Positions 1 through 64,000 of a stretch of 64,000 nt of DNA are shown here, piece after piece. The stretch's first letter is position 1, and every line of letters begins with the position of its first letter. The stretch is from a bacterium (GTDB lineage Bacteria > Patescibacteriota > JACMRA01 > JAYUNN01), in the NCBI GenBank assembly GCA_043761585.1, contig JAYUNN010000035.1, positions 32,706 to 96,705 of the forward strand, in the 5' to 3' direction. The position numbers were made by a program, and so were the translations under genes. Below the pieces are notes generated by a model. That model did not search any database and had not been told where the DNA came from. It saw only the letters and a list, made by a program, of their open reading frames with translations.

Positions 1-1
1 T

Positions 2-187
2 TTGGAGTTACTTGAAATGCATCTGAGATTTTATAAATCTGATCTGCAGGCTCATAAAAACTACGCTGAACTCAAACGATTTTTTAAAATTTATATCAAC
101 GGCTTTGCGGGGTCGGCAGAATTGAGAGCCAAACTTATGGCTACACAACAAGTCGATCAAGCTTTGGACTTGGTAACAAAATTATAA
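2..187 (+). CDS. 3' end of a tRNA-dihydrouridine synthase (Dus family) gene that begins upstream of the window
   Basis: The frame is open to the left edge. The tail YAELKRFFKIYINGFAGSAELRAKL resembles the C-terminal helical domain of DusB-type enzymes. This is motif-level recognition only. Confidence 0.4.
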   Translation: MELLEMHLRFYKSDLQAHKNYAELKRFFKIYINGFAGSAELRAKLMATQQVDQALDLVTKL

Positions 188-1450
188 AATTTCCAAAATT
201 TTTGAAGTTATTACGATGATCAAACCTAAACCCACCAAGCCAAATTCAATCAAAATATTTCCAAAAGGCTGATAAAACGGTTCATTCTCCCAGCTATTTT
301 CGGTGATTTGAGCTGCGCGCAGTTGACTCGGATATTGCCCAGGGCCGACCCCAAACACTAGCGTCAGAGGTTTTTTCTGCATAAAGGCTATAAGAGTAGC
401 GTGTTGTTTTAGGCGATATAAATCAGAGTTGGAGCGAGTGGCTAGACTAAAAACGAGTAAAACAAACAACAAAATCGGCAAAATGACCACAAAAATTTTA
501 TGATGCAAGGTGAAATCTGAAATATATTTTTTAAAATTCAATGTTTTATCAGCGTCTCGATATTTTAAAAATAAGCTAATAATTCCCCAAATCGTCAAAG
601 CCATAAAAGCCATGCGACTGATTGAAATAGCTATCACAGCTAGGCTAAGTAAAATATTTAACAGTTCAAGGTTGAGTTTATTTTTAGAAAGTCTATTTAG
701 TTTAAAACCAGCGGTACTACTTAAAAAGCCAAATACACCCAAAAATCCTAAAATATTGGGATGCGGCATCAAACCATAGCCGCGTAGCACAATTTGACCT
801 GAAAATGGTATGATTTGCTTGGCAATTCCGGCAGTTGAGCTCAAGCTTAGATTTGGCTCACCCAACCAACCAAGCCCCAGGCTTCGAGCCACCACCACTT
901 GATAAATTGCTAGAGCTAGATTTACACTCAAAATAACTAAAATGGTAAGAGATTCCCACTTTTTGGTTACTTTGAGCCTATCGAAATCCTGAGCAAAAAC
1001 TCCCAGTAGTGCGAAGATAGCTGCTGCGACTGTACTACTAACTAAAATATGATCGAAACAAAAGTAAGGCAATAGAATTAGCAGCCATTTTGGTTTGTAT
1101 TTATAGCACAAACTAACCGAAAGCATCAAGGCTAAAATTGTTAAAAATCCCGTTTTGAAAATATATAACTTACCTAAGTTGTTAAAAATCCAGTATAAAA
1201 TCAAACTCAAACCCAAAATAGCAAAAGCTAAGCTTGGTTTTAAGTCAAAATTTTTAACTTTTGTTTTTTTTAAAATTGAGAGCAGAAAACTGCACAAAAC
1301 TAAAATAAGCCCTAGATCAGCCAATCTAAAAATCAACCCAAAAAACTCACCATCACGATTAAGGCCGAGTAAATGCAAGCCCACATCAAAAGACTTGATG
1401 TAAATCAAACCAAAAAACAGAAAAATCTTACTCAGTTTTGGCAGTTTCAT
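182..1450 (-). CDS. polytopic membrane protein, possibly O-antigen ligase/Wzy-like
   Basis: A 422-aa ORF with about 10-12 hydrophobic segments and a large loop. It overlaps the pgl stop by 23 nt. The family assignment is weak. Confidence 0.45.
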   Translation of the reverse strand: MKLPKLSKIFLFFGLIYIKSFDVGLHLLGLNRDGEFFGLIFRLADLGLILVLCSFLLSILKKTKVKNFDLKPSLAFAILGLSLILYWIFNNLGKLYIFKTGFLTILALMLSVSLCYKYKPKWLLILLPYFCFDHILVSSTVAAAIFALLGVFAQDFDRLKVTKKWESLTILVILSVNLALAIYQVVVARSLGLGWLGEPNLSLSSTAGIAKQIIPFSGQIVLRGYGLMPHPNILGFLGVFGFLSSTAGFKLNRLSKNKLNLELLNILLSLAVIAISISRMAFMALTIWGIISLFLKYRDADKTLNFKKYISDFTLHHKIFVVILPILLFVLLVFSLATRSNSDLYRLKQHATLIAFMQKKPLTLVFGVGPGQYPSQLRAAQITENSWENEPFYQPFGNILIEFGLVGLGLIIVITSKILEIL

Positions 1451-2156
1451 TTAGCACAAAAATAGTAGTGTTTTGGTGATCATCGATGATTTTGCGAATA
1501 GGGAAATCGAAATAATCGCCTGTTTCGCTAAGTGCTTTTTCCAAAGTGATTACCTTGTCAGCGCCATTTAAAGTCACATAAATATCATCGCTGGCGAGCA
1601 AGGCTTTATAGGTCAGAGTTAGGCGCTCTTTTGGAGTGCCGGTAGTGTTTAGACTAAAAGTAGCTAAATTTTGAGTGTCATGTAGCGTGGCTGCGTCTCT
1701 TGGAAACAGTGAAGCAGTATGGCCGTCGTTACCCATACCTAAAACCACCAAATCAAATAAAAAATCACTATCTTCGTCTTCGTCATCCATAATTGACTCT
1801 AGATTTTGATTGTAAATTTGTGAACATTCCTGAATCGGTAAATCAGTATTCCAAGTCTGGAAACCATGCACAAAAGTTAGATTTGCACCAAAGATATCAG
1901 CGATTAATTTGTGATTTGAAAGCTGATCAGTGCTAGGTACGTAGCGCTCGTCGACTAAATATATCTCTAGTCTATCCCAGGGAATTACCTGACTCTGAGC
2001 TAGTTTTTCATAGATTGGGATTGGAGTTTTACCGCCTGAAAGAGCGATTCTAGCCAGGCCATTTCGATCATAGGCATCCAAGATTTTTTCCTCAATTAAA
2101 TACGCGATTTCAGTTATAAAATCATCGGTGTGTGTAAATTTAAGTAGTTTAGACAT
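1428..2156 (-). CDS. pgl: 6-phosphogluconolactonase
   Basis: Motifs ALSGGKTPIPIY, LVDERYVP and LGMGNDGHTASLFP are typical of the SOL/DevB lactonase family. Confidence 0.8.
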   Translation of the reverse strand: MSKLLKFTHTDDFITEIAYLIEEKILDAYDRNGLARIALSGGKTPIPIYEKLAQSQVIPWDRLEIYLVDERYVPSTDQLSNHKLIADIFGANLTFVHGFQTWNTDLPIQECSQIYNQNLESIMDDEDEDSDFLFDLVVLGMGNDGHTASLFPRDAATLHDTQNLATFSLNTTGTPKERLTLTYKALLASDDIYVTLNGADKVITLEKALSETGDYFDFPIRKIIDDHQNTTIFVLNETAKTE

Positions 2157-2261
2157 AATGTAATTTTTTTAAAGTTGATCCAGATTTTAGCTTATTTTAC
2201 GATCGATTTTCACCTTAATCAGTGAATATTTTAAATTTAACTGTCATCAAAGGCTATTTTC

Positions 2262-2720
2262 TTAGTGTTTCCCAATTGATGGTTCTCGAGTATAAATAGC
2301 AGCATCTAAATGACTGCTCCAATTAATTTGAGTCTGGATCTGATTTAAATTTTGGTCAAGATAATCGCGGCTATCGACATCATCTTGAAAATCTAGATAT
2401 TTTGCAAGTCTTATATTTTTTTCGGTCTCAAACAAAGCCAAACTATTTAGCCAAATACTGATCACTCGAGCGTCAGTAAAACCAGCTTTCTGCCCTAAAA
2501 TAAAAATAATAGCCAGATTTTGATGATTATTTAAATGTGGCCAAATTGTATCTGACCAGATTTCTTGAAATTTTTTAAAAAGTTCTAAAATAATTTTTTC
2601 ATCAGCTTTAGAGTTAGTTTTAGAGTCAAAAATTGATTTAAGTTCACGATTTTGGTAGCTAAAAACCTCTAAGTTGCGATTTAGTTTGATGATTAAGGTG
2701 CCTAATTGTTCGGTGTCCAT
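2262..2720 (-). CDS. hypothetical protein with weak resemblance to the TsaB/YeaZ N-terminal domain
   Basis: A 152-aa ORF whose start is 4 nt after the jag stop. The segment ILGQKAGFTDARVISIWLNSLAL loosely resembles the GPGSFTGxRIG region of TsaB. Confidence 0.45.
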   Translation of the reverse strand: MDTEQLGTLIIKLNRNLEVFSYQNRELKSIFDSKTNSKADEKIILELFKKFQEIWSDTIWPHLNNHQNLAIIFILGQKAGFTDARVISIWLNSLALFETEKNIRLAKYLDFQDDVDSRDYLDQNLNQIQTQINWSSHLDAAIYTREPSIGKH

Positions 2721-2723
2721 ATT

Positions 2724-3287
2724 TTAAAGGCTAGTATTTTGAGATCGAAAGACTTGTTCATATTTTTCAATATCAATTACTTTAGCATCTTCGATACCCC
2801 TGGTGGCGCTACCTGTAGTTGGTCTGACGATCATGCGTCTGTTACTACCTTCGCCGATACTACTACTTTCCAGACCTTTATAATCCACCAGTGAATTGTG
2901 GATCAATCGGCGCTCATATGAATTCAAGCCTTTGATAATGATTTGTGCACCGTCTTGCAAAACCTCTTTATATGCCATCTCTCGGATCATCTTGGCTATA
3001 AATCGCTCTCGACGCGTACGATATCCAGCGACATCAAGTATAAAATGTGTGCGGTTTTCAGGGTAACGAGTGTGAAAAAGTGTTCTTAAAATGTGCTGAA
3101 TTGCCAATAAATTTTCGCCCTGATCACCAATCAAAGTTTCATTGTCATCACTCTCGAGTCCAATTCGCCACTGCTGCCCCTCAGATTCAAAATTTGCCGT
3201 GAGGTTTTGGGTTAGTCCGCGAGTTACGTTTTCCAATAATTCAATGATTTCAGTTTTATACTTGATAAAGTCGGATATTTCAGACAT
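2724..3287 (-). CDS. jag: Jag/KhpB-type RNA-binding protein (KH plus R3H)
   Basis: The C-terminal R3H signature is YERRLIHNSLVDYKGLESSSIGEGSNRRMIVRP, preceded by a KH-like region. Confidence 0.75.
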   Translation of the reverse strand: MSEISDFIKYKTEIIELLENVTRGLTQNLTANFESEGQQWRIGLESDDNETLIGDQGENLLAIQHILRTLFHTRYPENRTHFILDVAGYRTRRERFIAKMIREMAYKEVLQDGAQIIIKGLNSYERRLIHNSLVDYKGLESSSIGEGSNRRMIVRPTTGSATRGIEDAKVIDIEKYEQVFRSQNTSL

Positions 3288-3407
3288 AGATTATTGTTTA
3301 CGGATTTAATCCATTAAATAATAGTTATGTTGTTTAATTTGGTCAAACACCTTGGTTTTGTCAAACTAGAATTAACTTTAAGGTTGATTTTATAAAATTA
3401 GCTCAAT

Positions 3408-3430
3408 AAAAAGTCCCGCTTTAAGCGGGA
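3408..3430 (-). terminator. rho-independent terminator of the FKBP gene
   Basis: Stem tcccgct/agcggga (7 bp, 3-nt loop), followed on the minus strand by a T5 run. Confidence 0.6.
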
Positions 3431-3501
3431 AATTAATTGGGTTTAAGAGTGCATTAAATCTTAAATATCAAGAAATAAATATCCTGAAATAACTGATAGT
3501 T

Positions 3502-4086
3502 TTATTTTGTATGCTCTGTGGCTAGCAACTCTAACTCAAATATTAAAGTAGCATTTGGTGGAATGGCAGAACCCGCACCTCTAGCACCATAACCAAGCTC
3601 AGATGGGATAGTCAGCGTTCGTTTGCCGCCGACTTTCATACCGATTATACCTTCTTCCCAGCCTTGGATGACTTGACCGATACCGATTTTGGTCGTAAAT
3701 GGTTGACCTTTAGGGATAGAACTGTCAAAAACTGTGCCATCGGTAAGCATACCGGTATAATGGATTGTGACTGTGTCAAGGTTCTGAACCTCTTCACCAG
3801 TGCCTTTTAAGGTGTCATCGATAATTAAGCCATTTGGCATAGTAATTGCATTTGCTGAAGGGGGAGTTGGAGTCATAGATTTTGAGTTAGTTGGGTTGGT
3901 AGATTGGGTTGATTTTGATTCAGCTGTTGTTTTAGGCTTGGTTTCACTACTACCTTCATTGGCGACTTGAGTCGTGTTTTGAGTAGTACTAGAATCTTTC
4001 GGTTGATTGATCACAGCGTACACTAGTCCAGAAACTAGCACTAAACCAGTAATGACACTAATAATAATCGTGGGGGTTAGTTTCAT
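3502..4086 (-). CDS. membrane-anchored FKBP-type peptidyl-prolyl cis-trans isomerase
   Basis: An N-terminal TM and a low-complexity linker are followed by the FKBP core TIHYTGMLTDGTVFDSS...GIGQVIQGWEEGIIGMKVGGKRTLTIPSELGYG. Confidence 0.9.
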   Translation of the reverse strand: MKLTPTIIISVITGLVLVSGLVYAVINQPKDSSTTQNTTQVANEGSSETKPKTTAESKSTQSTNPTNSKSMTPTPPSANAITMPNGLIIDDTLKGTGEEVQNLDTVTIHYTGMLTDGTVFDSSIPKGQPFTTKIGIGQVIQGWEEGIIGMKVGGKRTLTIPSELGYGARGAGSAIPPNATLIFELELLATEHTK

Positions 4087-4327
4087 AAAAAATCGGAAGT
4101 TGCATTTATAAAAAAACCATTACTGGGTTAGTTTGTCAAATTTTGCAATTTAAAATGGCTAAAATAGCACAAAAATAGGCTTTCTGGCTTTACAAGAATG
4201 ATGCTGCTAGATAAAAATTGCCCCAGTAAAAAACCCAAAACAACTCCTCTAAATCACCTAAATATTATTGATGTAAACCATGCCACCGACTTGACAGCAT
4301 TGAATTAGCTACCTAAAATTTAGGGAT

Positions 4328-5788
4328 ATGCTGGTCAAAATCAAGGGTGCAACAATCAAAACTCTTAAAAAATTTTTAACCCCAGAAACTTTACGGCGGT
4401 TTCGACCTTTCTATCATGGTCTAAGAGCCCTAACAGCCTCCACAGTGTACGGAAACCCAGGTAAAAAACTAAAACTAATTGGTATCACTGGCACCAAAGG
4501 CAAAACTACCACTACGGTTTTCTTAGGTCGACTTTTAAATCTTTCTGGCTATAAAACCGGCTATATCTCCTCAGCCATAGTCAACCAAGGCGACTTCGAG
4601 CTCGGTAAATTTAATTCAGGTTTCACATCTAGCGGCGAGACCTTAAATAAATTTAAAATGAGTACTGCTGATACTTGGGAAATGCAAAAAACCTTGGCTC
4701 AAATGCTCCAAAATGGCTGCGAGTATGCGGTTATCGAGATGACTAGCCAAGGTCTTGAGTCGAATCGACACCTTGGATTAGGCGGCTTTAACGCCACTAT
4801 TTTTTTAAATATGTTTCCCGAGCATCTCGACGCGCACGGTGGGCTGGAAAATTATAAAAAAGCCAAAGCAGTTTTACCTCAAAATACTCGCTTAAATGGT
4901 ATTTTTATTTCCGATTTAGAGGCTGATCACCTAGACTACATGCTCAAATCGATTGAGGATCGCCGAGATTTAAAGCGAGTTTTAATAGATTTCAATAATT
5001 CTAGTAAAACTATAGCCGATCTCAAAGAATTTAACTTCAACGAACTCGAAAAATTTAAGATTGAACAAAATCTCAAAAGTTATCAGATTTTAAATTATCA
5101 GGGTAAAAAAGCCGAAACCAATTTTTTAGCTAGATTTGATGCTCTAAATCTAGGCTTTGCTTGGGTGACTATGCTCCAACTTGGGTTGAAACCAGATTTA
5201 CTAAAGCTATCTCAAGTCTGGGGTGTACCAGGGCGCATGGAGTGGGTAGTGCGAAACGGTCAAAAAATCTATCAAAGCCAACACCGAAGTAGTAAAATTT
5301 TGAAAATTAATCCAGGTTTGTCGATTATGGTTGACTATGCTCACGAAACCGAGAGCCTAAGACAGCTGCTGGAAACCTTGAATAAGCTCAAACTAAATAA
5401 AGACTTTGATAAAATCGTGCATGTTTTCTCAGTGACTGGTAGTGGCCGAGATATTTGGAAGCGACCTCAAATGGCTAGGGTTACAGCTCAAATCAGTGAT
5501 TTGATAGTCTATACTAGCGAAGATCACGACGCTCAAGACGATTTAAATATTATTGAAACTGAGGTTTTAGAGTTTTTACGACAAAATCGGGCTAAAAAAG
5601 TAATCACGGAACCAGATAGGCTTAAGGCTTTAAAACTGGCCGTATCACAAGCCGAAATTGACTTTCCAAATCAAAAAGTTTTGATCGTCTCAACTGCTAT
5701 GGGCAGCCAGCAAGGCATGCAAACTGCGGCTGGAATAATAGAATGGGATGAGCGAGAAAAATGGCTCGAAGCACTGGAGTCAAATTAG
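4328..5788 (+). CDS. murE: Mur ligase, MurE-like (UDP-MurNAc-L-Ala-D-Glu:diamino acid ligase), short N-terminus
   Basis: P-loop IGITGTKGKTTT, the DYAHE motif, and a C-terminal TSEDHD region at the position of the MurE DNPR motif. Confidence 0.7.
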   Translation: MLVKIKGATIKTLKKFLTPETLRRFRPFYHGLRALTASTVYGNPGKKLKLIGITGTKGKTTTTVFLGRLLNLSGYKTGYISSAIVNQGDFELGKFNSGFTSSGETLNKFKMSTADTWEMQKTLAQMLQNGCEYAVIEMTSQGLESNRHLGLGGFNATIFLNMFPEHLDAHGGLENYKKAKAVLPQNTRLNGIFISDLEADHLDYMLKSIEDRRDLKRVLIDFNNSSKTIADLKEFNFNELEKFKIEQNLKSYQILNYQGKKAETNFLARFDALNLGFAWVTMLQLGLKPDLLKLSQVWGVPGRMEWVVRNGQKIYQSQHRSSKILKINPGLSIMVDYAHETESLRQLLETLNKLKLNKDFDKIVHVFSVTGSGRDIWKRPQMARVTAQISDLIVYTSEDHDAQDDLNIIETEVLEFLRQNRAKKVITEPDRLKALKLAVSQAEIDFPNQKVLIVSTAMGSQQGMQTAAGIIEWDEREKWLEALESN

Positions 5789-6581
5789 TCAAACTAAACT
5801 TATATAGACGTGTAGTTGCGGGCATACGCTTTTATAAAAGTATTTAGGTAAAAACTAAAAATGGCGGCATATCTCGCGGCACAACTACAATCAAACTACG
5901 GGCAAAGTAAAAGCCTGGTTATTTGATAACTCGTTTGCCTCAGTTGAGTTTTTGGCATTGATTTATATTTGAATTTTCAACCAAGTCTCGTCTAAAATTA
6001 ACAATATACTTTGCCTTGGGTTTTGCTTACGTCAGGATCACCACCTCGGGTTTAGAGAGTACTAGCTATTTACATTCCTAGCGGCCCAATTTGCGGCCCT
6101 ATCCTCCAAAAATTTACTCAGCTTGGAAAGCTTATACTTCCACTGCTTTTTAGCAAACACAGATTTCGACACTTTTAAATTTGCAATGACTGTAGACATT
6201 AATTTTACCATTTTATATATTTTCTTCCCCTAGCATATAATTTTAAACAATTTGTGATTTATACATTAGAATATTTGGAATTAATCTTATTTGTATCATC
6301 AGTATTTTGGGTTTTTTTTGTGCTGGATGTATTGCTTTTTGCCTAAGTTATGACTAAAGTAGCAATTTAGCATTAAATCGATTTACACCTTTGCAAATAT
6401 CTTTTCAGGCAAAACGCTTCCTTTGTATTTACCGATGCAGATTTATCTTGAAAATTTATTAGCATAGAGACTTTATATGTGTTTCTAGAAAGTTTGAATT
6501 GGTGCATTTCTGTACACATCCTAGCGTTAAAACTAGCTAGATTTGGTTTAGAGTGAAATGAAATATTGGACTTTAGAAATA

Positions 6582-6705
6582 TTATTATGGAAGAGGGTAA
6601 ATACCCCGAAGCTTGCTTCGCACTCTTTTCATAACAAGCTTGGCGAACGAAGTGAGCTTTTCCGTTAGGAATACCTAGTAGCTTGCTGCGAGGAAGCTTA
6701 TTTTT
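6582..6705 (+). repeat. copy 1 of a ~124-bp structured repeat (partner at 47445..47569)
   Basis: About 85-90% identical by eye to 47445..47569, in the same orientation. It contains the hairpin gggtaaataccc and a 13-bp stem (6608-6620 with 6648-6660) that includes three G:U pairs when read on the plus strand. Confidence 0.8.
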
Positions 6706-7222
6706 GCATATTAGCACCAAACCAAAACACACCGACTGGACCTAAATGCCACAAAAGTCCGTGCAAAATAATCCAAGTGTTAGCACTGAAAGCTTCTCCC
6801 GTACCTGTAAAAGAGTCAGCGTAACCTCCGAAGAGCTGAACCGCAAACTTTGGAAAGAAAGTTGGCATGGGTTGCTCAGTAAAAACTCGATTGAAAACAT
6901 ACAAATACATACCGATTATCAAAAATCCCAGCAGCATTCGTTCAGGTCCGCCACCACCATCTTTGTCGATATTTATCGATAGATTGTCTACAAAAAATTG
7001 TTTAATTATTAGAGTTATCAAAAAACATGTCATGAATAAAACTATCCAAATTCCGTTACTATCAGTTATTTGCACGCCAGCTAAACCTAGCATCCTAATT
7101 CCAAATTCAGCAATCCAAATAATTATGCTATGTAGCGGCTGGAATACAAAAAATGAGATCAAAATGGCAACATACCAAGCTGATAAATTTTTTCGTCCAG
7201 CTTGAAAATGATCAAAAGGCAT
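6698..7222 (-). CDS. hypothetical integral membrane protein
   Basis: A 174-aa ORF with about 5 hydrophobic helices and no recognisable motif. Its stop codon lies inside the end of the 124-bp repeat. Confidence 0.5.
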   Translation of the reverse strand: MPFDHFQAGRKNLSAWYVAILISFFVFQPLHSIIIWIAEFGIRMLGLAGVQITDSNGIWIVLFMTCFLITLIIKQFFVDNLSINIDKDGGGGPERMLLGFLIIGMYLYVFNRVFTEQPMPTFFPKFAVQLFGGYADSFTGTGEAFSANTWIILHGLLWHLGPVGVFWFGANMQK

Positions 7223-7307
7223 AACTTAAAATATAGGTAAAATTCAAATTTATTACAATATGATCTAAAACATCATCAAATAGCCTCAAACGACACTTTT
7301 TAAAAAT

Positions 7308-8294
7308 TTATTTTTTATTTTTCTTTAATTTAAAGAATTTAGAATTTCTTTGATTTTTAGAGTTAGGCTTTTTATTTGATTCTGGTGTTTTGAAAGGTTT
7401 AACGTCTGTAGCTTGGACTTCGATGATATCACTATTTTCGAGGCTCTCAGGCTTGGTATTTATGTTTGGGTTTTCACTCGGGACTATTTCTTCGTCAATT
7501 AAAATAGGTGCTGAGTCCAATCGATGGTTTCGCGCTAAAATAAACTGTTGAATAAAACTAAAAACAGTACCGCCTAAAAAGTAAATATTCAAACCTGCAG
7601 GGAACTGTAAATTGATGACAAAACTCACCACAGGCATAAAATATGTCATCTGAAACTGCAAAGTTTTATTGAACATTTCAGGATCCATGAGTGATTCTGA
7701 GTCACTATCTTTTGTTTTCTCTTTAACTGGACCTTTTTGAGCGTCAGTTGGAAAAATATACTTTGTCATCAAAAAAGTAAAAATCAAAGTCAAGACGGAC
7801 AAAAAAGTCACAATCCAACCTTTGTCCTGAATCGGAATAAACCCAAAAGCTATATTACTAATTTGAAGCTGGTGATCGCCGTACAAAAATGGGTACAAAC
7901 CCACTAATTCCTCACCTTTATTTACTTTTTCAATCAATCTAAACAGCGCAAAATAAATCGGTAACTGTAAAAGAATGATCAGTCCCGATAAACTAGCTTT
8001 GATATTATATTTGGCATAAAGTTTTTTTAAAGCTTCTTGTTGCTTGACTATATCGCCTTTATAAACCTTTTGGATTTGCTTTATTAGTGGCTGGATTTGT
8101 CGAGTTTTTTGACCTGTAATATAGCTACTACGAATAAACGGCCACATAATAGCTCGGATCAAAAACGCCATAAAAATGGTCGCTAGTCCGACATCCCGAG
8201 AAATAAGATAAATTCCGTAAAATACATTTAAACTAGGCTGATAAAAGACAAGGTCGAAAAAGTTCATAAATTTTAGAGTATCAGAGATAGTCAA
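7308..8294 (-). CDS. yidC: membrane protein insertase YidC (short Gram-positive type) with a basic C-terminal tail
   Basis: The segment AFLIRAIMWPFIRSSYITGQKTRQIQPLIKQIQKVYKGD...LYAKYNI matches the YidC/Oxa1 core, and the tail is Lys-rich. Confidence 0.85.
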   Translation of the reverse strand: MTISDTLKFMNFFDLVFYQPSLNVFYGIYLISRDVGLATIFMAFLIRAIMWPFIRSSYITGQKTRQIQPLIKQIQKVYKGDIVKQQEALKKLYAKYNIKASLSGLIILLQLPIYFALFRLIEKVNKGEELVGLYPFLYGDHQLQISNIAFGFIPIQDKGWIVTFLSVLTLIFTFLMTKYIFPTDAQKGPVKEKTKDSDSESLMDPEMFNKTLQFQMTYFMPVVSFVINLQFPAGLNIYFLGGTVFSFIQQFILARNHRLDSAPILIDEEIVPSENPNINTKPESLENSDIIEVQATDVKPFKTPESNKKPNSKNQRNSKFFKLKKNKK

Positions 8295-8382
8295 ATAGAT
8301 ACGGGGCAGTTTGTCAAAAAACTAGTAATTAGCTACGCTAGCATAAATCACAACTAAGATCAACCCTAATCATAAATTTACT

Positions 8383-8913
8383 ATGAATCCAAAATTTTTA
8401 CCTATAATTACAATATTGGCTTTTACCGCATTGGGTGGCTGTGCTGTTTTGGGAGCACTCTGGTCGGTAGATCATGAAAAACTCCAAGCTGAAAATCAAC
8501 GCCTGCAGACTTTGGCGATTCAAGAACGTGACTACAAATCTCAGCTTCAAGAACTGCTCGACAACAATCTAAACTCATCCTCTGAGCTAGTCCAAGCCAC
8601 TGACACCTTGATCAAAGAAGTCAAAAGCTTGTCAACTCAGGTAAAAGGTAGTTTCAGGGTTTTAAATGGTAATGTGGAGCTACTGCCTGGAGTAAACGCT
8701 AAACTGTTAGAAAACACCCAGGCTCAAGTCGAAATTGAAATAGACAATACCGATGCCAAAATTACCTCATCTATCAAGCAAAAAGACAGTATTAACAATC
8801 GAGTCAACGCAATTTTTAGTGGCAGTGATCAAAATCAGCAGAACCGAGCCGATCCTCGAGAAGGAGTCCGTAGTCCTAGTCAGCTAAACAGCACGGACTC
8901 TAATAAAAAATAA
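8383..8913 (+). CDS. hypothetical membrane-anchored coiled-coil protein
   Basis: The N-terminal hydrophobic segment PIITILAFTALGGCAVLGAL is followed by a Q/E/L-rich helical region. Confidence 0.5.
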   Translation: MNPKFLPIITILAFTALGGCAVLGALWSVDHEKLQAENQRLQTLAIQERDYKSQLQELLDNNLNSSSELVQATDTLIKEVKSLSTQVKGSFRVLNGNVELLPGVNAKLLENTQAQVEIEIDNTDAKITSSIKQKDSINNRVNAIFSGSDQNQQNRADPREGVRSPSQLNSTDSNKK

Positions 8914-9267
8914 TAAACAGACAATATTTTGCAGCTTAGATCTACAGGCCTAAAAATAAAATAAAACGCATGAAGTAGTCGAAAATAAGTAGTTGTAAAA
9001 ACTAGTATTTAAGATTAACTTCCTGCATTTCTAAGCTCGACTTGTTTATTGACGCAAAAAACGCAGTTTGTCAAGTGTCGTGTGGTATAAATACTTGACA
9101 ATGGCATTTTGGTTGGCTGGATGACCTTATATTCTAAATATTTACTGATTAAGACAGAAAAAAGATAAGCGTGAGATTTTTGTTTCGTGGAAACATTGGC
9201 TTAAATCCAAATAGCAAAACTCCTAAAACATTAAAGCAAAATACTTTCATCAAAAGTCAAAGCTTTT

Positions 9268-9420
9268 TATTTTCCACTTTGCCTTAGCATTTGGACTTCT
9301 TAGCTGCGCAAAACCTTTCACCGCAAGCAAAGCTAAACTTTTTATTATTTCAAGACTCAGATCGCATACTCTGCCATTCCAAGTAAGGTGTTTTTGGAGA
9401 AAGAAGTGGAGAAAGTGGGC
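9268..9420 (+). repeat. intergenic element family X, copy
   Basis: Shares ordered blocks with the other X copies: ttccactttgccttagcatttggact, caagcaaagc, atttcaagactcagatcgc and aagtaaggtgtttttgg, then a purine-rich tail. Terminal pairing is tccacttt with aaagtgg. Confidence 0.6.
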
Positions 9421-9564
9421 TCAATATTTGGTTTTGCTGTAAATTTTTAAATTAGGTCAGTTTTTTTGTGCTAATTGCTCGCGACAAAATAATATACACA
9501 TAAAAAAATTCCCTATTAGGGGAAGGGGAATGTAAATATAGATTTAATTTTTGTAGTTGAGGTT

Positions 9565-9641
9565 TCTTAAAGGATGGTGCAATCGGCAGGAATCGGACCT
9601 GCGACCTTCTGGACCGCAACCAGACGCTCTAATCCACTGAG
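9565..9641 (-). tRNA. tRNA-Arg (anticodon GCG), CCA encoded
   Basis: Hand-folded cloverleaf GCAGTCG-TA-GCTC-AGTGGATTA-GAGC-G-TCTGG-TTGCGGT-CCAGA-AGGTC-GCAGG-TCCGATT-CCTGC-CGATTGC-ACCA, with U33, G37 and A20 present. Confidence 0.9.
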
Positions 9642-9683
9642 CTACGACTGCTAAGATTTATTTATTTTTGCCTTAAATATATA

Positions 9684-9760
9684 TGGTGGATTCGGTGGGA
9701 TTCGAACCCACGACCAGAGGATTAAAAGTCCTTTGCTCTACCGAGCTGAGCTACAAATCC
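9684..9760 (-). tRNA. tRNA-Lys (anticodon UUU), CCA encoded
   Basis: Hand-folded: acceptor GGATTTG/CGAATCC, anticodon loop CTTTTAA, T-arm GTGGG-TTCGAAT-CCCAC. There is one A:C mismatch at 27:43. Confidence 0.9.
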
Positions 9761-9787
9761 ATGATAATTTAAACTTTCAAGTTGTAA

Positions 9788-9912
9788 AATTTTTCTCTAA
9801 AACTAAAAAATACACTCGCTTAGAACAGTCTTAAAACTACAGCAAAATTTTAGATTTGTCAAGAAGATGGTTTCAAAGTCTTTTTTTAGAAAGAATTAAG
9901 GCTAAAACAAGT
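9788..9912 (-). repeat. intergenic element family X, reverse-oriented copy
   Basis: The plus-strand ctaaaaaatacactcgcttagaacag matches the reverse complement of the X 3' block (ccaaaaaatacctcgtttagagcag at 50700-50730). It lies just downstream of the minus-strand gene 9966..10574. Confidence 0.45.
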
Positions 9913-9965
9913 TTTGTTGCTTCTTAAAAAACTACAAATTTGAATTTAGCAATTTTTGTAAAAAC

Positions 9966-10574
9966 TTAAATTAATTCAGAAACTTTTTGATTATAAAGCT
10001 TGATAAATTCGGGATGAGACTGACTTAGTTTCGCAATCGAATCATCATTTAACTGCAAATATAAATTTACTTGATTTGATATCATGGCTTGAAATAGAGT
10101 TTGCTTGGTGGTGTTGTAGTAAAGCGTTTGCGAGTTTGCGATATCGCTGGCTACATCATGTATTTCATCTGCTGTGAAACGCACCAAATTTCTTTTAGGG
10201 GCAACCAATCCCAAACTGTCAGCCAAAAATGGACGGCATAAGATATAGATATTTTCCGTTTGAAAATCTTGCCAGATATGCTCCAAAATTCGATCCATAG
10301 TTCCAGGTTTGGTGGACACAAAACACCCAATATTTATGATTTCAACTCCATCAAGAAATATATTAAAATCTCGCTCTATCAAAACGGCTGCCACTAACAC
10401 ATTTTTAATCTCCTCAATCCAATATACAGAATCACCCTTTAGGGCAATTTTATTTATATATGATCGTTCGCGAATGGGAACTAAAGGGCTATATCGCACT
10501 ATGAGCTTGTGGAGCTGACTTACGATTGAGCTCCGATTGCGACTTATTCGATTTAGTAGGTTTTTTTGTGCCAC
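9966..10574 (-). CDS. hypothetical protein
   Basis: A 202-aa ORF with a GTG start and no confident motif. Confidence 0.5.
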   Translation of the reverse strand: MAQKNLLNRISRNRSSIVSQLHKLIVRYSPLVPIRERSYINKIALKGDSVYWIEEIKNVLVAAVLIERDFNIFLDGVEIINIGCFVSTKPGTMDRILEHIWQDFQTENIYILCRPFLADSLGLVAPKRNLVRFTADEIHDVASDIANSQTLYYNTTKQTLFQAMISNQVNLYLQLNDDSIAKLSQSHPEFIKLYNQKVSELI

Positions 10575-10761
10575 CTTAAAATGAAGAATTATTGGGTTTC
10601 AAATGAAATGACATTATTACATAATCCTTTTTTTGTCAATCTTTTGTAGCATCTTTTTTTGATAATTAAAAACCCTTGTTCCAAAGTCAGTTTATTTTCG
10701 CATTATTTTCACAAATTCTTTCTTAAAAACTAGGTTATGTAAAGAAAACCAAGACTCTGGA

Positions 10762-10790
10762 TTGCCAAAAAAAAAGCACTGTGTTATACT
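10762..10790 (+). promoter_or_regulatory. sigma70-like promoter upstream of the large surface protein gene
   Basis: TTGCCA, a 17-nt spacer, then TATACT. Confidence 0.4.
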
Positions 10791-10913
10791 CAGGATTACA
10801 GATATTTTTACTACAAATTTCTGCAAAATATAAACCCAGAAAATGGATGTAAAATCTGTCTATGGTTTTTTAAAAAACAAACATTTTATATCACAAAAAT
10901 ATAAACAAAACAT

Positions 10914-13900
10914 ATGCCAGAAAAATCTAAATTACCGAAGTTTAAATCTTTTCAATTTAATTCAAAATCTAAGCCTTTTTTTCAAAGAGTTTCAGTTATT
11001 ACCGCTTTTGTAATTACTTGTAATTTATTTGCTGGAATTGGTTTTTTTGTTAGCCAGGCCTCCAAAGCTCAAGTTTTGGGTGTGGTCAGTGGAAAAGATG
11101 GCTACAAACTAAGATATTCTAAAACCACCAATGGTGCTTTGACTTTTGCTGGAAATAGTCTATGTCTCTCAGATGCACAACCACAAGGCACCTGCGGAAC
11201 TTTTATTACCACAGACGAAAGTTCTAGTGACGCACCTTACAAGGCTGGAACTACAAGTGATTGGACTAAAAATTCTTCTACAGGACTTTTAAGAATCCCC
11301 ACTGGAAGCGAAATTTTATACGCAGAATTAATCTGGGGTGGCAGTTATAAATACAAAGATTTGGATTTGACTGACAAACTAGATACTCCAGTAAATTTAG
11401 TAACTCCAAAAGGTAGTTATAAAATTTCACCAGATGCTGCTACTAGCGCTCAAGTTTCGGAATCTAGCGCTTATGTCAGAACAGCTAACGTGACTGATAT
11501 TATTGGCACTGATGGATCTGGAATGTATACAGCTGGTAATATTCCTGCAACGATGGATCGCACAAATCCTTACAATAACTACGCTGGTTGGACATTAGCT
11601 ATTGCTTATCGAGACTTGAAACAACCACCACGTAATCTTAGCATCTTTGTCGGATCTGAGCAAGCCGGACCAGATCAACTCAGTAATGTGGCAGAGGTTA
11701 AAGGTTTTGCCACCCCAACTAACGGTAATATTTCAGGTCGATTGCTAGTTAGTGCTCAAGAAGGTGATCCATGTTATAGTGGTGATCAAATGCGTTTTGG
11801 CCAGACACAAACTGGGCTCACAGCACTTTCAGGTCCAAATAATCAAAAGGGTAACTTTTTTGCCGCTAAAATTAATGATGATAATGGTAAAATCGACACT
11901 TCTGGAAGTTTTGGAACCAGTAACCAACCAACCAGTAGCTGTAATAATGCCAAACGTCAAGGCTGGGATATTGCCAACGTAGATATTTCTTCACTTTTAA
12001 AAACGAATCAAACTAGTGCTTACGCTCAAGGCTACTCAACAGGTGATGTGTACATGATAAATGCGCTCGGTATGCAAATCGACGTCAATGCAGCTAAGCC
12101 AGAAATAGTACTCAAGGTCGACAAAGATGAAGCTAAAATCGGCGATGTTTTGACTTATACTATGAAAGTTACCAATACTGGTACTGCAAACAGTGACAAC
12201 ACAACCTTAAAAGGTTTGATTCCAGCTCAAACCAGTTTTGTGACTGATAGTCTAAGCGTGGCTGGAAAAACTGTCCCAGGATCTGATGCAAGCACCAATG
12301 TAGGCACTCTCAAGCCTGGTGAATCAATAGAGGTCACTTACCAAGTCAAAGTAACCGATGCTCCAACTACAGGTAAATTTGTAAATACAGCCGATCTAGA
12401 CTATGAATACACTATGGTACAAGGGGATCAGCCGATTAAAGATAGCACTAAAAGCAATGAAGTTATAACTAATTACAATCTTAAACCAAATCTTCCACCT
12501 GTCGCTAAAGATGATCAGAGCCAAACAGAACAAGCTAAAATGGTCACAATCGATGTTTTAAATAATGACAGCGACCAAGATGGAAACTTAGAGCCAAACA
12601 GCCTAAGTATCACAAAAAATCCCGCTAATGGCAACGCAATGATCACCGATGGCAAGATAAATTACACTCCAAAAGATGACTTTACTGGAATCGATACTTT
12701 TGAATATCAAATTTGTGACTCAAAACAGCTGTGCGATACTGCCAAAGTCAGTGTTACAGTTTCACCGAAACCAGATCAAATCGTAGCTCCAAGCGCGATC
12801 GATGATTCCACTTCAACTAGTTTAAATACTCCAGTTTCAATTGAGATTTTGAAAAATGATACCTTTAGTGGTCAAAACCCTAGCTCAGTCAAACTTAGTA
12901 CATTAACCTCACCCACAAGTGGCCAAGTTAGCTATGATCTGGACGGTAAAGCTAATTATATTCCAAATTCTGGATTTAGCGGCCAAGATGTTTTTGAGTA
13001 CAAACTCTGCGACAAGACCCTGGAATGTGCTACCGCTAAAGTCACAGTCACCATCAAACCAGCCGATGTCCCAGTTGACAACAAGCCAACCGAACCCACA
13101 ACTACAACAGCGGTCACAACTGTCGAAGCGCTTCCAAACACTGCTAAAACCCAAGTCAACAAACCAGTTATAGTTCCTGTTTTGGAGAATGATAAAACAA
13201 ACTCTACTCTGGATAAAACCAGTCTTAAAATCAAAACCTCACCTACAAATGGCGTCGCCACAACTAATCCAGACGGCACCCTAAGCTACACCCCCAAAAA
13301 TGACTATAGTGGTAAAGACTCTCTAGTTTATGAGATTTGCAACACTGAAAAGATTTGCAGCCAAAGTACAGTCGATGTCTCGATTGATGCTGGAACTGTG
13401 ATTGCACTACCAGTGATACTAAAACCAGTTGCGGCAGATGATGCAGCTCAAACCACTCCTGGAAACCCTGTGTTGATTTCAGTTTTGAAAAATGACTCAG
13501 CTCCCGACGATGTTTTGGATCCAGCTACTTTGAAAATTACCCAAAACCCTAGTGTTGGTAATGTAATTGTTGATCAAAAAGCAGGCAGCTTAAATTATAT
13601 TCCAAATCCAAACTTTAAAGACGGTGATAGTTTTAAATATCAAATCTGCAACTCAAAAGGTGCGTGTAGTACAGCTACAGTGTCTATCACTAGCAAAACT
13701 ATCAAGCCAGCCCCAAGCACCGCTCAAACTACAACTGGCGGCACTACAGTTACTCTACCATCTACCGATAAACCGGCTGCTGCAGTCACAACTTCAACTT
13801 CAACCAAAACCCCTGAAAGCAGTTCACTTGATCTAGCGGCCCCAGCTCAAACCCAAACAAACCCAACTCAAATCGATGCTGAACCAGCTCCTAAGCCTGC

Positions 13901-14129
13901 AAAAAATGTAGCTGGTATCGCTGACAAACAAAGTGAAATTGCACCACTTAAAAAGCCTGGTCAAGTCTTGGGTGTCTCAGAAATGGGTCAGCAATTAGTT
14001 CGAACTGGTGGTGAGTTTGGTATAAACATAATTCTACCATTAAACTTAGGTTTAATTGCCATTATTTTTGCACTAAATAAATATACCCAAAATCAAGAAA
14101 TTCGCAAAAACAGCACAGGTATCAACTAG
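10914..14129 (+). CDS. large secreted surface protein: N-terminal domain, DUF11-type repeat, four Cys-pair Ig/cadherin-like repeats, Thr/Pro-rich stalk, C-terminal LVRTG-TM-basic tail
   Basis: N-terminal TM/signal; the DUF11-like segment VDKDEAKIGDVLTYTMKVTNTGTA...GESIEVTYQVKV; four repeats of the pattern DD..T....PV.I.VL.ND.....L......I...P..G......G...Y.P...F.G.D.F.Y.IC.....C..A.V.V.; and the ending LVRTGGEFG plus a hydrophobic helix plus KYTQNQEIRKN. Confidence 0.85.
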   Translation: MPEKSKLPKFKSFQFNSKSKPFFQRVSVITAFVITCNLFAGIGFFVSQASKAQVLGVVSGKDGYKLRYSKTTNGALTFAGNSLCLSDAQPQGTCGTFITTDESSSDAPYKAGTTSDWTKNSSTGLLRIPTGSEILYAELIWGGSYKYKDLDLTDKLDTPVNLVTPKGSYKISPDAATSAQVSESSAYVRTANVTDIIGTDGSGMYTAGNIPATMDRTNPYNNYAGWTLAIAYRDLKQPPRNLSIFVGSEQAGPDQLSNVAEVKGFATPTNGNISGRLLVSAQEGDPCYSGDQMRFGQTQTGLTALSGPNNQKGNFFAAKINDDNGKIDTSGSFGTSNQPTSSCNNAKRQGWDIANVDISSLLKTNQTSAYAQGYSTGDVYMINALGMQIDVNAAKPEIVLKVDKDEAKIGDVLTYTMKVTNTGTANSDNTTLKGLIPAQTSFVTDSLSVAGKTVPGSDASTNVGTLKPGESIEVTYQVKVTDAPTTGKFVNTADLDYEYTMVQGDQPIKDSTKSNEVITNYNLKPNLPPVAKDDQSQTEQAKMVTIDVLNNDSDQDGNLEPNSLSITKNPANGNAMITDGKINYTPKDDFTGIDTFEYQICDSKQLCDTAKVSVTVSPKPDQIVAPSAIDDSTSTSLNTPVSIEILKNDTFSGQNPSSVKLSTLTSPTSGQVSYDLDGKANYIPNSGFSGQDVFEYKLCDKTLECATAKVTVTIKPADVPVDNKPTEPTTTTAVTTVEALPNTAKTQVNKPVIVPVLENDKTNSTLDKTSLKIKTSPTNGVATTNPDGTLSYTPKNDYSGKDSLVYEICNTEKICSQSTVDVSIDAGTVIALPVILKPVAADDAAQTTPGNPVLISVLKNDSAPDDVLDPATLKITQNPSVGNVIVDQKAGSLNYIPNPNFKDGDSFKYQICNSKGACSTATVSITSKTIKPAPSTAQTTTGGTTVTLPSTDKPAAAVTTSTSTKTPESSSLDLAAPAQTQTNPTQIDAEPAPKPAKNVAGIADKQSEIAPLKKPGQVLGVSEMGQQLVRTGGEFGINIILPLNLGLIAIIFALNKYTQNQEIRKNSTGIN
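12494..13695 (+). repeat. four tandem ~90-aa Ig/cadherin-like coding repeats inside the surface protein
   Basis: Protein-level periodicity is visible in the translation (VLNNDSD / ILKNDTF / VLENDKT / VLKNDSA), and each unit has two conserved Cys. Confidence 0.65.
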
Positions 14130-14395
14130 AAAATTCGCAAAAAACATATCATAGATGATATAAATGCCTATTTTGACATGAGTAGTGAATTAGTGTAAGC
14201 TTGTATTACATTTGATATTATCAAAAATAAAAACCAAAATAAAAACTAACAATACAACTGCCAAATTGCATTTATCTTGGATATATTTAAAGCTCAAATT
14301 GAAGTCTAGCATTTTCCCGATGAGGAATAAATTTGATATTTTAAATAAATTTTAAGCAAAGTCGATTTGGCGGTTTTTATCATACAAAAACAAAT

Positions 14396-15160
14396 ATGAT
14401 CGGTGAATACAAACGCTTTACGGGTAGAAAACTGCATTTATTGGGCATAGTATCTGTGTTCCTAGTCTTTGCCATGTTCGCAGGCATTTTCATTTTTGCC
14501 TTCAAGCAGGATGTGACCAAAACTGCATTTGCAGGAAATTATACTGCCAGTGATGTTATAGAAATGGTAAATCAACAGCGCGTCAAAAATAATTTACCAG
14601 CTCTGAAAACTAATCCCAAATTAATGGAGGCCTCGCGTAATAAAGTTGAAGATATGGTAGCCAATAGCTACTTTGCCCACATTAGTCCAATTGACGGCAA
14701 AAAATGGTCGACTTTTATCAGAAATTCTGGTTATGACTATATCGAAGCAGGTGAAAACTTGGCTAATGGCTTTGATAATACACCAGATTTAGTAAACGCC
14801 TGGATGAATTCGCCCACCCACCGGGACAATATTCTAAACCCAAATGTCGATGAGACTGGATTAGCCGTTAAGTCAGGCTATCTAGATGGTTATCCCACTA
14901 TTTTTGTAGCTCAAAGCTTTGGAAAGTTAGACGTACCTGCTCTCACTAGTGAGAAAAACACATCTTCAAAATCGAATACGACTCCAGCTAAAAATGTAGC
15001 TCCAGAAACACAAAAAACAAGTGAAAAAAAGACTGAAGCAAAGAAAGTTGAAATTCCAGTCAAGTCAGTTCCACTAAAAATAGATAAGGCAAAAAAAGTG
15101 GGGGAGGGTCTAAATTGGGAAGATCAAGTTAAGTTTCAAAATCAAGATTTATTCAAATAA
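14396..15160 (+). CDS. membrane-anchored CAP/SCP (YkwD-like) domain protein
   Basis: Contains NQQRVKNNLPAL, YFAHISP, GENLANGF and WMNSPTHRDNIL, which are characteristic of the CAP superfamily. Confidence 0.8.
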   Translation: MIGEYKRFTGRKLHLLGIVSVFLVFAMFAGIFIFAFKQDVTKTAFAGNYTASDVIEMVNQQRVKNNLPALKTNPKLMEASRNKVEDMVANSYFAHISPIDGKKWSTFIRNSGYDYIEAGENLANGFDNTPDLVNAWMNSPTHRDNILNPNVDETGLAVKSGYLDGYPTIFVAQSFGKLDVPALTSEKNTSSKSNTTPAKNVAPETQKTSEKKTEAKKVEIPVKSVPLKIDKAKKVGEGLNWEDQVKFQNQDLFK

Positions 15161-15399
15161 AATTTATTTAGATAAATCGCGATATTTTTAGATAATTTCT
15201 ATGAAAACTGCAGACTAAATATCAATTTTTATATTGTTTTTAGCTGTTTTTTTTAAAACCCAAAAATCAAACTTTAAAAATAAACTCTCTTGCATGTAAT
15301 TTTGGGATGTTTTTACAGAATAAATTCTCTCTTGTCACAAAGTTTGCTACAAACAAGAGTAAAAATTAATTTTTTGGTACTTAGCTATTTTTTACAATG

Positions 15400-15595
15400 A
15401 AATACTCATCTCAAAATATGATTGTTTTGTGTTTTCGATTCTGCCTTAGTATTAGACTCATTCTTTTTACACAATCTCGCTTTGCAAGGAATAAAGCAAC
15501 ACTTTCCTTATTTTTTCAAAGTCCAAATATGCTCTTTCCTATTAATCCGACCCAAGCAAGGTATTTTTTAGGGTAAAGTTTAGATGAGGGGACAC
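15400..15595 (+). repeat. intergenic element family X, copy
   Basis: Blocks ctgccttagtattagactcattc, ctcgctttgcaagg, attttttcaaagtccaaatatgc and caagcaaggtattttttaggg. Terminal pairing is ctcatct (15405-15411) with agatgag (15582-15588). Confidence 0.6.
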
Positions 15596-15753
15596 GTTTA
15601 ATACTTTAATACTTAGTTTAGTTACTAAGATTTTAATAAAAATTAGGTGATTAGATCAAAAAAATACTTATATACCAGACCCATACCAAAACCTAGGCAT
15701 TCACTATCAACAGATTGTATTTATAGCTCAAATAGCTAATTAAGAAATCACTT

Positions 15754-17259
15754 TTATTCTTGCACCATGCTAATTTTTGCACCTAGGCTATTTAGCCGTT
15801 CGGCGATTTGCTCATAGCCTCGATTGATTGAGTACACGTTGCGTAGCACTGACACACCGCTGGCTCCAAGCATGGCAATCAAAATGATAGTAGCTGGCCT
15901 AAGGGCAGGCGGACAGACCACTTGAGCTGCAGAGAAATGTGTGCCACCTTCAATATAAACTCGATGAGGATCAGCCAAAATCATGGATGCACCTAGTCTA
16001 GTTAGTTCCATAAAATAAATTGCCCGAGTCTCGTAGCTCCAGTCGTGAACCAGGGTCGTACCATCTGCTAGCGCCGCAATCGGCACGAAAAATGGTAGAT
16101 TATCCATGTTGATACCTGGGTATGGATTGCTGCAAATTTTATCAGGCAGAGCTTTGAGTTTGGATGGTTTAGTAGTGATGTCGACTAATTTGGTCATGCC
16201 ATTTTTAGAGATATAGGGCTTAGTTTTGGTGTATTTAAAACCCATTTTTTCTAGTTTTAAAAGCTCTAATGATAAAAAATCAATCGGGCAGCGGGTGATA
16301 GTTATACTACTTTGAGTGACTATAGCCGCCGTTAAAAACATCATGGTCTCAGTAGGATCTTCGCTATTGTAGTACTCCACATCCTGATCAATATTTTCTA
16401 CGCCATAGACAGTCATAGTCGAGGTACCGATACCGTCAACCCGCACACCTAACTTGATCAAAAAATTGGCGACCTCTTGAACCATGTAGTTAGCTGACGC
16501 AAATTTTATGGTAGTTTTCCCAGGTATTTTAGCTGCAGCTAGCAAAATATTTTCGCAAGCCGTGTCTCCAGCTTCGTACATAATTACTTCTGCGGCTTTA
16601 AGTTCACCAACTTTTATATCATAGGTGGTATTTGTGGTCTTGATTTTGACACCTAGGCTTTCTAGGCCGTACTGATGCGCAGTAATGCTGCGAGTACCCA
16701 GTTTGCAGCCTTGAGAGTTGGGAATTGAAAAATTTTTAAATAAATGAATTATTGGTCCGATAAACATTAAAATAGTCCTAGTTTTTCGGGCTGAATCAGC
16801 ATTTATACCACCCAGATTTAGCTCTTTGGGCGGAGTGATTTCTAAGCTTTTAAGATCTACCCATTTTGTCACCACACCGATACTTTCCATAACCTCTAAA
16901 ATACGATTAACCTCTTCAATTCTTGGAATTCCGTGCAGAGTAGTTTTACCCTTATTTAGCAAGCTTGCACAGAGCAAACCCATGGCACCATTTTTGGAAG
17001 TATTGGTTTCGATCGTGCCGCTGAGTTGGTGACCACCTTCAATTTTAAAGTCCATCGAACTTTTAATAGTAATAAATTTACGATTTAAAGCTTGGCTTAT
17101 TTTAGTTAGCATTTCAGTGGAAAAATTTTGCTCACCTTTCTCCATTCTAGCTATAGCACTTTGACTGGTACCTAAAAGCTCTGCAAAATCAGCCTGAGTC
17201 AACTCTTTTTGCTCGCGTAGATCTTTGACAAAAGTAGCGATCTTACCCTGTAATGACAT
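15754..17259 (-). CDS. murA: UDP-N-acetylglucosamine 1-carboxyvinyltransferase (MurA) with an N-terminal XRE-type HTH domain
   Basis: Residues 1-65 are LREQKELTQADFAELLGTSQSAIARMEKGEQNFSTEMLTKISQAL (HTH_3 pattern). The remainder matches MurA: SGTIETNTSKNGAMGLLCASLL, and the catalytic Cys context QGCKLGTRSI. Confidence 0.85.
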   Translation of the reverse strand: MSLQGKIATFVKDLREQKELTQADFAELLGTSQSAIARMEKGEQNFSTEMLTKISQALNRKFITIKSSMDFKIEGGHQLSGTIETNTSKNGAMGLLCASLLNKGKTTLHGIPRIEEVNRILEVMESIGVVTKWVDLKSLEITPPKELNLGGINADSARKTRTILMFIGPIIHLFKNFSIPNSQGCKLGTRSITAHQYGLESLGVKIKTTNTTYDIKVGELKAAEVIMYEAGDTACENILLAAAKIPGKTTIKFASANYMVQEVANFLIKLGVRVDGIGTSTMTVYGVENIDQDVEYYNSEDPTETMMFLTAAIVTQSSITITRCPIDFLSLELLKLEKMGFKYTKTKPYISKNGMTKLVDITTKPSKLKALPDKICSNPYPGINMDNLPFFVPIAALADGTTLVHDWSYETRAIYFMELTRLGASMILADPHRVYIEGGTHFSAAQVVCPPALRPATIILIAMLGASGVSVLRNVYSINRGYEQIAERLNSLGAKISMVQE

Positions 17260-17296
17260 AAAATAATAATAAGTTTTTTAAAAATACAATATTATG

Positions 17297-17318
17297 AATA
17301 TATCATATATGATATATT
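17297..17318. promoter_or_regulatory. perfect 22-bp palindrome (candidate operator) in the murA promoter
   Basis: AATATATCATATATGATATATT is its own reverse complement. It abuts the minus-strand -35 box TTGACA (plus strand tgtcaa, 17318-17323), about 40-60 nt upstream of the murA ATG. Confidence 0.5.
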
Positions 17319-17391
17319 GTCAAGACTTTTGGTACACGCACTTAGCTTTACAAATCTGATCAAGAAAATTATGTTTGAAGTATTGTAGCTT

Positions 17392-17733
17392 ATGAATAAA
17401 TACGCCGTTTTTTCCTCAATTCAAGACTTAATTGATCTGCATAATCTCAATGGAGCTGGTAAAAGTATCGATCAATCAGATGTTTGGAATGCTATCGAGA
17501 GTTTTTTAGTCAAGGCTCGTCACAAACATGCCCAGAAATTAAAAAAGGGTTTTGTCGTAAATTTAGGGATTATAGTCGGTAAAGGCGTGAGGTCTAAAAA
17601 CTGGATAAACGGTAAAAACCCACTACGGTACTACGCCGAAGAATATCTAGATCACTGCGGACATAGTTGGCGAAACGGCCGAATTGGTGAGGGTGAAGAG
17701 GGGGTTATCGTTGTGGAATTTGGTTTAAATTAG
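17392..17733 (+). CDS. small Smr-like domain protein
   Basis: IDLHNLNGAG...NLGIIVGKGVRSKN...YYAEEYL resembles the Smr pattern DLHG...IIHGKGxHS. The match is weak. Confidence 0.4.
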   Translation: MNKYAVFSSIQDLIDLHNLNGAGKSIDQSDVWNAIESFLVKARHKHAQKLKKGFVVNLGIIVGKGVRSKNWINGKNPLRYYAEEYLDHCGHSWRNGRIGEGEEGVIVVEFGLN

Positions 17734-18739
17734 GCATTTGAGATGAGCCACCAAGACTTTGGTTTGGCATTGTTTGAGGCTGAGTGTAGGAGTTTTGAGT
17801 TGGAGCGACCGAGTTTGTAGCTTGATTTTGGGCTTGCAAATCTAAAATGCAGTATAGCATAGCTCTATCACTAGGATTTTGAATATTAAGTGGTTTATTT
17901 AAAACTGGTTCTTGACCATTGCAAGAAGCTGGTAAAGTTTTAGCTGCACTTTGTGTCGGGTTTACTTGAGGTGCGGGAGCCATGTCGGTACTTAAGTTTT
18001 GAGCGTTAGCGGCCACGGCATTGTTTGGGGCTACAAAAGCTGGAGCATCTGATTCAGGAGTAGGTGTGGCGTTGATTAGGTTTTGACTAGATGCTAGTTG
18101 AGGAGCTACGGCTGCTTTAGAAGCTGGTTGCCCAGTTACTGATTGAGTAGCTAAAGTAGTGGCTTGGTTTTGAGCTAGCATATTTTGATCGACTGATTTA
18201 TTTTGAGACTTTTGTGAAGCTGTTAAGCTAGAATAGGCACGATCCGCGACACTTGCAACTTTACTATCAAGACCATAATAACCAGCTGCGCCACCAATGA
18301 TGAAAAATCCAGAAAGCAATAAAATCATTCCAAATGCAAAATTTGCAAACGAGTTTTGGGGTTTTGAGGTAGACTGCTGTTCAGGTTCTGAAAAACCTAA
18401 TTTTTGGAGCTGATTTTGCACTTCTAGCTGGACCATTTCCGCCATGTCATTGCCTTTTAGTGATGAGTTTTCAGATTTATCATATTCAAATTCGCTCTTT
18501 TTTTGATTATAACCATCTAAATTTTGTTTTGCATTCGAGGTTACCCGATTTAACTTATCAGCTAGCATCATACCATCGATATATGCTTCTTGCAGCCATC
18601 GTTTACTCATAGATTTGATAGACTGTGTCAGATCAAGATCGCTACTTGTTTCACGATCAGCCAGACGGCTATATAAATCATCTAATAAATCGCTATTTTG
18701 ATCATTATGTTGTTTGTTTTGGTAGTTGCGGTAAGACAT
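17705..18739 (-). CDS. hypothetical single-pass membrane protein with a Q/N/S/A-rich low-complexity ectodomain
   Basis: A 344-aa ORF with a central TM (FAFGMILLLSGFFIIGGAAGYYG) and a low-complexity C-terminal half. Confidence 0.5.
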   Translation of the reverse strand: MSYRNYQNKQHNDQNSDLLDDLYSRLADRETSSDLDLTQSIKSMSKRWLQEAYIDGMMLADKLNRVTSNAKQNLDGYNQKKSEFEYDKSENSSLKGNDMAEMVQLEVQNQLQKLGFSEPEQQSTSKPQNSFANFAFGMILLLSGFFIIGGAAGYYGLDSKVASVADRAYSSLTASQKSQNKSVDQNMLAQNQATTLATQSVTGQPASKAAVAPQLASSQNLINATPTPESDAPAFVAPNNAVAANAQNLSTDMAPAPQVNPTQSAAKTLPASCNGQEPVLNKPLNIQNPSDRAMLYCILDLQAQNQATNSVAPTQNSYTQPQTMPNQSLGGSSQMPNLNQIPQR

Positions 18740-18920
18740 ATTTTGTGTTTTTTATAATTTTTTGTATCAATACATAGTGTATTTTATAAAACATTTTTAG
18801 ACAAGAATATTATTAAAGGTTTTAAATTTGATTGCTATACTCCGCTTAAAACTAAGGTGGATGACAATCACACGCCATAAAAATCTATCGCTACTAGATA
18901 TAACCAATAAGTATTAAAAT

Positions 18921-20330
18921 ATGAATATAAAAAATTTAACACATCAAATATTGGTCTTTTTAACAGAACAAATCCTAAAAAAATTTAAGCGGCAATATCT
19001 AAAATCTACTGAAAGTAAAATGAGCGTGATTTTAGTAGCTGGTAATATTGGTAAAAGCTCGCAAACACTCTTTTTAAGCCAAGCTTTTGAAAAAATAGGT
19101 TACAGTGTTTGGTCTGGTACCACTCAAAATAAAAATCGTAACACTTTAACTGGTTTGATAATAACACTGGGTGAATTCGAGTACAATTTAGAACAAGTTG
19201 GCTTGATCCCAAAAATTGGCTTCATTTTAAAAGCTATTCAAGTTTGGTTCTTTAAAAATTGGGATTTTAGCCCCAGACCAAATATTTTGATTTATGAAAT
19301 TGGTGTCGATCGATCAGGTGAAATGGCTGATTATATCCAGGTATTCGAACAAATTGATTGGGTTGTTATTAGCAATTTTGGTCCTGAGCACACGGTTGGC
19401 TTTCCAGAAGATTTTGACGATCGCAGTTTTGAGCTATCCAAAACAAATTTAGCTGATTTATACGATCTAAATCCCGAGTTTAATTTAAGTGTAAATTTGC
19501 CTGGAAAACTAATTTCAAACACTTTAAAAAATTGCTATCTCGAACAGTTAAAGCTACTCACAATCGCTAAAAATTATATTTTACCAGCCGATTTTGAATT
19601 ATCAGGTTTAGAGCTAATACTAAAACAAAATGGCAATCTTAAAGCCATAAAATTAGATCCTAGTCGGCAAAGTGATTACACTTTAATTTGTTCGGGTTTT
19701 CAGACTCCAATAAATTATTTGTTACCAAAAAGTTTTGCGAGACAAATGGTCATGACTCGCGTTTTAGCTCAAAATTTTGGCGGTACAGAGACTCAATTTC
19801 AACAGATTTTAGATACTTTAGTTTTACCAAACGGTCGTTTTGGTCTTTTTGACGGTATAAATCAATCTAAAATCGCAGATGGCAGCTATAATTCTGATCC
19901 AGCCAGCCTAGATTCATTTTTGGAGTTGCTCTTAGAGTTGCGACCAAAAAAGCTGAACTATCTAGTTTTAGGTGAGATGCGCGAACTCGGAAATGACACT
20001 ATCGAAGTCCACCAAAGAATCTTAACTAAGCTTGAGAGTATTTCAAAGCATCTTGAGATTAAAGTGCTTTTGCTTGGTGCGACCTGGCTTGATTGCGATC
20101 TAAGTCCGCTTAGTGAAATTACTCAACATTTCAATAAAGTTGGGGAAATTATAGCCGATTTTAAGTCAAAACCACCTCAAAATCATAGCTGGTTTTGGAT
20201 TAAAGGTTCACAAAATACTATATTTCTTGAAAGTTTAGTAGAGTCACTCCTAGAAAATCCAGTGGACGAGTCCAAATTAGCTCGGCGTGGACGCGACTGG
20301 GATTTGGTCCGCGATCAGTGGTGTCGGTAG
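18921..20330 (+). CDS. murF: Mur ligase, MurF-like (D-Ala-D-Ala adding enzyme), divergent
   Basis: P-loop VAGNIGKSSQT, plus DGSYNSDPASLDSFLELL, which corresponds to the MurF DDSYNANP motif. Confidence 0.6.
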   Translation: MNIKNLTHQILVFLTEQILKKFKRQYLKSTESKMSVILVAGNIGKSSQTLFLSQAFEKIGYSVWSGTTQNKNRNTLTGLIITLGEFEYNLEQVGLIPKIGFILKAIQVWFFKNWDFSPRPNILIYEIGVDRSGEMADYIQVFEQIDWVVISNFGPEHTVGFPEDFDDRSFELSKTNLADLYDLNPEFNLSVNLPGKLISNTLKNCYLEQLKLLTIAKNYILPADFELSGLELILKQNGNLKAIKLDPSRQSDYTLICSGFQTPINYLLPKSFARQMVMTRVLAQNFGGTETQFQQILDTLVLPNGRFGLFDGINQSKIADGSYNSDPASLDSFLELLLELRPKKLNYLVLGEMRELGNDTIEVHQRILTKLESISKHLEIKVLLLGATWLDCDLSPLSEITQHFNKVGEIIADFKSKPPQNHSWFWIKGSQNTIFLESLVESLLENPVDESKLARRGRDWDLVRDQWCR

Positions 20331-20460
20331 TTGGAAATTTAGACTCAAGGCATGATTTTATAGTCAAGATTCCCCAAAATAGTTTTAAAAATATTTTAAA
20401 TTCAAATACTAAATCTCCCTGAGACAAGATACTTTATCAAAAAGTAAATCGTGTAATTTT

Positions 20461-20585
20461 TACACTCCGTCCCACCATTTAAGCTCCTGAGCTCCACAAA
20501 TTCGCTTTGCTTATTTATTCTGAGTTCAAACAGTTGCGCAGTAATTACGTTTCAAACGAGGTGTTTTTTGTAGCAGTAGAAGCTT
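20461..20585 (+). repeat. intergenic element family X, copy
   Basis: Blocks tacactccgtcccacc, ctcctgagctccacaaattcgctttgc, gagttcaaacagttgcgcag and caaacgaggtgttttttgtagc. It starts 130 nt downstream of the murF stop. Confidence 0.6.
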
Positions 20586-20808
20586 TTAATATTTGGTATC
20601 GATATTAGAGTTTTAAAGGTTCTAACTTGTCATATCGCGCTACTATCATAATTTCTTAGGATCAAGAACGGTTAAAAAAATGTTTGACAAAAAACAGGAT
20701 ATACAACTTAAATTAGAAAACAGTTTTAGTGGTATGTTTGGTGCGGACTAAGAGGAATGCCCACAGTATTTAGCCAAAAATCACCCCAGTTTATAATAGT
20801 CTAAAAGT

Positions 20809-21381
20809 ATGAAAAACAACAAGAATCCAAAAAACCTAGATGGCATCGTAAAATCTGAAGATATTACAGCTAAAGATCAAACTTCAACCAATGCTGACAC
20901 TAAGAAAACAGCGAAGGTATCAAGTACAAAACTAGTTAAAAGCAAAAAAACTAATTTCTTAGGTCAGGTTTTCGCTGAACTTCGTAAAGTTGAGTGGCCA
21001 AGCTTTAAATATGTGGTCGGTTGGTCTGCTACAATTATCTTATTTACAGCTGTAATTGGCTCAGTTATAGGTTTTACGGATTATTATTTTGAGTCTGGAG
21101 TTAAATTCGTAGATTGTACGTCACCAAATGGTAGCAAAAATCAAGGCGTACAAGAGTGTGTCAAAGATTTAACCACTAGCTTGACGTTTCAAAAATATTT
21201 CAATCGTGATTTAGTAAATTCTGCTCCCGCAACTGCGAACCCAGCTCAGGAAGATGCCAATTCAGCAATCTCCCCTACACTGACTCAGCCGACCATCACT
21301 TCTGATCCTGCTGCCTTAACAGCACCACAAAATCCACAAGATAGCGCCCCAGCTGCTGAGCCTACCCCAAGTACTAAATAA
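20809..21381 (+). CDS. secE: preprotein translocase SecE with long N- and C-terminal extensions
   Basis: The core FLGQVFAELRKVEWPSFKYVVGWSATIILFTAVIGSVIGF matches the SecE TM/KV-WP motif, and the gene lies immediately upstream of nusG. Confidence 0.75.
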   Translation: MKNNKNPKNLDGIVKSEDITAKDQTSTNADTKKTAKVSSTKLVKSKKTNFLGQVFAELRKVEWPSFKYVVGWSATIILFTAVIGSVIGFTDYYFESGVKFVDCTSPNGSKNQGVQECVKDLTTSLTFQKYFNRDLVNSAPATANPAQEDANSAISPTLTQPTITSDPAALTAPQNPQDSAPAAEPTPSTK

Positions 21382-21403
21382 TAAATATAACTACAAATAA
21401 TTT

Positions 21404-21991
21404 ATGATGAAAAATACAGCTAGCAATGTCTACACCAAACCGACCTTTAGTGATCAACCTCATTGGTATGTTGTTCAGACATATGTAGGTTTTGAGGATG
21501 TAGTTAAAGGAAATTTAGAGCAAAAATTTGGTAATTTAGGTCAAATGGAAAGAGTCTTGGAGATGTATATTCCAACCATGACCATAACTTCCATCAAAAA
21601 TGGTAAACGCAAACAAAAGGAATTAAAAGTTTATCCTGGCTATTTGTATGTTCATTTGGTTTTGGATGAAGAATTAGCCTACACTATTCAAAGTACACAA
21701 TATGTAGCTAAGATTGCCGGAACTGGCGAATTTGCAGTGGCTCTAGATGATGGCTATGTCGAAAACTTAAAACTAAAACTCTTGAGTCAGGCTGAAGAAT
21801 CCAATCAAGTTCAAGCTGATCTCGATATTGGTGACTTTGTAAAAGTAGTGGAAGGGCCATTTAAAGATATGCAAGGTAAGATTTCTGGCTTCAGTGCCAC
21901 TAAAGACAGGGTAAGTCTTATGCTCAAGGTTTTTGAACGCGAAACAAACGTAGAACTCGATATCTTACAAATCGAAAAAGCCAATAAATAG
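21404..21991 (+). CDS. nusG: transcription termination/antitermination factor NusG
   Basis: NGN motif HWYVVQTYVGFE and KOW motif GDFVKVVEGPFKDMQGKISG. Confidence 0.9.
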   Translation: MMKNTASNVYTKPTFSDQPHWYVVQTYVGFEDVVKGNLEQKFGNLGQMERVLEMYIPTMTITSIKNGKRKQKELKVYPGYLYVHLVLDEELAYTIQSTQYVAKIAGTGEFAVALDDGYVENLKLKLLSQAEESNQVQADLDIGDFVKVVEGPFKDMQGKISGFSATKDRVSLMLKVFERETNVELDILQIEKANK

Positions 21992-22042
21992 TTTGTAAAA
22001 AACCCAAAGTTACACACTCAAATTATACTTTCCTAAGCTTAC

Positions 22043-23209
22043 TTAGGATCCGTTTGTATCACATTCACTACCAACGTTGCACACATAAATACGACTCGAA
22101 ATCCTCAAGTCTAAATAACTTATTTTACTCTCTTTTATATCTTTGCCAAGCTTGGTGGTTTGGATCATAGTATCTAGGCGATTTAAATTTTCATTTAAGG
22201 GAATATTTTGGGAATCCATAATTATCTTGGACTCATTTTCCGTAGTAAAAAACACGTCGGTGTCACGCTCAAACAAAGTTTTGATTTCTATCCTAACAAT
22301 TTTAAGTCCTCGCTCTTGAAGTTTTGGTAAAGCCTGATCAATGAAATATAAACGATTTAATTGATTGTTTTGGACCAAACTATCTGGCCTAAATTCAGAG
22401 AATACTTTTGTGAGGGCTTCAGAGTCTACATTTTTGTGATTGGCCGACACCATTACGATTTTTTCACGATCACCACCAAAATTTTTACCGATCACTTTTC
22501 CAGTGTGACTGATAAGATAATAATCTGAATTGATTTTCAAAGTAGTTAAAATTGGTTCGGTGCTAATGCTCAGATCTGCTCGATCTGGCCAATATCTACC
22601 ATCTAACTGGACTTTGGTGATACTTGGTTCTATTTCTCGGGCGGCAGCTGTAAGAGTTTGATTGTTTAAAAACCAAAAATGATTGTCAGGAATGACTACC
22701 AGAAGATTTTTTTGAGTAAAGTTTTGGACGATTTTTTGAGTCGTCAAGGGGTCGACATAAGAACCCGTTGTAAATTTAATATTGTAGTTTTTGACTAGAA
22801 AATCAGTGCTAAAAGTGGTCAAATAACAAGAATAACCAACTATCGAACTCACAAAAATATAAATTAACCAAGTTTGGGTTGCGCGACTAAAAACAAATTT
22901 TTTAATTAAATTTAGTAAATTAGTGCCACGCAGATTTATTTCCAAAAGTAATCGCCCAGATTTTATAAAATTATAACTATCTTTGACTCCTAAAGGTGTA
23001 AACCTAAACGCCAATTTTTTAATTAGATTTGAAATCCCAGGTCTTGGGACAAAATTTTGGTCTTTTTTTTGCAATCTGTCTTTAAAAGGCGTGCGACTCG
23101 GTAAGGCTTTTCGACTTACTCCAAAATAAACACTCTTACTATAAGTGGTTTTATTATCAGGTTTAGTGGCCTCTCTTGCTGGTTTAAATAAATTTTTGAA
23201 GCTTGTCAT
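22043..23209 (-). CDS. FtsQ/DivIB-like cell-division protein (TM plus POTRA-like region)
   Basis: Basic N-terminus, a single TM (WLIYIFVSSIVGYSCYL), then a pattern resembling POTRA/FtsQ (VKNYNIKFTTGSYVD...SITKVQLDGRYWPDRADLSISTEPIL). Confidence 0.45.
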   Translation of the reverse strand: MTSFKNLFKPAREATKPDNKTTYSKSVYFGVSRKALPSRTPFKDRLQKKDQNFVPRPGISNLIKKLAFRFTPLGVKDSYNFIKSGRLLLEINLRGTNLLNLIKKFVFSRATQTWLIYIFVSSIVGYSCYLTTFSTDFLVKNYNIKFTTGSYVDPLTTQKIVQNFTQKNLLVVIPDNHFWFLNNQTLTAAAREIEPSITKVQLDGRYWPDRADLSISTEPILTTLKINSDYYLISHTGKVIGKNFGGDREKIVMVSANHKNVDSEALTKVFSEFRPDSLVQNNQLNRLYFIDQALPKLQERGLKIVRIEIKTLFERDTDVFFTTENESKIIMDSQNIPLNENLNRLDTMIQTTKLGKDIKESKISYLDLRISSRIYVCNVGSECDTNGS

Positions 23210-23354
23210 GAGTTATATATTTATGACTAGCTTAGACAAATTTGTCTAGCTCATACTTAAAGTTTGGCGCTAATTGACATTTTAATAACCAAATGGTAAC
23301 GTCTTTTATAAAACTTACGCAATAAAAATCTAATTGCTTATTTATACTCATAAT

Positions 23355-24659
23355 ATGCTAAAATTGGAACTTGAAAAATTACGAGAATTGTTTCAAAAAA
23401 GCCCAGAGCATAACTTGGATTTAAAGCTTTTGCTGGACTCGAAAACCGAACTTAATAGAGTTAAAACTCAGATTTTATCGAGAAATCAAGGTTTTATTGA
23501 TCTTCCGAGCGATATTGCAAACTTAGACTTGATTACTGATTTTACGTCTAAAAATAGAGCTAAATACACTTCGATTGTTTTGATCGGTATCGGAGGATCC
23601 AGTTTGGGTCCAAAGTGCCTATTACAGGCTTTGGGTGATCAAAACTCGACCCCAGTACATATTCTTGACAATATCGATCCCGATGAAATTGCGACTGTTT
23701 CCGAGCATTTAGATTATAATGGTACGCTTTTTCTTATAATTACCAAATCGGGTACAACTCCTGAAACTATCGCAACTTACTTGCATTTTAAAGCCAAAGT
23801 CGCAGAACTCGGTTTGCTTGCCAATGAGCACTTTGTATTTATCACTGATCCAGGTGAAAACTACTTACAAGAAATTGCTAAATTGGAACATATTCCAGTG
23901 TTTGAGATCCCAGCTAATGTGGGTGGTCGTTTTTCAGTTTTATCCAGTGTGGGACTGGTTTTAGGGGGTTTTTTGGGTTTTGACCTCAAAGAGCTTTTAG
24001 CTGGAGCTGCCGCCATCAATCAAGATTTTTTGGCTGACACTAAGGCTGATAATCAAATTTGGCAATTAGCTAAAATTCAATTTGAGCTCGCGAAATTAGG
24101 TAAAAATATGGCTGTAATCATGCCATACTCTAGTCGTTTAAATAGTTTTGGTCATTGGTATACTCAACTTTTTAGTGAAAGCCTTGGTAAAGAATTTGAT
24201 CGAACTGGCAACTTGGTAAATGTTGGTATAACGCCCATCCCTGCAGTAGGTGCCACAGATCAGCACTCGCAGTTGCAGCTTTTTAAGGCTGGCCCAAATG
24301 ATAAATTGGTCATATTTATACAGGTTTTAGAATTTGACCACCAGATTTTTATTCCTAAAATTGAGCATCCTAGTTTAGCGTATTTGTCTGGTCAATCCCT
24401 TAATAATTTGATCCGCAGCGAATACCAAGCCACCAGCCAAAGCCTAACTGAATCAAATCGTGCAAACCTAACTATTACAATCCCAAAAGTAAATGCTTTT
24501 TATCTCGGTCAACTTTTTCAGTTCTTTGAACTAACGGTGGCTTGTTTGGGTGAGCTTTATGAAATAAACACCTTTGATCAGCCTGAGGTCGAGCGCGGCA
24601 AAATCCTAACCAAGCAAATTTTAGAAAACACGGCAGTACATAACCCACTAAATCCTTGA
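23355..24659 (+). CDS. pgi: glucose-6-phosphate isomerase
   Basis: Contains GIGGSSLGP, ITKSGTTPET and GGRFSVLS. The ATG at 23355 is preferred over the TTG at 23334. Confidence 0.85.
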   Translation: MLKLELEKLRELFQKSPEHNLDLKLLLDSKTELNRVKTQILSRNQGFIDLPSDIANLDLITDFTSKNRAKYTSIVLIGIGGSSLGPKCLLQALGDQNSTPVHILDNIDPDEIATVSEHLDYNGTLFLIITKSGTTPETIATYLHFKAKVAELGLLANEHFVFITDPGENYLQEIAKLEHIPVFEIPANVGGRFSVLSSVGLVLGGFLGFDLKELLAGAAAINQDFLADTKADNQIWQLAKIQFELAKLGKNMAVIMPYSSRLNSFGHWYTQLFSESLGKEFDRTGNLVNVGITPIPAVGATDQHSQLQLFKAGPNDKLVIFIQVLEFDHQIFIPKIEHPSLAYLSGQSLNNLIRSEYQATSQSLTESNRANLTITIPKVNAFYLGQLFQFFELTVACLGELYEINTFDQPEVERGKILTKQILENTAVHNPLNP

Positions 24660-24678
24660 CTAATAGTAGTTTAAGTTT

Positions 24679-25254
24679 TTGACTCAACTAATACTTGTGA
24701 CCTTTGAAGAATTTTACCAGCAAACTTTTAAGAATACTTTCCGTTTTTTCTACTACAGAGGCGTAAGTTTTGACCTGGTTGATGATTTGACTTCTGAGGT
24801 TTATATTCGTTTTTATCAAAAATATAGCCATAAACTAGATCAGATTCCTGATGGATTTACCGAATCTAAAAAAATCATTGGTGGTATCGCTAATCTTATT
24901 TTAAAAGAATCTTTTCGAGAGCAAACTAAATATAAAATTTTTGAATTACCTGAAGATGTCAGCGCTCAAGATTTATTTCAGTTTTATGAGTCAGACAGCT
25001 TTGAGACTGATTTTGAATCCAAACAACAACTACTATATCAAGCTTTATCGACTTTAAATCCGACTGTAAAACGTGTTTTAGAGCTGAAATATATCCAAGG
25101 TAAAACCAGAGCACAAATCGCTGAAACCATCAATATTTCTCAAGATATGGTCCACACTTATCAAAAAAGAGGTCTCAAATATCTCAAAGACAGATTAAAC
25201 GGATCTAATTTTCAAACTGATGAAGTTAAAGATTTAATAGAAAATTTTATATAA
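24679..25254 (+). CDS. ECF-type (sigma-70 family) RNA polymerase sigma factor
   Basis: Region 4 HTH is ELKYIQGKTRAQIAETINISQDMVHTYQKRGLKYLKD, with a region-2-like DLTSEVYIRFYQKY. The start is TTG or GTG. Confidence 0.8.
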   Translation: MTQLILVTFEEFYQQTFKNTFRFFYYRGVSFDLVDDLTSEVYIRFYQKYSHKLDQIPDGFTESKKIIGGIANLILKESFREQTKYKIFELPEDVSAQDLFQFYESDSFETDFESKQQLLYQALSTLNPTVKRVLELKYIQGKTRAQIAETINISQDMVHTYQKRGLKYLKDRLNGSNFQTDEVKDLIENFI

Positions 25255-25288
25255 ATTACTTAGCTGTGCCCCCTTACACATATAGCTT

Positions 25289-27772
25289 ATGAATATGGAT
25301 AAACAAGTTCAAGATTTTGAAGTAGAGAATATGCTAGAAAACTGGCAAAAAACCCCCCTTCAGCCTACGACTTGGCTAGCGGCTAAGGATCGAATTTGGT
25401 CAAAAATCTCAGCTAAAACCTTGAACCTGGACACTGATTCACAATTTTCAAATCTACAAAGTAAATCTCCTATGTCATCAGAAAATCCCCAAAGTGATCT
25501 AAGTACAATCCAAACTACTAGCTCTAATAAACTCAAAAATCCTAAACCGTGGTTTTTGCAACCCCTCAATCTATCACTAATTAGCTTAGCTATGATTTTG
25601 ATAATAGGTGGCGGTGCTGGATTAGTTTACTTAAATCAATCTAATCAAAAATTAAATGAGCAGCTGGCTTTGCGAAAAGAAATGAAAAACTCAAAAACTG
25701 CCCTAAACCCAATTTCTAAAACAGATTTAAGCTTAGATGAAATTCGTGGACTCGCCACCATCAAACTAAGCAACTACACCAATGGTGCCAGTTTGGATGA
25801 GATTCAAAGCTCATCGAGCAAAAATGTAGCCACGCAACCAAACACCACTGGCGGCTTAGGTGGCGCTGGAGCTCCTGTTGCAAACCCCACATCAATAAAA
25901 AAAGAAGTTCAGACTCCGACCTCAGAAGCTTTAGTCAAAGAAAAGGGGATAGTTGATAAAGTTGTGTACTATACGGAAAATTTGAATACTGAAACGAATG
26001 ATGGCATCGCGTTTCCCTTTTTGAAAAATGTGCCAGGCTTTGACATAAATAAACCCGTCAAAACTCAGTCATGGACATCAGCTAATTACTCCAAATATAT
26101 CACGAGTCAAGACGGTAAAATATTTTCTTACAATATCTACACACCTGAATATAGTGTCGATTTTAAAGGTGGAAAATATGCTGTTAAGGAAATCTTTGAT
26201 CAGAAATTGTTTTTGTCAGGTTTTTCTCAGGATGTTCCCAACACCGAACTAAGCTCGTTAAAATCAATTTTGAGCGACGCTTCTCTTAAAGACAGTGGTA
26301 GGCAAGATATTGATGGTAAAAACTACAAGGTTTTAGAGACGGATACAGCTAAGATGGCTACTGATCCAAATTCTAATGACAATAATATAACAACCACTAA
26401 ATACTATCTCGACACAGCTAAGCTGAGTGTATTTAGAGTCGAATATTACACTAATAAAATTTTAGTATCAAGTAGCACTCAAACCAACTATCAAGAATAC
26501 AAAGATCCGAATCTAAGCGAGCTTTTTGGCGTGTCAGACCTAGGTCAGACCGAGATCAAGACGGTCAAGCGTCCAGTTTATCAAGACAGTATCAACGACC
26601 TTTCTGATATTAGTAAAAAAATGGCTCTATATGTACCTGCTAATGTCACCGAAAAGGAATTAAAAATGAGCTTCAGTGCTTATAATACTTCGTATTATGA
26701 CAGTTCAGAGATTGATCAGTTGACTAACACCAAAGATTTTGATCCAAGTTTGGATGACACCTATCTCAAAACTTCGCTAAATCCTGCGGTCGCCGAGTAC
26801 TATTTAAACAATTTTTTTAGCAGCGCGTATCGAAAACCAGTCATATCAGAAGAAGGTCTTAAAATCAAACTCCAGCGAAATCAAACCATCAAACTGGACG
26901 GTAAAGACACTGCCGCAGTTTACAAAGAGGTTTATTCCGAAGGTCAAGAAATCTTCTACCAACTTGAGTTTGAAAGTCCAGATGGGCTATGGTATAAGAT
27001 TAGCGAATATCCGTCTAATCTTCCAGTTGGTCAGGCACCAGTATTAGCCCAATCCAAAAACATCAAACTTACAAAACTAAGTTCTGATCTAGTAGATAAA
27101 ATCACCAACTTTCAAAAAGATAGAAGTGCTAGTTTTGCTGACATAGACTCTGAGTCCAAGCTAGAAGATATTTCTAAAAATATTCGAATTTTACCTGGAG
27201 ATCTAAGTAAAGACTATAAAATATCACTCTATATGGTTTCAAAATCTAGAAAAGTCGGCTCTGCTTCAAAGTGTGAGAAGTACTTGGATTCTGGTTATAG
27301 TTTAATTGGCTGTCTAATCGAGCAATACAATGGTTTTACACTAAATTTTTATGAAAAATATGATTCAAATATCGCCTTTAGTAGCACTGTTGGAGCAAAT
27401 TCAATAGGGCCAAAAGATTTGAATTTCAGCGTGCTCGATACCAAGTTTGAAAATTTAGACTTAGCTAAATATGCTAAGCTAATCACAGAAAATACACCGC
27501 TTTCGACTCAGAATACCAGCAGCAGTATTAGTGGCGATGAGAAGATTAAGGAATTTAACTATAATGATGGCTACACTAATATGACTATTTATTTCAGTGC
27601 CTATAAAGACAAGACTATCGTCATTTCCAGCTCATCTCTAGTTAGAGCTCAACTTTTAGATATACTAAAAAAATCTGATTTCGATCGGGATCTAAATGTT
27701 TTGCTAGCTCAAATCAAAGAGAGTAAGATGCCAATTTCGGATCCTAAACCAATTTTTGATTTAAATAAATAG
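25289..27772 (+). CDS. large single-pass membrane protein, candidate anti-sigma/sensor partner of the adjacent sigma factor
   Basis: It starts 35 nt after the sigma gene. A short cytoplasmic N-terminus and a TM (LSLISLAMILIIGGGAGLVYL) are followed by a ~700-aa extracytoplasmic region with no recognised motif. The function is inferred from position only. Confidence 0.55.
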   Translation: MNMDKQVQDFEVENMLENWQKTPLQPTTWLAAKDRIWSKISAKTLNLDTDSQFSNLQSKSPMSSENPQSDLSTIQTTSSNKLKNPKPWFLQPLNLSLISLAMILIIGGGAGLVYLNQSNQKLNEQLALRKEMKNSKTALNPISKTDLSLDEIRGLATIKLSNYTNGASLDEIQSSSSKNVATQPNTTGGLGGAGAPVANPTSIKKEVQTPTSEALVKEKGIVDKVVYYTENLNTETNDGIAFPFLKNVPGFDINKPVKTQSWTSANYSKYITSQDGKIFSYNIYTPEYSVDFKGGKYAVKEIFDQKLFLSGFSQDVPNTELSSLKSILSDASLKDSGRQDIDGKNYKVLETDTAKMATDPNSNDNNITTTKYYLDTAKLSVFRVEYYTNKILVSSSTQTNYQEYKDPNLSELFGVSDLGQTEIKTVKRPVYQDSINDLSDISKKMALYVPANVTEKELKMSFSAYNTSYYDSSEIDQLTNTKDFDPSLDDTYLKTSLNPAVAEYYLNNFFSSAYRKPVISEEGLKIKLQRNQTIKLDGKDTAAVYKEVYSEGQEIFYQLEFESPDGLWYKISEYPSNLPVGQAPVLAQSKNIKLTKLSSDLVDKITNFQKDRSASFADIDSESKLEDISKNIRILPGDLSKDYKISLYMVSKSRKVGSASKCEKYLDSGYSLIGCLIEQYNGFTLNFYEKYDSNIAFSSTVGANSIGPKDLNFSVLDTKFENLDLAKYAKLITENTPLSTQNTSSSISGDEKIKEFNYNDGYTNMTIYFSAYKDKTIVISSSSLVRAQLLDILKKSDFDRDLNVLLAQIKESKMPISDPKPIFDLNK

Positions 27773-27898
27773 TTTTGACTAAATTATAATCTTCAATTGC
27801 AATAAAAGCATGTCCATTTTAAAGTCTTGTTGCGGTACAAAATTTCTATCCCTTTAGGAGTATTTTGACTGCATTTAGCTTTTTAGAATGATTAGTTT

Positions 27899-27926
27899 GG
27901 CTCCTGCAAAAGGGAGCCTTTTATTT
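27899..27926 (+). terminator. rho-independent terminator
   Basis: Stem ggctcc/ggagcc with an 8-nt loop, followed by ttttattt. Confidence 0.65.
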
Positions 27927-28050
27927 AAAATAATTTAGTATAACCATTAAATATCTAGCAATTAACTACAAAATCAATAACTGTGCAAAACCTCACTTTT
28001 GAGCAAGCAATCTGATTACTTAAAAGATTTATCTCTAAAAACCCAAACTT

Positions 28051-30375
28051 ATGTCTACCCAAAATCAATTACCATCAATTACCCTTTTTGACACATATTT
28101 AAGGCAAAACGTTAGCTTGAATATGGAAAATACAGTCGTTCCAGGCACTATAAAAATGTATTCCTGTGGCCCGACCGTGTATGGATATCAGCATATTGGC
28201 AATATGCGTGCAGTTTGGCTACCAGAGACGATCGCAAACCTAGCTAAAATGGCTGGTTACGAGGTGGAATGGGTCTCAAATATCACCGATGTTGGTCATT
28301 TGGTCGATGACGGTGATGACGGTGAAGATAAACTAGAAAAAGGTGCCAAGCGTGACGGCAAAGATGTCAGATCGATAGTGGATTTTTATACTGATGATTT
28401 TATAGTGCAGTGCAAAACCTTGAATTTTGACTTACCTACAGGCAAAATGAACCCGAAAGCTACTGAGTATATCCAGGAGCAGATGATTTTGGCCTTAAGC
28501 CTACTTCGAGATCAAAAAGCCTACCTTTTAGAGGATGGTATTTATTTTGATAGCGATAAACTCAAAACTCAAAACTCAGAAAAAGCAACAAATAATCTTG
28601 AGAAAATTGTAGAAAAAATCCAAATATTAAAATCTAAAAAGAATCACAAGCCTTTTATAGTAGTTATTGATGGGCGAGCTGGAAGCGGTAAAAGTACCTT
28701 GGCTAAAGAAATCCACTCCCAAATCGATGATTCAAAATATTTCAATTTAGATGCTTATACAATTCGTGGTGGTAATTCATTTAATCAACTAAATATTGAT
28801 CAAACTTTTGAGGCAGACTTTGAAAATACGCAATATGAAACCGATCGAATTGCAGCGGAGATATTAAAAAATCAGGGCAGTTTAATCATTTTAGATGGTT
28901 GTTTTAGTTATAAAAATTTAGCTAATATTGAGATCGATTTTAAAATATGGGTCGAAGTAGACAAAGATACTGCCTTGGAAAGGGCATTGGCTAAAGAGCT
29001 CACAAAAGATCAAGACGCAAGTCTAGAAACGATCAAACTATCAAGTGTAAAATGTCAAGAAGCCGAAGATAGGTATATTTTGGAGTTTGACCCTAAAAAT
29101 AGGGCAGACCTAAGTATTTTTGCACGAAACCATAACTATGAAATTATTGAAAATATCAAAAACTACACTGGTCGCGACATCAAAAACACTACTAAAAATC
29201 CTGAAGATTTCGCACTTTGGAAATTTGTCGATGAGAAGAGTCTGCAAAAATGGCGAATGGGGGACTTTACTGGTGCAAATCAAATCATTGAGCAAATTAA
29301 AAATGCATCGAATTCACAAGACTTAATCCAAACTCCTATCAACCAACAACAAGAGAATAATCGAGTTTTTACTCAAACCTTGGATTTTGAGGCTTTGTAC
29401 AGTAGTTGGAGCTGTCCAGGTTGGCACTCTGAGTGCGTGGCCATGATTAGCCAGATTATCGGGTCAAAGCGATTTAGTTTCGTAAATCAAGTTAAAAATA
29501 GCCAGTCTGATATAGGTTCCAGTGAAATTAAGCGTGTAGAAAATATCAAAGCTGAAATAGATATTCACACGGGCGGCGAAGATCATATCGATATTCACCA
29601 TAAAAATGAGCGATTACAGTCTAAAGCCATGGGTTTTGAGCTCTCAAAATATTGGGTTCACAATAAATTTGTTACCGTAGATGCCAAAAAAATGAGTAAA
29701 AGTCTGGGAAATGTCTATACGGTTACAGGTAAATTTACCAAAACTGGCTTTTATAGCTTTGAAAATCCACCGATAAATCAATTTAACCCAGAGTTGAAAC
29801 ACCAAATCGCGAAAAAATATCTTGAACTTAAGCTTATCAAAAATGTTGCAGAAATAGACTGGGATAACTTTAAATTTGATCCTTTAGCATTTAGGATGCT
29901 GCTGATGGAACATCATTACACCGATCAAATGAATTTCACTTGGGACAAACTTTGGCAAAGTCAGATGAGACTTTGGGGGCTGCGCAAAGAGGCAGCTAAA
30001 CTACAAGATCAAAACTCCATCCAAAGTGCTCATAAATCAGTTAATTTTGAAAATCTACTTAGCATTTTAGCCAATAATTTAGATATTCCAAATTTTTTGG
30101 AAAAATATCATGCACTGCTAGTGCAGACAGCTCAAACAAATCAACTGGATAATATTTACACACTTGATTATCTAGACCAAAACTTCTTGAAGTTAAGCCT
30201 CTTCAGACCTCAAACAGAAGCAAAAATTCTTGATTTGGCCTCGATTCGTCAAAAATTTAAAGCGGAAAAAGACTATCAAAAATCTGATGAAGTTCGTGCT
30301 AAAATCCAAGAGTTTGGCTATCAGGTTGATGATTATTCTGTAGGTTGTGGACTTTGGTGGCGAGGCGATCGCTAG
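28051..30375 (+). CDS. cysS: cysteinyl-tRNA synthetase with a ~210-aa insertion containing a P-loop kinase-like domain
   Basis: HIGH motif (YQHIGNMR), DFALWKF, the zinc/active-site context CPGWHSECVAM, and KMSKS. Between YFDSDK and NPEDFALWK lie a Walker A (VVIDGRAGSGKSTLAKE), a Walker B-like segment (SLIILDGCF) and the Udk-like FKIWVEVDKDTALERALAKE. Confidence 0.85.
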   Translation: MSTQNQLPSITLFDTYLRQNVSLNMENTVVPGTIKMYSCGPTVYGYQHIGNMRAVWLPETIANLAKMAGYEVEWVSNITDVGHLVDDGDDGEDKLEKGAKRDGKDVRSIVDFYTDDFIVQCKTLNFDLPTGKMNPKATEYIQEQMILALSLLRDQKAYLLEDGIYFDSDKLKTQNSEKATNNLEKIVEKIQILKSKKNHKPFIVVIDGRAGSGKSTLAKEIHSQIDDSKYFNLDAYTIRGGNSFNQLNIDQTFEADFENTQYETDRIAAEILKNQGSLIILDGCFSYKNLANIEIDFKIWVEVDKDTALERALAKELTKDQDASLETIKLSSVKCQEAEDRYILEFDPKNRADLSIFARNHNYEIIENIKNYTGRDIKNTTKNPEDFALWKFVDEKSLQKWRMGDFTGANQIIEQIKNASNSQDLIQTPINQQQENNRVFTQTLDFEALYSSWSCPGWHSECVAMISQIIGSKRFSFVNQVKNSQSDIGSSEIKRVENIKAEIDIHTGGEDHIDIHHKNERLQSKAMGFELSKYWVHNKFVTVDAKKMSKSLGNVYTVTGKFTKTGFYSFENPPINQFNPELKHQIAKKYLELKLIKNVAEIDWDNFKFDPLAFRMLLMEHHYTDQMNFTWDKLWQSQMRLWGLRKEAAKLQDQNSIQSAHKSVNFENLLSILANNLDIPNFLEKYHALLVQTAQTNQLDNIYTLDYLDQNFLKLSLFRPQTEAKILDLASIRQKFKAEKDYQKSDEVRAKIQEFGYQVDDYSVGCGLWWRGDR

Positions 30376-30472
30376 AATCGACAAGTAAATTCTTAAGCCA
30401 AGTTGCTAAATCAAGAGCTAGGCGTAAATTTATCAGTAAGATTTACTAATCCAATCTCAAGAAAAAGAGGGT

Positions 30473-31192
30473 TTAAATAAGTAGTTGGGCCCAAACTAAA
30501 CGATTGAGAACACTGGCTTGGTTTAATTTTTTGGCAATCAAAATATTTTCAAAAATATGAGCCAGCTTCACACTCGAGTCATTTTTCAAGATAACCTCGC
30601 TTAAGAAATACTCTAGTTGCCAGAGCCAAATTTCCAGACCTTCTCGGGAAATATTTTTAAAATTAGGATTTTGGATTTTTTGATTTTGGATTAAATTTTG
30701 AATAAAGGCTCGAGCTTCGGGTAGCCCAGCAGTCAACTCGGCATTTTTTTCCCGATCGATGTATTTTAAAGCTATCTGAGTCGGTAAAACCCTGAGATCG
30801 CAGCGTGAAATTATAGTTGTAAGCGCTTGGGACTTAGTTCTAGCTGTTAGAATCAGGTTTAGGTTACTAGGTGGCTCTTCTATAAAACGCAGCAGGCCTT
30901 GTTGCATTGGCAGGCTAATTTTTGATAAACTTCCTAAAATTAGATAAGTCGGTCGATCATAGCGAATAAAAAGTGGAACCAGAGTGTTAGCCAAATCTTC
31001 TTTACTTTGCGTCCCTAGCGTTAGAATTTGCTTAGAATTAATCAGGCATTCAGTCTCGTGTTTATCAAAATTGGTTTTAAAATTTGTCCAATCGATATGC
31101 CTGAAATCGCTACTATTTAAAATATTAGTTGCTAAATCCTGAGCTAAGCGCACCTCATCGACTAAAAAGTTGGTTATCAGCAAGTGATTCAT
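30473..31192 (-). CDS. holB: DNA polymerase III delta-prime-like clamp-loader subunit (P-loop absent or degenerate)
   Basis: PMQQGLLRFIEEPPSNLNLILTARTKSQALTTIISRC matches the NALLKTLEEPP...TI.SRC signature. Confidence 0.6.
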   Translation of the reverse strand: MNHLLITNFLVDEVRLAQDLATNILNSSDFRHIDWTNFKTNFDKHETECLINSKQILTLGTQSKEDLANTLVPLFIRYDRPTYLILGSLSKISLPMQQGLLRFIEEPPSNLNLILTARTKSQALTTIISRCDLRVLPTQIALKYIDREKNAELTAGLPEARAFIQNLIQNQKIQNPNFKNISREGLEIWLWQLEYFLSEVILKNDSSVKLAHIFENILIAKKLNQASVLNRLVWAQLLI

Positions 31193-31267
31193 ACTCTAAC
31201 TATAGATTTTCTGGACAATTTTTGTCAAAATTTAGAAATTGACTTGATTTGTATGGTCGTAGTGCAA

Positions 31268-31360
31268 GTTGGTTCTTCTGAAGTTTGCTACATCAAATCA
31301 CTTTAGCTATGTAAAAATGATTACCACAAAGGTAGGGTTTTGTAGTGCTAAAGATTCCAA
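31268..31360 (+). repeat. possible partial copy (3' half) of element family X
   Basis: gaagtttgctacatcaaatcacttt resembles atagtttgctactcatcaattcgctt at 60328-60353, and cacaaaggtagggttttgtagtgc resembles the X 3' block. Confidence 0.3.
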
Positions 31361-31621
31361 AAGCCTTAATGAGGTGCGAAATAAAGTGATTTAATTTTCT
31401 ATAAATACATCTTATTTTAAAGAGTTTCGTTATTTGGATTAAAAATAATTTAGTATTTATTACTATTTGAAGCAAATTAATCAAGGTGCGCATTACCCTA
31501 AATTTCAAGGCAATTTCAAGGCTTTAACTGTGCAAAATATATAACTAACTAATTGCTCTCTAAATAAGATCAAGCAAAGAAAAACCAGCCTCGCGAAAAA
31601 GACTGGTTTGTTAAGATAATT

Positions 31622-31696
31622 TGGTGGACGGTGAGGGATTCGAACCCCCGACCCTCTCGGTGTAAACGAGATGCTCTACCACTGAGCCAACCGTCC
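31622..31696 (-). tRNA. tRNA-Val (anticodon UAC), CCA encoded
   Basis: Hand-folded: GGACGGT-TG-GCTC-AGTGGTA-GAGC-A-TCTCG-TTTACAC-CGAGA-GGGTC-GGGGG-TTCGAAT-CCCTC-ACCGTCC-ACCA. Confidence 0.9.
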
Positions 31697-31721
31697 AAAT
31701 ACCTTCTAAAGTATATAGATT

Positions 31722-32060
31722 TTATTTGATTTCGTCAAGTTTAAATCGTGTGACCAAGATAGCTAAAAGGTTTAAGAGACCTAAAATGATACAACCCCAA
31801 AGTAAATTTCGGTTTGCAGTAACACCTAAAAGGTTTGGTGAGAAAGCAGTTAGAATAGCTAAAACTGCCCATATTAAAACCACAAGTCTGGTATTAAGCA
31901 ATTTCATAATTCCAAAGTTAAAATCACTTACTCCACCTAAAATTAGATATAAGAACCCCAATATTATTAAGCCAATTTCAACTTGACCAAATGCAAAACT
32001 AGAAACTAGAAGTGCTAGTCCTGAAATATAAGTTAAAGCGATACTGTTATTAGGGTTCAT
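31722..32060 (-). CDS. small hypothetical membrane protein (4 TM)
   Basis: A 112-aa, strongly hydrophobic ORF immediately downstream of rplS. Confidence 0.5.
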   Translation of the reverse strand: MNPNNSIALTYISGLALLVSSFAFGQVEIGLIILGFLYLILGGVSDFNFGIMKLLNTRLVVLIWAVLAILTAFSPNLLGVTANRNLLWGCIILGLLNLLAILVTRFKLDEIK

Positions 32061-32093
32061 AATATTTAAATTTAAATGTTGCCTGGAATTATT

Positions 32094-32507
32094 TTAAGCT
32101 ATGGTAGATTTTTCAATGGTTGGAGCTACAGCCCTAGGCATTACTTTTTTAGCAGATTTAGCTCGAATGGACTTATTTGGATCTTTAATTTGAGAAAGAT
32201 AGTAAAGCTTAGACTTTCGTCCTCTTTGCTCGACCACCACTTCGATTTTTTGGATCATTGGTGAATGGAGCGGGAAAATTCTAGTTACTTTAATACCAGC
32301 AGTAGCATTTTTAAGAACTGTGAAACTGCCATCAACGCCTGCGCCGTTTTTCTTTACAATAACTATTCCTTCAAAAATCTGAACACGCTCTTTGGCTCCT
32401 TCACGAATAAAATAGTGTACTTTGACAATTGAGCCAGTTGTAAAGTTTGGAATGTCAGCTTTCAGCTGAGCAGTTACTATGGCACTTGAGTTAATTATAT
32501 CAGACAT
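32094..32507 (-). CDS. rplS: 50S ribosomal protein L19
   Basis: FTTGSIVKVHYFIREGAKERVQIFEGIVI...RIFPLHSPMIQKIEVV matches L19. Confidence 0.9.
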   Translation of the reverse strand: MSDIINSSAIVTAQLKADIPNFTTGSIVKVHYFIREGAKERVQIFEGIVIVKKNGAGVDGSFTVLKNATAGIKVTRIFPLHSPMIQKIEVVVEQRGRKSKLYYLSQIKDPNKSIRAKSAKKVMPRAVAPTIEKSTIA

Positions 32508-32540
32508 GGTTTGGTTTTATATTGATTAGAAACATTCTAT

Positions 32541-33794
32541 TTACTTTGATTCTTGAGCAGTTTCAACTTCTGGCTTTGGAGTGACCTCCACCTTGTCAGC
32601 TTTGTTAGAGTCGTCGTGCTTTGGCAGGTCACGTCTAGCTTTGATCTCGGTGTCTATTTTTAGAGCCTCATCATAAGCCAAAAGTGATAGTGATAAGCGA
32701 TAGTCAGTTGGATGAATTTCAATTACTGTAAAATCATACTCTTGACCAACTTTCAAAATATCATGAATTTTAGCTGGGTTGTCCATAGGTGTAGCACTCA
32801 TTTGACCGATATAGCATAAGCCTTGGATTTGGTTTTCGGTAACACAAATAGCACCATATGAAGTGATCTTAGTGACTTTAGCTTTGATAGTACTGCCAAC
32901 TCTAGTTGAATCAGCAAAATGAACCCAAGGATTTTCTTGTGTTTGTTTGATTGATAGATTTACTCGACCATCACCATCAATTGAAATAATTTTAGCATTA
33001 ACTAGTTGAGCTAAACTAAAGCTCTCGCGTGGATCTTCAACTTTTTTCCAAGCTAGCTCAGAAATGTGAATTAAACCTTCTAACTCTGTGTCGAAGCGGA
33101 TAAATAAACCAAAATCTACAATACCACTGACTCGTCCTTCAACGACATCACCAACTTTATACTTACTGAGTTTTTGACCTAACATTTCATCCGAAACGGC
33201 TTTTTCAGAAACAATCAACTTATCTGTTTCTCGATCTAAATCATCGATCTTAACTGCAAAGCTTGAACCGATATATTTTTGCATTTGCTTCAAAAGTGTA
33301 TTACTTTCACTAATTGAAGTTTGCTTGATAGAGTGTGAAGGTGAAAGTAAGCTAGCAGGTAAGAAACCAATTACACCACGAACTTTGACCATCAAACCAC
33401 CACGGTTGCAGTGCACAATTTTAGCGTCAGTAATAGATTTTTTCTCGTAGATATCCTGAAGCTCATTCCAGATTTGATCTCGACCAATGGCTCTAAAACT
33501 CATTTCTACCATTCCTTTTTCATTTTCAAGACTTAAAACTAGAGCCTCAACTTCAGCGCCTGGTTTGATACTGCTCAGATATTCATCATTGTAAAGTTCC
33601 ATTCCGCGAACTACACCTAAGCCAATTGTGGGTAAGTCTACCAAGACTTCATTTTTAGAGATGGATAAAACCATACCTTTGACCACTTGGCCAACACTTA
33701 TATCTTTATATACTTCTGGTGCTGTACTTGCGTAGGCGATCAAGTCGCTCATACCCGGCTGGGTATCTGAATTTAAATTTGATGGATTAGTCAT
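32541..33794 (-). CDS. rpsA: 30S ribosomal protein S1 (four S1 domains)
   Basis: Repeated S1 OB-fold patterns: G.VV.G.V..I......VD, then GF.P, then GLIHISE. Confidence 0.85.
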   Translation of the reverse strand: MTNPSNLNSDTQPGMSDLIAYASTAPEVYKDISVGQVVKGMVLSISKNEVLVDLPTIGLGVVRGMELYNDEYLSSIKPGAEVEALVLSLENEKGMVEMSFRAIGRDQIWNELQDIYEKKSITDAKIVHCNRGGLMVKVRGVIGFLPASLLSPSHSIKQTSISESNTLLKQMQKYIGSSFAVKIDDLDRETDKLIVSEKAVSDEMLGQKLSKYKVGDVVEGRVSGIVDFGLFIRFDTELEGLIHISELAWKKVEDPRESFSLAQLVNAKIISIDGDGRVNLSIKQTQENPWVHFADSTRVGSTIKAKVTKITSYGAICVTENQIQGLCYIGQMSATPMDNPAKIHDILKVGQEYDFTVIEIHPTDYRLSLSLLAYDEALKIDTEIKARRDLPKHDDSNKADKVEVTPKPEVETAQESK

Positions 33795-33945
33795 AATTGA
33801 TAATACTTAAAAAACACTCATCATCGATTAGGTTACAAAACCTGCTCCGAGCTTTATTTTTAAGAGAATTTTAATAAAAAACTTTCAGTTATGACTTTGC
33901 TTTATTTGCAGCAATTTGTCAAGAAAAAAATAGCTTTGAAACTTT

Positions 33946-36144
33946 CTAAAAGTCAATAATCACGCCTTCACCATTGGAATTTAGCAGTCTATTTATATTG
34001 GAACTTGGTTCAATTAAATCAATTAAATTACCATTTTGCCCAACACTGATATTGTTGTTGCTAAAAGCCGGGACTGGATAAAAAACAAAATTGCTTTGCC
34101 TTGTCTTGTAACGTAGCGTCAGCTCGGTGGTATCTTCCTCGTTGACATAAGTGCCGATGACTAAGCTTTGATCACTTTGTTGATAGGTAAAACTTGTGCC
34201 GTTTAGATCGTTGCTGCTTTGTATGACTTTCTCTATAGCAGCTGGAGTATACAATTCCTTTTTTCCTTGATCCTTGATATTTAAAGAGTAAAATGGTCGT
34301 ATAAATGGAGTTTTATAGCTTTGTTCAGATTCTAAAGAATATTCTGTAGCGTCTTTTGGGAGCTGAAAAGCTAAAAAGGTAACACCATTTCCAGAATTAT
34401 ATTTTCGTTGCAATAAATTTAAATTTTTGTAATTACGACTATATTTGAGCACAACTTCAAAGTTGCCGCCACTTTCCGGAGTGAGATTTATATTAAAATC
34501 ATGAATTGCAAAAATATCTCTTTTGTCAGCAGATAAATTGGCTTGTAAAAAAGCTAAAGTCGCGGTTTGGTGGTTTGATTGACCGCAATCTAACTGAGTC
34601 ACAGTAACCCAAAGAAGCTTGCATGAAATCCCAACTTGATTGTTTTTTTGGCAAGTTTGAGTACCTGCAAAATTTATTAATTCCCATAGGTTTTCTAAAT
34701 TTATATTTTTTGACCAAATCTGAATGTCTCGAGTATATCCTGATTTTAGCCATTCTAGCCCACGTTCAATCAAATCTTGATTTGCTAATATTTTATCAAT
34801 ATTTAATACCAAACTAAGTAAAATTGTACCAATTGCTGATTTAGGATTTGAAATATCTTGGATTTCAATAGCAGTTAGCTTCTCGATTTGATCGTAAAAA
34901 TTCGCTTGAGTTAAAGTAATTTGATTTTTAGATTTATTATTCGTTGAGCCACTTAAGTCACCTAGATCGACTTTTAACTCAGTTTTACTGTCAAATAGAT
35001 TTTTGATTAAGTTTGGAGTCAAAAAAATCACAGTATCGGCACTTTGACCTTTCTTTGCCTGACTAAATTCACTCTCAATTAAGCTTGCCGAGTCGGGAAA
35101 ACATGAAAAATAGTTTAGATTTTTAATACCATGTGGCTGGTATCGACCATACTGCAGGTCGTAGTACCAGTTTACTGGAAAAGTCATCAAGGTTTTGCTT
35201 TGATCTTCCTCCACTTTATAAATCGATTCACCTTTGCCTATGTCAAACCGGCCTTGAGTAATATTTATAGATAAATATGAGCCAATAAAACCGCCAGTTG
35301 GCCTGGATTCACCCAAGTTTTGATTAAAAATTAAAATTTTATGTATATTTTGATACCCTAAAAAATCTAGTATAGCTAGTCTGTTTTGATAAATTTGGCG
35401 TATCAAGTCAATTATGTCATCACTCAACCCCAGAAGCTGGCGTATTTTTTCAACTTGGGCGTTTGGTAGCCAAAAAACCCAACTAATTAAATTTTTAATT
35501 TTTTGCAGAAATTGCTCAGTTTGTCTCAGTAAATCAGGCAATCGATCGAAAAATATTTGTAAATATTCGGTAAAATTTTTTGGCAAATTAGAACTTAAGC
35601 CATCGCTACCAATTTTAAATTGAACTAAGTCTTGAGTGGATTCGATCCAGTTTTGAGCTAAGCTCCAGCTTTCTGACACAAGACTTCGAGTATCTACTAT
35701 GGGCCAGAGCTTGCTATCTAGCGGTTTTAGCTCTTGATCCAGGGTATTGATTAGAGCCTGAGCTTCTTGGATTGAATTTTGTAAATTTTGTTTATTTTTT
35801 AAAGTTGCTAAAATTTGTAGCATTTTTTGCGCTATCTGGGTCGAGCTCTGGGCGATCTTTTGATTTGTATTTATGAAACTATTGGTGATATTAGTTGAAA
35901 ATAGTAGTAACGCCAGCAGTATAGAAATAGTGGTAATAAGTTTTACACGTTGACTGGATTTGCGTTTTAAGTTTTGCCAGTTTCTAAAATTAGCCTTGAT
36001 CAAATTTAGTTTTGACCAGCGTTTTTGGTCAACATTAGGACTTGCTTCAAATTCAAACGGATGATCATGGCGAAGTTTTCTAAGCCGATCAAACTTTGAA
36101 TCTTCATCGGGTCCATAAATTTCATCAGACTCATCTTTTGACAT
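33946..36144 (-). CDS. DUF4012-like membrane-anchored protein
   Basis: An N-terminal TM is followed by ESRPTGGFIGSYLSI, which I recall as the DUF4012 signature (RPTGGFIGSY). Confidence 0.6.
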   Translation of the reverse strand: MSKDESDEIYGPDEDSKFDRLRKLRHDHPFEFEASPNVDQKRWSKLNLIKANFRNWQNLKRKSSQRVKLITTISILLALLLFSTNITNSFINTNQKIAQSSTQIAQKMLQILATLKNKQNLQNSIQEAQALINTLDQELKPLDSKLWPIVDTRSLVSESWSLAQNWIESTQDLVQFKIGSDGLSSNLPKNFTEYLQIFFDRLPDLLRQTEQFLQKIKNLISWVFWLPNAQVEKIRQLLGLSDDIIDLIRQIYQNRLAILDFLGYQNIHKILIFNQNLGESRPTGGFIGSYLSINITQGRFDIGKGESIYKVEEDQSKTLMTFPVNWYYDLQYGRYQPHGIKNLNYFSCFPDSASLIESEFSQAKKGQSADTVIFLTPNLIKNLFDSKTELKVDLGDLSGSTNNKSKNQITLTQANFYDQIEKLTAIEIQDISNPKSAIGTILLSLVLNIDKILANQDLIERGLEWLKSGYTRDIQIWSKNINLENLWELINFAGTQTCQKNNQVGISCKLLWVTVTQLDCGQSNHQTATLAFLQANLSADKRDIFAIHDFNINLTPESGGNFEVVLKYSRNYKNLNLLQRKYNSGNGVTFLAFQLPKDATEYSLESEQSYKTPFIRPFYSLNIKDQGKKELYTPAAIEKVIQSSNDLNGTSFTYQQSDQSLVIGTYVNEEDTTELTLRYKTRQSNFVFYPVPAFSNNNISVGQNGNLIDLIEPSSNINRLLNSNGEGVIIDF

Positions 36145-36298
36145 ACTAATACACTAAAATACTTTTTTATTCATTGCAAATTTTCAAAGTAAAGGCTAGT
36201 TGACAAAATACGCAAAATACCTTGTATATACTTATATTATTATACATTATTTTTAATAAAATCTTTTTGATATCTTTTCGTTTCACACTTCAAATTCT

Positions 36299-36964
36299 AT
36301 GTTTAAAATCAGTAAATCTATTGCATTTGTAATGCTAATTAGTTTAACAATTGTGTCATCTTTAGCTGCAGTTGAGGCTGGAGCTAAAACCAAAGCCCAA
36401 ATTAGTCGAACCAATGCCGCATTACAAGCCAAAAAAATAAAAGATGAGCGAGGTCGCCAAGCGGCTCAGCAGGTTGTTGTTAGAACTCCTTGGGATAATG
36501 GTAACGTTTACGATAGCGTCCAGGAGCTAGATGAATCTGGTGTAAATGAAACAATCCGCCAAATGTCACGCGACGTTGCTGATCAAAAATTGGTATACGT
36601 GAATCTTGCAAAACAATCATTCGTAGCTCTAGAAAACGGTGAGATAGTACGCAAAAGTAGCAGTGTCACGACTGGTAGAAATACATTTGATACTATTCAA
36701 GGTGAGTTTCAAATTTGGGATAAAACCTATAAAAAAACTTTACGTGCACCGAGTCCAAAATACGGTACCTACTCTTTAGCTGTAGATTATTGGATGCCTT
36801 TTCATAAAGGCTATGGGCTACATGACGCACCGTGGCGTTCGGTTTTCGGTGAGCAGAACTATAAAGTTGGTGGCTCACACGGCTGTGTAAATATGCAAAC
36901 TCCTGATGCAGAGTGGCTTTTCCAGTGGTCTAATATCGGTACAACAGTTTTTGTGAGTAAATAA
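36299..36964 (+). CDS. L,D-transpeptidase (YkuD domain)
   Basis: Signal peptide, and the catalytic motif YGLHDAPWR...GGSHGCVNM. Confidence 0.85.
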   Translation: MFKISKSIAFVMLISLTIVSSLAAVEAGAKTKAQISRTNAALQAKKIKDERGRQAAQQVVVRTPWDNGNVYDSVQELDESGVNETIRQMSRDVADQKLVYVNLAKQSFVALENGEIVRKSSSVTTGRNTFDTIQGEFQIWDKTYKKTLRAPSPKYGTYSLAVDYWMPFHKGYGLHDAPWRSVFGEQNYKVGGSHGCVNMQTPDAEWLFQWSNIGTTVFVSK

Positions 36965-37384
36965 TCGCACCAAAAGGTTTAGCTAAAATATACACCCATT
37001 ACAATATTTCACTTTGTTTTCCAAATTTGTTTTGGTTGAGAATGTGTAGTAAATGTCTTGGGTTTTTTGATTGTGGCAAGTGATAAACACATCTGAAGTT
37101 CTATCTCATATCTTCATCATAAGTTTATTAAATCGAAATAAGCTATTGCAACTCGGGCTACCTCATCTTTGTGCGGTGAGAAAACTTGTTTTAATTAAAG
37201 GTGATTGCACTTGACTTTTTGTATTTTTATGGTGTAAAAATAAATTTACTCGGTAGTAAAATTTGAGAATTTATGATTATAGTAATTTATTTCGTTGGTA
37301 AAATTTGCTATAAATCTGGATTTCAGGTAGAACTTTGAGATATTTATAATCAGCCGCGACCACAAAATTAAAATACTACAAAAC

Positions 37385-38899
37385 ATGCTCAAAGTACAAC
37401 GATTAGCTACAGTTTGGAGTGCTACAATATTTTTTTTGATAATCTCACCTATTTTAGCTATTTATGCTTTGGGTTATGATTTTGATTTGAAAAAAAATGA
37501 TTTAAAAAATACCATTACTACAAGCCTAGAAACCGCACCTGATGGGGCAAAAATTGAAAGTTTAGGTGATTTTGGGCGACAAATTAATTATAGTAATTCA
37601 GATTTTAGATTGCCCACAAACAATCAATTTAAAGTTGATATAACTAAAGAAAATTTTAAAAGTGAAGAATTTTTACTTAAAGGTAAGACTGCAGAAAATA
37701 GTTTAGTCAGACTTAAAAAGATACATCTATTACCTACAGATGAGCAAACTAATTTTAAAATTGATCCGGCTTGGTCTGATATTAGTTTTGTAAGTAAGGA
37801 TCTGTTACTTTTTAGCAAAACAGATGAGTCACAAGGTCAGAAAAAATGGTTTTTACAACTGTACACTTATGGTGGATTTTTAGGCCAGCCAAAATTAATC
37901 TCATCTTTTGTTTCCAAGACCGACCTAACCATAGACCAGTCTCTACCGATCAATCTAGATATGAGTCTTGAGCCGACTATGGCTCAGATTCCGACTAATA
38001 GTTTTTGGGAAGAACTTGATACAGATATTTTTTGGCAAAAAGAAACTCAAACTTATTTGTTTAAAGACTCCTTAGGAGTTTGGAAAATTTGGCAAAGTGG
38101 GTTCTTGAGCTTAGGTGAACTGGACACAATTTGGCTAGGTCAAAATATGATATTATTGCACGACAGAGTAAAATCCAAAAATCTTTACTTGTATAATATC
38201 AATTTAGATGTATTGACCTATTTAACAGATAATATTCAAGCGGTTTCATTTAACAATAATGAACTTTGGGTTTGGACTCAAGACTGGTTATATAGATTTG
38301 CTAAAGATGATATTAAAACTTTACAAAATTTAAATTGGGATCGATTTAAAAAATATAAAATATCAGAATTTGAAGGTTATAGTAGCTCAAGTCCATATCC
38401 CGAAGGTGTCGGTTTTAAGGTTAAAAATGTGTATCAAGGTATAATTACTTATATTAATGGACAAATTTTTTACTTAGCTGATGGCCAAACTGACAAGTGG
38501 AAATTGGTTGCAGAAAATGTGAAATTTTGGACCTCAGCCTGGAACAGCGTCTTTTGGATTAGTGGTGACAATTTGTTGATGACACAAAACCTTGAGCTGG
38601 GTTATCGCCGTTTTATCGCGCCATTAAACTTTAATACTGATAATATAAAGGTCATAAATATGGATTACTATGCTAATTGGCATCGTGTATTTTTCTATGT
38701 TTCGGATACAAAAAATCCCAATCCAAACATGCAAGTCTACTCAATTTGGTATAATCCAGACTTTGTAAACAACGAAATTAGAACTTTTAGTCAGCAAAAA
38801 TGGCTTGATGAGAAAGTGTGCCGAAGTTTTATTGAGGGTGGCTATATTTTTTGTATAAATAATGATAATGATCTCATCACACTTAGAAACACCAATTAA
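37385..38899 (+). CDS. hypothetical membrane-anchored protein
   Basis: A 504-aa ORF with an N-terminal TM and a Trp/Tyr-rich, probably beta-rich ectodomain. No motif was recognised. Confidence 0.55.
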   Translation: MLKVQRLATVWSATIFFLIISPILAIYALGYDFDLKKNDLKNTITTSLETAPDGAKIESLGDFGRQINYSNSDFRLPTNNQFKVDITKENFKSEEFLLKGKTAENSLVRLKKIHLLPTDEQTNFKIDPAWSDISFVSKDLLLFSKTDESQGQKKWFLQLYTYGGFLGQPKLISSFVSKTDLTIDQSLPINLDMSLEPTMAQIPTNSFWEELDTDIFWQKETQTYLFKDSLGVWKIWQSGFLSLGELDTIWLGQNMILLHDRVKSKNLYLYNINLDVLTYLTDNIQAVSFNNNELWVWTQDWLYRFAKDDIKTLQNLNWDRFKKYKISEFEGYSSSSPYPEGVGFKVKNVYQGIITYINGQIFYLADGQTDKWKLVAENVKFWTSAWNSVFWISGDNLLMTQNLELGYRRFIAPLNFNTDNIKVINMDYYANWHRVFFYVSDTKNPNPNMQVYSIWYNPDFVNNEIRTFSQQKWLDEKVCRSFIEGGYIFCINNDNDLITLRNTN

Positions 38900-38994
38900 G
38901 TTTTAGATTTGAGATGTAAATTCTATTTTATATTTGACAATTTTGTGCTAATTAAGCACCTTGAATAATGATCAGCTTTATTGAAAATTAAACT

Positions 38995-40653
38995 ATGTTT
39001 CGCAGAATACTACTTGCATTTACGGATGCCGAATTGAGAACTAAACTTCTTAAAATTATATTGTTAATTTTGACTGCCAGATTTTTGGCACACATTCCGA
39101 TTCCAGTTTTAGGTATCCAAGATATTTCTGGAACTATAAATAATGATGCTGCTTTGAGTCTTTTAAATACCATTTCAGGTGGTGGATTCGGGCAACTTTC
39201 ATTTGTAATGCTCGGAATTGGACCCTATATTACTGCTTCAATTGTATTTCAACTTTTAGGTGTTTTATTTCCCAAAATCAAAGAAATTCAACGTGAAGAA
39301 GGTGAAACTGGGCGTAATAAAATCAATAAATGGACTCGCTGGCTAACTGTTCCACTGGCAGCAATTCAGGCTTGGGGAATTTTAAATTTCTTAGCTAGTG
39401 ATAACGGCTCAAACACACGAGTAGTTCTACCTAAAGTGTTGACTCCAGAGGGCGGAGCTATTACTAGTGAAAGCTTCTTATACTGGCTCGCTATCGTAGG
39501 TAGTATGGTAATCGGCTCACTAATAGTGATGTGGATTGGAGAAATTATTACCGAATATAAAATGGGAAATGGTATCTCGATCATGATTTTATCAGGAATC
39601 GTCTCAAAGCTTCCAGGAAGCATCTACAAAATTCTTTTTGGTAATCCAGATACTGGTACAACTGGCGTTATTTACAACTTATTTAAAGCTGTCTCCCGAA
39701 TTTTTACAAACCCTCAATCCTTGCTTAATTGGGACAAATGGAAAGGTTTTTGGAATACAAATTATTACTGGGCACCAACTAGAAATATAATTTTCTTCTT
39801 AGTTATCTTTTTGATTACTTTGACTTTCGTAGTATTTATAAACGATGCCGTTAGAAAACTTGTTATCATCTATTCTAGGCGTGGACACAACGAAGGAACT
39901 AGTCGAACTTTATCTCAAGTCAAGTCTGATTTGCCAGTTAAAGTCAACCAAGCCGGTGTAATCCCAATAATCTTCTCAGTATCTTTTATTTTATTCCCGT
40001 CTATTATTTCTAGATTTTTCCAAACTGCAAACCAGCAAGGATTACGGCAAGGTGCCAAAGCCGTTAGTGATTTCCTGAGTGCTGACTCAAAAATTGGTGC
40101 ACATTTCCTATCTTATCAAGTCTCAAACAAAGTCGAAGCTCTTAATGGTATCAAATTTGTGACTAACCCAACTACTTCTCAAAACTTTACTGGGTTAAGT
40201 TGGTTTGAAGGCTTTAATTGGTCAAAATTGAATATTGATTGGTTGCCAAGTTTCACTTGGACTTTCAATGGAATACTAGCGTACAACTTTTTCTACTTTT
40301 TCTTGATTGTATTTTTCACTTATTTTTACACTACCATCATTTTCAATACTGAGGAAATTTCTGAAGATTTGCAAAAAAATGGTGCTTATATTCCTGGGTA
40401 TAGACCTGGAGTTGAGACTTCAGATTATCTAAGTGGAGTATCAAATAGACTGAATGTAGCTGGTAGTTTTTTCCTTGCAATTATTGCTCTGATACCTTTA
40501 TTATTTTCAAATGCTATCACTTTTGGTGACAGTAATGTCAATGGAATTATTGGGGGGACATCACTTTTGATTTTAGTTGCGGTAACTATCGAGACTTTAA
40601 AACAAATTGAAACTCAGGCAATTTCTATCGATTATGATAGATTTGCTAAATAA
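38995..40653 (+). CDS. secY: preprotein translocase SecY, enlarged (552 aa)
   Basis: LLKIILLILTARFLAHIPIPVLG, SLLNTISGGGFGQLSFVMLGIGPYITASIVFQLL and NGAYIPGYRPG are SecY signatures. The protein has two extra loops relative to typical ~440-aa SecY. Confidence 0.85.
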   Translation: MFRRILLAFTDAELRTKLLKIILLILTARFLAHIPIPVLGIQDISGTINNDAALSLLNTISGGGFGQLSFVMLGIGPYITASIVFQLLGVLFPKIKEIQREEGETGRNKINKWTRWLTVPLAAIQAWGILNFLASDNGSNTRVVLPKVLTPEGGAITSESFLYWLAIVGSMVIGSLIVMWIGEIITEYKMGNGISIMILSGIVSKLPGSIYKILFGNPDTGTTGVIYNLFKAVSRIFTNPQSLLNWDKWKGFWNTNYYWAPTRNIIFFLVIFLITLTFVVFINDAVRKLVIIYSRRGHNEGTSRTLSQVKSDLPVKVNQAGVIPIIFSVSFILFPSIISRFFQTANQQGLRQGAKAVSDFLSADSKIGAHFLSYQVSNKVEALNGIKFVTNPTTSQNFTGLSWFEGFNWSKLNIDWLPSFTWTFNGILAYNFFYFFLIVFFTYFYTTIIFNTEEISEDLQKNGAYIPGYRPGVETSDYLSGVSNRLNVAGSFFLAIIALIPLLFSNAITFGDSNVNGIIGGTSLLILVAVTIETLKQIETQAISIDYDRFAK

Positions 40654-40702
40654 ATATCCAAATAACTTGCATACAGATTTATAAATCTTTGACTAAGTTT
40701 TA

Positions 40703-40724
40703 CTTCCCATTTGGGAAGTTTTTT
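40703..40724 (+). terminator. rho-independent terminator after secY
   Basis: Stem cttccc/gggaag with a 4-nt loop, followed by a T6 run. Confidence 0.65.
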
Positions 40725-40806
40725 GTGTGTATGTTTTTGGTTATCGATTTTACTTTTCTTTACAATTTTGTGAAACTTTACTTATATTTAGAATATACAA
40801 ATTATT

Positions 40807-41391
40807 ATGAATTTAAATTATTGTGTTTTTGATATCGAAACTCAAAACTGGTTCACCGATTTACCACCTGGTTCAAACCTCAGTCATCTCAAAATTTCGG
40901 TTTTAGGAGCTTATTTTAGCCAAGATGATATTTATATTGCTTACTTAGAACACGATTTAGAGGCTTTTGTGGAGCGTTTAAAAAATGTTGACTTAGTCAT
41001 CGGCTACAACTCCATTGGCTTTGATTTACCAGTCCTGCAGCCTTATACTGACTTAGATTTGAAGTCACTTCCGAGTTATGATTTGTTATTAGAGATCGAG
41101 AAACAAGTCGGCTACAAAGTAAAACTCGATGATGTGGCTAAAGCCAGTCTCGGAATAGCTAAAACTGATAAAGGTAGTAATGCCACCGCATACTATAGAG
41201 CTGGGACTTGGGATAAATTGATAGATTATTGTATGTGGGATGTGCGTATCACTAAAGACGTATTTGAGATGGCCTTAAATACAGGTAAGCTAAAATATAA
41301 AGATTTTATGGATAACAAAGAAGTAGGTGTCGACAAACCAAACTTTAAGCTACCTAAAAATTTGAGATATTTCGAAAAGGGGATTTGGTAA
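40807..41391 (+). CDS. RNase H-fold 3'-5' exonuclease-like protein (DEDD type)
   Basis: CVFDIETQNWF (ExoI-like DxE), IGYNSIGFDLPVL (ExoII-like) and YCMWDVRIT (ExoIII-like). Confidence 0.55.
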   Translation: MNLNYCVFDIETQNWFTDLPPGSNLSHLKISVLGAYFSQDDIYIAYLEHDLEAFVERLKNVDLVIGYNSIGFDLPVLQPYTDLDLKSLPSYDLLLEIEKQVGYKVKLDDVAKASLGIAKTDKGSNATAYYRAGTWDKLIDYCMWDVRITKDVFEMALNTGKLKYKDFMDNKEVGVDKPNFKLPKNLRYFEKGIW

Positions 41392-41532
41392 GGTTTTATT
41401 TAGTGTTTCTAAGGTAAATAGTCACGGTCACTGTGCCTTTTGGTGTGGTTGACCGATTTTTTTAGCTTTAAATCTTTAAATTCAACACCCAAACCTTTTA
41501 AATACTTTTATCAGAAATTTGATTGTTTTATT

Positions 41533-41685
41533 TACACCCGCCCAGTGATCTGGTTTCCTGAGCCCCCAAAATCTGGTTTGGTAAGGCAATTTTATAGCTT
41601 TCTATTTTTATTTTAAAAGTTAAACGGTCGTGGGATTCATTCATTTTAAAGGTGTTTTTTGTGGTAAGGGTTAAAGGGAGATGAG
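41533..41685 (+). repeat. intergenic element family X, copy
   Basis: Blocks tacacccgcccagtg, ttcctgagcccccaaaatctggtttgg and ttaaaggtgttttttgtggtaagggttaaagggagatgag. It overlaps, and probably explains, the 67-aa minus-strand ORF 41528..41731. Confidence 0.55.
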
Positions 41686-41965
41686 CTTTGTATTTGGTTT
41701 TACTATTAAAGCATCCGCGTCTTTTACTCACTTAAACTTATGTTCGAAAAGTGCGATATATTAATTATTTTTGCATTGTTTCAAGCAAGATCAATTTACT
41801 ATGAAAACCACAATTTACTTCAAATTAAACACAATGATTTTGTATTTTGGCCATTTGGAATTTAAAAATTTCTTGATTAAAAATACAGGCAAATTTAATT
41901 TTGAATTTAAAAGTTTGGTAATTTTGGGATTTAGACTAGTCTGACACTCAAAAGCAAAATAGGAC

Positions 41966-41995
41966 TTGACAATAAAAGCACGAAAGTGCTAATAT
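41966..41995 (+). promoter_or_regulatory. sigma70-like promoter of the nrdR-nrd operon
   Basis: TTGACA, an 18-nt spacer, then TAATAT. Confidence 0.45.
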
Positions 41996-42025
41996 ACCAA
42001 TAGGTAGTAATATAAAAACTATCAG

Positions 42026-42043
42026 ACCACAATATATAGTGTT
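42026..42043. promoter_or_regulatory. NrdR box
   Basis: ACCACAATATATAGTGTT fits the palindromic NrdR-box consensus acaCwAtATaTwGtgt. It lies ~30 nt downstream of the -10 box and 107 nt upstream of nrdR. Confidence 0.6.
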
Positions 42044-42149
42044 TCAGGTTTTTTAAAACCTATTAAAATGCTATTTAATAGAATCATCACACAAGGCGAT
42101 TTACTGGCTTGTAACAAATTTAAAATTTCATCTAAAATAACTTTTTTTA

Positions 42150-42593
42150 ATGCTTTGCCCAAACTGCAAAACCTCTCGTGATAAAGTCCTAGATAGCCGA
42201 GAAAGTAAAGATTGCACGTCTATTCGGCGACGACGGCAATGCCTCAACTGTGATTATCGGTTTTCGACTCTGGAAGTTCTCAAACCATTAGATCTGATAG
42301 TTGTAAAGAAAGATGGGACTCAAGTTGAATTTAATGAGAAAAAACTCTCGTTTGGAATTCGAAAAGCTTTTAATAAGCGCTTTGTAAACCAAAAGCAGAT
42401 TGATGAAATGATCTCAAAAATAGTCGAAGAAATAGTTTTTTTGAAGAAAAACCCGATTAAATCAACTGAAATTGCTGAAATAGTTTTGACGCATTTAAAA
42501 CAAGTTGATATCGCGGCCTATGTATGCTTTTGGGCTATGTATGGCAACTTCTCGACTTTAAAGGAGTTTCAAGATTTGATTGAGCGCGCTTAA
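42150..42593 (+). CDS. nrdR: transcriptional repressor NrdR
   Basis: Zinc ribbon CPNC...CLNC, SRRRRQC-like IRRRRQC, and an ATP-cone. Confidence 0.9.
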   Translation: MLCPNCKTSRDKVLDSRESKDCTSIRRRRQCLNCDYRFSTLEVLKPLDLIVVKKDGTQVEFNEKKLSFGIRKAFNKRFVNQKQIDEMISKIVEEIVFLKKNPIKSTEIAEIVLTHLKQVDIAAYVCFWAMYGNFSTLKEFQDLIERA

Positions 42594-42690
42594 AATCTTT
42601 AAGCTATAATTTTACTTTAAAATCAGGCTCCAACACCTTTCATATAAACCCAAATTTTATTTAAAACCTAATTTCTACATAATTTTAAAT

Positions 42691-43674
42691 ATGAACACAA
42701 CTACTCAAATGCCATCAAACACTAACTATTTATTGACTCCAAACCCGCATAGATACGTGGTGTTTACCGAAGAAGCCATGCAAGTCGTAGTAGATATGTG
42801 CGACAAGCAGGAAGCAAATCTATGGCTCTCATCGGATATAAATTTGACTCAAGACTCTCAAGACTGGCTCAAAATGACTCCCTCTGAGCAATTTTATATC
42901 AAGCAGATCTTGGCTTTTTTTGCTGCTTCTGATGGTATCGTAGGTGAAAACCTAGCTATTAATTTTATCCATGAAGTGCAGGTACCAGAGGTGCGGTATT
43001 TTTATTATTTTCAGTCAATGATGGAAGCTGTCCACGCCAAAGTGTATTCACAATTGATAAATACCTTTATCGGTTCTGCTGCTGAGCGTAGCGAACTATT
43101 TGACTCGATCGAAACCAATCCAGTGATTGCCAAAAAAGCAGACTGGGCTTTTAAGTATATGAAGCCTAAAAATGCTGATTTTAGTACTAGATTACTGTCA
43201 TTTTTAGCTATTGAAGGGATTTTTTTCGCGGGTTCTTTTGTGGCTATTTTTTGGCTGCGAGATCGTGGTATTTTAGCCAATTCTCTAGGTGTTGCCAATG
43301 AATATATTTCACGCGATGAGACGCTACATGCCGAGTTTGCCTGCACTCTCTACAATGAATTTTGTCACGACCTCAGTGAGGACCAGATTAAAGCAGTCTT
43401 ACTTTCAGCGTTAGATATTGAAAAAGAATTTATTGCTCACGCTTTACCAGATCGCATGTTTGGGATGAACGCCGAGATGATGATTCAGTATTTGGAATTT
43501 GTGACTGACACTTGGTTGGAGGCTTTGCACTGTCAACGAGTCTTCAATGTCAAACAACCATTTGCTTTTATGGAAACTATCGGGCAAAAACGCAAAGACA
43601 ATTTCTTTGAGAAAAGTAGGACAAACTACGCCAGAAATACTGAAAATAAGCAGTTGGATTTTGCTTCACTTTAG
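42691..43674 (+). CDS. nrdB: class I ribonucleotide reductase small (R2/beta) subunit
   Basis: Di-iron/tyrosyl motifs: FFAASDGIVGENL, MEAVHAKVYS, LAIEGIFFAGSF and RDETLHAEF. Confidence 0.9.
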   Translation: MNTTTQMPSNTNYLLTPNPHRYVVFTEEAMQVVVDMCDKQEANLWLSSDINLTQDSQDWLKMTPSEQFYIKQILAFFAASDGIVGENLAINFIHEVQVPEVRYFYYFQSMMEAVHAKVYSQLINTFIGSAAERSELFDSIETNPVIAKKADWAFKYMKPKNADFSTRLLSFLAIEGIFFAGSFVAIFWLRDRGILANSLGVANEYISRDETLHAEFACTLYNEFCHDLSEDQIKAVLLSALDIEKEFIAHALPDRMFGMNAEMMIQYLEFVTDTWLEALHCQRVFNVKQPFAFMETIGQKRKDNFFEKSRTNYARNTENKQLDFASL

Positions 43675-43692
43675 GTAAAACATAACTGATTT

Positions 43693-44241
43693 ATGGGAAC
43701 TCTTACGCATTTTAAAAGATCTGCAACTACCCCGAAAGCTTCGCCTTCACCCCTAAATAGGGGTACGAGTACTGCCACTACAAATAGTACCCCTTTCAAG
43801 GGGTCAGAGCGGAGCTTTCGGGGTTGTGCCGAGCTTGCACCAGAGGTAATAGCTCTATTTCAAAGAACTCACTATAACAAAAGTCTTTTAAATAGGTCGA
43901 AGAACATGTCGCGAACCATGACAAAAGCTGAAAGTCGAATCTGGTTTGATTTGCTATCCAAAAAACAGTTACTCGGTTTAAAATTTATCAAGCAGAAAAT
44001 CGTTTTTAGTTATATATTAGACTTTTACTGCTCTGAGCTGTCTCTAGCCATAGAAATCGATGGAGAAAGCCACGATGCAAAGCTTGATTATGACAAAACT
44101 CGAGACAATTACATTAAGGCTTGTGGTATAAATGTTATAAGATTAAGTAATCATGATGTTTTTGGGAATTTAGAAGGGGTTAGGGAGTTTTTGATTGAGG
44201 AGGCGGGGAAGATTAAAAGTTTTAAAATTAATAAAACATAA
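43693..44241 (+). CDS. DUF559 (Vsr/PD-(D/E)xK-like) endonuclease-domain protein
   Basis: MTKAESRIWFDLLSKKQLLGLKFIKQKIVFSYILDFYCSELSLAIEIDGESHD...IRLSNHDV is the DUF559 core. The first ~45 codons are encoded by hairpin-rich DNA, so the true start is uncertain (next ATG at 43906). Confidence 0.7.
   Translation: MGTLTHFKRSATTPKASPSPLNRGTSTATTNSTPFKGSERSFRGCAELAPEVIALFQRTHYNKSLLNRSKNMSRTMTKAESRIWFDLLSKKQLLGLKFIKQKIVFSYILDFYCSELSLAIEIDGESHDAKLDYDKTRDNYIKACGINVIRLSNHDVFGNLEGVREFLIEEAGKIKSFKINKT
43729..43824 (+). other. ~95-nt three-way-junction-like structured element at the 5' end of the DUF559 ORF
   Basis: An outer 15-16 bp stem (43730-43744 with 43809-43823, one U:G on the plus strand) encloses hairpins acccctaaataggggt (43749-43764) and acccctttcaaggggt (43789-43804). 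Confidence 0.6.
43786..43830 (+). repeat. left arm of an inverted repeat bracketing the DUF559/HEPN-motif cassette
   Basis: agtacccctttcaaggggtca (43786-43806) is the exact reverse complement of 44748-44768. Roughly 15 of the next 24 inward positions also match. Confidence 0.75.
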
Positions 44242-44248
44242 CTAATTT

Positions 44249-44722
44249 ATGCTTAATTTTTTATTGGAAGAAATTAATAATTCACTTGATACAGGGAACT
44301 ATTATGTTGCTCTTGTATCTGCGTTAACCGCAATTGACATTGCTACATCTTATGAAAATAGTGGAAATACTACTAAGGATTTGTTTGTTAAATGGTTTGA
44401 GGATAATTTACAAAATAAATATACCGTTAAATTCACCAATGACCTAAAAGTTTTTCTCAATGGGGCTGATTGCTACGCTTTGAGGTGCAAGGTTTTGCAT
44501 TGTGGCTCAGACTTTACAGGTGACCAAAGAGCTTCTGATGTACTGGAGAAATTTAAATTTACGACTGCCAATGCGCATAATAATTTTACAGAATTTAATG
44601 GTAAATCAAGATTACAATTAAATGTGAAATGGTTTTGTACTGATGTTGTTAATTCAATTTCAAGTAAACGTTATCCCATACCGTCAAATGCATTAATTAT
44701 TTATAACGACATAAATTTCTAA
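44249..44722 (+). CDS. hypothetical protein with a HEPN-like Rx4H motif
   Basis: A 157-aa ORF starting 7 nt after the DUF559 stop. The predicted helical protein contains ALRCKVLHCG (R-x4-H). No other motif was recognised. Confidence 0.5.
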   Translation: MLNFLLEEINNSLDTGNYYVALVSALTAIDIATSYENSGNTTKDLFVKWFEDNLQNKYTVKFTNDLKVFLNGADCYALRCKVLHCGSDFTGDQRASDVLEKFKFTTANAHNNFTEFNGKSRLQLNVKWFCTDVVNSISSKRYPIPSNALIIYNDINF

Positions 44723-44723
44723 A

Positions 44724-44768
44724 GCTACAACCCCCAAGCCTTCGGCTTGACCCCTTGAAAGGGGTACT
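44724..44768 (-). repeat. right arm of the inverted repeat bracketing the cassette
   Basis: tgaccccttgaaaggggtact (44748-44768) is the reverse complement of 43786-43806. The hairpin aagccttcggctt is adjacent. Confidence 0.75.
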
Positions 44769-44823
44769 CCCATAAAACTAACTCCACCTTATCAATTTTT
44801 CATATTTTCACCTCCCCAATTTT

Positions 44824-47400
44824 ATGTTTGTTAAAACCTCCACCGGTCTTGAATCAGTTGATTTCAATAAAATCTTGAAAAAAATTGCTAAATACAGTGC
44901 TGGCTTAAATCAGAAAGTTGATCCTGATTTAGTGGCTCAAAAAACCATTCAAAGTATGATTGACGGCATTTCTACGGCCGAACTAGACAATCTCTCTGCT
45001 GGAATCGCGGCTAATTTCACCAATGTTCATCCAGATTATTCGATTTTAGGAGCAAGACTACTGGTCAATCGCCTGCATAAACAGCTTGAAATTGGCAGTC
45101 GCACATTTACTCAAAATCTGGCTAGAATGTATAACCAAGTCACGCACGGTAAAAAATCTAGTCGAGTTTCTAAGGAGATGTACGAATTTTGTGTTAAGTA
45201 TGAAAATGAAATCGAGGCTATGATTGATTATGATTTGGATTATGATAACTATGATTATTCGGCGATCATGTCATATATTAAAAGTAGTTTGCGTAAAATT
45301 GAAGATGAAACTGCTGAATCTCCGAGCCAGATGTTTATGAGAGTTGCGATAGGTTTGCATATCCCAAAAAAACGTCCTGAGGCAGAGTTGGATAAAATCG
45401 AGGCCTACGCTGGGTTTAGACCTGAGAAATATCGGCTGATGGAGCTAACCGACGAGCAAAGACTGGCTGAAATATACCGCTATTATCGCCAACTAGCTGA
45501 GCGTAAAGTCTCACCTCAGAGTCCGATTATCGTACATGCTGGTAGCGACCTAAATCAAATGCCAAGCTGCTATTTACAGTACTGCGGTGACTCGCTTACG
45601 GGCGATGACTACTATACTGATGGCGTCGTAAAAGGCATCATGGGCTCACTGACACAGATGGCGGCTCAAGGTAAATCTGGCGGTGCTACAGGTGTAAATA
45701 TTTCAGATTTGCGCTCTAAAGGTAGCTATATCGCCAAAACTGGGGGTACCTCCAATGGTATCTTGCCATTTATGAAAATGTTTGATGCTTCTATTTCAGC
45801 TATCGACCAAGGTGGTCGGCGTGCTGGAGTCTGCACACTATATCTAGAACCATGGCACAAAGATGTTTTGGATTTTTTGGATGCGGGAGATCACTTTACA
45901 GTCGAAGAAAAACGCTGTAAACATATTTTTTACGCTCTTTACACCAACGATTTGTTTTTTAAACGACTGATCGAGGGTCAAAATAACGCCAAATGGACCA
46001 TTTTTGATCCGGCTGACGTGGTAGCTCGGCTCGGTCACTCACTCACTGATGTATACGGTCAGCAGTTTGAACAGGAATACGAACTACTCGAAAGTGAGGG
46101 GATCGGACAAACCATACCTTTAATGGAGATCTGGAATCGGGTTTGCAAGCTAATCCAAATCAGTGGTAATCCCTATCTGGTACATAAAGACAGTATAAAT
46201 AGCAAATCAAACCAGCAAAATATCGGGGTAGTCAAAGGTTCTAATGTGTGCTGTGAGGTGACACTGGTTTCAAATAGCGATGAAACTGGTGTATGTGTCC
46301 TATCTTCGATATCTCTACCTCGCTACATCGATCCTGTGACCTTAGAATTTGATTTTGATGCTCTGATCGAGACAGGAGGTCTAACCACTCGCAGCCTCAA
46401 TAATGTGCTTGATATTCAGCATTATCCTACGCCTGAAACTAGAAATTCGTGCATGTCTAGTCGAGCTATTGGTGTGGGAGCTCAAGGTTTGGCGGATGTA
46501 TTTGCTATTTTAAAAATGGATTTTGATAGTTCTGAAGCTAAAAGTTTGAATAAAAAAATCTACGAATGTATTTACTATGGCTGTATGCGTGAAAGTATGG
46601 AGCTAGCTAAACTGGAAGGCGCTTATAAATATTACCCAGGTTCGCCAGTTTCAAAGGGAGTTTTGCAATACGATATGTGGGGCCTCAAAGAAGCAGATTT
46701 ATTTTTAGGAGCCAAATGGGTTGAGCTAAAAGAAGAGATCGCTAGATATGGTGTCAGAAACAGTGAAGTGACCGCGCTCATGCCCACTGCTAGTAGCTCG
46801 ATCCGAATGGGCAACAATGAAATGCACGAACCATTTACTCGAAATATATACATTCGCCAGTATATCGGCGGTTCGGTTCGGGTAATCAATCGCTACTTGG
46901 TCAACGATCTAACTGAGCTAGGACTTTGGAATGAGCAGCTTTGTAACCAAATCATCTGGGCTGATGGTAGCGTCCAGGGGATAGCCGCGATTCCAGCTGA
47001 GATTCAGGCTCGATATCGCACCGCCTACGAGCTAGACTTTAAGACTATGATTGATTTGATGGCCGATCGCAGTCCGTTTGTATCACAAGCTGCGTCACTA
47101 AATCACTTTATTACTTTTGAGGCCAGTGGTCCGACCGCCTTTACGCAGCGGGTAATTTACGCCTGGAAAAAAGGCCTCAAGACCCTTTCATACTACATGC
47201 ACACCGAGACCGCCTCGACAGCTAAAAAAGAACTCGGTGGCTTATCTAGTCAAATCCAAAACCCAGCCAGTGAACCAGCTTTTGCATCGAATCTGCGAGT
47301 ATCACAAAAACTAAATATACCTGAGCACCTCGACCAAATCCAAACCTTAGAAGCAGGGGAGCTCGATGCCCTACAGGACTGTGAGAATTGTTCTAGTTAG
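44824..47400 (+). CDS. nrdA: class I ribonucleotide reductase large (R1/alpha) subunit with N-terminal ATP-cone
   Basis: Active-site GSNVCCEV, the radical-transfer SYYMHT, and a C-terminal CENC redox tail. Confidence 0.9.
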   Translation: MFVKTSTGLESVDFNKILKKIAKYSAGLNQKVDPDLVAQKTIQSMIDGISTAELDNLSAGIAANFTNVHPDYSILGARLLVNRLHKQLEIGSRTFTQNLARMYNQVTHGKKSSRVSKEMYEFCVKYENEIEAMIDYDLDYDNYDYSAIMSYIKSSLRKIEDETAESPSQMFMRVAIGLHIPKKRPEAELDKIEAYAGFRPEKYRLMELTDEQRLAEIYRYYRQLAERKVSPQSPIIVHAGSDLNQMPSCYLQYCGDSLTGDDYYTDGVVKGIMGSLTQMAAQGKSGGATGVNISDLRSKGSYIAKTGGTSNGILPFMKMFDASISAIDQGGRRAGVCTLYLEPWHKDVLDFLDAGDHFTVEEKRCKHIFYALYTNDLFFKRLIEGQNNAKWTIFDPADVVARLGHSLTDVYGQQFEQEYELLESEGIGQTIPLMEIWNRVCKLIQISGNPYLVHKDSINSKSNQQNIGVVKGSNVCCEVTLVSNSDETGVCVLSSISLPRYIDPVTLEFDFDALIETGGLTTRSLNNVLDIQHYPTPETRNSCMSSRAIGVGAQGLADVFAILKMDFDSSEAKSLNKKIYECIYYGCMRESMELAKLEGAYKYYPGSPVSKGVLQYDMWGLKEADLFLGAKWVELKEEIARYGVRNSEVTALMPTASSSIRMGNNEMHEPFTRNIYIRQYIGGSVRVINRYLVNDLTELGLWNEQLCNQIIWADGSVQGIAAIPAEIQARYRTAYELDFKTMIDLMADRSPFVSQAASLNHFITFEASGPTAFTQRVIYAWKKGLKTLSYYMHTETASTAKKELGGLSSQIQNPASEPAFASNLRVSQKLNIPEHLDQIQTLEAGELDALQDCENCSS

Positions 47401-47444
47401 TCAAGTGGTGGAAGATTCGGGCAATTCAGGGGTAAGTGGTTTTG

Positions 47445-47569
47445 TTATTATGGAAGAGGGTAAATACCCCGAAGCTTGCTTCTCACCCTTTTCATAACAA
47501 GCTTAGTAAACGAAGTGAGCTTTTCCATTAGGAATACCTCGTATTTTGGCTCTCGAGGAAGCTTATTTT
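47445..47569 (+). repeat. copy 2 of the ~124-bp structured repeat (partner at 6582..6705)
   Basis: Same orientation as copy 1 and about 85-90% identical by eye. It lies 45 nt after the nrdA stop and 36 nt before the AT-rich gene at 47605. Confidence 0.8.
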
Positions 47570-47604
47570 GAGTTTGATTTAGTGTTTGTTTGGAGATTTA
47601 GAAA

Positions 47605-49065
47605 ATGTTTAGAAATATGATTGATTGCACAAATTGGATTGACGTCCTTAAAACCCTTAGTGATCCTAACCCAAGTTGCACAATCCAAAATCCATTAATT
47701 ATACCAATTGTTAGCACGCTCATACTAAGTATTATAGGAATCATTTTGCATTTTTTTAAGAAAAAACTACTCAACTCTTGGAGTATAATGAGCCAAAAAG
47801 TTATTCGGTTTTGGAAAAAGATTATTAAGAAAAAACTAACCTTAGTAATCTGTATCAGCCATGAAACAGAAGAAGAGAAAATGCGCATAAAAAACGATTT
47901 TATACAAACTATAAAAGATTTGATACAAGATCAAAAGCTTAGTCGAGAAATTGATTTGAAGATTGAAAATAATGATCAGCTGTTAGACAAGCTAAACAAT
48001 TATCACGGTAGTCAAGAAGAGATTAAGTATATAAATGAAGTTGTGTCAGGAGATTTTTTTATTTATGGATCAGTTAAAAAACGGGATGAATCTAAAAAAG
48101 ACACTTTCATACTAAATTTAAAACCTTTAGTAATGCCTGGAAAAATTTCAAAAATTTCAGATTACAATCAAAACCTCATCCAGGATTCGTTAAATGAAAT
48201 ATGGATATCAATATACAACATAAATAAACAATCTGAATTAACAGGCTTTGTTTTGAGTGCTGAATTAAGCTACATATCTTCAATATACATACTCGCAATA
48301 TCTACATTTATAAGTAAGAATTATGTAATGAGTGAGAAGTTATTCAAAAGCTTCAATTCGAATATTTTGGAAAAATACGTGAATTTCCCTAAATTGAGAG
48401 GCTTAAAATTAAAGACAGACATATTTTTGTCTGCCATCTACTTTAATTATGCCACTGAAGAACATAAAAAAAGAAGTAAAAAACAAGGTGACATAGATCA
48501 ACACATTGCACAATCACTAAAATACGACCATAAGAATTATAGCACATATCTTTTGAAAGCTAAGATAGAGTTTGAAAGCGGTAATGTAAAATCTTCTAAA
48601 AACACTATTAAAAAAGCAAGGAATCACAGTAACTCTGATTCCACCTGGATGTACAGCGAAGCTTTTCTTTTTTTATGGCAAAAAGAATACAATAAATCCC
48701 TTGTGCAATATAAAAAACTAAATAAAAAAAATTGTTTTGATGAGCAAAAAACAGTCGAAGATGTATGCAAATTTATAAAGAAGTTACACAAAAATAATCT
48801 TAAGCGAAATGACTTATTATTTATTTTAGGTTTTTTACACTATAATAAAACAAAAGATTTTGGCGCTGCTAAGTATCACTTCGATAATTTTATTAGCAAA
48901 ACTATAAATGATCCTCAGTTAAAAATTTTACGAGATTATGCTAAGGTGTGCCTTTCAGATATTGGAAATCAGAATTTAAAATTTAATTTAATATTTAGAC
49001 CAGTTGTTTTCTTAAAAGAAACATTTTTTAAATTAATTAATTTTTTTAAATCACAAATTTCATAG
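47605..49065 (+). CDS. hypothetical membrane-anchored protein with C-terminal TPR-like repeats, in an AT-rich islet
   Basis: A 486-aa ORF with a TM (PLIIPIVSTLILSIIGIILHFF). The C-terminal helical repeats look TPR-like (YLLKAKIEFESGNVKSSKNTIKKA, AFLFLWQKEYNKSLVQYKKL). Hand counts on sample lines give ~27-30% GC. Confidence 0.6.
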   Translation: MFRNMIDCTNWIDVLKTLSDPNPSCTIQNPLIIPIVSTLILSIIGIILHFFKKKLLNSWSIMSQKVIRFWKKIIKKKLTLVICISHETEEEKMRIKNDFIQTIKDLIQDQKLSREIDLKIENNDQLLDKLNNYHGSQEEIKYINEVVSGDFFIYGSVKKRDESKKDTFILNLKPLVMPGKISKISDYNQNLIQDSLNEIWISIYNINKQSELTGFVLSAELSYISSIYILAISTFISKNYVMSEKLFKSFNSNILEKYVNFPKLRGLKLKTDIFLSAIYFNYATEEHKKRSKKQGDIDQHIAQSLKYDHKNYSTYLLKAKIEFESGNVKSSKNTIKKARNHSNSDSTWMYSEAFLFLWQKEYNKSLVQYKKLNKKNCFDEQKTVEDVCKFIKKLHKNNLKRNDLLFILGFLHYNKTKDFGAAKYHFDNFISKTINDPQLKILRDYAKVCLSDIGNQNLKFNLIFRPVVFLKETFFKLINFFKSQIS

Positions 49066-49163
49066 CAGGAGCTACAGGGCGTCCAAAAAGCTCAGTAAAA
49101 GGAGTAAGGGAATTTCCAAATGCTCATTCGTATGAATTTGCTAATCTGGATCAATGCAAGCGA

Positions 49164-49373
49164 GTGATTAAAACTATTGATCTATTTATCCAGATACATG
49201 AAACGGAAGACGAAAATAATCCATATAAAATTGTCACAAGTAAAACAATAGTAAATGCAGGAATTTATAGTGACAGAAAAAAAGTAGCTCCATTGTTTAG
49301 CACTCTTTCACTAAATAGCCTTATCATATATGGTGGGCAAAGGTTCTATTGGAAGCTAAATCCTGAAAAGTAA
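49164..49373 (+). CDS. small ORF, possibly winged-helix-like; frame is open from 49050 without an ATG
   Basis: GTG start in the track. The same frame is open 38 codons further upstream (GATGRPKSSVKGVREF...). This could be a truncated gene. Confidence 0.3.
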   Translation: MIKTIDLFIQIHETEDENNPYKIVTSKTIVNAGIYSDRKKVAPLFSTLSLNSLIIYGGQRFYWKLNPEK

Positions 49374-49426
49374 GAAGAGCTAAAAGCTTACAAAGGATAT
49401 TGCATTGGATTAGCAATACCATAAAC

Positions 49427-50029
49427 TTATGACAGATCTAAATCGTGATAATTTTTCCATTGGCTCCACCAAACGACCCCAAATCCAAGACTTGCCCCGA
49501 CTAAATTGCTCATCATATCAAAAATAGTATCGGGATAATATAGAGCATATTTGGAATTTAAACCCCAAAGTACTCGCAGTCCAAATTCTACAAATTCCAC
49601 CAGATTTCCAAAGAAACAGATCACGCTCAAAACCAGTATAAATAGACCTAAATGTGCTATTTTTGACTGGGTTTTTGTATAAATCATTTTCCAGGCCGGC
49701 AGCAGCAAAACCACCAGAGCCATGGCCCACAGAGAGTGCTCGACTCGATTTACCCAAAAGTAAAAATTATCAGATTTTAGACCCAGTATCACAAATTTTA
49801 TAACACTTCCAAGAAGCGGATATAAATACAAACTCCCAGTATAAAGCTGATTTTCAAGCGGTGAAAGCACTTTAACTTTGTCAAAGACACTCCAAAAAAG
49901 ACTGATCCCAAGCCAAACTAGTAAAAAAATCAACCAAGTCGGTGCGATCAAAAAACCGATTGCCGCTAAAATTGTGAAATATACTAGTCGAAACTTGAGT
50001 TCGAGATTTAATTTATTTAAAAGATTCAT
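49427..50029 (-). CDS. hypothetical integral membrane protein (about 6 TM)
   Basis: A 200-aa hydrophobic ORF with no motif recognised. Confidence 0.55.
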   Translation of the reverse strand: MNLLNKLNLELKFRLVYFTILAAIGFLIAPTWLIFLLVWLGISLFWSVFDKVKVLSPLENQLYTGSLYLYPLLGSVIKFVILGLKSDNFYFWVNRVEHSLWAMALVVLLLPAWKMIYTKTQSKIAHLGLFILVLSVICFFGNLVEFVEFGLRVLWGLNSKYALYYPDTIFDMMSNLVGASLGFGVVWWSQWKNYHDLDLS

Positions 50030-50148
50030 AGTTAAAATTTTTATTAAAATATAGGGTTTAAACTTACTTAGGTATTTTCTCTAGTTTGGATTATAGTGCT
50101 CTGTGTAGGTTTGAGCAAATTTATTGTAAAGAAAAATGATTAGCCGTT

Positions 50149-50541
50149 TTAAATTCTAGAATTTGGGTTAAGTTCTTCATCGCAATTGAATTCAAAGTAG
50201 AGATTAAATTGTACCGATTTAGGTAATTGGACCAATAAAGGCTTTAAAGATTTTAAATTTACGGGCATTTTTTGGTAGTTTTTTATCAAAATCAGTAATT
50301 CTTGTTCTAATTTTGGATACTCTAAATAGTCCATTTTATCCCAATCGTAGACTATAATTTGCCCAATTTTTTGTCGTATTTCACACCGAGTTTGATAAAT
50401 TTTTTTAAAAAGATGGAAATTTTCAACTATAAAAATTAAAAAGTGTGTCGAGGATATTACGAGCTGTTTGATACCGTTACACAGGTTTTCAGACGAAGTC
50501 CGAGTGGTTCTATCTGAAACTGTTACGGTTTCGTGTGTCAC
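50149..50541 (-). CDS. hypothetical protein
   Basis: A 130-aa ORF with no motif recognised. Confidence 0.45.
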   Translation of the reverse strand: MTHETVTVSDRTTRTSSENLCNGIKQLVISSTHFLIFIVENFHLFKKIYQTRCEIRQKIGQIIVYDWDKMDYLEYPKLEQELLILIKNYQKMPVNLKSLKPLLVQLPKSVQFNLYFEFNCDEELNPNSRI

Positions 50542-50589
50542 AGCCTAAAACCTCTAAAAAAAGCTATGTTTATAAAAAATCAGCTCATT

Positions 50590-50755
50590 TTTACATTCTC
50601 TACATCGCTCCAGTATCGGACTCTTTCCTTTTTACAAAGTCTCACTTGATAAAGAAGGCTATGATCTTTTTACTTGTTCCGAGTTCAAACAGTTCTGCAG
50701 CAATACTGCTCTAAACGAGGTATTTTTTGGGAAGAGGGCGGGGAAATATAAAAAT
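50590..50755 (+). repeat. intergenic element family X, copy
   Basis: Blocks ccagtatcggactctttcctttttacaaagtctcacttg, gagttcaaacagttctgcagcaatactgc and taaacgaggtattttttgggaagagggcgggg. Its orientation is opposite to the flanking minus-strand genes. Confidence 0.6.
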
Positions 50756-50779
50756 AGGAAATAAAAAAGAGTGTGTTTA

Positions 50780-51415
50780 TTACTTTGTTCGGTTATTGAC
50801 AGGCATAAACTGGAATTGTAAACCATAAAAGATTAGCATCTCAAATAGGCTAAATCCCAAAATAAATACCAAGCCCTGCCAGCCAGGATTTAGTTTGCCC
50901 AGCACATCGAGCGGAGCAGTAAAAATATCCCAAGAGTTTAGCCGCACAAATCTACCTAAATAAATCCCAAAGCTAATCACTCCAAAATACAGTATTTGGA
51001 AAAATATTTTAGGTTTAAATTCTTTAAAAAGTAGCTGGGTTTGGCTGTAAAATAAGACTATTCCGATGAGAAAAAGTCCAAGCATGCTTAGTAAATTTCC
51101 TAAATCTGGGCTAATTGCACTATTTTTTAATAACTCCCAAAATTGAAGTGGTGTACCACCTCGATCGTAAATATTTGCACTTGGGTCAGTCGCAAAAATA
51201 TGAACTAAGTCGGTGGTTAGGTAAATACTGTTTGGTAAAAATAAAAACATCACCAACAAATTTAAGTAGTATAAAGATTTGAGGGACTTTCTTTGAGATA
51301 ATTTGGCTAAAGACCAAAAAATATACGGTACAATTGCCAAAGCAACGTTCCAAATTATCCAATATTTAATGATAAAGTTGGCTAAAAAATTCATATACTT
51401 CAAGATATGTTTCAA
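50780..51415 (-). CDS. polytopic membrane protein (possibly DUF1361-like), last gene of the pspA operon
   Basis: 211 aa with about 6 TM. NVALAIVPYIF and LPNSIYLTTDLVHIF resemble what I recall of DUF1361. It starts 16 nt after the AAA+ gene stop. Confidence 0.5.
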   Translation of the reverse strand: MKHILKYMNFLANFIIKYWIIWNVALAIVPYIFWSLAKLSQRKSLKSLYYLNLLVMFLFLPNSIYLTTDLVHIFATDPSANIYDRGGTPLQFWELLKNSAISPDLGNLLSMLGLFLIGIVLFYSQTQLLFKEFKPKIFFQILYFGVISFGIYLGRFVRLNSWDIFTAPLDVLGKLNPGWQGLVFILGFSLFEMLIFYGLQFQFMPVNNRTK

Positions 51416-51431
51416 AAACTAATATCAAAAT

Positions 51432-53039
51432 TTATTCTAGTAAATCAATGTCTGTAACTTCGGCTAGGGCTGCAGCAATTTGCTTATTTATGGTATTTAT
51501 ATCAATCGAAGAGCGAAAAGCGTGTATAATTTGCACAAAATCTTTAACAGCCAAATTATCGCCATTTAATATTTCCACTCGCTTGCATTTAATCAAAAGG
51601 CTTTCGATATCAGCTCCCGAACGAATTTCAACCAAATCTGATTCGTTTAAAGAGTTTAAAAATGAGTTAATATCGACTTTTAAACCAATTTTTTTAGCTA
51701 AAACCTGAAATAAAACCAGTTTTTCGGCTATATTTTTGGGGTAAAATAGTGGAATATGGACTTCAGCTCGACCTTGGCGTTTGAGATCCACTGGCAGCAG
51801 CTCAGGTCTAGAAGTCAGCAGCATCCAAATTAATTTACCTCGATTGGTGGTATCACCCATAGTTTGAGCCAAGCTTGCAAAAACTCGTTTGTCAGTACCG
51901 CTGTCACCATTTTCGTCTCGATTACCCAGAGCTGCGTCAGCCTCATCAATCATGATCACCACTGGTGCTAAATTCTGCAAAGTAGTCAATACTTTTTCCC
52001 AGTTGGCCTCGGTGCTACCGACCCAGCGATCTCGAAAATTTTTGAGTTTCACTACAGGTACACCAGCTTCACCCGCAAAACACTCGGCTAAAAATGATTT
52101 GCCTGTGCCTACTGGTCCGCAAATCAAATATCCCATCGGCACAGCCTCCAGGCGACCGTCTTTTAAAAGTTTAGCATCTTCTCGCAGTCTTTTTTTAGCC
52201 TTATCTTGTCCAGCAAGATTATCAAGGGTGCGAGCGGTTTCAACAAATTCAAAAAATTGGGCATTTTCTTTTTCGATCAACTCTTTTTTAACTTTAGACA
52301 AGTCGTCAATCACTATTTCTTTATCTTTAAAATTTAAAAATAGCTCAAAAATAGCTTTGCGGTTTAGGCCATTGATTAGTTTAGAAATCGTAATTTGGCT
52401 CAGGTCAGTCTTAATTTTAAAATATTTTAAAAACTTTTGAACTGTTTTTTTACGCTCATCTTGATCTGGAAAATCGATCAATATTTTTGATATATCAGTG
52501 TTGGAGCTGATTTGTGGGGAAATAAAATTTAGATTTGAGGTGGTTAAAACCACGGTTATGTTTTGCTGCAAAATACTTTTATTTTTGGCCCATTCTAAAA
52601 GAGTTACTAGCACTTTTTTTTGCTCTAGCTCGAGTGTGGATAGTTCTTGGGCTGGGATCAAAAGCTCGGCCCAAGACACAATCAGGGCCACACTTTTTTG
52701 CGTGCCGACTATTTTTAAAAATCGATCAAGTAACCTAAAGATTTCACCAGAATCCGCAGGCAGTCTATCCATATAGGTTGTACCTTTTAGGCTATCATAG
52801 CCACTAAGTAATTTTTGGAATTCAAGTTTTGAGCTTTCATCTCGAAATTTTAACCCAGTTCCAATGTTAAATTCGAGTACAATTTCACGTGAACCAAACA
52901 CAGTTTGGCTTAGATACGCACTTAATTCTTGGTCGACTTGATCGGTATCTTCAAATAAATCGTCGATGTTGCCATGCAGTATAAAAACGGACTTTTGTTT
53001 ATTTAGATAGTTTTCTTTCAGGGTTTCAAGCCAAGACAT
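51432..53039 (-). CDS. tandem AAA+ ATPase: degenerate N-terminal AAA-like half plus an active classical-clade AAA domain
   Basis: Walker A GPVGTGKS, Walker B VIMIDEAD, sensor/SRH region LLTSRPELLPVDLKRQGRAEVHIPLFYP. The N-terminal half keeps the AAA topology (VFILHGNIDD, VALIVSWAELL, VVLTTSN, IDFPDQDERKK) but lacks a P-loop. Confidence 0.85.
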   Translation of the reverse strand: MSWLETLKENYLNKQKSVFILHGNIDDLFEDTDQVDQELSAYLSQTVFGSREIVLEFNIGTGLKFRDESSKLEFQKLLSGYDSLKGTTYMDRLPADSGEIFRLLDRFLKIVGTQKSVALIVSWAELLIPAQELSTLELEQKKVLVTLLEWAKNKSILQQNITVVLTTSNLNFISPQISSNTDISKILIDFPDQDERKKTVQKFLKYFKIKTDLSQITISKLINGLNRKAIFELFLNFKDKEIVIDDLSKVKKELIEKENAQFFEFVETARTLDNLAGQDKAKKRLREDAKLLKDGRLEAVPMGYLICGPVGTGKSFLAECFAGEAGVPVVKLKNFRDRWVGSTEANWEKVLTTLQNLAPVVIMIDEADAALGNRDENGDSGTDKRVFASLAQTMGDTTNRGKLIWMLLTSRPELLPVDLKRQGRAEVHIPLFYPKNIAEKLVLFQVLAKKIGLKVDINSFLNSLNESDLVEIRSGADIESLLIKCKRVEILNGDNLAVKDFVQIIHAFRSSIDINTINKQIAAALAEVTDIDLLE

Positions 53040-53085
53040 ATTTAGTTTAAAGTAGATTAGCAGTTTTTTATAGCGTTAAGGCATT

Positions 53086-54870
53086 TTAGAAATAACTAGC
53101 AATTACCTCCAAAAGCTTTTGTATATCACTCGTATCACCAAACTGAACTCGGGTATCACTAGCTCTGGCAATAGCATTTAAGGCATTTAGATCAGCATCT
53201 TTACCATAAGCGATCGGAATAACTAAAATTGGGTTATCACCTTTTTTGATCTTGCTTAGCAGGTCAGTCACATCGGCTAAACTGTGCGTGCTATTGGTGT
53301 CGCGGCCGTCACTAAGTAAAATAATAGCTCGAATACTTTGATCTTTAGGATCGGTATTTTTATCTAAAGTATCTAAGGTTTGATACAAGCCGTCATAAAG
53401 TGCAGTCGATCCATCGGCAACTACCTGATCTAAATCATTGTTTATTTTGGCTTGATTGGACTCAAGTGGTGCCAGCGCCGATAATTCTTTAACCTCAGTA
53501 TTAAAAATCTTCAAACCGACTCGATTGGCAATAGGCAATTTTTCCACAAAAGTTCGCAGTGCTTTGACCGCATTTTGAAGCGGCAGACCATCCATCGAGC
53601 CAGAAGTATCTAAAAGCATGAAAACTTCACTTTTCTTTTTGACCAGATTCCAGCTCTGCTGAATTGCCGAAATCACTTCAGGAGTCGGCAAATTTAGAGT
53701 AGTTTTTGGTTGGCTTGGATCTACGCCTAGTTCACCTGTTAGAGGATAGCCTAGCGGCACTTTATCATTTACTGGCCTAAATCCATTTTCCAGTATTTTT
53801 TGCTGGACTTTTTCACTTAAAACATAACTTGTGAAGACTTTAGCGGCCGCTGCTTGCTCGTCACTGACCCAGCTAGCTTTTGGAATCGCAAACGGATGAT
53901 CATGAATTAAAGTACCTTCTTTAGGGTAAAGCGCGATTAGTTTTTCAGTTGGTTTAGTGTCCGTTTTCCCTTGATTGATATAGATTAGATCGTTTTCTTC
54001 CAGAGCTACAAAATCTAAATATTGAGGACCTTGAGCGATATATTCTTTAAATTCAGTGGTTCGACTCGAGTAATGTTTGATCAAATTTTCAATGCTTCGC
54101 ACACCTTCTTTGACTTTTTGGTCGGCGATTGTGACTTGAGTTAATTGTTCTTGATTTGGGTTTCCAGACAAATATTTACTGCTGGCGTAAAATTCACCAA
54201 TTAAAGTAGATAATCCAGTAGAACTAATTTGCGGATCGGTATGTCCGTAGTAAACTTTTTTGCGCGTCAAAGTGGGGGAGTAACTTAACCAGCCATTTGG
54301 GTCATTTAAGACATCTATCAGCTCTTGCCAGCCAATTTCTTTGCCGGGATTTTTAGCCTTAATCAGATTTAGCCTACTTTCCCAGATAGCGATTACGACT
54401 GGGGTATTAGCGGTGGCTATAGCTTCGTCCATTTTAAAAACTTCTTTTCCAGTTTCAAAATTCACCAATTGTAGCCAAGTAGACACGCTTGGTTCAAAAA
54501 TAGTTGGCCGCTCGACTTGATCCGTTTTGGAGCCATTGATAGCGCTGACTATGTCGGTCCTTACCGTACCAGACGAGCCTGATTTACCAGTTATTTTGAT
54601 CTTTTTTTCACCATTTTTGAGTTTCTCACCAGTTATGGGATTGATGCTTTTTTCAAAAGAATTATTAAAATCTTGAATGGCGTCTTTAAGATAGCTTTCA
54701 GATTCTGGGGCGTAAATTATCGAGATTTCAGTGGTGGCTCGATTATCGCTGCCAGATATGGTACCAAAGTTAAAATTGGCAAAATTTGGTACCAGCTGTG
54801 AAATCAAAATTGCTATAGCAATAACTGCAAAGGCTATAAATACAGCTAAAGAAGATTTATTATTAGTCAT
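53086..54870 (-). CDS. membrane-anchored extracytoplasmic protein: solute-binding-protein-like domain fused to a C-terminal vWA domain
   Basis: N-terminal anchor (LAVFIAFAVIAIAILISQL). The vWA MIDAS is VFMLLDTSGSMDG, followed by ILLSDGRDT. The ~400-aa region upstream is SBP-like (family recalled as substrate-binding and VWA domain-containing protein). Confidence 0.7.
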   Translation of the reverse strand: MTNNKSSLAVFIAFAVIAIAILISQLVPNFANFNFGTISGSDNRATTEISIIYAPESESYLKDAIQDFNNSFEKSINPITGEKLKNGEKKIKITGKSGSSGTVRTDIVSAINGSKTDQVERPTIFEPSVSTWLQLVNFETGKEVFKMDEAIATANTPVVIAIWESRLNLIKAKNPGKEIGWQELIDVLNDPNGWLSYSPTLTRKKVYYGHTDPQISSTGLSTLIGEFYASSKYLSGNPNQEQLTQVTIADQKVKEGVRSIENLIKHYSSRTTEFKEYIAQGPQYLDFVALEENDLIYINQGKTDTKPTEKLIALYPKEGTLIHDHPFAIPKASWVSDEQAAAAKVFTSYVLSEKVQQKILENGFRPVNDKVPLGYPLTGELGVDPSQPKTTLNLPTPEVISAIQQSWNLVKKKSEVFMLLDTSGSMDGLPLQNAVKALRTFVEKLPIANRVGLKIFNTEVKELSALAPLESNQAKINNDLDQVVADGSTALYDGLYQTLDTLDKNTDPKDQSIRAIILLSDGRDTNSTHSLADVTDLLSKIKKGDNPILVIPIAYGKDADLNALNAIARASDTRVQFGDTSDIQKLLEVIASYF

Positions 54871-54966
54871 ATTTGGTCGTATCGTGTGTAAATTTATGCT
54901 TTAGATTCTGTTAGTACTAGATTTATCGCTACAAGCTACGCACTAGTCAAGTAAAATAATTTTTAT

Positions 54967-55833
54967 TTATGTTTTTAGACCTATTTTTGTGGGAGCTACT
55001 TTATCATCAACGGACAGTTTTTGCTCCACACTGAGCATTTCCGACTCAAATCGCTCAATATCAGCCACGACCGACTCTAAACTATCGGTTAAAACCTGGC
55101 TTTCATCCACCAAATCCTGCTGATCTTTGAGTCCGACTTTGGTTAAATAGCTATAGGATTGCTCCATACTACTCAAAATTCGAGCCAAATATGAATCGAT
55201 ACGCTCTAATCTCATACCGACGCTTTGAACCAAAAGTAGCTGATTTTGTTTTAAAAAAATGACTTTCTCGTATTCTTTTTTAGCCACCGGATCTGTCACC
55301 TGAGCGATTTGATTTTTTAAATCATTAATTTCAAGTATGCTTTGATTTAGGTCTTCAGTTTTCAAAAATTTTCGAGCCAACTCTTCTTGGCGGGATAGAT
55401 CTACTAATTGAGCCACCATTTTATTGAGTGATTCAAGTACAAAAGCATCAAAAGACTGGCCGACCGAGTCTAAATATTTTAAAATTTCTTGAATTTTACT
55501 CAGATTTTGCTTAGCTTTATTTAAGTCAAACTTAACTTCCTCAAAAGAGGATTGTAAGAGCTGCTTGTTAATGATCTCAAAAAGTAAATTTATAGATTTT
55601 AAACTCTGTTTTTGGTCGCTATTATTACCCAATACTTGTTTGATAAAATCGGGATTATTGGTGTCGAACCAGGCAGAAATAACCGCCATAAATAGTGCCA
55701 GCGGTATCATAATGACTCCAACAGTTGGTAAAAACAGGGCAATTATTATCCCAAAAGCCAAAATCACTATCGGAATTGGGCGACCTAGTGCTACTAGAAA
55801 TACTTTGGTAAAATTTTGGAAACCATTTGCCAT
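54967..55833 (-). CDS. two-TM protein with a cytoplasmic coiled-coil domain (XpaC/TelA-like by architecture)
   Basis: Two adjacent TM helices (PIVILAFGIIIALFLPTVGVIMIPLALFMAVISAWF) precede ~220 aa of heptad-rich helix. Its ATG overlaps the pspA stop (TAATG). Confidence 0.6.
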   Translation of the reverse strand: MANGFQNFTKVFLVALGRPIPIVILAFGIIIALFLPTVGVIMIPLALFMAVISAWFDTNNPDFIKQVLGNNSDQKQSLKSINLLFEIINKQLLQSSFEEVKFDLNKAKQNLSKIQEILKYLDSVGQSFDAFVLESLNKMVAQLVDLSRQEELARKFLKTEDLNQSILEINDLKNQIAQVTDPVAKKEYEKVIFLKQNQLLLVQSVGMRLERIDSYLARILSSMEQSYSYLTKVGLKDQQDLVDESQVLTDSLESVVADIERFESEMLSVEQKLSVDDKVAPTKIGLKT

Positions 55834-56570
55834 TAACCAATAGTCTTAGTGGTGATAGACTCAGCAGCCTCATGAGTTTTAGAGTTAGCTTTAGTGGACG
55901 AAGAGATGTCAATATTCATTTCTGCAGCAAATTGTTTATACAAATCTTGAGCTTGAATTTCCTCGGCTTTCTTTTCTAGCTTAATATCAGCCATGTCTGG
56001 TGTTTTCGAAGCTATGATGAGTTTAGCTTCATCTTGAGCGGCCTGTTTATTTAGTTTTTCGAGCATTTCGTCGTTACTATATGCCACATCGCCCACTTCG
56101 TAGGTTTGAAATAATTCTGCAAGCTCACCTTTTAGCTTAGATACTTTACTGTTATCGATTGCATCTTTGATTTTTTCAGTTTCTTGCTTGATTTTTCGCA
56201 CTTGGGCGTCACGCAGTTCTTCCATAGTTTGGAGTCCAGTTTGAGCTGCTTTGAGTGATTCTGCGATTTTTAGCTTTTGGGTTATATTGCGTTGAAGCTG
56301 TAGAGCAATATCTTGACCGATAGCGTCTTCGCCTGACATAGCCGCCGCTTTGAGCTTGGTTCGGAGATTAGCTTCGGTTTTGATTGATTCATTTTGCTCT
56401 CTTTCTAGTAAAATTACCGCGCCTTGGGCCTTAGCCAAACCCTGATTCATTTTGGGAATCTGGTCGCGCATCTCGCGGATATTATTTTCTAAAATAGTAA
56501 TTGGGTCCTCGGCTGCGCTTAAAAATTTATTGAAGAAGGCTTGAATTAGTCGCGAGAGTCGGTTAAACAT
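55833..56570 (-). CDS. pspA: PspA/IM30 family protein (bacterial ESCRT-III superfamily)
   Basis: MFNRLSRLIQAFFNKFLSAAEDPITILENNIREMRDQIPKMNQGLAKAQG is the canonical PspA/IM30 N-terminus, and the rest is a long coiled coil. Confidence 0.85.
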   Translation of the reverse strand: MFNRLSRLIQAFFNKFLSAAEDPITILENNIREMRDQIPKMNQGLAKAQGAVILLEREQNESIKTEANLRTKLKAAAMSGEDAIGQDIALQLQRNITQKLKIAESLKAAQTGLQTMEELRDAQVRKIKQETEKIKDAIDNSKVSKLKGELAELFQTYEVGDVAYSNDEMLEKLNKQAAQDEAKLIIASKTPDMADIKLEKKAEEIQAQDLYKQFAAEMNIDISSSTKANSKTHEAAESITTKTIG

Positions 56571-56576
56571 AAAGTA

Positions 56577-56592
56577 TCAGATTATAATCTGA
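56577..56592. promoter_or_regulatory. 16-bp perfect palindrome between the putative pspA -10 box and the start codon
   Basis: TCAGATTATAATCTGA. The minus-strand candidate promoter is TTGGAC (56616-56621), an 18-nt spacer, then TATAGT (56592-56597). The palindrome itself contains TATAAT. Confidence 0.35.
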
Positions 56593-56632
56593 CTATATTT
56601 GCACTTAGAGTTTTTGTCCAATTTTAAATCAA

Positions 56633-56660
56633 AAAAAATCCTGAGGTTAAACTCAGGAAA
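56633..56660 (-). terminator. rho-independent terminator separating the upstream gene from the pspA operon
   Basis: Stem tcctgag/ctcagga (7 bp, 6-nt loop), followed on the minus strand by a T8 run. Confidence 0.7.
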
Positions 56661-56689
56661 TTTAGTAAGTCCAGTTTAAAATTGAAATT

Positions 56690-57628
56690 TTACTTGGTTT
56701 TAGATGCTTTTTTACGCATATTTAGGACATATAAAGCTATTCCAGCAATCAGTGCAATACTTATTACTGCACCAGCACCATATAACAAGTTGTTATTTTC
56801 CACAGTTGGTTTTTCAACAGTAGTTTTACTTGAGTTTGGACTCGCTTCCACATTTTGAGCATTTAAAGAAGCGGATTTACTGACTTCATTTTTACCTATT
56901 TCTAGCGCTGCTGGAGTGGTAGTGGTGGCAGTTTGAGACTTGATCAGAGCTTGATTGGTTTCTAAGGCTGCGATATCAGGTGCATTTTCTTTGTTGGTGG
57001 GTAAGGTTACTGCTGATTCGTCTGCGTTACCGACGTTGATTTTCCAGCTGATCTGGTTGGCATCAAAACCACTTGGGAAAAATAGTCGACCAGAACCATA
57101 AAGTACAGACCCAGAAGTAGGTGCATTAGCTTTCAATGCGACTTTGATACTAATTTTGGCTGGAGTCGCTGCAGGTATCATGCCATCGGCGCAGCCGCCT
57201 TCGGGTCTAACTTTGCACTCAGATTGAGGTGAAATTCTGATTTTCAAAGTGTCTCCGTCGTTGTAAACAGCATCAGAAACATTAAATTCAGTGGTTTTAG
57301 CACCTTCTGCAGGTTTTTTAGTAGCGTAATCAATCGGTGAAGTCTCAGTAATTGATTTGACTTCAAGTAAATCAGAGGCCTCAGATCCGGCTAATTTTTC
57401 TAAAGATAGCTCGAAATATCCAGGAGCTGTACTAGATGAGGTATTTTCATAACTATAATTGTAGATCGCTTCTGGAGCTGCAGCAGAAAGCACGTCATCA
57501 TAGCGACCTATATCTGCCTTGTATTCAGCTTGTACAAAAGTTGAGCTAGATAGACTCAGGGCTGAGACACCAAAAGCTAGTATAGATAAAACGATTATTG
57601 ACTTAAATTTATTGTTATTTTTGTGCAT
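56690..57628 (-). CDS. secreted protein with a C-terminal TM anchor
   Basis: Signal peptide (SIIVLSILAFGVSALSLSSSTFVQA) and a C-terminal helix plus basic tail (GAVISIALIAGIALYVLNMRKKASKTK). Confidence 0.6.
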   Translation of the reverse strand: MHKNNNKFKSIIVLSILAFGVSALSLSSSTFVQAEYKADIGRYDDVLSAAAPEAIYNYSYENTSSSTAPGYFELSLEKLAGSEASDLLEVKSITETSPIDYATKKPAEGAKTTEFNVSDAVYNDGDTLKIRISPQSECKVRPEGGCADGMIPAATPAKISIKVALKANAPTSGSVLYGSGRLFFPSGFDANQISWKINVGNADESAVTLPTNKENAPDIAALETNQALIKSQTATTTTPAALEIGKNEVSKSASLNAQNVEASPNSSKTTVEKPTVENNNLLYGAGAVISIALIAGIALYVLNMRKKASKTK

Positions 57629-57669
57629 AAGAGTATGTATATTTGTATCTTTGTGAGTATATCTTATAA

Positions 57670-58824
57670 TTAAAAACTAGGCAAGCCTTTGTTTATTTCC
57701 CTAACTTTGGCTACATTTTGGTTGTGTTCGTTGTTGTCTTTACCAAAATACATTTTACCACTTCGGTCGCTAACAAAGAATAAATAGTCGTTTGTACCAG
57801 GCTCTAGTGCCGCTACCAGACTGTCTAAACTCGGATTGGAGATCGGCCCAATTGGAAATCCAGTCACTACATAAGTGTTGTAGCCAGTTTTATATTTGCT
57901 GTTACCCCAATTTAAATCACCGTCTAGACCCACCCCCTTTTTACGATCTACTCCGTACCAGACTGTTGGATCGGCTTGCCAGCGTATATTTTGGTTCACT
58001 CGATTGAGATATACTTTAGCCACTTGCCGTCTTTCTACAGTCAAATCAGACTCATTAACTAAAGCTTTAATATAATTTCTACCAACCTCGCGCTCAACTA
58101 CGGAAGCTAAGATAATTTGCTGATATAGTTTTTCTTTGGCTATTTTCGGGTCTTGATCAAAACTGGACCGATTTTTTGACCAATATTTGTTGGAAAAGTT
58201 TTTTAATACCTTGGCAGTCACTATGTCGGCTTTTGAACCTTTGAAAAAGCTATAGGTATCAGGAAATAAATAACCCTCCAGATAATATTTAGGACAGTTA
58301 TTATAAATTTCACCGTATTTGCAGTCAGTTCTAACTGGTGGTAAAAATTCGTATTTTTCAGATTCAAAATTTTGTGGAACCTGGATATAATCTAGAAAAT
58401 CTTTACTTGAAATGACACTAGCTTTTTCTAGTTTGGTCGCAATGTCTTCGGCCGTATCGCCCTCGATAAAAGAAATCGTGACAGTGTTTTCTTCAGGACC
58501 AGCTTTTTGAGCGTTGATTTGCCATAAAATGTCAGCTGGCTTGGCTGGAAGATCTAGCTCATAAACCCCAGCTTTTAGGTTTGGAACCGTACTATATTTA
58601 CTGATAAATGGCAAAAAATCCGCATTATTTATGATTTTATCGTCTTGGAGTTTTGTAGATAAAGTGGTTAAAGTTTCACCATTTTTAATTTCAAGTTTGT
58701 ATTTTCCAGTCGGCGACTGTGCTGGAGTCGCAAAAACACCATTGTAGCCGTAAAATACAACCCAACCAACCAACCCCAAAACCAGGAATGTAATAATAAT
58801 TTTTAGAAAGACAATTGATTTCAT
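57670..58824 (-). CDS. mltG: endolytic murein transglycosylase MltG (YceG-like)
   Basis: N-terminal TM, ILASVVEREVG, YLNRVNQNIRWQADPTV, YNTYVVTGFPIGPISNP. Confidence 0.85.
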   Translation of the reverse strand: MKSIVFLKIIITFLVLGLVGWVVFYGYNGVFATPAQSPTGKYKLEIKNGETLTTLSTKLQDDKIINNADFLPFISKYSTVPNLKAGVYELDLPAKPADILWQINAQKAGPEENTVTISFIEGDTAEDIATKLEKASVISSKDFLDYIQVPQNFESEKYEFLPPVRTDCKYGEIYNNCPKYYLEGYLFPDTYSFFKGSKADIVTAKVLKNFSNKYWSKNRSSFDQDPKIAKEKLYQQIILASVVEREVGRNYIKALVNESDLTVERRQVAKVYLNRVNQNIRWQADPTVWYGVDRKKGVGLDGDLNWGNSKYKTGYNTYVVTGFPIGPISNPSLDSLVAALEPGTNDYLFFVSDRSGKMYFGKDNNEHNQNVAKVREINKGLPSF

Positions 58825-58914
58825 ACGGTGTTAAAATTTGTCTTAATATTAAAACTGTCAATGCGGCTTTAGAATTTTTAGGTTAGGTTACTCAGGGCCC
58901 AAGTTTTTAGCTTG

Positions 58915-58943
58915 TTGACAAAAGCTTAAAATTGGTTTATTAA
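58915..58943 (+). promoter_or_regulatory. sigma70-like promoter positioned for a leaderless or near-leaderless transcript
   Basis: TTGACA, a 17-nt spacer, then TATTAA. The -10 box ends 6 nt before the ATG at 58950. Confidence 0.4.
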
Positions 58944-58949
58944 AAAAAT

Positions 58950-59423
58950 ATGTACCACAAAATTTTACCATCATTTAGAAAGATTGTTAAATACGTTTTA
59001 AGCCTGACTGTCGGCCTAATTATACTATGTTTACCGATTACTTCACAGGCTCAAACTCAGTGCCAAATCTACAATCCAAACACACCGAATTTTGGTCCAA
59101 ATTGTATCCCACTATTTAAAGATTTTCAAGGCAGCAAACAGGGAATCAGCGGCGCTTTGATTAAAATAGCTGATTATGCCATCTTTATTTTAGGCGGCCT
59201 AGCCGTTTTAATGATAGTTTACGCTGGATTTTTATTTGTGACTGACGGTGGCTCTGGTGAGCGTTCTGGCCGAGGTCGCAAAATCATTTTTAACGTCATC
59301 ATAGGTGTAATTATAGCGCTGGCTTCTTATACGATAGTTAGTTTTGTCTCAGGCACGGTCTCAAATCTCGATATTTCAAACCTCAATGGCGGCAGCACAA
59401 ACAACAATAGCACGATTCAATAA
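58950..59423 (+). CDS. TrbC/VirB2-like (T4SS-pilin-like) small membrane protein
   Basis: Signal/TM, a Cys-containing ectoloop, then two TM helices with the pattern LIKIADYAIFILGGLAVLMIVYAGFLFVT...GRKIIFNVIIGVIIALASYTIVSFV, which is common in CPR pilin-like proteins. Confidence 0.5.
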   Translation: MYHKILPSFRKIVKYVLSLTVGLIILCLPITSQAQTQCQIYNPNTPNFGPNCIPLFKDFQGSKQGISGALIKIADYAIFILGGLAVLMIVYAGFLFVTDGGSGERSGRGRKIIFNVIIGVIIALASYTIVSFVSGTVSNLDISNLNGGSTNNNSTIQ

Positions 59424-59719
59424 ATAAATTACTATCTATAATTTACATGAAATAGTGATAGTAATCCGTAGTTTAGTTCACGGTAGCGATTATAAGCACC
59501 AATTAAAGTTTCTATAGTTTGTATTTTTCACTATAGAATTTGTAAACTTTTTTAAAACCAAGTAGATTATTAGACTATAAAATACTGCGACCATTTTAGG
59601 CAAAAAAACTGATTTTAGTATGGCGATAACGTCGAGTATTACTGCTGCGAGACAGTTCATCGCTCAATTTATAATAGTTTTTTTTATAAATAATTTATAT
59701 CTTTTAAGATTCAAGATTT

Positions 59720-60163
59720 ATGCTTGCTAGTGTATTTTTAGAAAATCTATACCAACTGAGTCATCAAGACCAGAGTCAAATAAAAGGATTTGGACCTGTT
59801 TTAGCTAAAAATTTACTTGAATTTACAAATTCGGACCGCTTTCAAAAGCTGTTACTCAAATTTAGAGAGCAAGAAGCTAGCCAAATCAATATTGACATCA
59901 AAACTGATAAAAATAAAATTGGCAGCGGGCCATTATTTTACCAAAATATTTGTATCACTGGTACTTTTGAGCAGTCACGTGAAGATTTAAAGACATATTT
60001 TAAAGGCTTAGGGGCAGATATTACTGATTCGGTGACTAAAAAAACTACTATTTTGTTAGTTGGAGCTGACCCAGGTGGGAAACTAGCCAAAGCAAAACAG
60101 CTCGAGATTATGGTTTTTGAGTCGGTCGCAGAACTGCAAACTAAGTTTGATATACCTAATTAA
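59720..60163 (+). CDS. stand-alone HhH-BRCT protein equivalent to the C-terminus of NAD-dependent DNA ligase LigA (possible gene remnant)
   Basis: IKGFGPVLAKNLLEF (HhH), and ICITGTF...REDLKTYFKGLGADITDSVTKKTTILLVGADPGGKLAKAKQLEIMVF (the LigA BRCT pattern). No adenylation or OB coding is visible in the 296 nt upstream. Confidence 0.6.
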   Translation: MLASVFLENLYQLSHQDQSQIKGFGPVLAKNLLEFTNSDRFQKLLLKFREQEASQINIDIKTDKNKIGSGPLFYQNICITGTFEQSREDLKTYFKGLGADITDSVTKKTTILLVGADPGGKLAKAKQLEIMVFESVAELQTKFDIPN

Positions 60164-60229
60164 TATGCAGTTAAGTTTTCAAACTTCAGTTGATAAATAG
60201 CAGGAATTTATAGGTTTGAGACTTTTTAT

Positions 60230-60397
60230 ACTTTCCACCTCGTCCTGGCATTTCCACTCCTGAGCTCCCCAAAACTTTGCTTTGTACGAAAAAGGGCGAG
60301 TTTTCATTATTTTTTTCAAAGTTTAAATAGTTTGCTACTCATCAATTCGCTTCAAATAAGTTGTTTTTTTTGCCGAGAAGATGGAAAGAAGATGGAT
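60230..60397 (+). repeat. intergenic element family X, copy
   Basis: Blocks ctttccacctcgtcctggcatttccactcctgagctccccaaaactttgctttg, tttttttcaaagtttaaatagtttgctactcatcaattcgc and caaataagttgttttttttgccgagaagatggaaag. Terminal pairing is ctttccacc with gatggaaag. Confidence 0.6.
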
Positions 60398-60411
60398 TAA
60401 AAATAGGCGTG

Positions 60412-60437
60412 AAAAATCCCAGGACAAGAGCCTGGGA
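60412..60437 (-). terminator. rho-independent terminator of the Thr/Ala/Gly-rich surface protein gene
   Basis: Stem tcccagg/cctggga (7 bp, 7-nt loop), followed on the minus strand by a T5 run. Confidence 0.65.
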
Positions 60438-60459
60438 AATTTAATTTAGATCCTTTAGT

Positions 60460-61470
60460 TTAAAATGAAGGAATGATAGTGTAAGTATCTTTTTGGGTGT
60501 ATAAACCAGCCGCTGTGTCAGAAGAAATAGCAGCATTGTGAGTAACTAAAGCAGTATTTGTGACATCAGCTGAAGCAGCAGGGTTATTTGATCCAGACAC
60601 AGTTTGGATGGTTGTGGCTGGAGTGTTTACATAACTCACTGAGTTGGTTGCACCAGCATTGTAGGCCGCAGCCAATGAAGTTGCAGTAGCTCCGCCATTG
60701 GTGGCAGCACCTTTGGTGATTACTACACCGTAACCTGGAGTACCAGCTGTGATAGCTGACCCGCCTGACCCGCCTGCACCAGCTGCAGCGTTCGGGATAA
60801 AGGCTGTTCCGTTGGTAAAATTACCACTAGTGGAAACGTTGATAGTATAGCCATTTGTAGCGTTGGTACCAATTTTGAGACGGTAAGCGCAGCTTCCTAC
60901 AGCTGTTGTGCTCAAAGTTCCCATATCGCACAAATTAGTATTGGCTGTATCACCTGTGTTTCGGATGACAAAACTCAAAGTTGGTGTAACTAAAGCTCTG
61001 ACTAAGACTACGTTAGCTTGACCTGAATATTGTAGGTTGGAACCAGAATCCACTGAAGTTGAGATTGTAAAAGCGTAGTTTCCAGCTGTGGCAGGGGAAG
61101 TAAGAGCTGTAGTAGCAATAGTCACGGTGGCTCCTGAAACAATCGCCGCCGCAGTCGTGATAGTCGAAGTAGTTGTACTTCCAGATATGGCGTTAGTAAT
61201 TGCTACAGTTGGGGCTGTGGCGTTGACGGTAGTGTTTGCTGTAGTTAAGGTACCAGTATAGCTGCTATCATAAGAAAGCAAGATTACTGAGCCCAGAGGC
61301 AATGCCGCTGAGGTGGTAAAGCTAACTGTAGTACTTCCAGCTGTTGAAACTGTTTGCGCACTTGGGGTTACGGTTACTGCTACACCCGCTGCTTCAACTT
61401 TAGAAGCAAAGGGAACGGTGGCTAAAAGCATACCACCTAAGACCATATAAGATAGTAATTTTGTCTGCAT
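60460..61470 (-). CDS. secreted Thr/Ala/Gly/Ser/Asn-rich surface or fibre protein
   Basis: Signal peptide ending KVEAAG. It has almost no charged residues, shows beta-strand-like alternation (TPTLSFVIRNTGD, YRLKIGTNATNGYTINV, YTQKDTYTIIPSF), has higher GC than its neighbours and a strong terminator. Confidence 0.7.
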   Translation of the reverse strand: MQTKLLSYMVLGGMLLATVPFASKVEAAGVAVTVTPSAQTVSTAGSTTVSFTTSAALPLGSVILLSYDSSYTGTLTTANTTVNATAPTVAITNAISGSTTTSTITTAAAIVSGATVTIATTALTSPATAGNYAFTISTSVDSGSNLQYSGQANVVLVRALVTPTLSFVIRNTGDTANTNLCDMGTLSTTAVGSCAYRLKIGTNATNGYTINVSTSGNFTNGTAFIPNAAAGAGGSGGSAITAGTPGYGVVITKGAATNGGATATSLAAAYNAGATNSVSYVNTPATTIQTVSGSNNPAASADVTNTALVTHNAAISSDTAAGLYTQKDTYTIIPSF

Positions 61471-61588
61471 ATATATTTGTTTTTGTTAAAAAATTGTTTG
61501 CATTGCATTGTGGCTCATGTTTTTAATTTGGTCAACGCATTATTTTTTGATTGACAGTATCTCGAATTTCCCTTTTATTTAAATAGCT

Positions 61589-62650
61589 ATGATCCGCCGT
61601 ACAAAGCTAGTTTATCAAGTTTTTAGAGCATTTTCAAAGTTTAGCAAATCGCTAACTTTTATCATTTTGATCTCTACTTTAGTAAGTGTGTGTATTAGTA
61701 CGGCTTATACCGCAGCCGCCTCAAATAATCGCGGTCTGATCGTCTCGCCAATTACCAATGATTTGGACGTCGATAAAGGGCAAGTCTACGAGTACAATCT
61801 AAACATGGAAAACGATACTGATAGCTACAAATATAATATAGAAATCTCAAAACAATCATTTGCTCCATCTGAAGTCGACGGTGTCCCAGAGTTGATAGAT
61901 TTTTCTAAAACCAATGATTATTCTAGCTGGTTAACTTTTGAAAAAGACAGTTTTAGTATCGAGCCCACTAAAGAACAAGATATCAAAGTCAGGTTAAACA
62001 TTCCTCAAGATGCCAAATCGGGTGGCTATTACTTTGCAATCATTTTGACTGACAACCCAAATCTGAGTGACGACAGCGTTTCTGGTGTAAAAATCACTCA
62101 AAGAATTGTGTCGCTACTTTTTGTAAATGTAAAAGGAAAAGTTGATCGGATTATAAAGTTTCAAAATTTAAGCAGCAATTTAAGTTTGTATGATCCATTT
62201 TTTGACTCGATCTTGCTGAAATATCAGCTAAGACTTGAAGGCGGAAGTTACACCAAACCAAGCGGAAATATTTTCTTAAACAAAGGTTCCGAATCGGGAG
62301 TGACAGTATTTCCCTTAAATCCGGAGGAAAAAATAATTTTACCAGGCTCAAATCGAAGTCTGCAGATTTCTAGTCCAGCGAGTGTAAATGTGCCATTTCT
62401 AAGCAATACTGCTGGTGAACCTGTCCAAAATAACGACGCTAAGACCAGTAATACGGTATTTAAAGATTGGCAAAAACCACTAATTGGAGTCCAAAATGTA
62501 GAGGCTAGAGTAGTTTATGTAAATCAAGCTGGTAAATCTGAGCAATCCAGCAATCTAAATTTATATTTTTTTCCATGGAAAACTTTGCTATTGGTTTTGA
62601 TTCCTGCTGCTGTGTTTTACATGATCTACAGGTTTTTAAAAAAGCGGTGA
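61589..62650 (+). CDS. cell-surface protein resembling the DUF916/DUF3324 (CscA-like) architecture, with a C-terminal TM and basic tail
   Basis: Signal/TM, then VSPITNDLDVDKGQVYEYNLNMENDTD...SWLTFEKDSFSIEPTKEQDIKVRLNIPQDAKSGGYYFAIIL, ending LLVLIPAAVFYMIYRFLKKR. The family was recalled from the pattern only. Confidence 0.5.
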   Translation: MIRRTKLVYQVFRAFSKFSKSLTFIILISTLVSVCISTAYTAAASNNRGLIVSPITNDLDVDKGQVYEYNLNMENDTDSYKYNIEISKQSFAPSEVDGVPELIDFSKTNDYSSWLTFEKDSFSIEPTKEQDIKVRLNIPQDAKSGGYYFAIILTDNPNLSDDSVSGVKITQRIVSLLFVNVKGKVDRIIKFQNLSSNLSLYDPFFDSILLKYQLRLEGGSYTKPSGNIFLNKGSESGVTVFPLNPEEKIILPGSNRSLQISSPASVNVPFLSNTAGEPVQNNDAKTSNTVFKDWQKPLIGVQNVEARVVYVNQAGKSEQSSNLNLYFFPWKTLLLVLIPAAVFYMIYRFLKKR

Positions 62651-62747
62651 GACAAACTCAACTTACTTTAAAAGTTTTACAAAATGCCTAATTTTAAACC
62701 AATTTAATCTAAAAGTACAACAGTTAGCGCTAAATATTTGATATAAA

Positions 62748-63953
62748 ATGCCTACCTCCACCCAAAAATATCTATCAAAAGCGCTTCAAAAATCAGATTT
62801 GAAGTCAGAGCCAAAAATACAACCTGAAACTTCAAGTGAGTCGGTGCAAACAGATATACAAACTAAAGCATCACCCGAAACCCCCCTAAAACCTAAAACA
62901 ATTAAAACTGATGAATCTTTTGCTATGACTACTTCGCAAGAGTTAGGTCCAAAAATTTTTCATAAGACAGACCAAAGAATTGATAAGCTAGAGAAATCAC
63001 TCAAAACCAGAACTAATATTCTGTTAATTATAGTTTTGATTACAGTTGGGATAAATTTAATTTTTATTTTTTCAAGACCTCAAAACACTAACCAAAGTAC
63101 AGATATGCCTAGTTCGAGCTTAAATCAAGCTGCTATAGCTGATCCCAAGCAAAAAAATTTAAATCAAGCCAGTGTTTATATTTTCGAAAACAACCCGGCA
63201 ATTTTTGATTTTGGTTTCAAAATTGATCTAAAACCAGATTATATTGCCAATTTAAACGATCCTAATTGCAGAACCCCGATTGTGCCACCAACAGTAAATG
63301 GTTGCGGTTTTGGGTTGGATTTACAAAAAATAGGATTGCCTAAAACTGGAGTTTACTATCGATCGATTACTGTGGTGACCGATACCATGACCAATAACCA
63401 AAAAATACAAATTGATCTCAAAGACTATGAAAAAGGACAGTTAGCCCAAAGTGTGGGCACCGTTAACTCCGACCCAGGTCCTCAAAAAATTATTTTACCA
63501 AGCGCTATTTCAAATAGTCAGAGCTTGTATTTTAGATTTTGGGCACCAGAAAATGTGATCAAGATTAAGAAGATTATGATTGACTTTTTTTCTACAACTG
63601 ATCTTAAACCGGTAAAAATAAACTTGGCAACACCTTTTAAAGGCGATCAAATAGGGACAATTTATTTGGACTCAGACGGTAATGGGAAATTTTCGCAAGA
63701 TGTAGACAAGCGCTGGGAATGTACGCCCACATTTCCAGGAGTTTTGCCAATAAAACTCAAAGATCAAACTAGCTTTAAGCTTTTGCGCCAAGATGACTGT
63801 ATGACTGAAAATAAATTAGAAAGTTGGCAGACAGATTCAGGCTTAAATAGCTTGCCCGCTGCTAAATGGCTGCTGGTGATAGATCCCCTAACTGTGGCCA
63901 GTTTTGAAACTAAAGCTGACACCGAGAGTACAAGTATTGATCTTAAGTTTTAA
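62748..63953 (+). CDS. hypothetical single-pass membrane protein with a Cys-containing ectodomain
   Basis: A 401-aa ORF with a TM (ILLIIVLITVGINLIFIF). No motif was recognised. Confidence 0.55.
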   Translation: MPTSTQKYLSKALQKSDLKSEPKIQPETSSESVQTDIQTKASPETPLKPKTIKTDESFAMTTSQELGPKIFHKTDQRIDKLEKSLKTRTNILLIIVLITVGINLIFIFSRPQNTNQSTDMPSSSLNQAAIADPKQKNLNQASVYIFENNPAIFDFGFKIDLKPDYIANLNDPNCRTPIVPPTVNGCGFGLDLQKIGLPKTGVYYRSITVVTDTMTNNQKIQIDLKDYEKGQLAQSVGTVNSDPGPQKIILPSAISNSQSLYFRFWAPENVIKIKKIMIDFFSTTDLKPVKINLATPFKGDQIGTIYLDSDGNGKFSQDVDKRWECTPTFPGVLPIKLKDQTSFKLLRQDDCMTENKLESWQTDSGLNSLPAAKWLLVIDPLTVASFETKADTESTSIDLKF

Positions 63954-64000
63954 CCCCGACTTATTAGGATGATTAAAATCATCAAAGCTTTAACGCCGCG

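Follow-up and report, generated by a model that had tools for sequence, protein, structure and literature searches.

A short hairpin-bearing repeat of a reduced Patescibacteria-type genome is very probably a gene-less derivative of IS200-type insertion sequences

The DNA analysed here, referred to as the window, is a stretch of 64,000 nucleotides from a Patescibacteria-type bacterium whose genome assembly comprises 1.17 Mb at 36% GC in 39 contigs and is 88% complete. It contains two segments, 6582-6705 and 47445-47569, that the first-pass annotation had singled out as like-oriented look-alikes and interpreted either as a structured RNA or as ends of a mobile element. Which of these are they? 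The resemblance itself proved real, with about 90% identity in direct orientation. The block of identity extends over 6582-6703 in what we call copy A and over 47445-47568 in copy B, both on the plus strand (90-91% inside the block); outside the element identity falls to noise and the flanking sequences are unrelated. The sub-features that had been described, GGGTAAATACCC, GAAGCTTGCTTCG, CGAAGTGAGCTTT and a 3' hairpin that differs between the copies, are present in both (Table 1). The contexts had likewise been read correctly: copy A overlaps the stop codon of a minus-strand ORF (6698-7222, 174 aa), and copy B is situated 45 nt past the end of nrdA (44824-47400; Pfam Ribonuc_red_lgC, 529 bits). 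The interval of about 0.8 kb between a murE-like gene and copy A (5789-6581) lacks a convincing ORF in a genome that is otherwise compact, while an AT-rich stretch with an ORF of 486 aa without Pfam match (47605-49065) directly follows copy B.

Table 1. Positions of the repeat copies, their parts and a further hairpin within the window
Feature	Position	Strand	Remark
GGGTAAATACCC; in copy A the left-end GGG-TAAATA-CCC hairpin	6595-6606 (copy A), 47458-47469 (copy B)	+	85% paired among 13 copies
GAAGCTTGCTTCG	6608-6620 (copy A)	+	last G replaced by T in copy B
CGAAGTGAGCTTT; in copy A an internal, degenerate third palindromic module	6648-6660 (copy A), 47511-47523 (copy B)	+	10/14 positions match CGAAGCTTGCTTCG
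3' hairpin, inner part differing between copies	CCTAGTAGCTTGCTGCGAGG 6674-6693 (copy A), CCTCGTATTTTGGCTCTCGAGG 47537-47558 (copy B)	+	
Copy A, TTATT target motif 5' of left end	6582-6586	+	identity among 12 copies begins exactly there
Copy A, element proper ATGG...GCTTATT(T)	6587-6703	+	identity abruptly lost after ...CTTATTT in all copies
Copy A, left-end subterminal hairpin CGAAG-CTTG-CTTCG	6607-6620	+	91% paired in the genome; covaries across the family
Copy A, right-end guide AATA and subterminal hairpin CCTAGTAG-CTTG-CTGCGAGG	6670-6693	+	
Copy A, right-end tail AAGC, TTATT (putative transposon-encoded cleavage motif), T	6694-6703	+	
Copy B, TTATT target motif	47445-47449	+	
Copy B, element proper	47450-47568	+	
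Long hairpin 5' of DUF559 cassette	43726-43827		partner arm 44727-44768; not counted as family member

The repeat is not confined to the two copies in the window, as had been assumed. BLAST against the whole genome yielded about a dozen full-length copies; 12 span at least 88 of the 122 nt, and six, copy A included, are 96-100% identical to copy A. The youngest six comprise copy A and the copies at C38:25352, C3:21048, C4:284, C11:39971 and C23:113596. A profile search of the genome with nhmmer brought the number of matches to 35 in all, about 20 of which are fragments, many holding the left end only or the right end only. Three short forms of 52 nt are found at C15:74694-74745, C15:20783-20836 and C38:6153-6204. 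Copy B represents a subfamily whose right-end hairpin has another inner part, CCTCG-TATTTTGGCTCT-CGAGG; this variant recurs at C23:48022, C23:84515 and C23:88576. The right-end hairpin of copy A contains one mismatch relative to the consensus CCTCG. Without exception the copies lie between genes, in both orientations relative to their neighbours. On the level of contigs, 22 of 25 copies share the majority orientation of their contig (P ~0.007 by simulation); such a bias would be expected if single-strand transposition is coupled to the replication fork (PMC5027513, PMC6006769). GC skew was too weak to give the direction of replication. With 122 nt the repeat is too short for a transposase gene, and its sole reading frame comprises 15 codons from ATG to TAA. 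This mini-ORF (ATGGAAGAG...TAA) was rejected as a gene candidate: it is not conserved, its ATG being lost in three of 13 copies (C13, C23:48022 and C11:33875). Outside this genome the 122-nt form was absent from 60 of 60 relatives, a metagenome scan for the repeat core returned five chance matches and nothing else, an exact-protein look-up for a neighbouring gene found no record, and no paper on the hairpin sequence turned up in the literature.

The first-pass annotation had also proposed kinship with a structured segment at 43729-43824, which we consider marginal. The resemblance consists of AA(A/C)TACCCCG-AAGCTT, 15 of 17 nt with one gap, a score that was reached by 3 of 500 shuffles and by 9 of 487 random pieces of the window. 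The long hairpin at this place occurs nowhere else in the genome, and BLAST does not connect it with the repeat. Together with its partner arm it brackets a DUF559 gene (43906-44241; Pfam DUF559, 87 bits) and an ORF of 157 aa; this hairpin/arm pair is unique in the genome and sits between nrdB and nrdA. It looks like a separate inserted cassette, and any relation to the repeat would be a distant one. None of the repeat copies flanks a DUF559 gene.

Alignment of the copies together with their flanks revealed knife-sharp borders, TTATT/ATGGAAGAGGG...GCGAGGAAGCTTATT/T (slashes marking the borders). Terminal inverted repeats are absent, the 5' end TTATTATGGAAGAGGG and the reverse-complemented 3' end AAATAAGCTTCCTCGC showing no match by direct reading of 30 nt each. 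Nor is a variable duplicated flank seen; both borders carry the constant TTATT. The motif directly precedes every full-length and every 52-nt copy examined, diverged and fragmentary copies having a variant form only. In copy A it conforms to the family motif T-N-A-X-T, and the flanks preceding it are unrelated among 12 copies. The 3'-terminal TTATT is followed by a T in 14 of 14 copies examined, which the simple model does not predict and which leaves the 3' boundary of copy A ambiguous by 1 nt (6702 or 6703). On the left, TTATT is located 17 nt from CCCC and 20 nt from the foot of the 5-bp hairpin; on the right, it ends 9-10 nt 3' of the hairpin.

Inside these borders, a left module (AATA-CCCCGAAG-CTTG-CTTCG) and a right module (AATA-CCTCGTAG-CTTG-CTGCGAGG) are arranged in direct orientation, and a degenerate third module, CGAAGTGAGCTTT, resides mid-element. 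The AATA beside the main left hairpin, termed guide here, lies within the loop and 3' side of the GGG-TAAATA-CCC hairpin; a GGG..N6-7..CCC arrangement is likewise located 5' of the left-end hairpin in TnpA-bearing insertion sequences of other phyla. The module is palindromic and any copy of it can thus pair with any other. This accounts for the 13-bp long stem reported by the first-pass annotation and for the three G:U pairs in it (27-83, 33-75 and 34-74), which are real as sequence facts, because the 3' strand of that stem is the degenerate third copy of the palindromic CGAAGCTTGCTTCG module.

The genome encodes a single IS200-type TnpA, located outside the window (C19:64743-65189, 148 aa, intact) in the genome's sole IS200-type insertion sequence (C19:64620-65240). 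The protein scores 100 bits with Pfam Y1_Tnp (PF01797) and 108 bits with the NCBIfam equivalog transpos_IS200 (NF033573; cut-off 55), and in an alignment with ISDra2 TnpA (2xm3) the HUH motif (DHVH) and the tyrosine helix (IQKY) are conserved. TnpB was not detected above cut-off in the host genome. CTTG-loop hairpins stand on either side of the tnpA gene, AATTCCCCGTAGCTTGCTGCGGGG upstream of it and TAAGATACCTCGTAGCTCTGGGGCGAGGAGGATTTATTT downstream. The right end of this resident element, TTAAGATACCTCGTAGCTCTGGGGCGAGGAGGATTTATTT, matches the right end of the repeat at 34 of 41 positions. Of the two options in the first-pass annotation, that of mobile-element ends is the right one. The left ends differ: the resident element features AATT and an 8-bp hairpin, the repeat GGGTAAATA and a 5-bp hairpin, and the left end of the repeat is closer to Verrucomicrobia-type IS copies than to the resident IS. 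The true parent may be absent from the 88%-complete assembly, and it is no more than plausible that the resident TnpA mobilises the repeat by cross-mobilisation. A diverged copy of the repeat (C19:62067-62158) is found about 2.5 kb upstream of the resident element.

The same hairpin is widespread. When we scanned one genome per species for the 20-mer ATACCYCGWAGCTTGCTKCG, it was present in at least 119 contigs. The labels of those listed include Verrucomicrobiota, Desulfobacterota, Planctomycetota, Bacillota, Spirochaetota, Nitrospirota, Chloroflexota and Patescibacteria, along with Thermoplasmata and Methanosarcina MAGs; among the matches listed, more than ten bacterial phyla and two archaeal groups occur by label, where the archaeal labels, which come from MAGs, could be binning errors. 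Elsewhere the usual form is ...GGGTNNATTCCCCGAAGCTTGCTTCG, about 20 nt and then GATACCCCGTAGCTTGCTGCGGGGTAGTTCATT. In several loci the modules frame an ORF, and tblastn with the resident TnpA detected homologues in eight of the 119 stretches listed. Five other Patescibacteria, retrieved by protein and not by DNA pattern, contain TnpA homologues of 45-55% identity flanked by the same hairpin with varying inner stems (TAG/CTG, CTG/CAG, CGG/CCG, TCG/CGA and CCG/CGG). Exact ends are provided by three identical copies of a related insertion sequence (TnpA 52% identical) that reside, with the same hairpin, in one unrelated 4.5-Mb contig: identity among them sets in at TTCAC(T) and stops at ...GGGGTAGTTTATT. 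As the left TTCAC and the right TTTATT differ in these three full-length copies, the two motifs are not a target duplication there, which argues against a duplication in the repeat.

Variation among these relatives allowed us to ask which pairings are maintained. Across 18 ends, 88% of the cells of the 8-bp hairpin are paired; double-change cells number 14 as compared with 3.9 +/- 1.5 in shuffles, none of 500 shuffles reaching 14, and the covariation score is 0.36 as compared with 0.13 in shuffles. Furthermore, the nucleotide that immediately precedes the hairpin foot and the penultimate one of the terminal T-N-A-X-T vary together. With A before the foot, the tail reads ..A-T-T (65 vs 4), and with G it reads ..A-C in 11 of 13 cases after hand inspection, both counts being taken irrespective of kinship. 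This correlation between sequences suggests that the guide 5' of the hairpin foot pairs with the cleavage motif, as in IS608.

Two further sets of loci carry the hairpin in other surroundings. Genome G002, from the same order, contains a different repeat (L032:1495-1530 and L033:800-880) with an identical right-end hairpin, ATACCTCGTAGCTTGCTGCGAGG, followed by unrelated sequence; two inverted copies are present, and the TnpA homologue of this genome is broken by a TAA. In loci L066, L103, L121, L124 and L136 from various phyla, the hairpin forms part of a longer composite repeat, ...TTATTCTCCTTCGCCGAATACCCCGTAGCTTGCTGCGGGGATGAAGGCGAGGAGAACCCTCC..., which suggests nested or chimeric variants of the kind of element described in the following.

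PATEs have been defined as elements without inverted terminal repeats and without target duplications that are too short for a transposase and possess near-terminal palindromes related to IS605-type transposons (Dyall-Smith et al. 2011, PMC3119063). We consider it highly probable that the repeat is a PATE, i.e. a gene-less, non-autonomous derivative of the IS200/IS605 family, specifically of the tnpA-only IS200 group. It is non-coding by its length, lacks terminal inverted repeats and has IS200/IS605-like palindromes near both termini. In HqIRS46, a PATE of Haloquadratum walsbyi, the near-terminal palindromes form a 22-bp direct repeat, and deletion of the core results in terminal-only forms of 52 bp (PMC3119063); the palindromes of our repeat likewise constitute a direct repeat of about 22 nt, and its core-deleted forms measure 52 nt. 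In Geobacillus stearothermophilus, PATE-like elements depend on one TnpA that mobilises them in trans (Meers et al. 2023, PMC10055086). In contrast to the PATEs described before, the repeat resides in an ultra-small Patescibacteria-type bacterium and not in a haloarchaeon, points to a parent of the tnpA-only IS200 group instead of the IS1341/TnpB type, is devoid of an omega-RNA-like part and has its own CTTG-loop hairpin sequence and TTATT motif.

The paradigms for single-strand "peel and paste" transposition are IS608 from Helicobacter pylori and ISDra2 from Deinococcus radiodurans (PMC3201880, PMC5027513). In IS608, each hairpin foot is preceded on its 5' side by four guide bases, which pair with the cleavage site, and the top strand alone is cut. 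The left site lies outside the element, 19 nt before its hairpin, and the right one lies within the element, 10 nt past its hairpin (PMC3201880). The repeat resembles these elements in its subterminal hairpins on one strand, in a motif outside the left and inside the right end at comparable distances (17-20 and 9-10 nt as compared with about 19 and about 10 nt), in a short guide that precedes the hairpin foot and changes in concert with the motif, and in the availability of a Y1 HUH TnpA with conserved HUH motif and tyrosine. It differs from them in being gene-less, in the pentanucleotide T-N-A-X-T (TTATT) that takes the place of TTAC/TCAA or TTGAT, and in the extra GGG...CCC pairing at its left end; the clade to which it belongs is known from sequence alone.

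Following this precedent, the repeat would be made up of the two ends, left and right, with a short non-coding core between them. A Y1 HUH TnpA acting in trans would bind both subterminal CTTG-loop hairpins, which would form on the top (plus) strand of single-stranded DNA, for example at a replication fork. The AATA guide just 5' of each hairpin would find its pairing partner in TTATT, which stands once immediately before the left end and once as the terminus of the right end, and this pairing would set the points of cleavage. The top strand would then exit as a single-stranded circle and reinsert on the 3' side of a further TTATT, and the target would not be duplicated. The short forms of 52 nt would be terminal-only remnants that arose by recombination between the two directly repeated hairpin modules. 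That the repeat still moves, and the exact positions at which it would be cleaved, are inferences.

A PATE that inserts at TTATT also offers an explanation for the overlap of copy A with a stop codon. The target reads AATAA on the opposite strand and thus contains TAA. Upon virtual excision, copy A and the copies at C3:21048 and C38:6153 each prove to be inserted exactly at the stop codon of a convergent gene, and in all three the terminal TTATT supplies the TAA (6698-6703 in the window, C3:21164-21169 and the C38:6153 region). The tail of copy A on the minus strand represents the last sense codon and the TAA of ORF 6698-7222. Insertion at the TTATT target of a convergent gene end thus accounts for the overlap, and as the right terminus of the element is itself TTATT, virtual excision leaves the ending of this ORF unchanged (...MQK and stop). 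Disruption of genes by the copies was considered as well and rejected, as virtual excision did not restore a long ORF across any junction. It is conceivable that the clade of IS200 elements with CTTG hairpins is unusually conserved and that its gene-less derivatives were co-opted in this reduced genome, a notion that we regard as unlikely. If so, the TTATT-ended right arm would regenerate stop codons and may serve adjacent genes as a 3'-end or antisense RNA module, and the strand-specific T.G pairs would serve an RNA function besides transposition.

We judge it very unlikely that the repeat is a multi-copy gene for a structured small RNA, transcribed from the plus strand and folding into a hairpin, a 13-bp stem and a 3' hairpin. 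The strand asymmetry that had been put forward for this reading exists: G.U (T.G) pairs are formed on the plus strand only, which holds for the long stem as well as for the conserved right-end hairpin, where the T.G wobble is found in 83 of 120 pattern matches and UG in 8 of 18 ends. The long stem also keeps 88% pairing over 13 copies, and several consistent changes affect one side of it. Compensatory changes, however, occur in none of its 13 pairs, relatives elsewhere have only about 20 nt between the modules and hence no long stem, and the comparative signal sits in the two local CTTG-loop hairpins. Folding energies of the two copies are indistinguishable from those of shuffled sequences, with MFE z-scores of -1.0 and -1.6 for the plus strand and -1.3 and -0.8 for the minus strand, which thus folds about equally well. 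The long stem exists as sequence complementarity, but the proposed fold is backed neither by energy nor by covariation. Rfam offered no family match to the element, even at E up to 10: over the window tRNAs alone reach the gathering score, and at this relaxed limit the sole match on 6480-6800 was SIB_RNA (12 bits, E 9.3), HgcC not being matched. Scans of the copies for promoters and terminators did not reveal a shared signal above chance. The occurrence of copies in both orientations relative to genes also speaks against an RNA gene, and mobile DNA typically shows such truncated, fragmentary and core-deleted versions. While the wobble pairs are indeed restricted to the top strand, the step from there to a plus-strand RNA is unsupported, and recognition of single-stranded DNA by an IS200-type transposase is the best-supported explanation for the asymmetry.

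Even less likely, in our estimation, is a REP- or REPIN-like repeat served by a domesticated, RAYT-type Y1 transposase and maintained for a host function such as stabilisation of mRNA 3' ends or termination. REP, BIME and REPIN sequences with their RAYT (TnpA-REP) enzymes share with our system short hairpin repeats, a Y1 HUH enzyme and a conserved motif next to the hairpin (PMC2817692, PMC8266576), and the presence of a single Y1 transposase gene alongside many short hairpin repeats would fit, as would the many copies just past gene 3' ends and the three that recreate the stop codon of a convergent gene. REPINs, however, are inverted doublets, and RAYTs are single-copy domesticated genes with flanking REPs, whereas the modules studied here are direct, the left and right ends have distinct polarity, and the enzyme scores as an IS200 equivalog encoded within an insertion sequence, framed by a left and a right IS end and not by inverted REPs. 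The copy number is low (about 35), and a terminator-like signal does not exceed chance.

Least likely of all is a classical MITE that depends on a DDE transposase and duplicates a 5-bp TTATT target, since TTATT at both borders of every copy and the short, non-coding, multi-copy and intergenic character, sometimes at gene ends, that the repeat has in common with Correia/NEMIS, RUP and ERIC elements are outweighed by the lack of the terminal inverted repeats (ends read directly) that characterise MITEs, along with target duplications, by hairpin modules that are direct and not inverted, by the unequal TTCAC (left) and TTTATT (right) of the three identical full-length IS copies, and by ends that match an IS200-type IS.

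The repeat is an already-known sort of selfish DNA and not a new structured RNA, and the current understanding of the transposition mechanism is unchanged. For genome annotation it follows that these repeats, and the same hairpin module in many phyla, should be labelled as IS200-derived PATEs and not be mistaken for riboswitches, small RNAs or terminators. The family provides a clean natural set of guide/cleavage covariation for its IS200 clade. As for the organism itself, a reduced genome of 1.17 Mb with a single tnpA gene yet harbours a recently amplified family of non-autonomous elements, six copies of which are still 96-100% identical.

What the first reader, a model, noticed from the sequence alone, without database searches (positions are those of the whole stretch)
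9268..9420. Diverged family of ~125-195 bp intergenic elements (family X) with conserved ordered blocks and compensating terminal pairing, mostly just 3' of co-oriented genes
**Copies.** I can align these copies by eye:

- 9268-9420 (+)
- 15400-15595 (+)
- 20461-20585 (+)
- 41533-41685 (+)
- 50590-50755 (+)
- 60230-60397 (+)
- 9788-9912 (-)
- Possible partial or degenerate copies at 31268-31360, 5811-5975, 6005-6190 and 15640-15753 (-)

**Shared blocks, in order.**

- A pyrimidine-rich 5' arm: ttccacYt..gccttagYatt.gact, or tacacYccg.ccc.
- ctgagcYcc.caaa...gctttg.
- ttttcaaagtYYaaatagt, or gagttcaaacagtt.
- aaRgtRttttttg.
- A purine-rich 3' arm such as ggagaaagaagtgg, gagaagatggaaag or gggaagagggcgggg.

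**Terminal pairing.** The two arms are complementary within a copy but differ between copies: tccacttt/aaagtgg, ctcatct/agatgag, ctttccacc/gatggaaag. This is what compensatory change in a structured RNA, or the inverted repeats of an old MITE, would look like.

**Position.** Most copies start 20-350 nt after the stop codon of a gene on the same strand (murE, 8383-8913, the CAP gene, murF, the exonuclease, the ligA-like gene, and 9966-10574 for the minus copy). The copy at 50590 is an exception.

Roughly one copy per 8-10 kb is a high density for a small genome.
Basis: seen in the sequence. Interest (0 to 1): 0.7.

Follow-up and report, generated by a model that had tools for sequence, protein, structure and literature searches.

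The report
Old miniature-transposon-like intergenic repeat family
The repeats are real: about 240-bp non-coding units with inverted-repeat ends lie between the genes of a small Patescibacteria-type genome, and they look like old copies of a miniature transposon rather than a structured RNA.

Summary
The six plus-strand copies are a genuine family. Each is recovered by a profile built without it (E 6e-7 to 9e-16), while shuffled controls stay at E ≥ 0.1.

- **Unsupported copies:** the minus-strand copy at 9788-9912 and three of the four "possible" copies.
- **Fourth "possible" copy:** it overlaps a real truncated minus-strand copy at 31333-31434.
- **True size:** units are about 235-280 bp, longer than reported. 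They end in inverted boxes (consensus CCAAATAGCGAAAC … GTTTCGCTATTTGG).
- **More copies:** three lie just outside the window. Three lie in an unrelated metagenomic organism, where they are 84-86% alike, have unrelated flanks, carry a perfect 14-nt terminal inverted repeat, and in one case sit between a 10-nt direct repeat.
- **Relatives:** about 73 kb from relatives of both organisms holds none.
- **RNA evidence:** no consensus structure, fold z-scores near 0 on both strands, no Rfam match, no conserved reading frame.

Best reading: a non-autonomous transposon (MITE-like) family whose copies here are old.

Unexplained: a 9:1 strand bias, and an SD-like box, AAACGAGGTGTTTTTTG, that is unusually well kept. 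No transposase partner was found.

The parts
9208..9442 (+). It lies between gene 8383-8913 (+) and tRNA-Arg (-), which converge.
   Evidence: Leave-one-out E 2e-11. Full-length profile 9209-9440, E 1e-47. Boundaries.
9207..9220 (+). 5' terminal inverted-repeat box CCAAATAGCAAAAC of the 9208-9442 copy.
   Evidence: One mismatch to the young-copy box CCAAATAGCGAAAC. It pairs with GTTTTGCTGT at 9431-9440.
9379..9397 (+). Block 4, CCAAGTAAGGTGTTTTTGG. This is the best-kept box of the family (consensus CCAAACGAGGTGTTTTTTGG).
   Evidence: Alignments. Conservation is over-dispersed.
9425..9442 (+). 3' box TATTTGGTTTTGCTGTAA, homologous to the 3' terminal inverted repeat GTTTCGCTATTTGG of the young copies.
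   Evidence: Alignment of downstream flanks. Helix count.
15379..15627 (+). Full copy between the CAP-domain gene (+) and murA-like gene (-), which converge. A 9-nt TAAAAATTA direct repeat lies near both ends.
   Evidence: 15384-15626, E 6e-36. The upstream gene's own terminator-like hairpin is at about 15207-15255.
20375..20607 (+). Full copy with a 24-nt internal deletion, between the Mur-ligase-like gene (+) and secE (+).
   Evidence: 20389-20606, E 9e-35.
31333..31434 (-). Truncated copy holding only the 5' half: terminal box, A-rich box, pyrimidine arm and CACAAAAC box. It lies between tRNA-Val (-) and the holB-like gene (-). It is the only minus-strand copy.
   Evidence: Full-length profile E 2e-5, model positions 3-113. 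Sequence read. Box GTTTCGTTATTTGG at 31424-31437 has 1 mismatch.
41459..41708 (+). Full copy between the RNase-H-like exonuclease gene (+) and nrdR (+). It starts directly after that gene's terminator hairpin and T-run.
   Evidence: 41470-41707, E 2e-34. Terminator -14.4 kcal/mol, ending at 41456.
50538..50798 (+). Full copy lying antisense between two minus-strand ORFs. Its assigned 3' box overlaps the last codons of the DUF1361 gene.
   Evidence: 50548-50797, E 3e-40.
60194..60455 (+). Full copy between the BRCT-domain gene (+) and the DUF2808 gene (-), which converge. Its 3' part holds the neighbouring minus-strand gene's terminator hairpin (CCCAGG…CCTGGG).
   Evidence: 60196-60453, E 4e-32.

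Best explanation
Family X is a family of small non-autonomous DNA transposons (MITE-like) in Patescibacteria-type genomes.

**Anatomy.** A unit is about 235-280 bp and has, in order:
1. a 5' terminal inverted-repeat box (CCAAATAGCGAAAC)
2. an A-rich box (AAnAAGATACTTTTATCAAAAA)
3. a pyrimidine-rich arm (TTTTCCAC…)
4. a CACAAAAC box
5. a TTATTTTTTCAAAGTTCAAACAGT box
6. a CCAAACGAGGTGTTTTTTGG box
7. a purine-rich spacer of variable length
8. the 3' inverted box (…GTTTCGCTATTTGG)

**Shown**
- The family and its true boundaries.
- The inverted ends.
- Near-identical copies with unrelated flanks in a second organism.
- Patchy presence among relatives.
- No coding capacity and no conserved RNA fold.

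**Inferred**
- Copies were inserted by a transposase acting in trans on the inverted ends.
- Insertions survived mainly where they do no harm: between convergent genes and behind terminators.
- The ten copies of this genome are old. They are 47-60% alike and have lost end complementarity and foldability, so they are probably immobile relics.
For: - **Real multi-copy family.** Leave-one-out E 6e-7 to 9e-16. Shuffled controls E ≥ 0.1. Three more copies lie just outside the window, in contigs of the same genome.
- **Second organism.** A metagenome pattern scan found true members only in contigs of one other organism, extended by L024. Those three copies are 84-86% alike, and their flanks are unrelated to one another and to the window.
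- **Terminal inverted repeats.** Similarity between the three young copies starts and stops at CCAAATAGCGAAAC / GTTTCGCTATTTGG. The repeat is perfect over 14 nt in L024 B, exact over 12 nt in A and 13 of 15 in L023.
- **Family-wide end pairing.** The homologous end boxes pair in 70% of cells, against 36-48% in slid registers. The covariation score is 0.206 against 0.134 in shuffles (3 of 500 shuffles reach it).
- **Copy-specific end pairing.** p = 0.0003 for all 11 copies and 0.008 for window-genome copies alone.
- **Flanking direct repeats.** A 10-nt repeat, GTTTATTTAG, brackets the L023 copy and includes the upstream gene's stop codon. Across 11 copies the longest flank repeat averages 6.2 nt for own flanks against 4.9 for mismatched flanks (p = 0.0006). 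Two own-flank pairs reach 9 nt or more; none of 110 mismatched pairs does.
- **Fold only in young copies.** Young copies fold strongly on both strands (z -2 to -5.4), as inverted repeats do. Window-genome copies do not (z about 0).
- **Patchy distribution.** There are no copies in 73 kb from relatives of either organism. The site after the exonuclease gene lacks the element in relatives with 90% and 84% protein identity.
- **Non-coding.** There are stops in all frames, and indels between blocks are not multiples of three.
- **Context.** Among the 11 full copies, six lie between convergent genes and one between divergent genes.
Against: - No transposase is present in the window (Pfam on 40 ORFs). 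No isolated pair of matching ends was found in about 300 kb of fetched loci. The autonomous partner is therefore hypothetical.
- Target-site duplications are not consistent. Only one of the three young copies has a clean one. In L024 A and B the flanks just outside the ends are inverted, not direct.
- Orientation is biased 9 plus to 1 minus in this genome. All four copies between convergent genes are plus. A cut-and-paste MITE does not predict this.
- Conservation is uneven. Per-column variance is 2.10, against 1.54 expected for uniform decay (99.9th percentile 2.0). The box AAACGAGGTGTTTTTTG survives in copies that are otherwise about 50% alike, and in both organisms.
Confidence: 0.6

Rival explanations
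1. A family of functional non-coding elements kept by selection, whether MITE-derived or not. This could be a plus-strand small RNA or a cis-acting RNA or DNA module. It would act through sequence motifs rather than a fold: the SD-like GAGGTG plus U-run, C/U-rich 5' arm and GGA-rich 3' arm.
For: - The blocks are kept in the same order in two unrelated organisms, although overall identity is about 50%.
- Conservation is over-dispersed.
- Strand bias is 9:1.
- The ends pair better as plus-strand than as minus-strand RNA in 10 of 11 copies, but this is only marginally beyond the composition effect (p = 0.046).
- Three upstream genes terminate before the element, so if it is transcribed it would be a separate unit.
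Against: - No consensus structure.
- Fold z-scores about 0.
- No Rfam match.
- No consensus promoter in front of the copies and no hairpin before the T-run.
- Spacing between blocks varies by tens of nucleotides.
- Absent from close relatives.
- One copy is truncated with no sign of being missed.
Confidence: 0.2
2. A mobile element of another mechanistic class. It would be inserted in one orientation into palindromic or terminator-like targets by a site-specific recombinase or a single-strand transposase (IS110/IS1111-like or HUH type), not by a DDE cut-and-paste enzyme.
For: - Orientation bias.
- Target duplications are inconsistent.
- In L024 A, L024 B and 9208-9442, complementarity extends beyond the shared ends into copy-specific flanks, as expected for insertion into a palindrome.
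- The 41459 copy abuts a terminator.
- The 5' end is better kept than the 3' end.
Against: - There is a clear 12-14-nt terminal inverted repeat and a 10-nt direct repeat at L023.
- The flanks share no target motif.
- No recombinase was found nearby.
- No conserved subterminal hairpins occur in window copies.
Confidence: 0.12
3. 3' UTR or transcription-terminator modules belonging to the upstream genes.
For: Ten of the 12 copies whose upstream neighbour is known follow a co-oriented gene. The unit contains a conserved T-run.
Against: - No stem precedes the T-run.
- Three of five upstream genes have their own hairpin plus T-run before the element.
- Co-orientation is automatic between convergent genes, which account for six of the 11 full copies.
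- One copy is antisense to both neighbours, and one sits between divergent genes.
Confidence: 0.05
4. Chance resemblance of AT-rich spacer DNA.
For: Pairwise BLAST finds only a few short matches. Identity is about 50%.
Against: Leave-one-out E-values reach 9e-16. Shuffled controls stay at E ≥ 0.1. Independent members were recovered from another metagenome.
Confidence: 0.01

Closest known systems
Bacterial MITEs (for example Correia elements of Neisseria, RUP of Streptococcus pneumoniae, ERIC/IRU of enterobacteria, Nezha of cyanobacteria). Named from my own knowledge; none was compared by sequence.
   Same: Size of 100-400 bp, non-coding, many dispersed intergenic copies, terminal inverted repeats, flanking direct repeats in some copies, patchy distribution among related genomes. 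Young copies fold as a long imperfect hairpin.
   Different: - No sequence similarity to any of them was tested or is claimed.
- No cognate insertion sequence is known.
- Target duplications are irregular.
- The copies in this genome are far more diverged (47-60%) than typical MITE families, yet keep internal boxes.
- There is a 9:1 strand bias.
- My two literature searches found no description of MITEs in Patescibacteria.
REP/BIME elements
   Same: Intergenic, multi-copy, often between convergent genes, with a non-random orientation.
   Different: REPs are 20-40-nt GC-rich palindromes, often clustered. These units are about 250 bp, AT-rich, solitary and not palindromic inside.
Multi-copy small-RNA gene families (for example LhrC, csRNA, Qrr). 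Named from my own knowledge.
   Same: Several diverged paralogues in spacers, with conserved C/U-rich and SD-like motifs.
   Different: Those have clear promoters, terminator hairpins and conserved stems. None was found here. sRNA genes also lack terminal inverted repeats and flanking direct repeats.
Integron attC / VCR repeats
   Same: Co-oriented repeats of about 60-140 bp, each just 3' of a gene.
   Different: attC sites are imperfect palindromes with conserved R/L boxes, and they follow promoterless cassette ORFs in arrays. Here the genes are housekeeping genes on both strands, the repeats are not palindromic, and no integrase is present.

Membership tests
MITE (non-autonomous DNA transposon) | Small (about 100-400 bp), non-coding, several dispersed copies | tested here: met
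   Ten copies in about 72 kb of this genome and three in a second organism; 233-277 bp each. Stops in all frames, and indels between blocks are not multiples of three.
MITE (non-autonomous DNA transposon) | Terminal inverted repeats at the exact element boundaries | tested here: met
   The young copies have 14 of 14, 12 exact and 13 of 15 nt, located where similarity between copies ends. Family-wide, 70% of cells pair against 36-48% in slid registers. The repeats are degenerate in most window copies.
MITE (non-autonomous DNA transposon) | Target-site duplications of a fixed length flanking each copy | tested here: inconclusive
   There is a 10-nt repeat at L023 and a 9-nt repeat near 15379-15627. 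As a set the flank repeats are significant (p = 0.0006). Two of the three young copies lack a clean one, and no fixed length emerges.
MITE (non-autonomous DNA transposon) | Presence/absence differences between related genomes (empty sites) | tested here: inconclusive
   No copies in 73 kb of relatives. The site after the exonuclease gene is unoccupied in two relatives, but the downstream gene differs there, so it is not a strict empty site.
MITE (non-autonomous DNA transposon) | A cognate autonomous element with the same ends that encodes a transposase | tested here: not met
   None in the window (Pfam). No isolated pair of matching ends in the fetched loci.
Structured non-coding RNA family | Conserved secondary structure supported by covariation | tested here: not met
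RNAalifold gives 0 pairs on the plus strand and a 7-bp helix of -0.8 kcal/mol on the minus strand. Only the outer 12-bp end helix shows weak covariation.
Structured non-coding RNA family | Folding energy below that of shuffled sequence | tested here: not met
   Window-genome copies have z from -1.4 to +1.7 on both strands. Only the young copies fold well, and they do so on both strands.
Structured non-coding RNA family | Match to a curated Rfam family | tested here: not met
   Only three tRNAs reach gathering score. Nothing lies on the elements at E ≤ 5, in the window or in the young copies.
Intrinsic terminator / 3' UTR module | GC-rich hairpin immediately followed by a U-run at the end of the upstream gene's transcript | tested here: not met
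   No stem abuts the conserved T-run. Separate terminator-like hairpins precede three of five copies.
REP/BIME | Short (20-40 nt) GC-rich imperfect palindrome | tested here: not met
   The units are about 250 bp, AT-rich and have no internal palindrome.

The most novel reading that the evidence does not exclude
The copies in this genome are not neutral relics but domesticated elements. After losing their inverted ends they would be kept, mostly in one orientation, for a sequence-level function. That function would involve the AAACGAGGTGTTTTTTG box and the purine-rich tract that follows it. It could be an unstructured regulatory RNA that mimics or binds ribosome-binding sites, or a polar DNA signal read along the chromosome. 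Either would explain the 9:1 strand bias and the uneven conservation.
Probability: 0.2. Interest if true: 0.6.

Novelty: new member of a known kind. Interest (0 to 1): 0.35.

Why it matters
- Patescibacteria (candidate phyla radiation) genomes are small and compact, and are usually thought to hold little repeated DNA.
- Here one repeat family makes up about 2.5% of the window and about 17% of its intergenic DNA. It accounts for part of the unusually long spacers compared with a close relative.
- My two literature searches found no description of MITEs in this group.
- The family is a ready marker for strain and lineage comparison, and a lead to an unidentified transposase.
- If the kept internal box and the strand bias reflect function, it would be an example of transposon domestication in a minimal genome.

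Tried and rejected
- **Protein coding:** six-frame translation shows stops everywhere, and short ORFs after the SD-like box differ in frame and length (and reading).
own-copy against other-copy RNAduplex, p = 0.45.
- **Consensus RNA structure on either strand:** none.
- **Rfam:** gathering and E ≤ 5 modes give nothing.
- **Sigma-70 promoter and terminator scan:** counts are no higher than in shuffles, and no listed site lies in front of the two copies covered.
- **Other repeat families:** sensitive all-against-all BLAST of spacers finds none.
- **Viral contigs:** two patterns, no match.
- **Long inverted repeats in window copies:** Smith-Waterman of the 5' part against the reverse-complemented 3' part is barely above shuffled (18.0 vs 15.7 ± 2.5).
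- **Plus-strand RNA advantage of end pairing:** marginal (p = 0.046).
- **Fixed short target duplication (TA, TTAA, TWA) or shared target motif:** none is consistent.
- **Longer contig for the L023 locus:** only 2012 nt exists.
- **One script timed out** and was redone.

Full report
**Setting.** The window has 36% G+C and is densely packed with housekeeping genes on both strands. These include Mur ligases, an HTH-fused murA, secE, secY, nrdR with ribonucleotide reductase genes, yidC, ribosomal proteins L19 and S1, and three tRNAs. The nearest named homologues come from Patescibacteria / candidate-phyla-radiation bins. Identical DNA is present in several Logan assemblies.

- A MAFFT alignment of the seven listed copies shows the ordered blocks.
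- In leave-one-out nhmmer, each of the six plus-strand copies is recovered by a profile built from the others. E-values are 2e-11, 2e-11, 2e-12, 6e-7, 5e-15 and 9e-16.
- The minus-strand copy at 9788-9912 is not recovered at E ≤ 10.
- Eleven window-equivalents of shuffled or reversed sequence never do better than E 0.1.
- Larger profiles run at maximum sensitivity find nothing at 5811-5975, 6005-6190 or 15640-15753.
- The full-length profile does find a truncated copy on the minus strand at 31333-31434 (E 2e-5).

**More copies.**
- *Same genome.* Contigs that overlap the window ends carry three further copies, all in the window's plus orientation. One starts about 10 nt beyond the window end. 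One lies about 4 kb further on and is cut by the contig end. One lies about 1 kb to the left of the window start.
- *Second organism.* A degenerate pattern that matches five window copies and no shuffle was scanned over the JGI metagenomes. Of seven loci returned, two are true members, both from sample Ga0105045. A longer ENA contig of one of them, L024, gives both flanks.
- *Age contrast.* The three copies in the second organism are 84-86% alike. The window-genome copies are 47-60% alike, and 48-57% like the young ones.
- *Unrelated host.* The second organism shares no nucleotide similarity with the window outside the elements.
- *Relatives.* About 73 kb from relatives of both organisms contains no copy.

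**True anatomy.** Among the young copies, similarity begins at CCAAATAGCGAAAC and ends at GTTTCGCTATTTGG. This inverted repeat is perfect over 14 nt in L024 B, exact over 12 nt in A, and 13 of 15 in L023. The unit is therefore about 235-280 bp.

**Evidence at the ends.**
- I counted pairs on the homologous 12-nt end boxes of all 11 full copies. 70% of cells pair, against 36-48% when the register is slid. One position shows CG, GC, AU, UA and GU pairs. The covariation score is 0.206 against 0.134 in shuffles, and 3 of 500 shuffles reach it.
- The ends of a copy pair better with each other than with the ends of other copies (p = 0.0003 for all copies; p = 0.008 for window-genome copies alone).
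- A 10-nt direct repeat, GTTTATTTAG, brackets the L023 copy and includes the stop codon of the upstream gene.
- As a set, flanking direct repeats are longer for a copy's own flanks than for mismatched flanks (6.2 vs 4.9 nt, p = 0.0006). None of 110 mismatched pairs reaches 9 nt.
- Only one of the three young copies has a clean duplication. In L024 A and B the sequences just outside the ends are inverted rather than direct.

**RNA tests.**
- RNAalifold finds no pairs on the plus strand and a negligible 7-bp helix on the minus strand.
- Single-sequence z-scores are zero or positive for the cores.
- For full-length window-genome copies, z is about 0 on both strands. The young copies have z from -2 to -5.4 on both strands, as expected from inverted repeats in DNA.
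- Rfam gives nothing.
- No reading frame is conserved.
- Three of five upstream genes have their own terminator-like hairpin and T-run before the element.
- No hairpin precedes the element's own T-run.

**Context and orientation.** The figures below cover all 13 copies: 11 full, the truncated one and the one cut by a contig end.

| Context | Copies |
|---|---|
| Between convergent genes | 6 |
| Tandem, co-oriented with both neighbours | 3 |
| Antisense to both neighbours (50538-50798) | 1 |
| Between divergent genes (L024 A) | 1 |
| One neighbour unknown | 2 |

Between convergent genes, 'co-oriented with the upstream gene' is automatic. What remains is a 9:1 strand bias in this genome, with all four copies between convergent genes on the plus strand. 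I cannot explain this from 64 kb.

**Interpretation.** The combination points to a MITE-like non-autonomous transposon family:
- small, non-coding, dispersed copies
- inverted ends located exactly at the boundaries
- flank repeats
- near-identical copies with unrelated flanks in one organism
- absence from relatives
- foldability only in young copies

The copies in this genome would be old.

Four points count against a simple relic picture:
- No transposase partner was found.
- Target duplications are irregular.
- Orientation is biased.
- Conservation is uneven (per-column variance 2.10 against 1.54 expected). The SD-like box AAACGAGGTGTTTTTTG is kept in both organisms.

These leave room for a domesticated or otherwise functional element (about 0.2), or for a different transposition mechanism (about 0.12).

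**Verdict.** The finding is real but needs its coordinates, copy list and 'compensatory' claim corrected. It is best filed as a new member of a known kind, of moderate interest.

Noticed in passing
window 28051-30375 (+): A 774-aa cysteinyl-tRNA-synthetase-like ORF has NB-ARC / AAA / NACHT-type P-loop hits at residues about 185-330, inside the class I catalytic domain. This could be an inserted NTPase domain.
   Followed up: no
window 38995-40653 (+): SecY is 552 aa long. The 306-position Pfam model is stretched over residues 69-535, which implies large insertions. The relative L012 has the same length.
   Followed up: no
window 15754-17259 (-): A MurA/EPSP-synthase-type enzyme is fused to an N-terminal Cro/C1-type HTH domain.
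   Followed up: no
window 43693-44241 (+): A DUF559 (Vsr-like endonuclease fold) ORF sits between the ribonucleotide reductase small- and large-subunit genes, downstream of nrdR.
   Followed up: no
window 5789-6372, 36965-37384, 49066-49426, 59424-59719: These long spacers (296-584 nt) hold no family-X copy and no other repeat detectable by BLAST. The spacer equivalent to 36965-37384 is only 79 nt in the relative L012.
   Followed up: partly
L024 1046-1054 and 2606-2614; L023 about 302-310: All three young copies carry a perfect extended -10 (TGGTATAAT) on the strand antisense to the element, next to block 4. It would read towards the element's 5' end. Window copies lack it.
   Followed up: partly
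L024 940-975, 2500-2535; L023 about 385-420: The young copies contain an extra GC-rich hairpin of about 25 nt (for example GGCGAC-ACGGG-GTCGCC) that is absent from all window-genome copies. One stem position differs on both sides between copies (G-C against U·G).
   Followed up: partly
window 2724-3287 and 7308-8294 (-): jag/R3H-like and yidC genes are present. This neighbourhood is often close to the replication origin, and the cumulative GC skew has its minimum near 14-16 kb. That bears on any replication-based reading of the strand bias.
   Followed up: no
window about 31500-31521 (-): A tandem duplication of CCTTGAAATT lies just upstream of the truncated copy, downstream of the tRNA-Val terminator.
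   Followed up: no

What the first reader, a model, noticed from the sequence alone, without database searches (positions are those of the whole stretch)
28558..29190. Cysteinyl-tRNA synthetase with a Udk-like P-loop kinase domain inserted in its connective-peptide region
The CysRS core is intact (HIGH, DFALWK, CPGWHSECVAM, KMSKS), but the protein is 774 aa against about 460-480 aa for typical bacterial CysRS.

A ~210-aa insert lies between YFDSDK and NPEDFALWK. It contains:

- A Walker A motif (IDGRAGSGKST).
- A hydrophobic strand ending in D (LIILDG).
- The segment FKIWVEVDKDTALERALAKE, which resembles the uridine kinase / phosphoribulokinase family.

A second ~60-aa insert follows DFALWKF.

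A nucleotide or small-molecule kinase embedded in the editing/CP position of an aminoacyl-tRNA synthetase is an unusual architecture. It could phosphorylate a substrate, a tRNA-bound intermediate or a nucleotide. This is only an analogy to PSTK-type tRNA-dependent kinases. Alternatively it could serve a regulatory ATP-binding role.
Basis: partly seen in the sequence, partly recalled or inferred. Interest (0 to 1): 0.7.

Follow-up and report, generated by a model that had tools for sequence, protein, structure and literature searches.

The report
Uridine-kinase-like domain nested inside CysRS
A complete, apparently active small-molecule kinase domain sits inside a surface loop of this bacterium's cysteinyl-tRNA synthetase, and it is one of several interchangeable enzyme modules that come and go at the same loops in related ultra-small bacteria, probably without being needed for charging tRNA.

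Summary
ORF 28051-30375 (+) encodes a 774-aa CysRS with all catalytic and zinc-site motifs. Residues ~171-370 replace a ~20-30-aa linker at the tip of the connective-peptide (CP) domain.

The insert is an independently folding P-loop kinase (pLDDT 92) of the uridine kinase/phosphoribulokinase family. Its closest solved relative is the uncharacterised 1RZ3. Walker A, the candidate catalytic Asp, the Walker-B-like [DE]G and the lid Arg are conserved. The insert is as conserved among orthologues as the CysRS C-terminal domain.

It does not look specific to CysRS:
- The family is mostly stand-alone, ~190-aa proteins.
- The same module is nested in ArgRS, SHMT and MurB of similar organisms.
- Related CysRS carry HAD, NUDIX, hydrolase, DUF559 nuclease or Y1-transposase domains at the same loops.
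- Two CysRS alleles ~90% identical in DNA differ by presence or absence of the kinase and of an in-frame DUF559 element with hairpin inverted repeats.
- A free-standing copy of that element lies in this window, between nrdB and nrdA.

My best reading is a tethered, autonomous nucleoside or small-metabolite kinase, gained through lineage-specific in-frame insertion. A PSTK-like tRNA kinase role is not supported. The substrate is unknown.

The parts
28051..30375 (+). CysRS gene with nested kinase domain (774 aa plus stop)
   Evidence: The ORF is listed. It matches PF01406 (E 2.2e-47) and TIGR00435 (E 4.6e-58), both in split stretches. The AF2 model has mean pLDDT 86.8. The best fold match is E. 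coli CysRS-tRNACys, 1u0b_B, TMt 0.74.
28165..28203 (+). CGPTVY...HIGN: first zinc-ligand Cys (C39) and the HIGH signature
   Evidence: Motif positions are. The residues are nearly invariant across 107 CysRS sequences.
28561..28596 (+). N-terminal tether of the insert (aa 171-182)
   Evidence: pLDDT is about 65 for aa 171-180. There is no counterpart in insert-free relatives.
28597..29151 (+). Udk/PRK-family P-loop kinase module (aa 183-367): N-terminal helix, five-strand core, lid, C-terminal helix and hairpin
   Evidence: The insert-only AF2 model has pLDDT 92.0 and pTM 0.88. Foldseek top hits are uridine kinase 3asy/3asz, PanK 1esm, 1rz3 and UCK2, all at probability 1.00 with TM 0.5-0.64. 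NCBIfam gives PRK06547 at 2e-10 and uridine kinase PRK05480 at 4.6e-10. The A4 family profile scores 135.5 bits on aa 185-361.
28666..28698 (+). Walker A / P-loop, IDGRAGSGKST (aa 206-216)
   Evidence: Position is. D, G, G, G and K are invariant in 11 and in 14 module sequences.
28744..28761 (+). NLDAYT (aa 232-237). Asp234 is the candidate catalytic base, aligned to the 'lDdF/Y' motif of Udk, PRK and NRK
   Evidence: D60 of alignment A2 is invariant and is present in at least 90% of 120 family members. The profile alignments to uridine kinase and PRK show the correspondence.
28807..28839 (+). FEADFENTQYE (aa 253-263), the counterpart of the Udk substrate hairpin ('YDF/YDW' in the family consensus)
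   Evidence: Based on the alignments. pLDDT is lower here, 63-68 in the full model. The role is inferred.
28882..28899 (+). LIILDG (aa 278-283), a Walker-B-like strand ending in [DE]G
   Evidence: The G is invariant and the D/E is conserved.
28939..28998 (+). FKIWVEVDKDTALERALAKE (aa 297-316): strand 4 plus a lid helix with Arg310
   Evidence: R137 of A2 is nearly invariant. The second lid Arg (R141) is Lys in the window only.
29137..29166 (+). C-terminal tether (aa 363-372)
   Evidence: pLDDT is about 49-51 for aa 361-380.
29161..29226 (+). CysRS CP domain resumes: NYTGRDI...NPEDFALWKF
   Evidence: Homology with insert-free relatives resumes exactly at NYTGR.
29254..29412 (+). Second, smaller expansion (aa 402-454) between DFALWKF and CPGWHSEC
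   Evidence: Spacing is 70 aa, against 41-49 aa in the nearest relatives and ~21 aa in 6ujd. The segment is partly disordered, pLDDT 45-64.
29413..29445 (+). CPGWHSECVAM: second zinc-ligand Cys and the cysteine-pocket Trp
   Evidence: Position is. P456-C462 are invariant.
29557..29610 (+). IDIHTGGEDHIDIHHKNE: the His and Glu zinc ligands
   Evidence: Position is. The residues are invariant.
29689..29703 (+). KMSKS loop
   Evidence: Position is. Conservation is shown.
43722..44768 (.). Context, not part of the CysRS gene. A free-standing mobile element of the type found in-frame in relatives' CysRS. Parts: solo hairpin copy 43722-43765; left TIR 43783-43826; DUF559 nuclease ORF (within 43693-44241); 157-aa cargo ORF 44249-44722; right TIR 44726-44768. 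It lies between nrdB and nrdA.
   Evidence: There are three double-hairpin copies, against 0 in 100 shuffles. DUF559 scores E 7.9e-26, and the flanking RNR small and large subunits are identified. The cargo ORF matches phrog_18591.

Best explanation
The gene encodes a working cysteinyl-tRNA synthetase. The tip loop of its connective-peptide domain carries, on two flexible tethers, a complete P-loop kinase domain of the uridine kinase/phosphoribulokinase/NRK family (the 1RZ3/PRK06547-like subgroup).

I think the domain most likely acts on its own. It would bind ATP at the Walker A loop (K214, S215). It would use Asp234 as the base to phosphorylate a hydroxyl of a nucleoside-like or other small metabolite, with Arg310 of the lid closing over the phosphates. 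It would not act on tRNACys or on the aminoacylation reaction.

The domain is there because this Patescibacteria lineage repeatedly gains, swaps and loses whole enzyme modules in-frame at a few permissive surface loops of essential genes. In the window's clade (P0001-P0005) the kinase was then kept under purifying selection. Being nested in an essential, constitutively expressed gene guarantees its expression.

Shown by the tools: the architecture, the fold and family, motif conservation, distribution across hosts, presence/absence polymorphism, and the in-frame mobile DUF559/hairpin element in relatives and in this genome.

Inferred: catalytic activity, the substrate class, independence from CysRS, and the way the kinase DNA got in.
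For: Architecture and family:
- The CysRS core is split around aa 171-370.
- The insert folds confidently alone (pLDDT 92) and in the full protein (88-96). Its junctions have low confidence, 65 and ~50.
- Fold and profile searches give Udk, PRK, PanK, NRK and 1rz3.

Catalytic motifs and constraint:
- Catalytic motifs are invariant across modules from all hosts.
- Insert identity to orthologues P0002-P0004 is 58-61%. The CysRS C-terminal domain is 57-61%.

Autonomy:
- 2,065 cluster representatives match at E<=1e-10. Most are 180-215 aa and stand-alone.
- The same module is nested in ArgRS (P0214), SHMT (P0142), MurB (P0152, P0156) and a different CysRS loop (P0163).

Dispensability and turnover:
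- Sisters P0024, P0007 and P0029 (71-73% identical) have the same site empty, kinase-filled and HAD-filled respectively.
- L169 and L086 are 89-93% identical in flanking DNA but differ by the kinase and by a 444-nt in-frame DUF559 element.
- The module tree and the host tree are incongruent.
- P0005 has cores 60-72% identical to the window but a kinase only 31% identical.

Mobile-DNA context:
- Hairpin elements lie in-frame at CysRS junctions in P0004, L086 and P0008.
- A free-standing DUF559 element carrying cargo lies in the window.

Stand-alone counterparts:
- The stand-alone kinase P0286 lies in a ~5-kb stretch with stand-alone NUDIX and Ser-hydrolase genes. These are the same kinds of domain that are nested in other CysRS.
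Against: - No activity or substrate is demonstrated. The window's own scores are below every curated family cut-off: PF00485 18.9 bits against 22, TIGR00235 29 against 220, PRK06547 40 against 173.
- The substrate-hairpin region is divergent and has lower confidence.
- Most hosts found are aaRSs, with CysRS the most frequent. Some link to tRNA or ATP chemistry is therefore not excluded.
- The window's insert has no hairpin or TIR and no nuclease. Its flanking repeats are at chance level. Its GC3 is only mildly low, at the 6.7th percentile. The route of entry is therefore inferred from relatives.
- In P0008 the hairpin-bounded unit is the DUF559 gene, next to the kinases rather than around them.
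- The trees are neighbour-joining without support values.
- I could not measure where the kinase active site sits relative to the tRNA acceptor end, because no coordinates or PAE were returned.
Confidence: 0.55

Rival explanations
1. tRNA-directed kinase. In this reading the domain phosphorylates a tRNACys-bound intermediate (PSTK-like, for example Ser-tRNACys to Sep-tRNACys), or it heals tRNA or RNA 5'-OH ends. With the HAD module seen in relatives it would resemble a PNKP-type kinase-phosphatase.
For: - The insert sits in the CP domain, the topological position of class I editing domains.
- Two of the four host types found are tRNA synthetases (CysRS, ArgRS).
- Kinase+HAD pairs occur in P0009 and P0152, the domain pair of T4 and mammalian PNKP (from memory).
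- Pnkp1 appears in the fold hits at rank 41.
Against: - No PSTK or PNK appears among the 60 best profile hits, whereas Udk, PRK, NRK, PanK and DPCK dominate. Pnkp1 has TM 0.41, against 0.57-0.64 for Udk.
- The same module also sits in SHMT and MurB and is mostly free-standing.
- The zinc and cysteine pocket is intact, so there is no need for an indirect Cys-tRNA route.
- Near-identical CysRS alleles lack the insert.
Confidence: 0.08
2. Non-catalytic role. The domain binds ATP or a nucleotide as a sensor that tunes CysRS, or it simply stabilises the protein. The Udk-like N-terminal domain of S. pombe Tad2 is the model: it showed no uridine/cytidine or pantothenate kinase activity but is required for deaminase activity.
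For: - The precedent is PMC8217354. PDB 7eey is hit by the family profile at E 1.6e-14.
- The insert is retained across the window's clade.
- The substrate-binding hairpin is divergent.
Against: - The candidate catalytic Asp, the Walker-B-like [DE]G and the lid Arg are conserved in addition to the P-loop. A mere binding or scaffold role would not require that.
- The tethers are predicted to be flexible.
- Insert-free and HAD-bearing sister enzymes exist.
Confidence: 0.15
3. Target-tethered detoxification. The kinase, like the APH-like, nucleotidyltransferase, HAD and NUDIX modules in relatives, inactivates a nucleoside-type inhibitor of the host enzyme, such as an aminoacyl-adenylate mimic, right at its target.
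For: - Companion modules are of resistance-enzyme types: APH-like, ANT-like, GrpB.
- The free-standing kinase+APH gene P0141/L002 lies beside ABC-2 transporter genes.
- The hosts (aaRSs, MurB, SHMT) are classical antibiotic targets (general knowledge).
Against: - The idea is purely circumstantial.
- PADLOC and NCBIfam give no specific resistance-family match. The Gar/GrdA hit has E 0.019 only.
- The same family is widespread as a stand-alone 'uridine kinase'-annotated gene.
Confidence: 0.1
4. Functionless passenger. The insert is selfish or neutral inserted DNA that is merely tolerated and is decaying.
For: - Distribution is patchy and turnover is recent.
- It is associated with mobile elements in the lineage.
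- GC3 is slightly lower than in the rest of the gene.
Against: - The insert is as conserved as the CysRS C-terminal domain, 58-61%.
- All catalytic motifs are intact in every copy examined.
- There are no stops or frameshifts in an AT-rich gene.
- The fold prediction is confident.
Confidence: 0.07
5. Artefact: an assembly chimera or a mis-called fusion of two genes.
For: None, beyond the fact that the source is a metagenome-type assembly.
Against: - It is a single uninterrupted ORF.
- Orthologues come from independent assemblies and samples.
- The locus is syntenic.
- The CysRS halves flank the insert in register.
Confidence: 0.01

Closest known systems
Uridine(-cytidine) kinase / phosphoribulokinase family (Pfam PF00485), especially the uncharacterised 1RZ3 (B. 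stearothermophilus 'possible uridine kinase') and NCBIfam PRK06547 group
   Same: The P-loop NMP-kinase-like fold is shared. So is the motif order: Walker A, then an Asp-aromatic motif, then a [DE]G strand, then an Arg-containing lid, then a C-terminal 'AD' strand. The family profile hits 1rz3 at E 4.5e-32 and Udk, PRK and NRK at 1e-18 to 1e-26.
   Different: The domain is nested inside another enzyme instead of being free-standing. The window's sequence scores below all curated cut-offs. The substrate hairpin is divergent (FEADFEN against the YDF/YDW consensus). The substrate is unknown, even for 1RZ3.
CP1 editing domains of class Ia LeuRS/IleRS/ValRS
   Same: A whole folded domain is inserted in the connective-peptide region that splits the Rossmann fold of a class I synthetase.
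   Different: The fold and chemistry are unrelated: a hydrolytic editing fold against a P-loop kinase. No family match was found. Editing domains are universal, ancient and act on the tRNA 3' end. This insert is lineage-restricted, swappable and dispensable.
N-terminal Udk-like domain of S. pombe Tad2 (tRNA A34 deaminase; PDB 7EEY; PMC8217354)
   Same: A Udk/PanK-like P-loop domain is attached to a tRNA-processing enzyme. It belongs to the same superfamily (E 1.6e-14).
   Different: It is a terminal fusion, not a nested insertion. It was reported inactive on uridine, cytidine and pantothenate, does not bind tRNA, and is needed for holoenzyme activity. Here the catalytic residues are conserved and the host works without the domain in close relatives.
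PSTK (O-phosphoseryl-tRNA kinase) and T4-type polynucleotide kinase
   Same: They are P-loop kinases acting in tRNA or RNA contexts.
   Different: They are not recovered by the profile search, and only weakly by the fold search. There is no tRNA-binding extension.
In-frame selfish insertions: inteins/homing endonucleases, and Rickettsia palindromic elements (both from memory; Vsr-like homing endonucleases in 'fractured genes', PMC2677866, title and abstract seen)
   Same: Mobile DNA colonises conserved genes without destroying them. GC-rich palindromic repeats are translated as part of the host protein. A PD-(D/E)XK (DUF559/Vsr-like) nuclease is carried by the element.
   Different: There are no intein splicing motifs or Hint domain, so the insert stays in the mature protein. 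The inserts are whole metabolic enzyme domains, not only short repeats or nucleases.
Database annotation 'cysteinyl-tRNA synthetase/uridine kinase' (JGI/IMG automatic names for P0009, P0008 and others)
   Same: The same architecture has already been recognised by an annotation pipeline.
   Different: It is only an automatic label. I found no paper describing or analysing it.

Membership tests
Class I cysteinyl-tRNA synthetase (PF01406 / TIGR00435) | HIGH and KMSKS signature motifs | tested here: met
   HIGN is at aa 48-51 and KMSKS at aa 547-551. Both are conserved in 107 homologues.
Class I cysteinyl-tRNA synthetase (PF01406 / TIGR00435) | Zinc/cysteine pocket: Cys in CGPT, Cys in PGWHxEC, His and Glu in HHxNE (E. 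coli C28, C209, H234, E238; numbering from memory) | tested here: met
   C39, C462, H516/H517 and E520 are present and invariant.
Class I cysteinyl-tRNA synthetase (PF01406 / TIGR00435) | Whole-protein score above the curated cut-off | tested here: inconclusive
   PF01406 scores 162 bits against a cut-off of 27, which is met. The equivalog models are not met (TIGR00435 197 against 340; NF011108 213 against 780), because the match is split into 3-4 pieces by the inserts.
Class I cysteinyl-tRNA synthetase (PF01406 / TIGR00435) | CysRS fold including the helical and anticodon-binding domains | tested here: met
   Foldseek gives 1u0b_B at E 1.8e-20 and TMt 0.74, and 1li5, 3tqo and 6ujd at TMt 0.76-0.80.
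Uridine kinase / PRK family (PF00485, TIGR00235) | P-loop kinase fold of the Udk type | tested here: met
   The insert model has pLDDT 92. The top fold hits are Udk, UCK2, PanK and 1rz3 at probability 1.00 and TM 0.5-0.64.
Uridine kinase / PRK family (PF00485, TIGR00235) | Walker A GxxGxGKS/T, Asp base after strand 2, [DE]G strand 3, Arg lid | tested here: met
   G208-T216, D234, D282-G283 and R310 are present and invariant or nearly invariant. The equivalence of D234 to the Udk catalytic Asp rests on the profile alignments and on memory of UCK2 Asp62.
Uridine kinase / PRK family (PF00485, TIGR00235) | Score above curated cut-offs (true uridine kinase equivalog) | tested here: not met
   PF00485 scores 18.9 bits against 22. 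TIGR00235 scores 29 against 220. PRK05480 scores 39 against 180. It should therefore be filed as a family-level relative, not as uridine kinase.
Uridine kinase / PRK family (PF00485, TIGR00235) | Uridine/cytidine-binding residues and activity | not testable with these tools
   The hairpin FEADFENTQYE only partly matches the YDF/YDW consensus. This needs biochemistry.
1RZ3 / PRK06547-like uncharacterised kinases | Profile membership | tested here: inconclusive
   All 120 members of alignment A4 hit PRK06547. The window module does so at 2e-10 but with 40 bits against a cut-off of 173. The family profile hits 1rz3 at E 4.5e-32.
PSTK / polynucleotide kinase (tRNA- or RNA-directed P-loop kinases) | Sequence or fold affinity to PSTK/PNK rather than to nucleoside kinases | tested here: not met
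   None appears in the best 60 PDB profile hits. Only Pnkp1 appears, at fold rank 41 with TM 0.41.
Intein (protein-splicing insertion) | Hint domain; Cys/Ser/Thr at the insert N-terminus; His-Asn plus Cys/Ser/Thr at the C-junction | tested here: not met
   There is no Hint or intein family hit. The junctions read ...YFDSD|KLKTQ... and ...IIENIK|NYTGR....
Class I aaRS CP1 editing domain | Homology to the Leu/Ile/ValRS editing fold | tested here: not met
   No such family appears in the Pfam or NCBIfam hits for aa 170-380. The fold is a P-loop kinase.
DUF559/hairpin-TIR in-frame mobile element (defined here from L086, L083 and window 43783-44768) | Double-hairpin inverted repeats and/or a DUF559 nuclease at the insert borders | tested here: not met
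   For the window's CysRS insert there is no hairpin copy in 28051-30375 and only chance-level repeats. The feature is met in relatives: L086 site 2; P0004 sites 1 and 4; P0008.

The most novel reading that the evidence does not exclude
The kinase may be domesticated cargo of an undescribed kind of mobile genetics. In-frame, non-spliced 'domain cassettes' would move intact enzyme domains (Udk-like kinase, HAD, NUDIX, APH-like, hydrolases) among surface loops of essential genes (CysRS, ArgRS, SHMT, MurB) in Patescibacteria. They would be associated with double-hairpin inverted repeats, DUF559 (Vsr-like) nucleases or Y1 transposases. The essential gene would serve both as a safe harbour and as an expression platform.
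Probability: 0.3. Interest if true: 0.85.

Novelty: new variant of a known kind. Interest (0 to 1): 0.65.

Why it matters
The case bears on three fields.

1. For aminoacyl-tRNA synthetase biology, it is a natural example of a class I synthetase whose CP loop tolerates whole foreign enzymes, and swaps them. It is a ready-made test of how modular the CP region is, and of whether appended catalytic domains ever couple to aminoacylation.

2. For the biology of ultra-small (CPR/Patescibacteria) bacteria, it points to an unusual route of genome innovation. Accessory enzymes are nested in-frame inside essential genes, with presence/absence polymorphism between nearly identical alleles. A defined hairpin/DUF559 element is caught in the act.

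3. For annotation, such proteins fail curated equivalog cut-offs and are called 'hypothetical'. The nested enzymes also go uncounted in metabolic reconstructions of organisms that depend on salvage.

If the kinase turns out to act on tRNA or on a CysRS ligand, it would be a new type of synthetase-coupled chemistry.

Tried and rejected
- Flanking repeats: I searched for direct or inverted repeats around the window's insert. Only short matches of 78-94% identity turned up. The one pair that brackets the insert (28507-28524 and 29175-29192, 18 nt, 83%) looks like chance.
- Base composition as a sign of foreign origin: insert GC is 0.322 against 0.379 for the rest of the gene, and GC3 is 0.252 against 0.350. 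That is only the 6.7th percentile of comparable windows, which is too weak to use.
- Exact look-up of the window's own protein: nothing on record, so I obtained no assembly accession or taxonomy. The lineage is inferred as Patescibacteria from the names of homologues.
- Single-sequence search of the insert against PDB: nothing significant (best E 0.02). Family assignment needed profiles and structure.
- Word-indexed homologue search with the insert alone: only 2 hits. The profile search was needed.
- MAFFT plus RNAalifold on the hairpin repeats found only hairpin 1, because stem 2 was misaligned. I replaced it with a pattern-and-fold scan.
- My first DNA pattern for the hairpin had the wrong loop length and found nothing.
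- PADLOC and PHROGs gave no informative match for the kinase.
- Literature searches for a CysRS-kinase fusion or for in-frame insertions in CPR housekeeping genes found nothing relevant.
- Considered and rejected: intein (no motifs), editing domain (wrong fold), assembly chimera (independent recurrence), decaying pseudodomain (conservation).
- I could not measure the position of the kinase relative to the tRNA, because no model coordinates or PAE were returned.

Full report
**1. Observation**

The window has one uninterrupted ORF at 28051-30375 (+) of 774 aa.
- CysRS motifs: CGPTVY/HIGN (aa 39-51), YFDSDK (165-170), NPEDFALWKF (383-392), CPGWHSECVAM (455-465), HTGGEDH..HHKNE (506-520), KMSKS (547-551).
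- Kinase motifs: IDGRAGSGKST (206-216), LIILDG (278-283), FKIWVEVDKDTALERALAKE (297-316).

CysRS models match in pieces on either side of aa ~170-380.
- Pfam PF01406 matches at E 2.2e-47 in 3 stretches, and TIGR00435 in 4 stretches.
- PDB CysRS chains align to aa 33-204, 496-558 and 603-641.

The spacing from HIGN to DFxLWK is 338 aa. It is 147-176 aa in insert-free relatives.

Aligned with the nearest insert-free CysRS (P0011, P0019, P0023), the extra segment is aa ~171-370. It replaces a ~20-30-aa linker between 'DGIYFDS' and 'NYTGRDI'.

The 'second insert' after DFALWKF is ~49 aa against an ordinary CysRS (6ujd). It is only ~22 aa against the nearest relatives.

The gene is not a chimera. 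Orthologues with the insert (P0002-P0007, 50-62% identity, full coverage) come from independent assemblies. The P0004 locus is syntenic with the window.

**2. The host enzyme**

- The zinc/cysteine pocket residues (C39, C462, H516/517, E520) and both class I signatures are invariant.
- An AlphaFold2 model built on 107 sequences has mean pLDDT 86.8.
- Its best structural match is E. coli CysRS bound to tRNACys (1u0b_B, TMt 0.74).

I therefore read the host as a functional CysRS. The equivalog HMM cut-offs are missed only because the match is fragmented by the inserts.

**3. The insert**

- *Family hits.* Pfam gives only generic P-loop hits (AAA_18, NB-ARC, APS_kinase; PRK at 18.9 bits). NCBIfam points to PRK06547 (E 2.6e-10), uridine kinase PRK05480 (3.7e-10) and related 'kinase' families. 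All are below their curated cut-offs.
- *Wider family.* A profile of 11 module sequences searched against 1.84 billion representatives found 2,065 proteins at E<=1e-10. Most are 180-215 aa and stand-alone. In GTDB genomes the family is free-standing in Peribacillus, Glutamicibacter, Saccharibacteria and many others. Pipelines usually name it 'uridine kinase'.
- *Solved relatives.* All 120 members of an alignment of these proteins hit PRK06547, and 116 hit uridine kinase. The profile of that alignment hits PDB 1RZ3 ('possible uridine kinase', uncharacterised) at E 4.5e-32. Uridine kinases, phosphoribulokinases, UCK1/2 and NRK1 follow at 1e-18 to 1e-26.
- *Fold.* The insert alone folds with pLDDT 92 and pTM 0.88. 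Its best fold matches are T. thermophilus uridine kinase, PanK, 1rz3 and UCK2, at probability 1.00 and TM 0.5-0.64.
- *PSTK/PNK.* PSTK and PNK are absent from the profile hits. Pnkp1 appears only at fold rank 41 with TM 0.41.
- *Conserved residues.* Across modules from every context the following are invariant or nearly so: the Walker A residues; an Asp (D234, 'LDAYT') at the position of the Udk/PRK/NRK 'DxF/Y' motif; the [DE]G strand; a lid Arg (R310); and a C-terminal 'AD'.
- *Selective constraint.* Identity of the insert to P0002-P0004 is 58-61%. That equals the CysRS C-terminal domain (57-61%) and is below the N-terminal core (74-79%). The module is therefore under purifying selection and looks catalytically competent.
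- *Tethers.* In the full model the junctions are of low confidence (aa 171-180 pLDDT ~65; aa 361-380 ~50), while the module itself scores 88-96. This fits a domain on flexible tethers.

**4. The insert is not specific to CysRS and is not needed by it**

*Other hosts of the same module:*
- between the catalytic and DALR domains of an ArgRS (P0214);
- inside SHMT (P0142, with two kinase copies plus an APH-like domain);
- inside the FAD-binding domain of MurB (P0152 and P0156, with HAD, GrpB and APH-like domains);
- in a different loop of another CysRS (P0163, with a Y1 transposase domain and an APH-like domain);
- as free genes fused to an APH-like or a nucleotidyltransferase domain (P0141, P0158).

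The ArgRS and SHMT examples lie in ordinary chromosomal neighbourhoods.

*Other modules in CysRS.* Of the 120 best CysRS homologues, 16 exceed 700 aa. They carry DUF559, HAD, Y1_Tnp, NUDIX or Ser-hydrolase domains at site 1 (the CP tip), at site 2 (DFxLWK to PGWH), at site 3 (PGWH to HxGG), or after KMSKS.

*Turnover.*
- Three sister enzymes 71-73% identical have site 1 empty (P0024), kinase-filled (P0007) or HAD-filled (P0029).
- In neighbour-joining trees the site-1 kinases fall into at least four module clades. These are interleaved with stand-alone, MurB and SHMT modules. Kinase-bearing CysRS occupy at least four separate positions on the core tree. Neither tree has support values.
- P0005 has cores 60-72% identical to the window but a kinase only 31% identical. 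This suggests the module was replaced.
- The insert-free P0024 gene (L169) and a partial CysRS gene (L086) are 89-93% identical over ~1.17 kb of flanking DNA. Yet L086 has the kinase at site 1 and P0024 does not. That is a recent gain or loss, and it shows that CysRS works without the module.

**5. A mobile-DNA context**

*The repeat.* Junction peptides such as SPHEGWQAKPDGVF (P0004 site 1, next to the kinase) and PLLRGVSEGSGVD (P0004 site 4) are translations of one GC-rich ~45-nt repeat. Its form is CCCCT-N4-8-AGGGG, then a second 4-6-bp hairpin, then GGGGT. Nine copies keep the second stem paired although its sequence differs between them.

*An in-frame DUF559 element.*
- In L086 a DUF559 (Vsr-like PD-(D/E)XK) nuclease domain sits in-frame at site 2. 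Two inverted copies of the repeat bound it.
- The ~90%-identical P0024 allele has a single palindrome there (GATTCCCCTTCGGTGAAGGGGAAT).
- The difference is 444 nt, or 148 codons, with 17 nt duplicated.

*A free-standing copy in the window.*
- Inverted repeats at 43783-43826 and 44726-44768, whose outer 21 nt are identical, enclose a DUF559 gene (E 7.9e-26) and a 157-aa cargo ORF.
- The cargo ORF matches phrog_18591.
- The element lies between nrdB and nrdA, and a further solo repeat lies at 43722-43765.
- Shuffled sequence gives 0 copies.

*What this does and does not show.*
- An in-frame-inserting element is demonstrably active in this lineage and present in this genome.
- The window's CysRS insert itself has no hairpin copy, no nuclease, no convincing flanking repeats and only mildly low GC3.
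- In P0008 the hairpins bound the nuclease, not the kinases.
- How the kinase DNA entered therefore remains inferred.
- A stand-alone relative of the kinase (P0286) lies in a ~5-kb stretch that also holds stand-alone NUDIX, Ser-hydrolase and AAA_33 genes. These are the same kinds of domain as those nested in other CysRS.

**6. Mechanism: my commitment**

I think the protein is most likely a bifunctional fusion of two independent activities.

*The CysRS.* It charges tRNACys normally.

*The kinase.* The tethered Udk/PRK-type domain would bind ATP with K214/S215. It would deprotonate a substrate hydroxyl with D234 and close its Arg310 lid. It would phosphorylate a nucleoside-like or other small metabolite.

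*Why this makes sense.* Such salvage-type chemistry is plausible for organisms generally held to lack de novo nucleotide synthesis (general knowledge, not tested here). Nesting in an essential gene supplies expression and protects the module from loss.

*Confidence.*
- About 0.55 for the package as a whole.
- Above 0.95 for the architecture and family.
- About 0.8 for dispensability and turnover.
- About 0.5 for 'autonomous small-molecule kinase'.
- About 0.3 for delivery by a mobile cassette.

*Rivals.*

| Rival | Confidence |
|---|---|
| Sensor or stabiliser, as in S. pombe Tad2 (PMC8217354) | 0.15 |
| Inhibitor-detoxifying enzyme tethered to its target | 0.10 |
| tRNA/RNA-directed kinase | 0.08 |
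| Functionless passenger | 0.07 |
| Artefact | 0.01 |

**7. Comparison with what is known, and novelty**

*Topology.* The insert resembles the CP1 editing domains of Leu/Ile/ValRS, but the fold is unrelated.

*Family.* It is a relative of uridine kinase and PRK. It fails the curated uridine-kinase cut-offs, so it should not be called uridine kinase.

*Closest precedent.* The nearest case of a Udk-like domain on a tRNA enzyme is the terminal domain of SpTad2. That domain was reported inactive on the substrates tested.

*The in-frame hairpin/DUF559 element.* It recalls homing endonucleases, inteins and Rickettsia palindromic elements (from memory). Unlike inteins, it has no splicing motifs.

*Prior description.* JGI's pipeline already writes 'cysteinyl-tRNA synthetase/uridine kinase' for relatives. 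I found no paper describing the architecture or the phenomenon.

*Rating.* I rate the finding as a new variant of a known kind. The broader cassette hypothesis is the most novel reading still open.

Noticed in passing
window 43722-44768: A ~1-kb element lies between the RNR small-subunit gene (42691-43674) and the RNR large-subunit gene (44824-47400). Inverted double-hairpin repeats of ~43 nt (43783-43826 and 44726-44768) enclose a DUF559/Vsr-like nuclease gene and a 157-aa ORF that matches phrog_18591. A solo repeat copy lies at 43722-43765. The annotated start of the DUF559 ORF (43693) reads through the repeats, giving the peptide TTPKASPSPLNRGTSTATTNSTPFKGSERSFRG. The true start is probably a downstream Met.
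   Followed up: yes
L083 5083-5121, 8551-8587, 9846-9880 (orthologous locus of P0004): There are three copies of the GC-rich double-hairpin repeat within 10 kb. Two are translated in-frame inside CysRS: one at the N-junction of the kinase, one after KMSKS. The second stem covaries between copies.
   Followed up: yes
L086 753-1213 against L169 (P0024 gene): The two CysRS alleles are ~90% identical. A 444-nt in-frame DUF559 element with inverted hairpin repeats is present in one and absent in the other. The empty site keeps one palindrome, GATTCCCCTTCGGTGAAGGGGAAT.
   Followed up: yes
P0142, P0152/P0156, P0214, P0163 (metagenomic proteins); L165, L166: SHMT, MurB and ArgRS, and a second CysRS loop, carry nested kinase, HAD, APH-like, GrpB or Y1-transposase domains. 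Up to about 750 aa of foreign domains sit inside one housekeeping enzyme.
   Followed up: partly
window 29254-29412, 29470-29550, 29728-29874: There are three further small lineage-specific expansions of the CysRS (aa ~402-454, ~474-500, ~560-608). They are partly disordered in the model. The last is shared with many relatives ('FYSFENPP...KKYxELK').
   Followed up: partly
window 15754-17259 (-): A MurA-like enolpyruvyl transferase (PF00275) carries an N-terminal HTH_3 (XRE-type) DNA-binding domain. This is an unusual fusion.
   Followed up: no
window 38995-40653 (+): SecY is 552 aa long. The 306-position Pfam profile is stretched over residues 69-535, which implies more than 100 aa of extra sequence compared with typical SecY.
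   Followed up: no
window 25289-27772 (+): An 827-aa ORF with no Pfam match lies directly upstream of cysS. It is conserved in position in the P0004 locus (834 aa), after a sigma-70-like gene.
   Followed up: partly
L002 3998-5389 (Candidatus Saccharibacteria contig): A free-standing kinase+APH-like gene (P0141, 463 aa) lies between restriction-modification-like ORFs and ABC-2 transporter genes. Its kinase groups with the CysRS-nested modules of P0006, P0007 and L086.
   Followed up: partly
L167 513-6299: The stand-alone kinase P0286 (45% identical to the window module) lies in a ~5-kb stretch with stand-alone NUDIX, Ser_hydrolase and AAA_33 genes, interspersed with ORFs that have no Pfam match. 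These are the same kinds of domain as those nested in other CysRS.
   Followed up: no
L088 (partial CysRS): A long low-complexity run (ENSS repeats) precedes a kinase module whose closest relatives are the MurB-nested modules (P0152, P0156). Another domain begins after it.
   Followed up: partly
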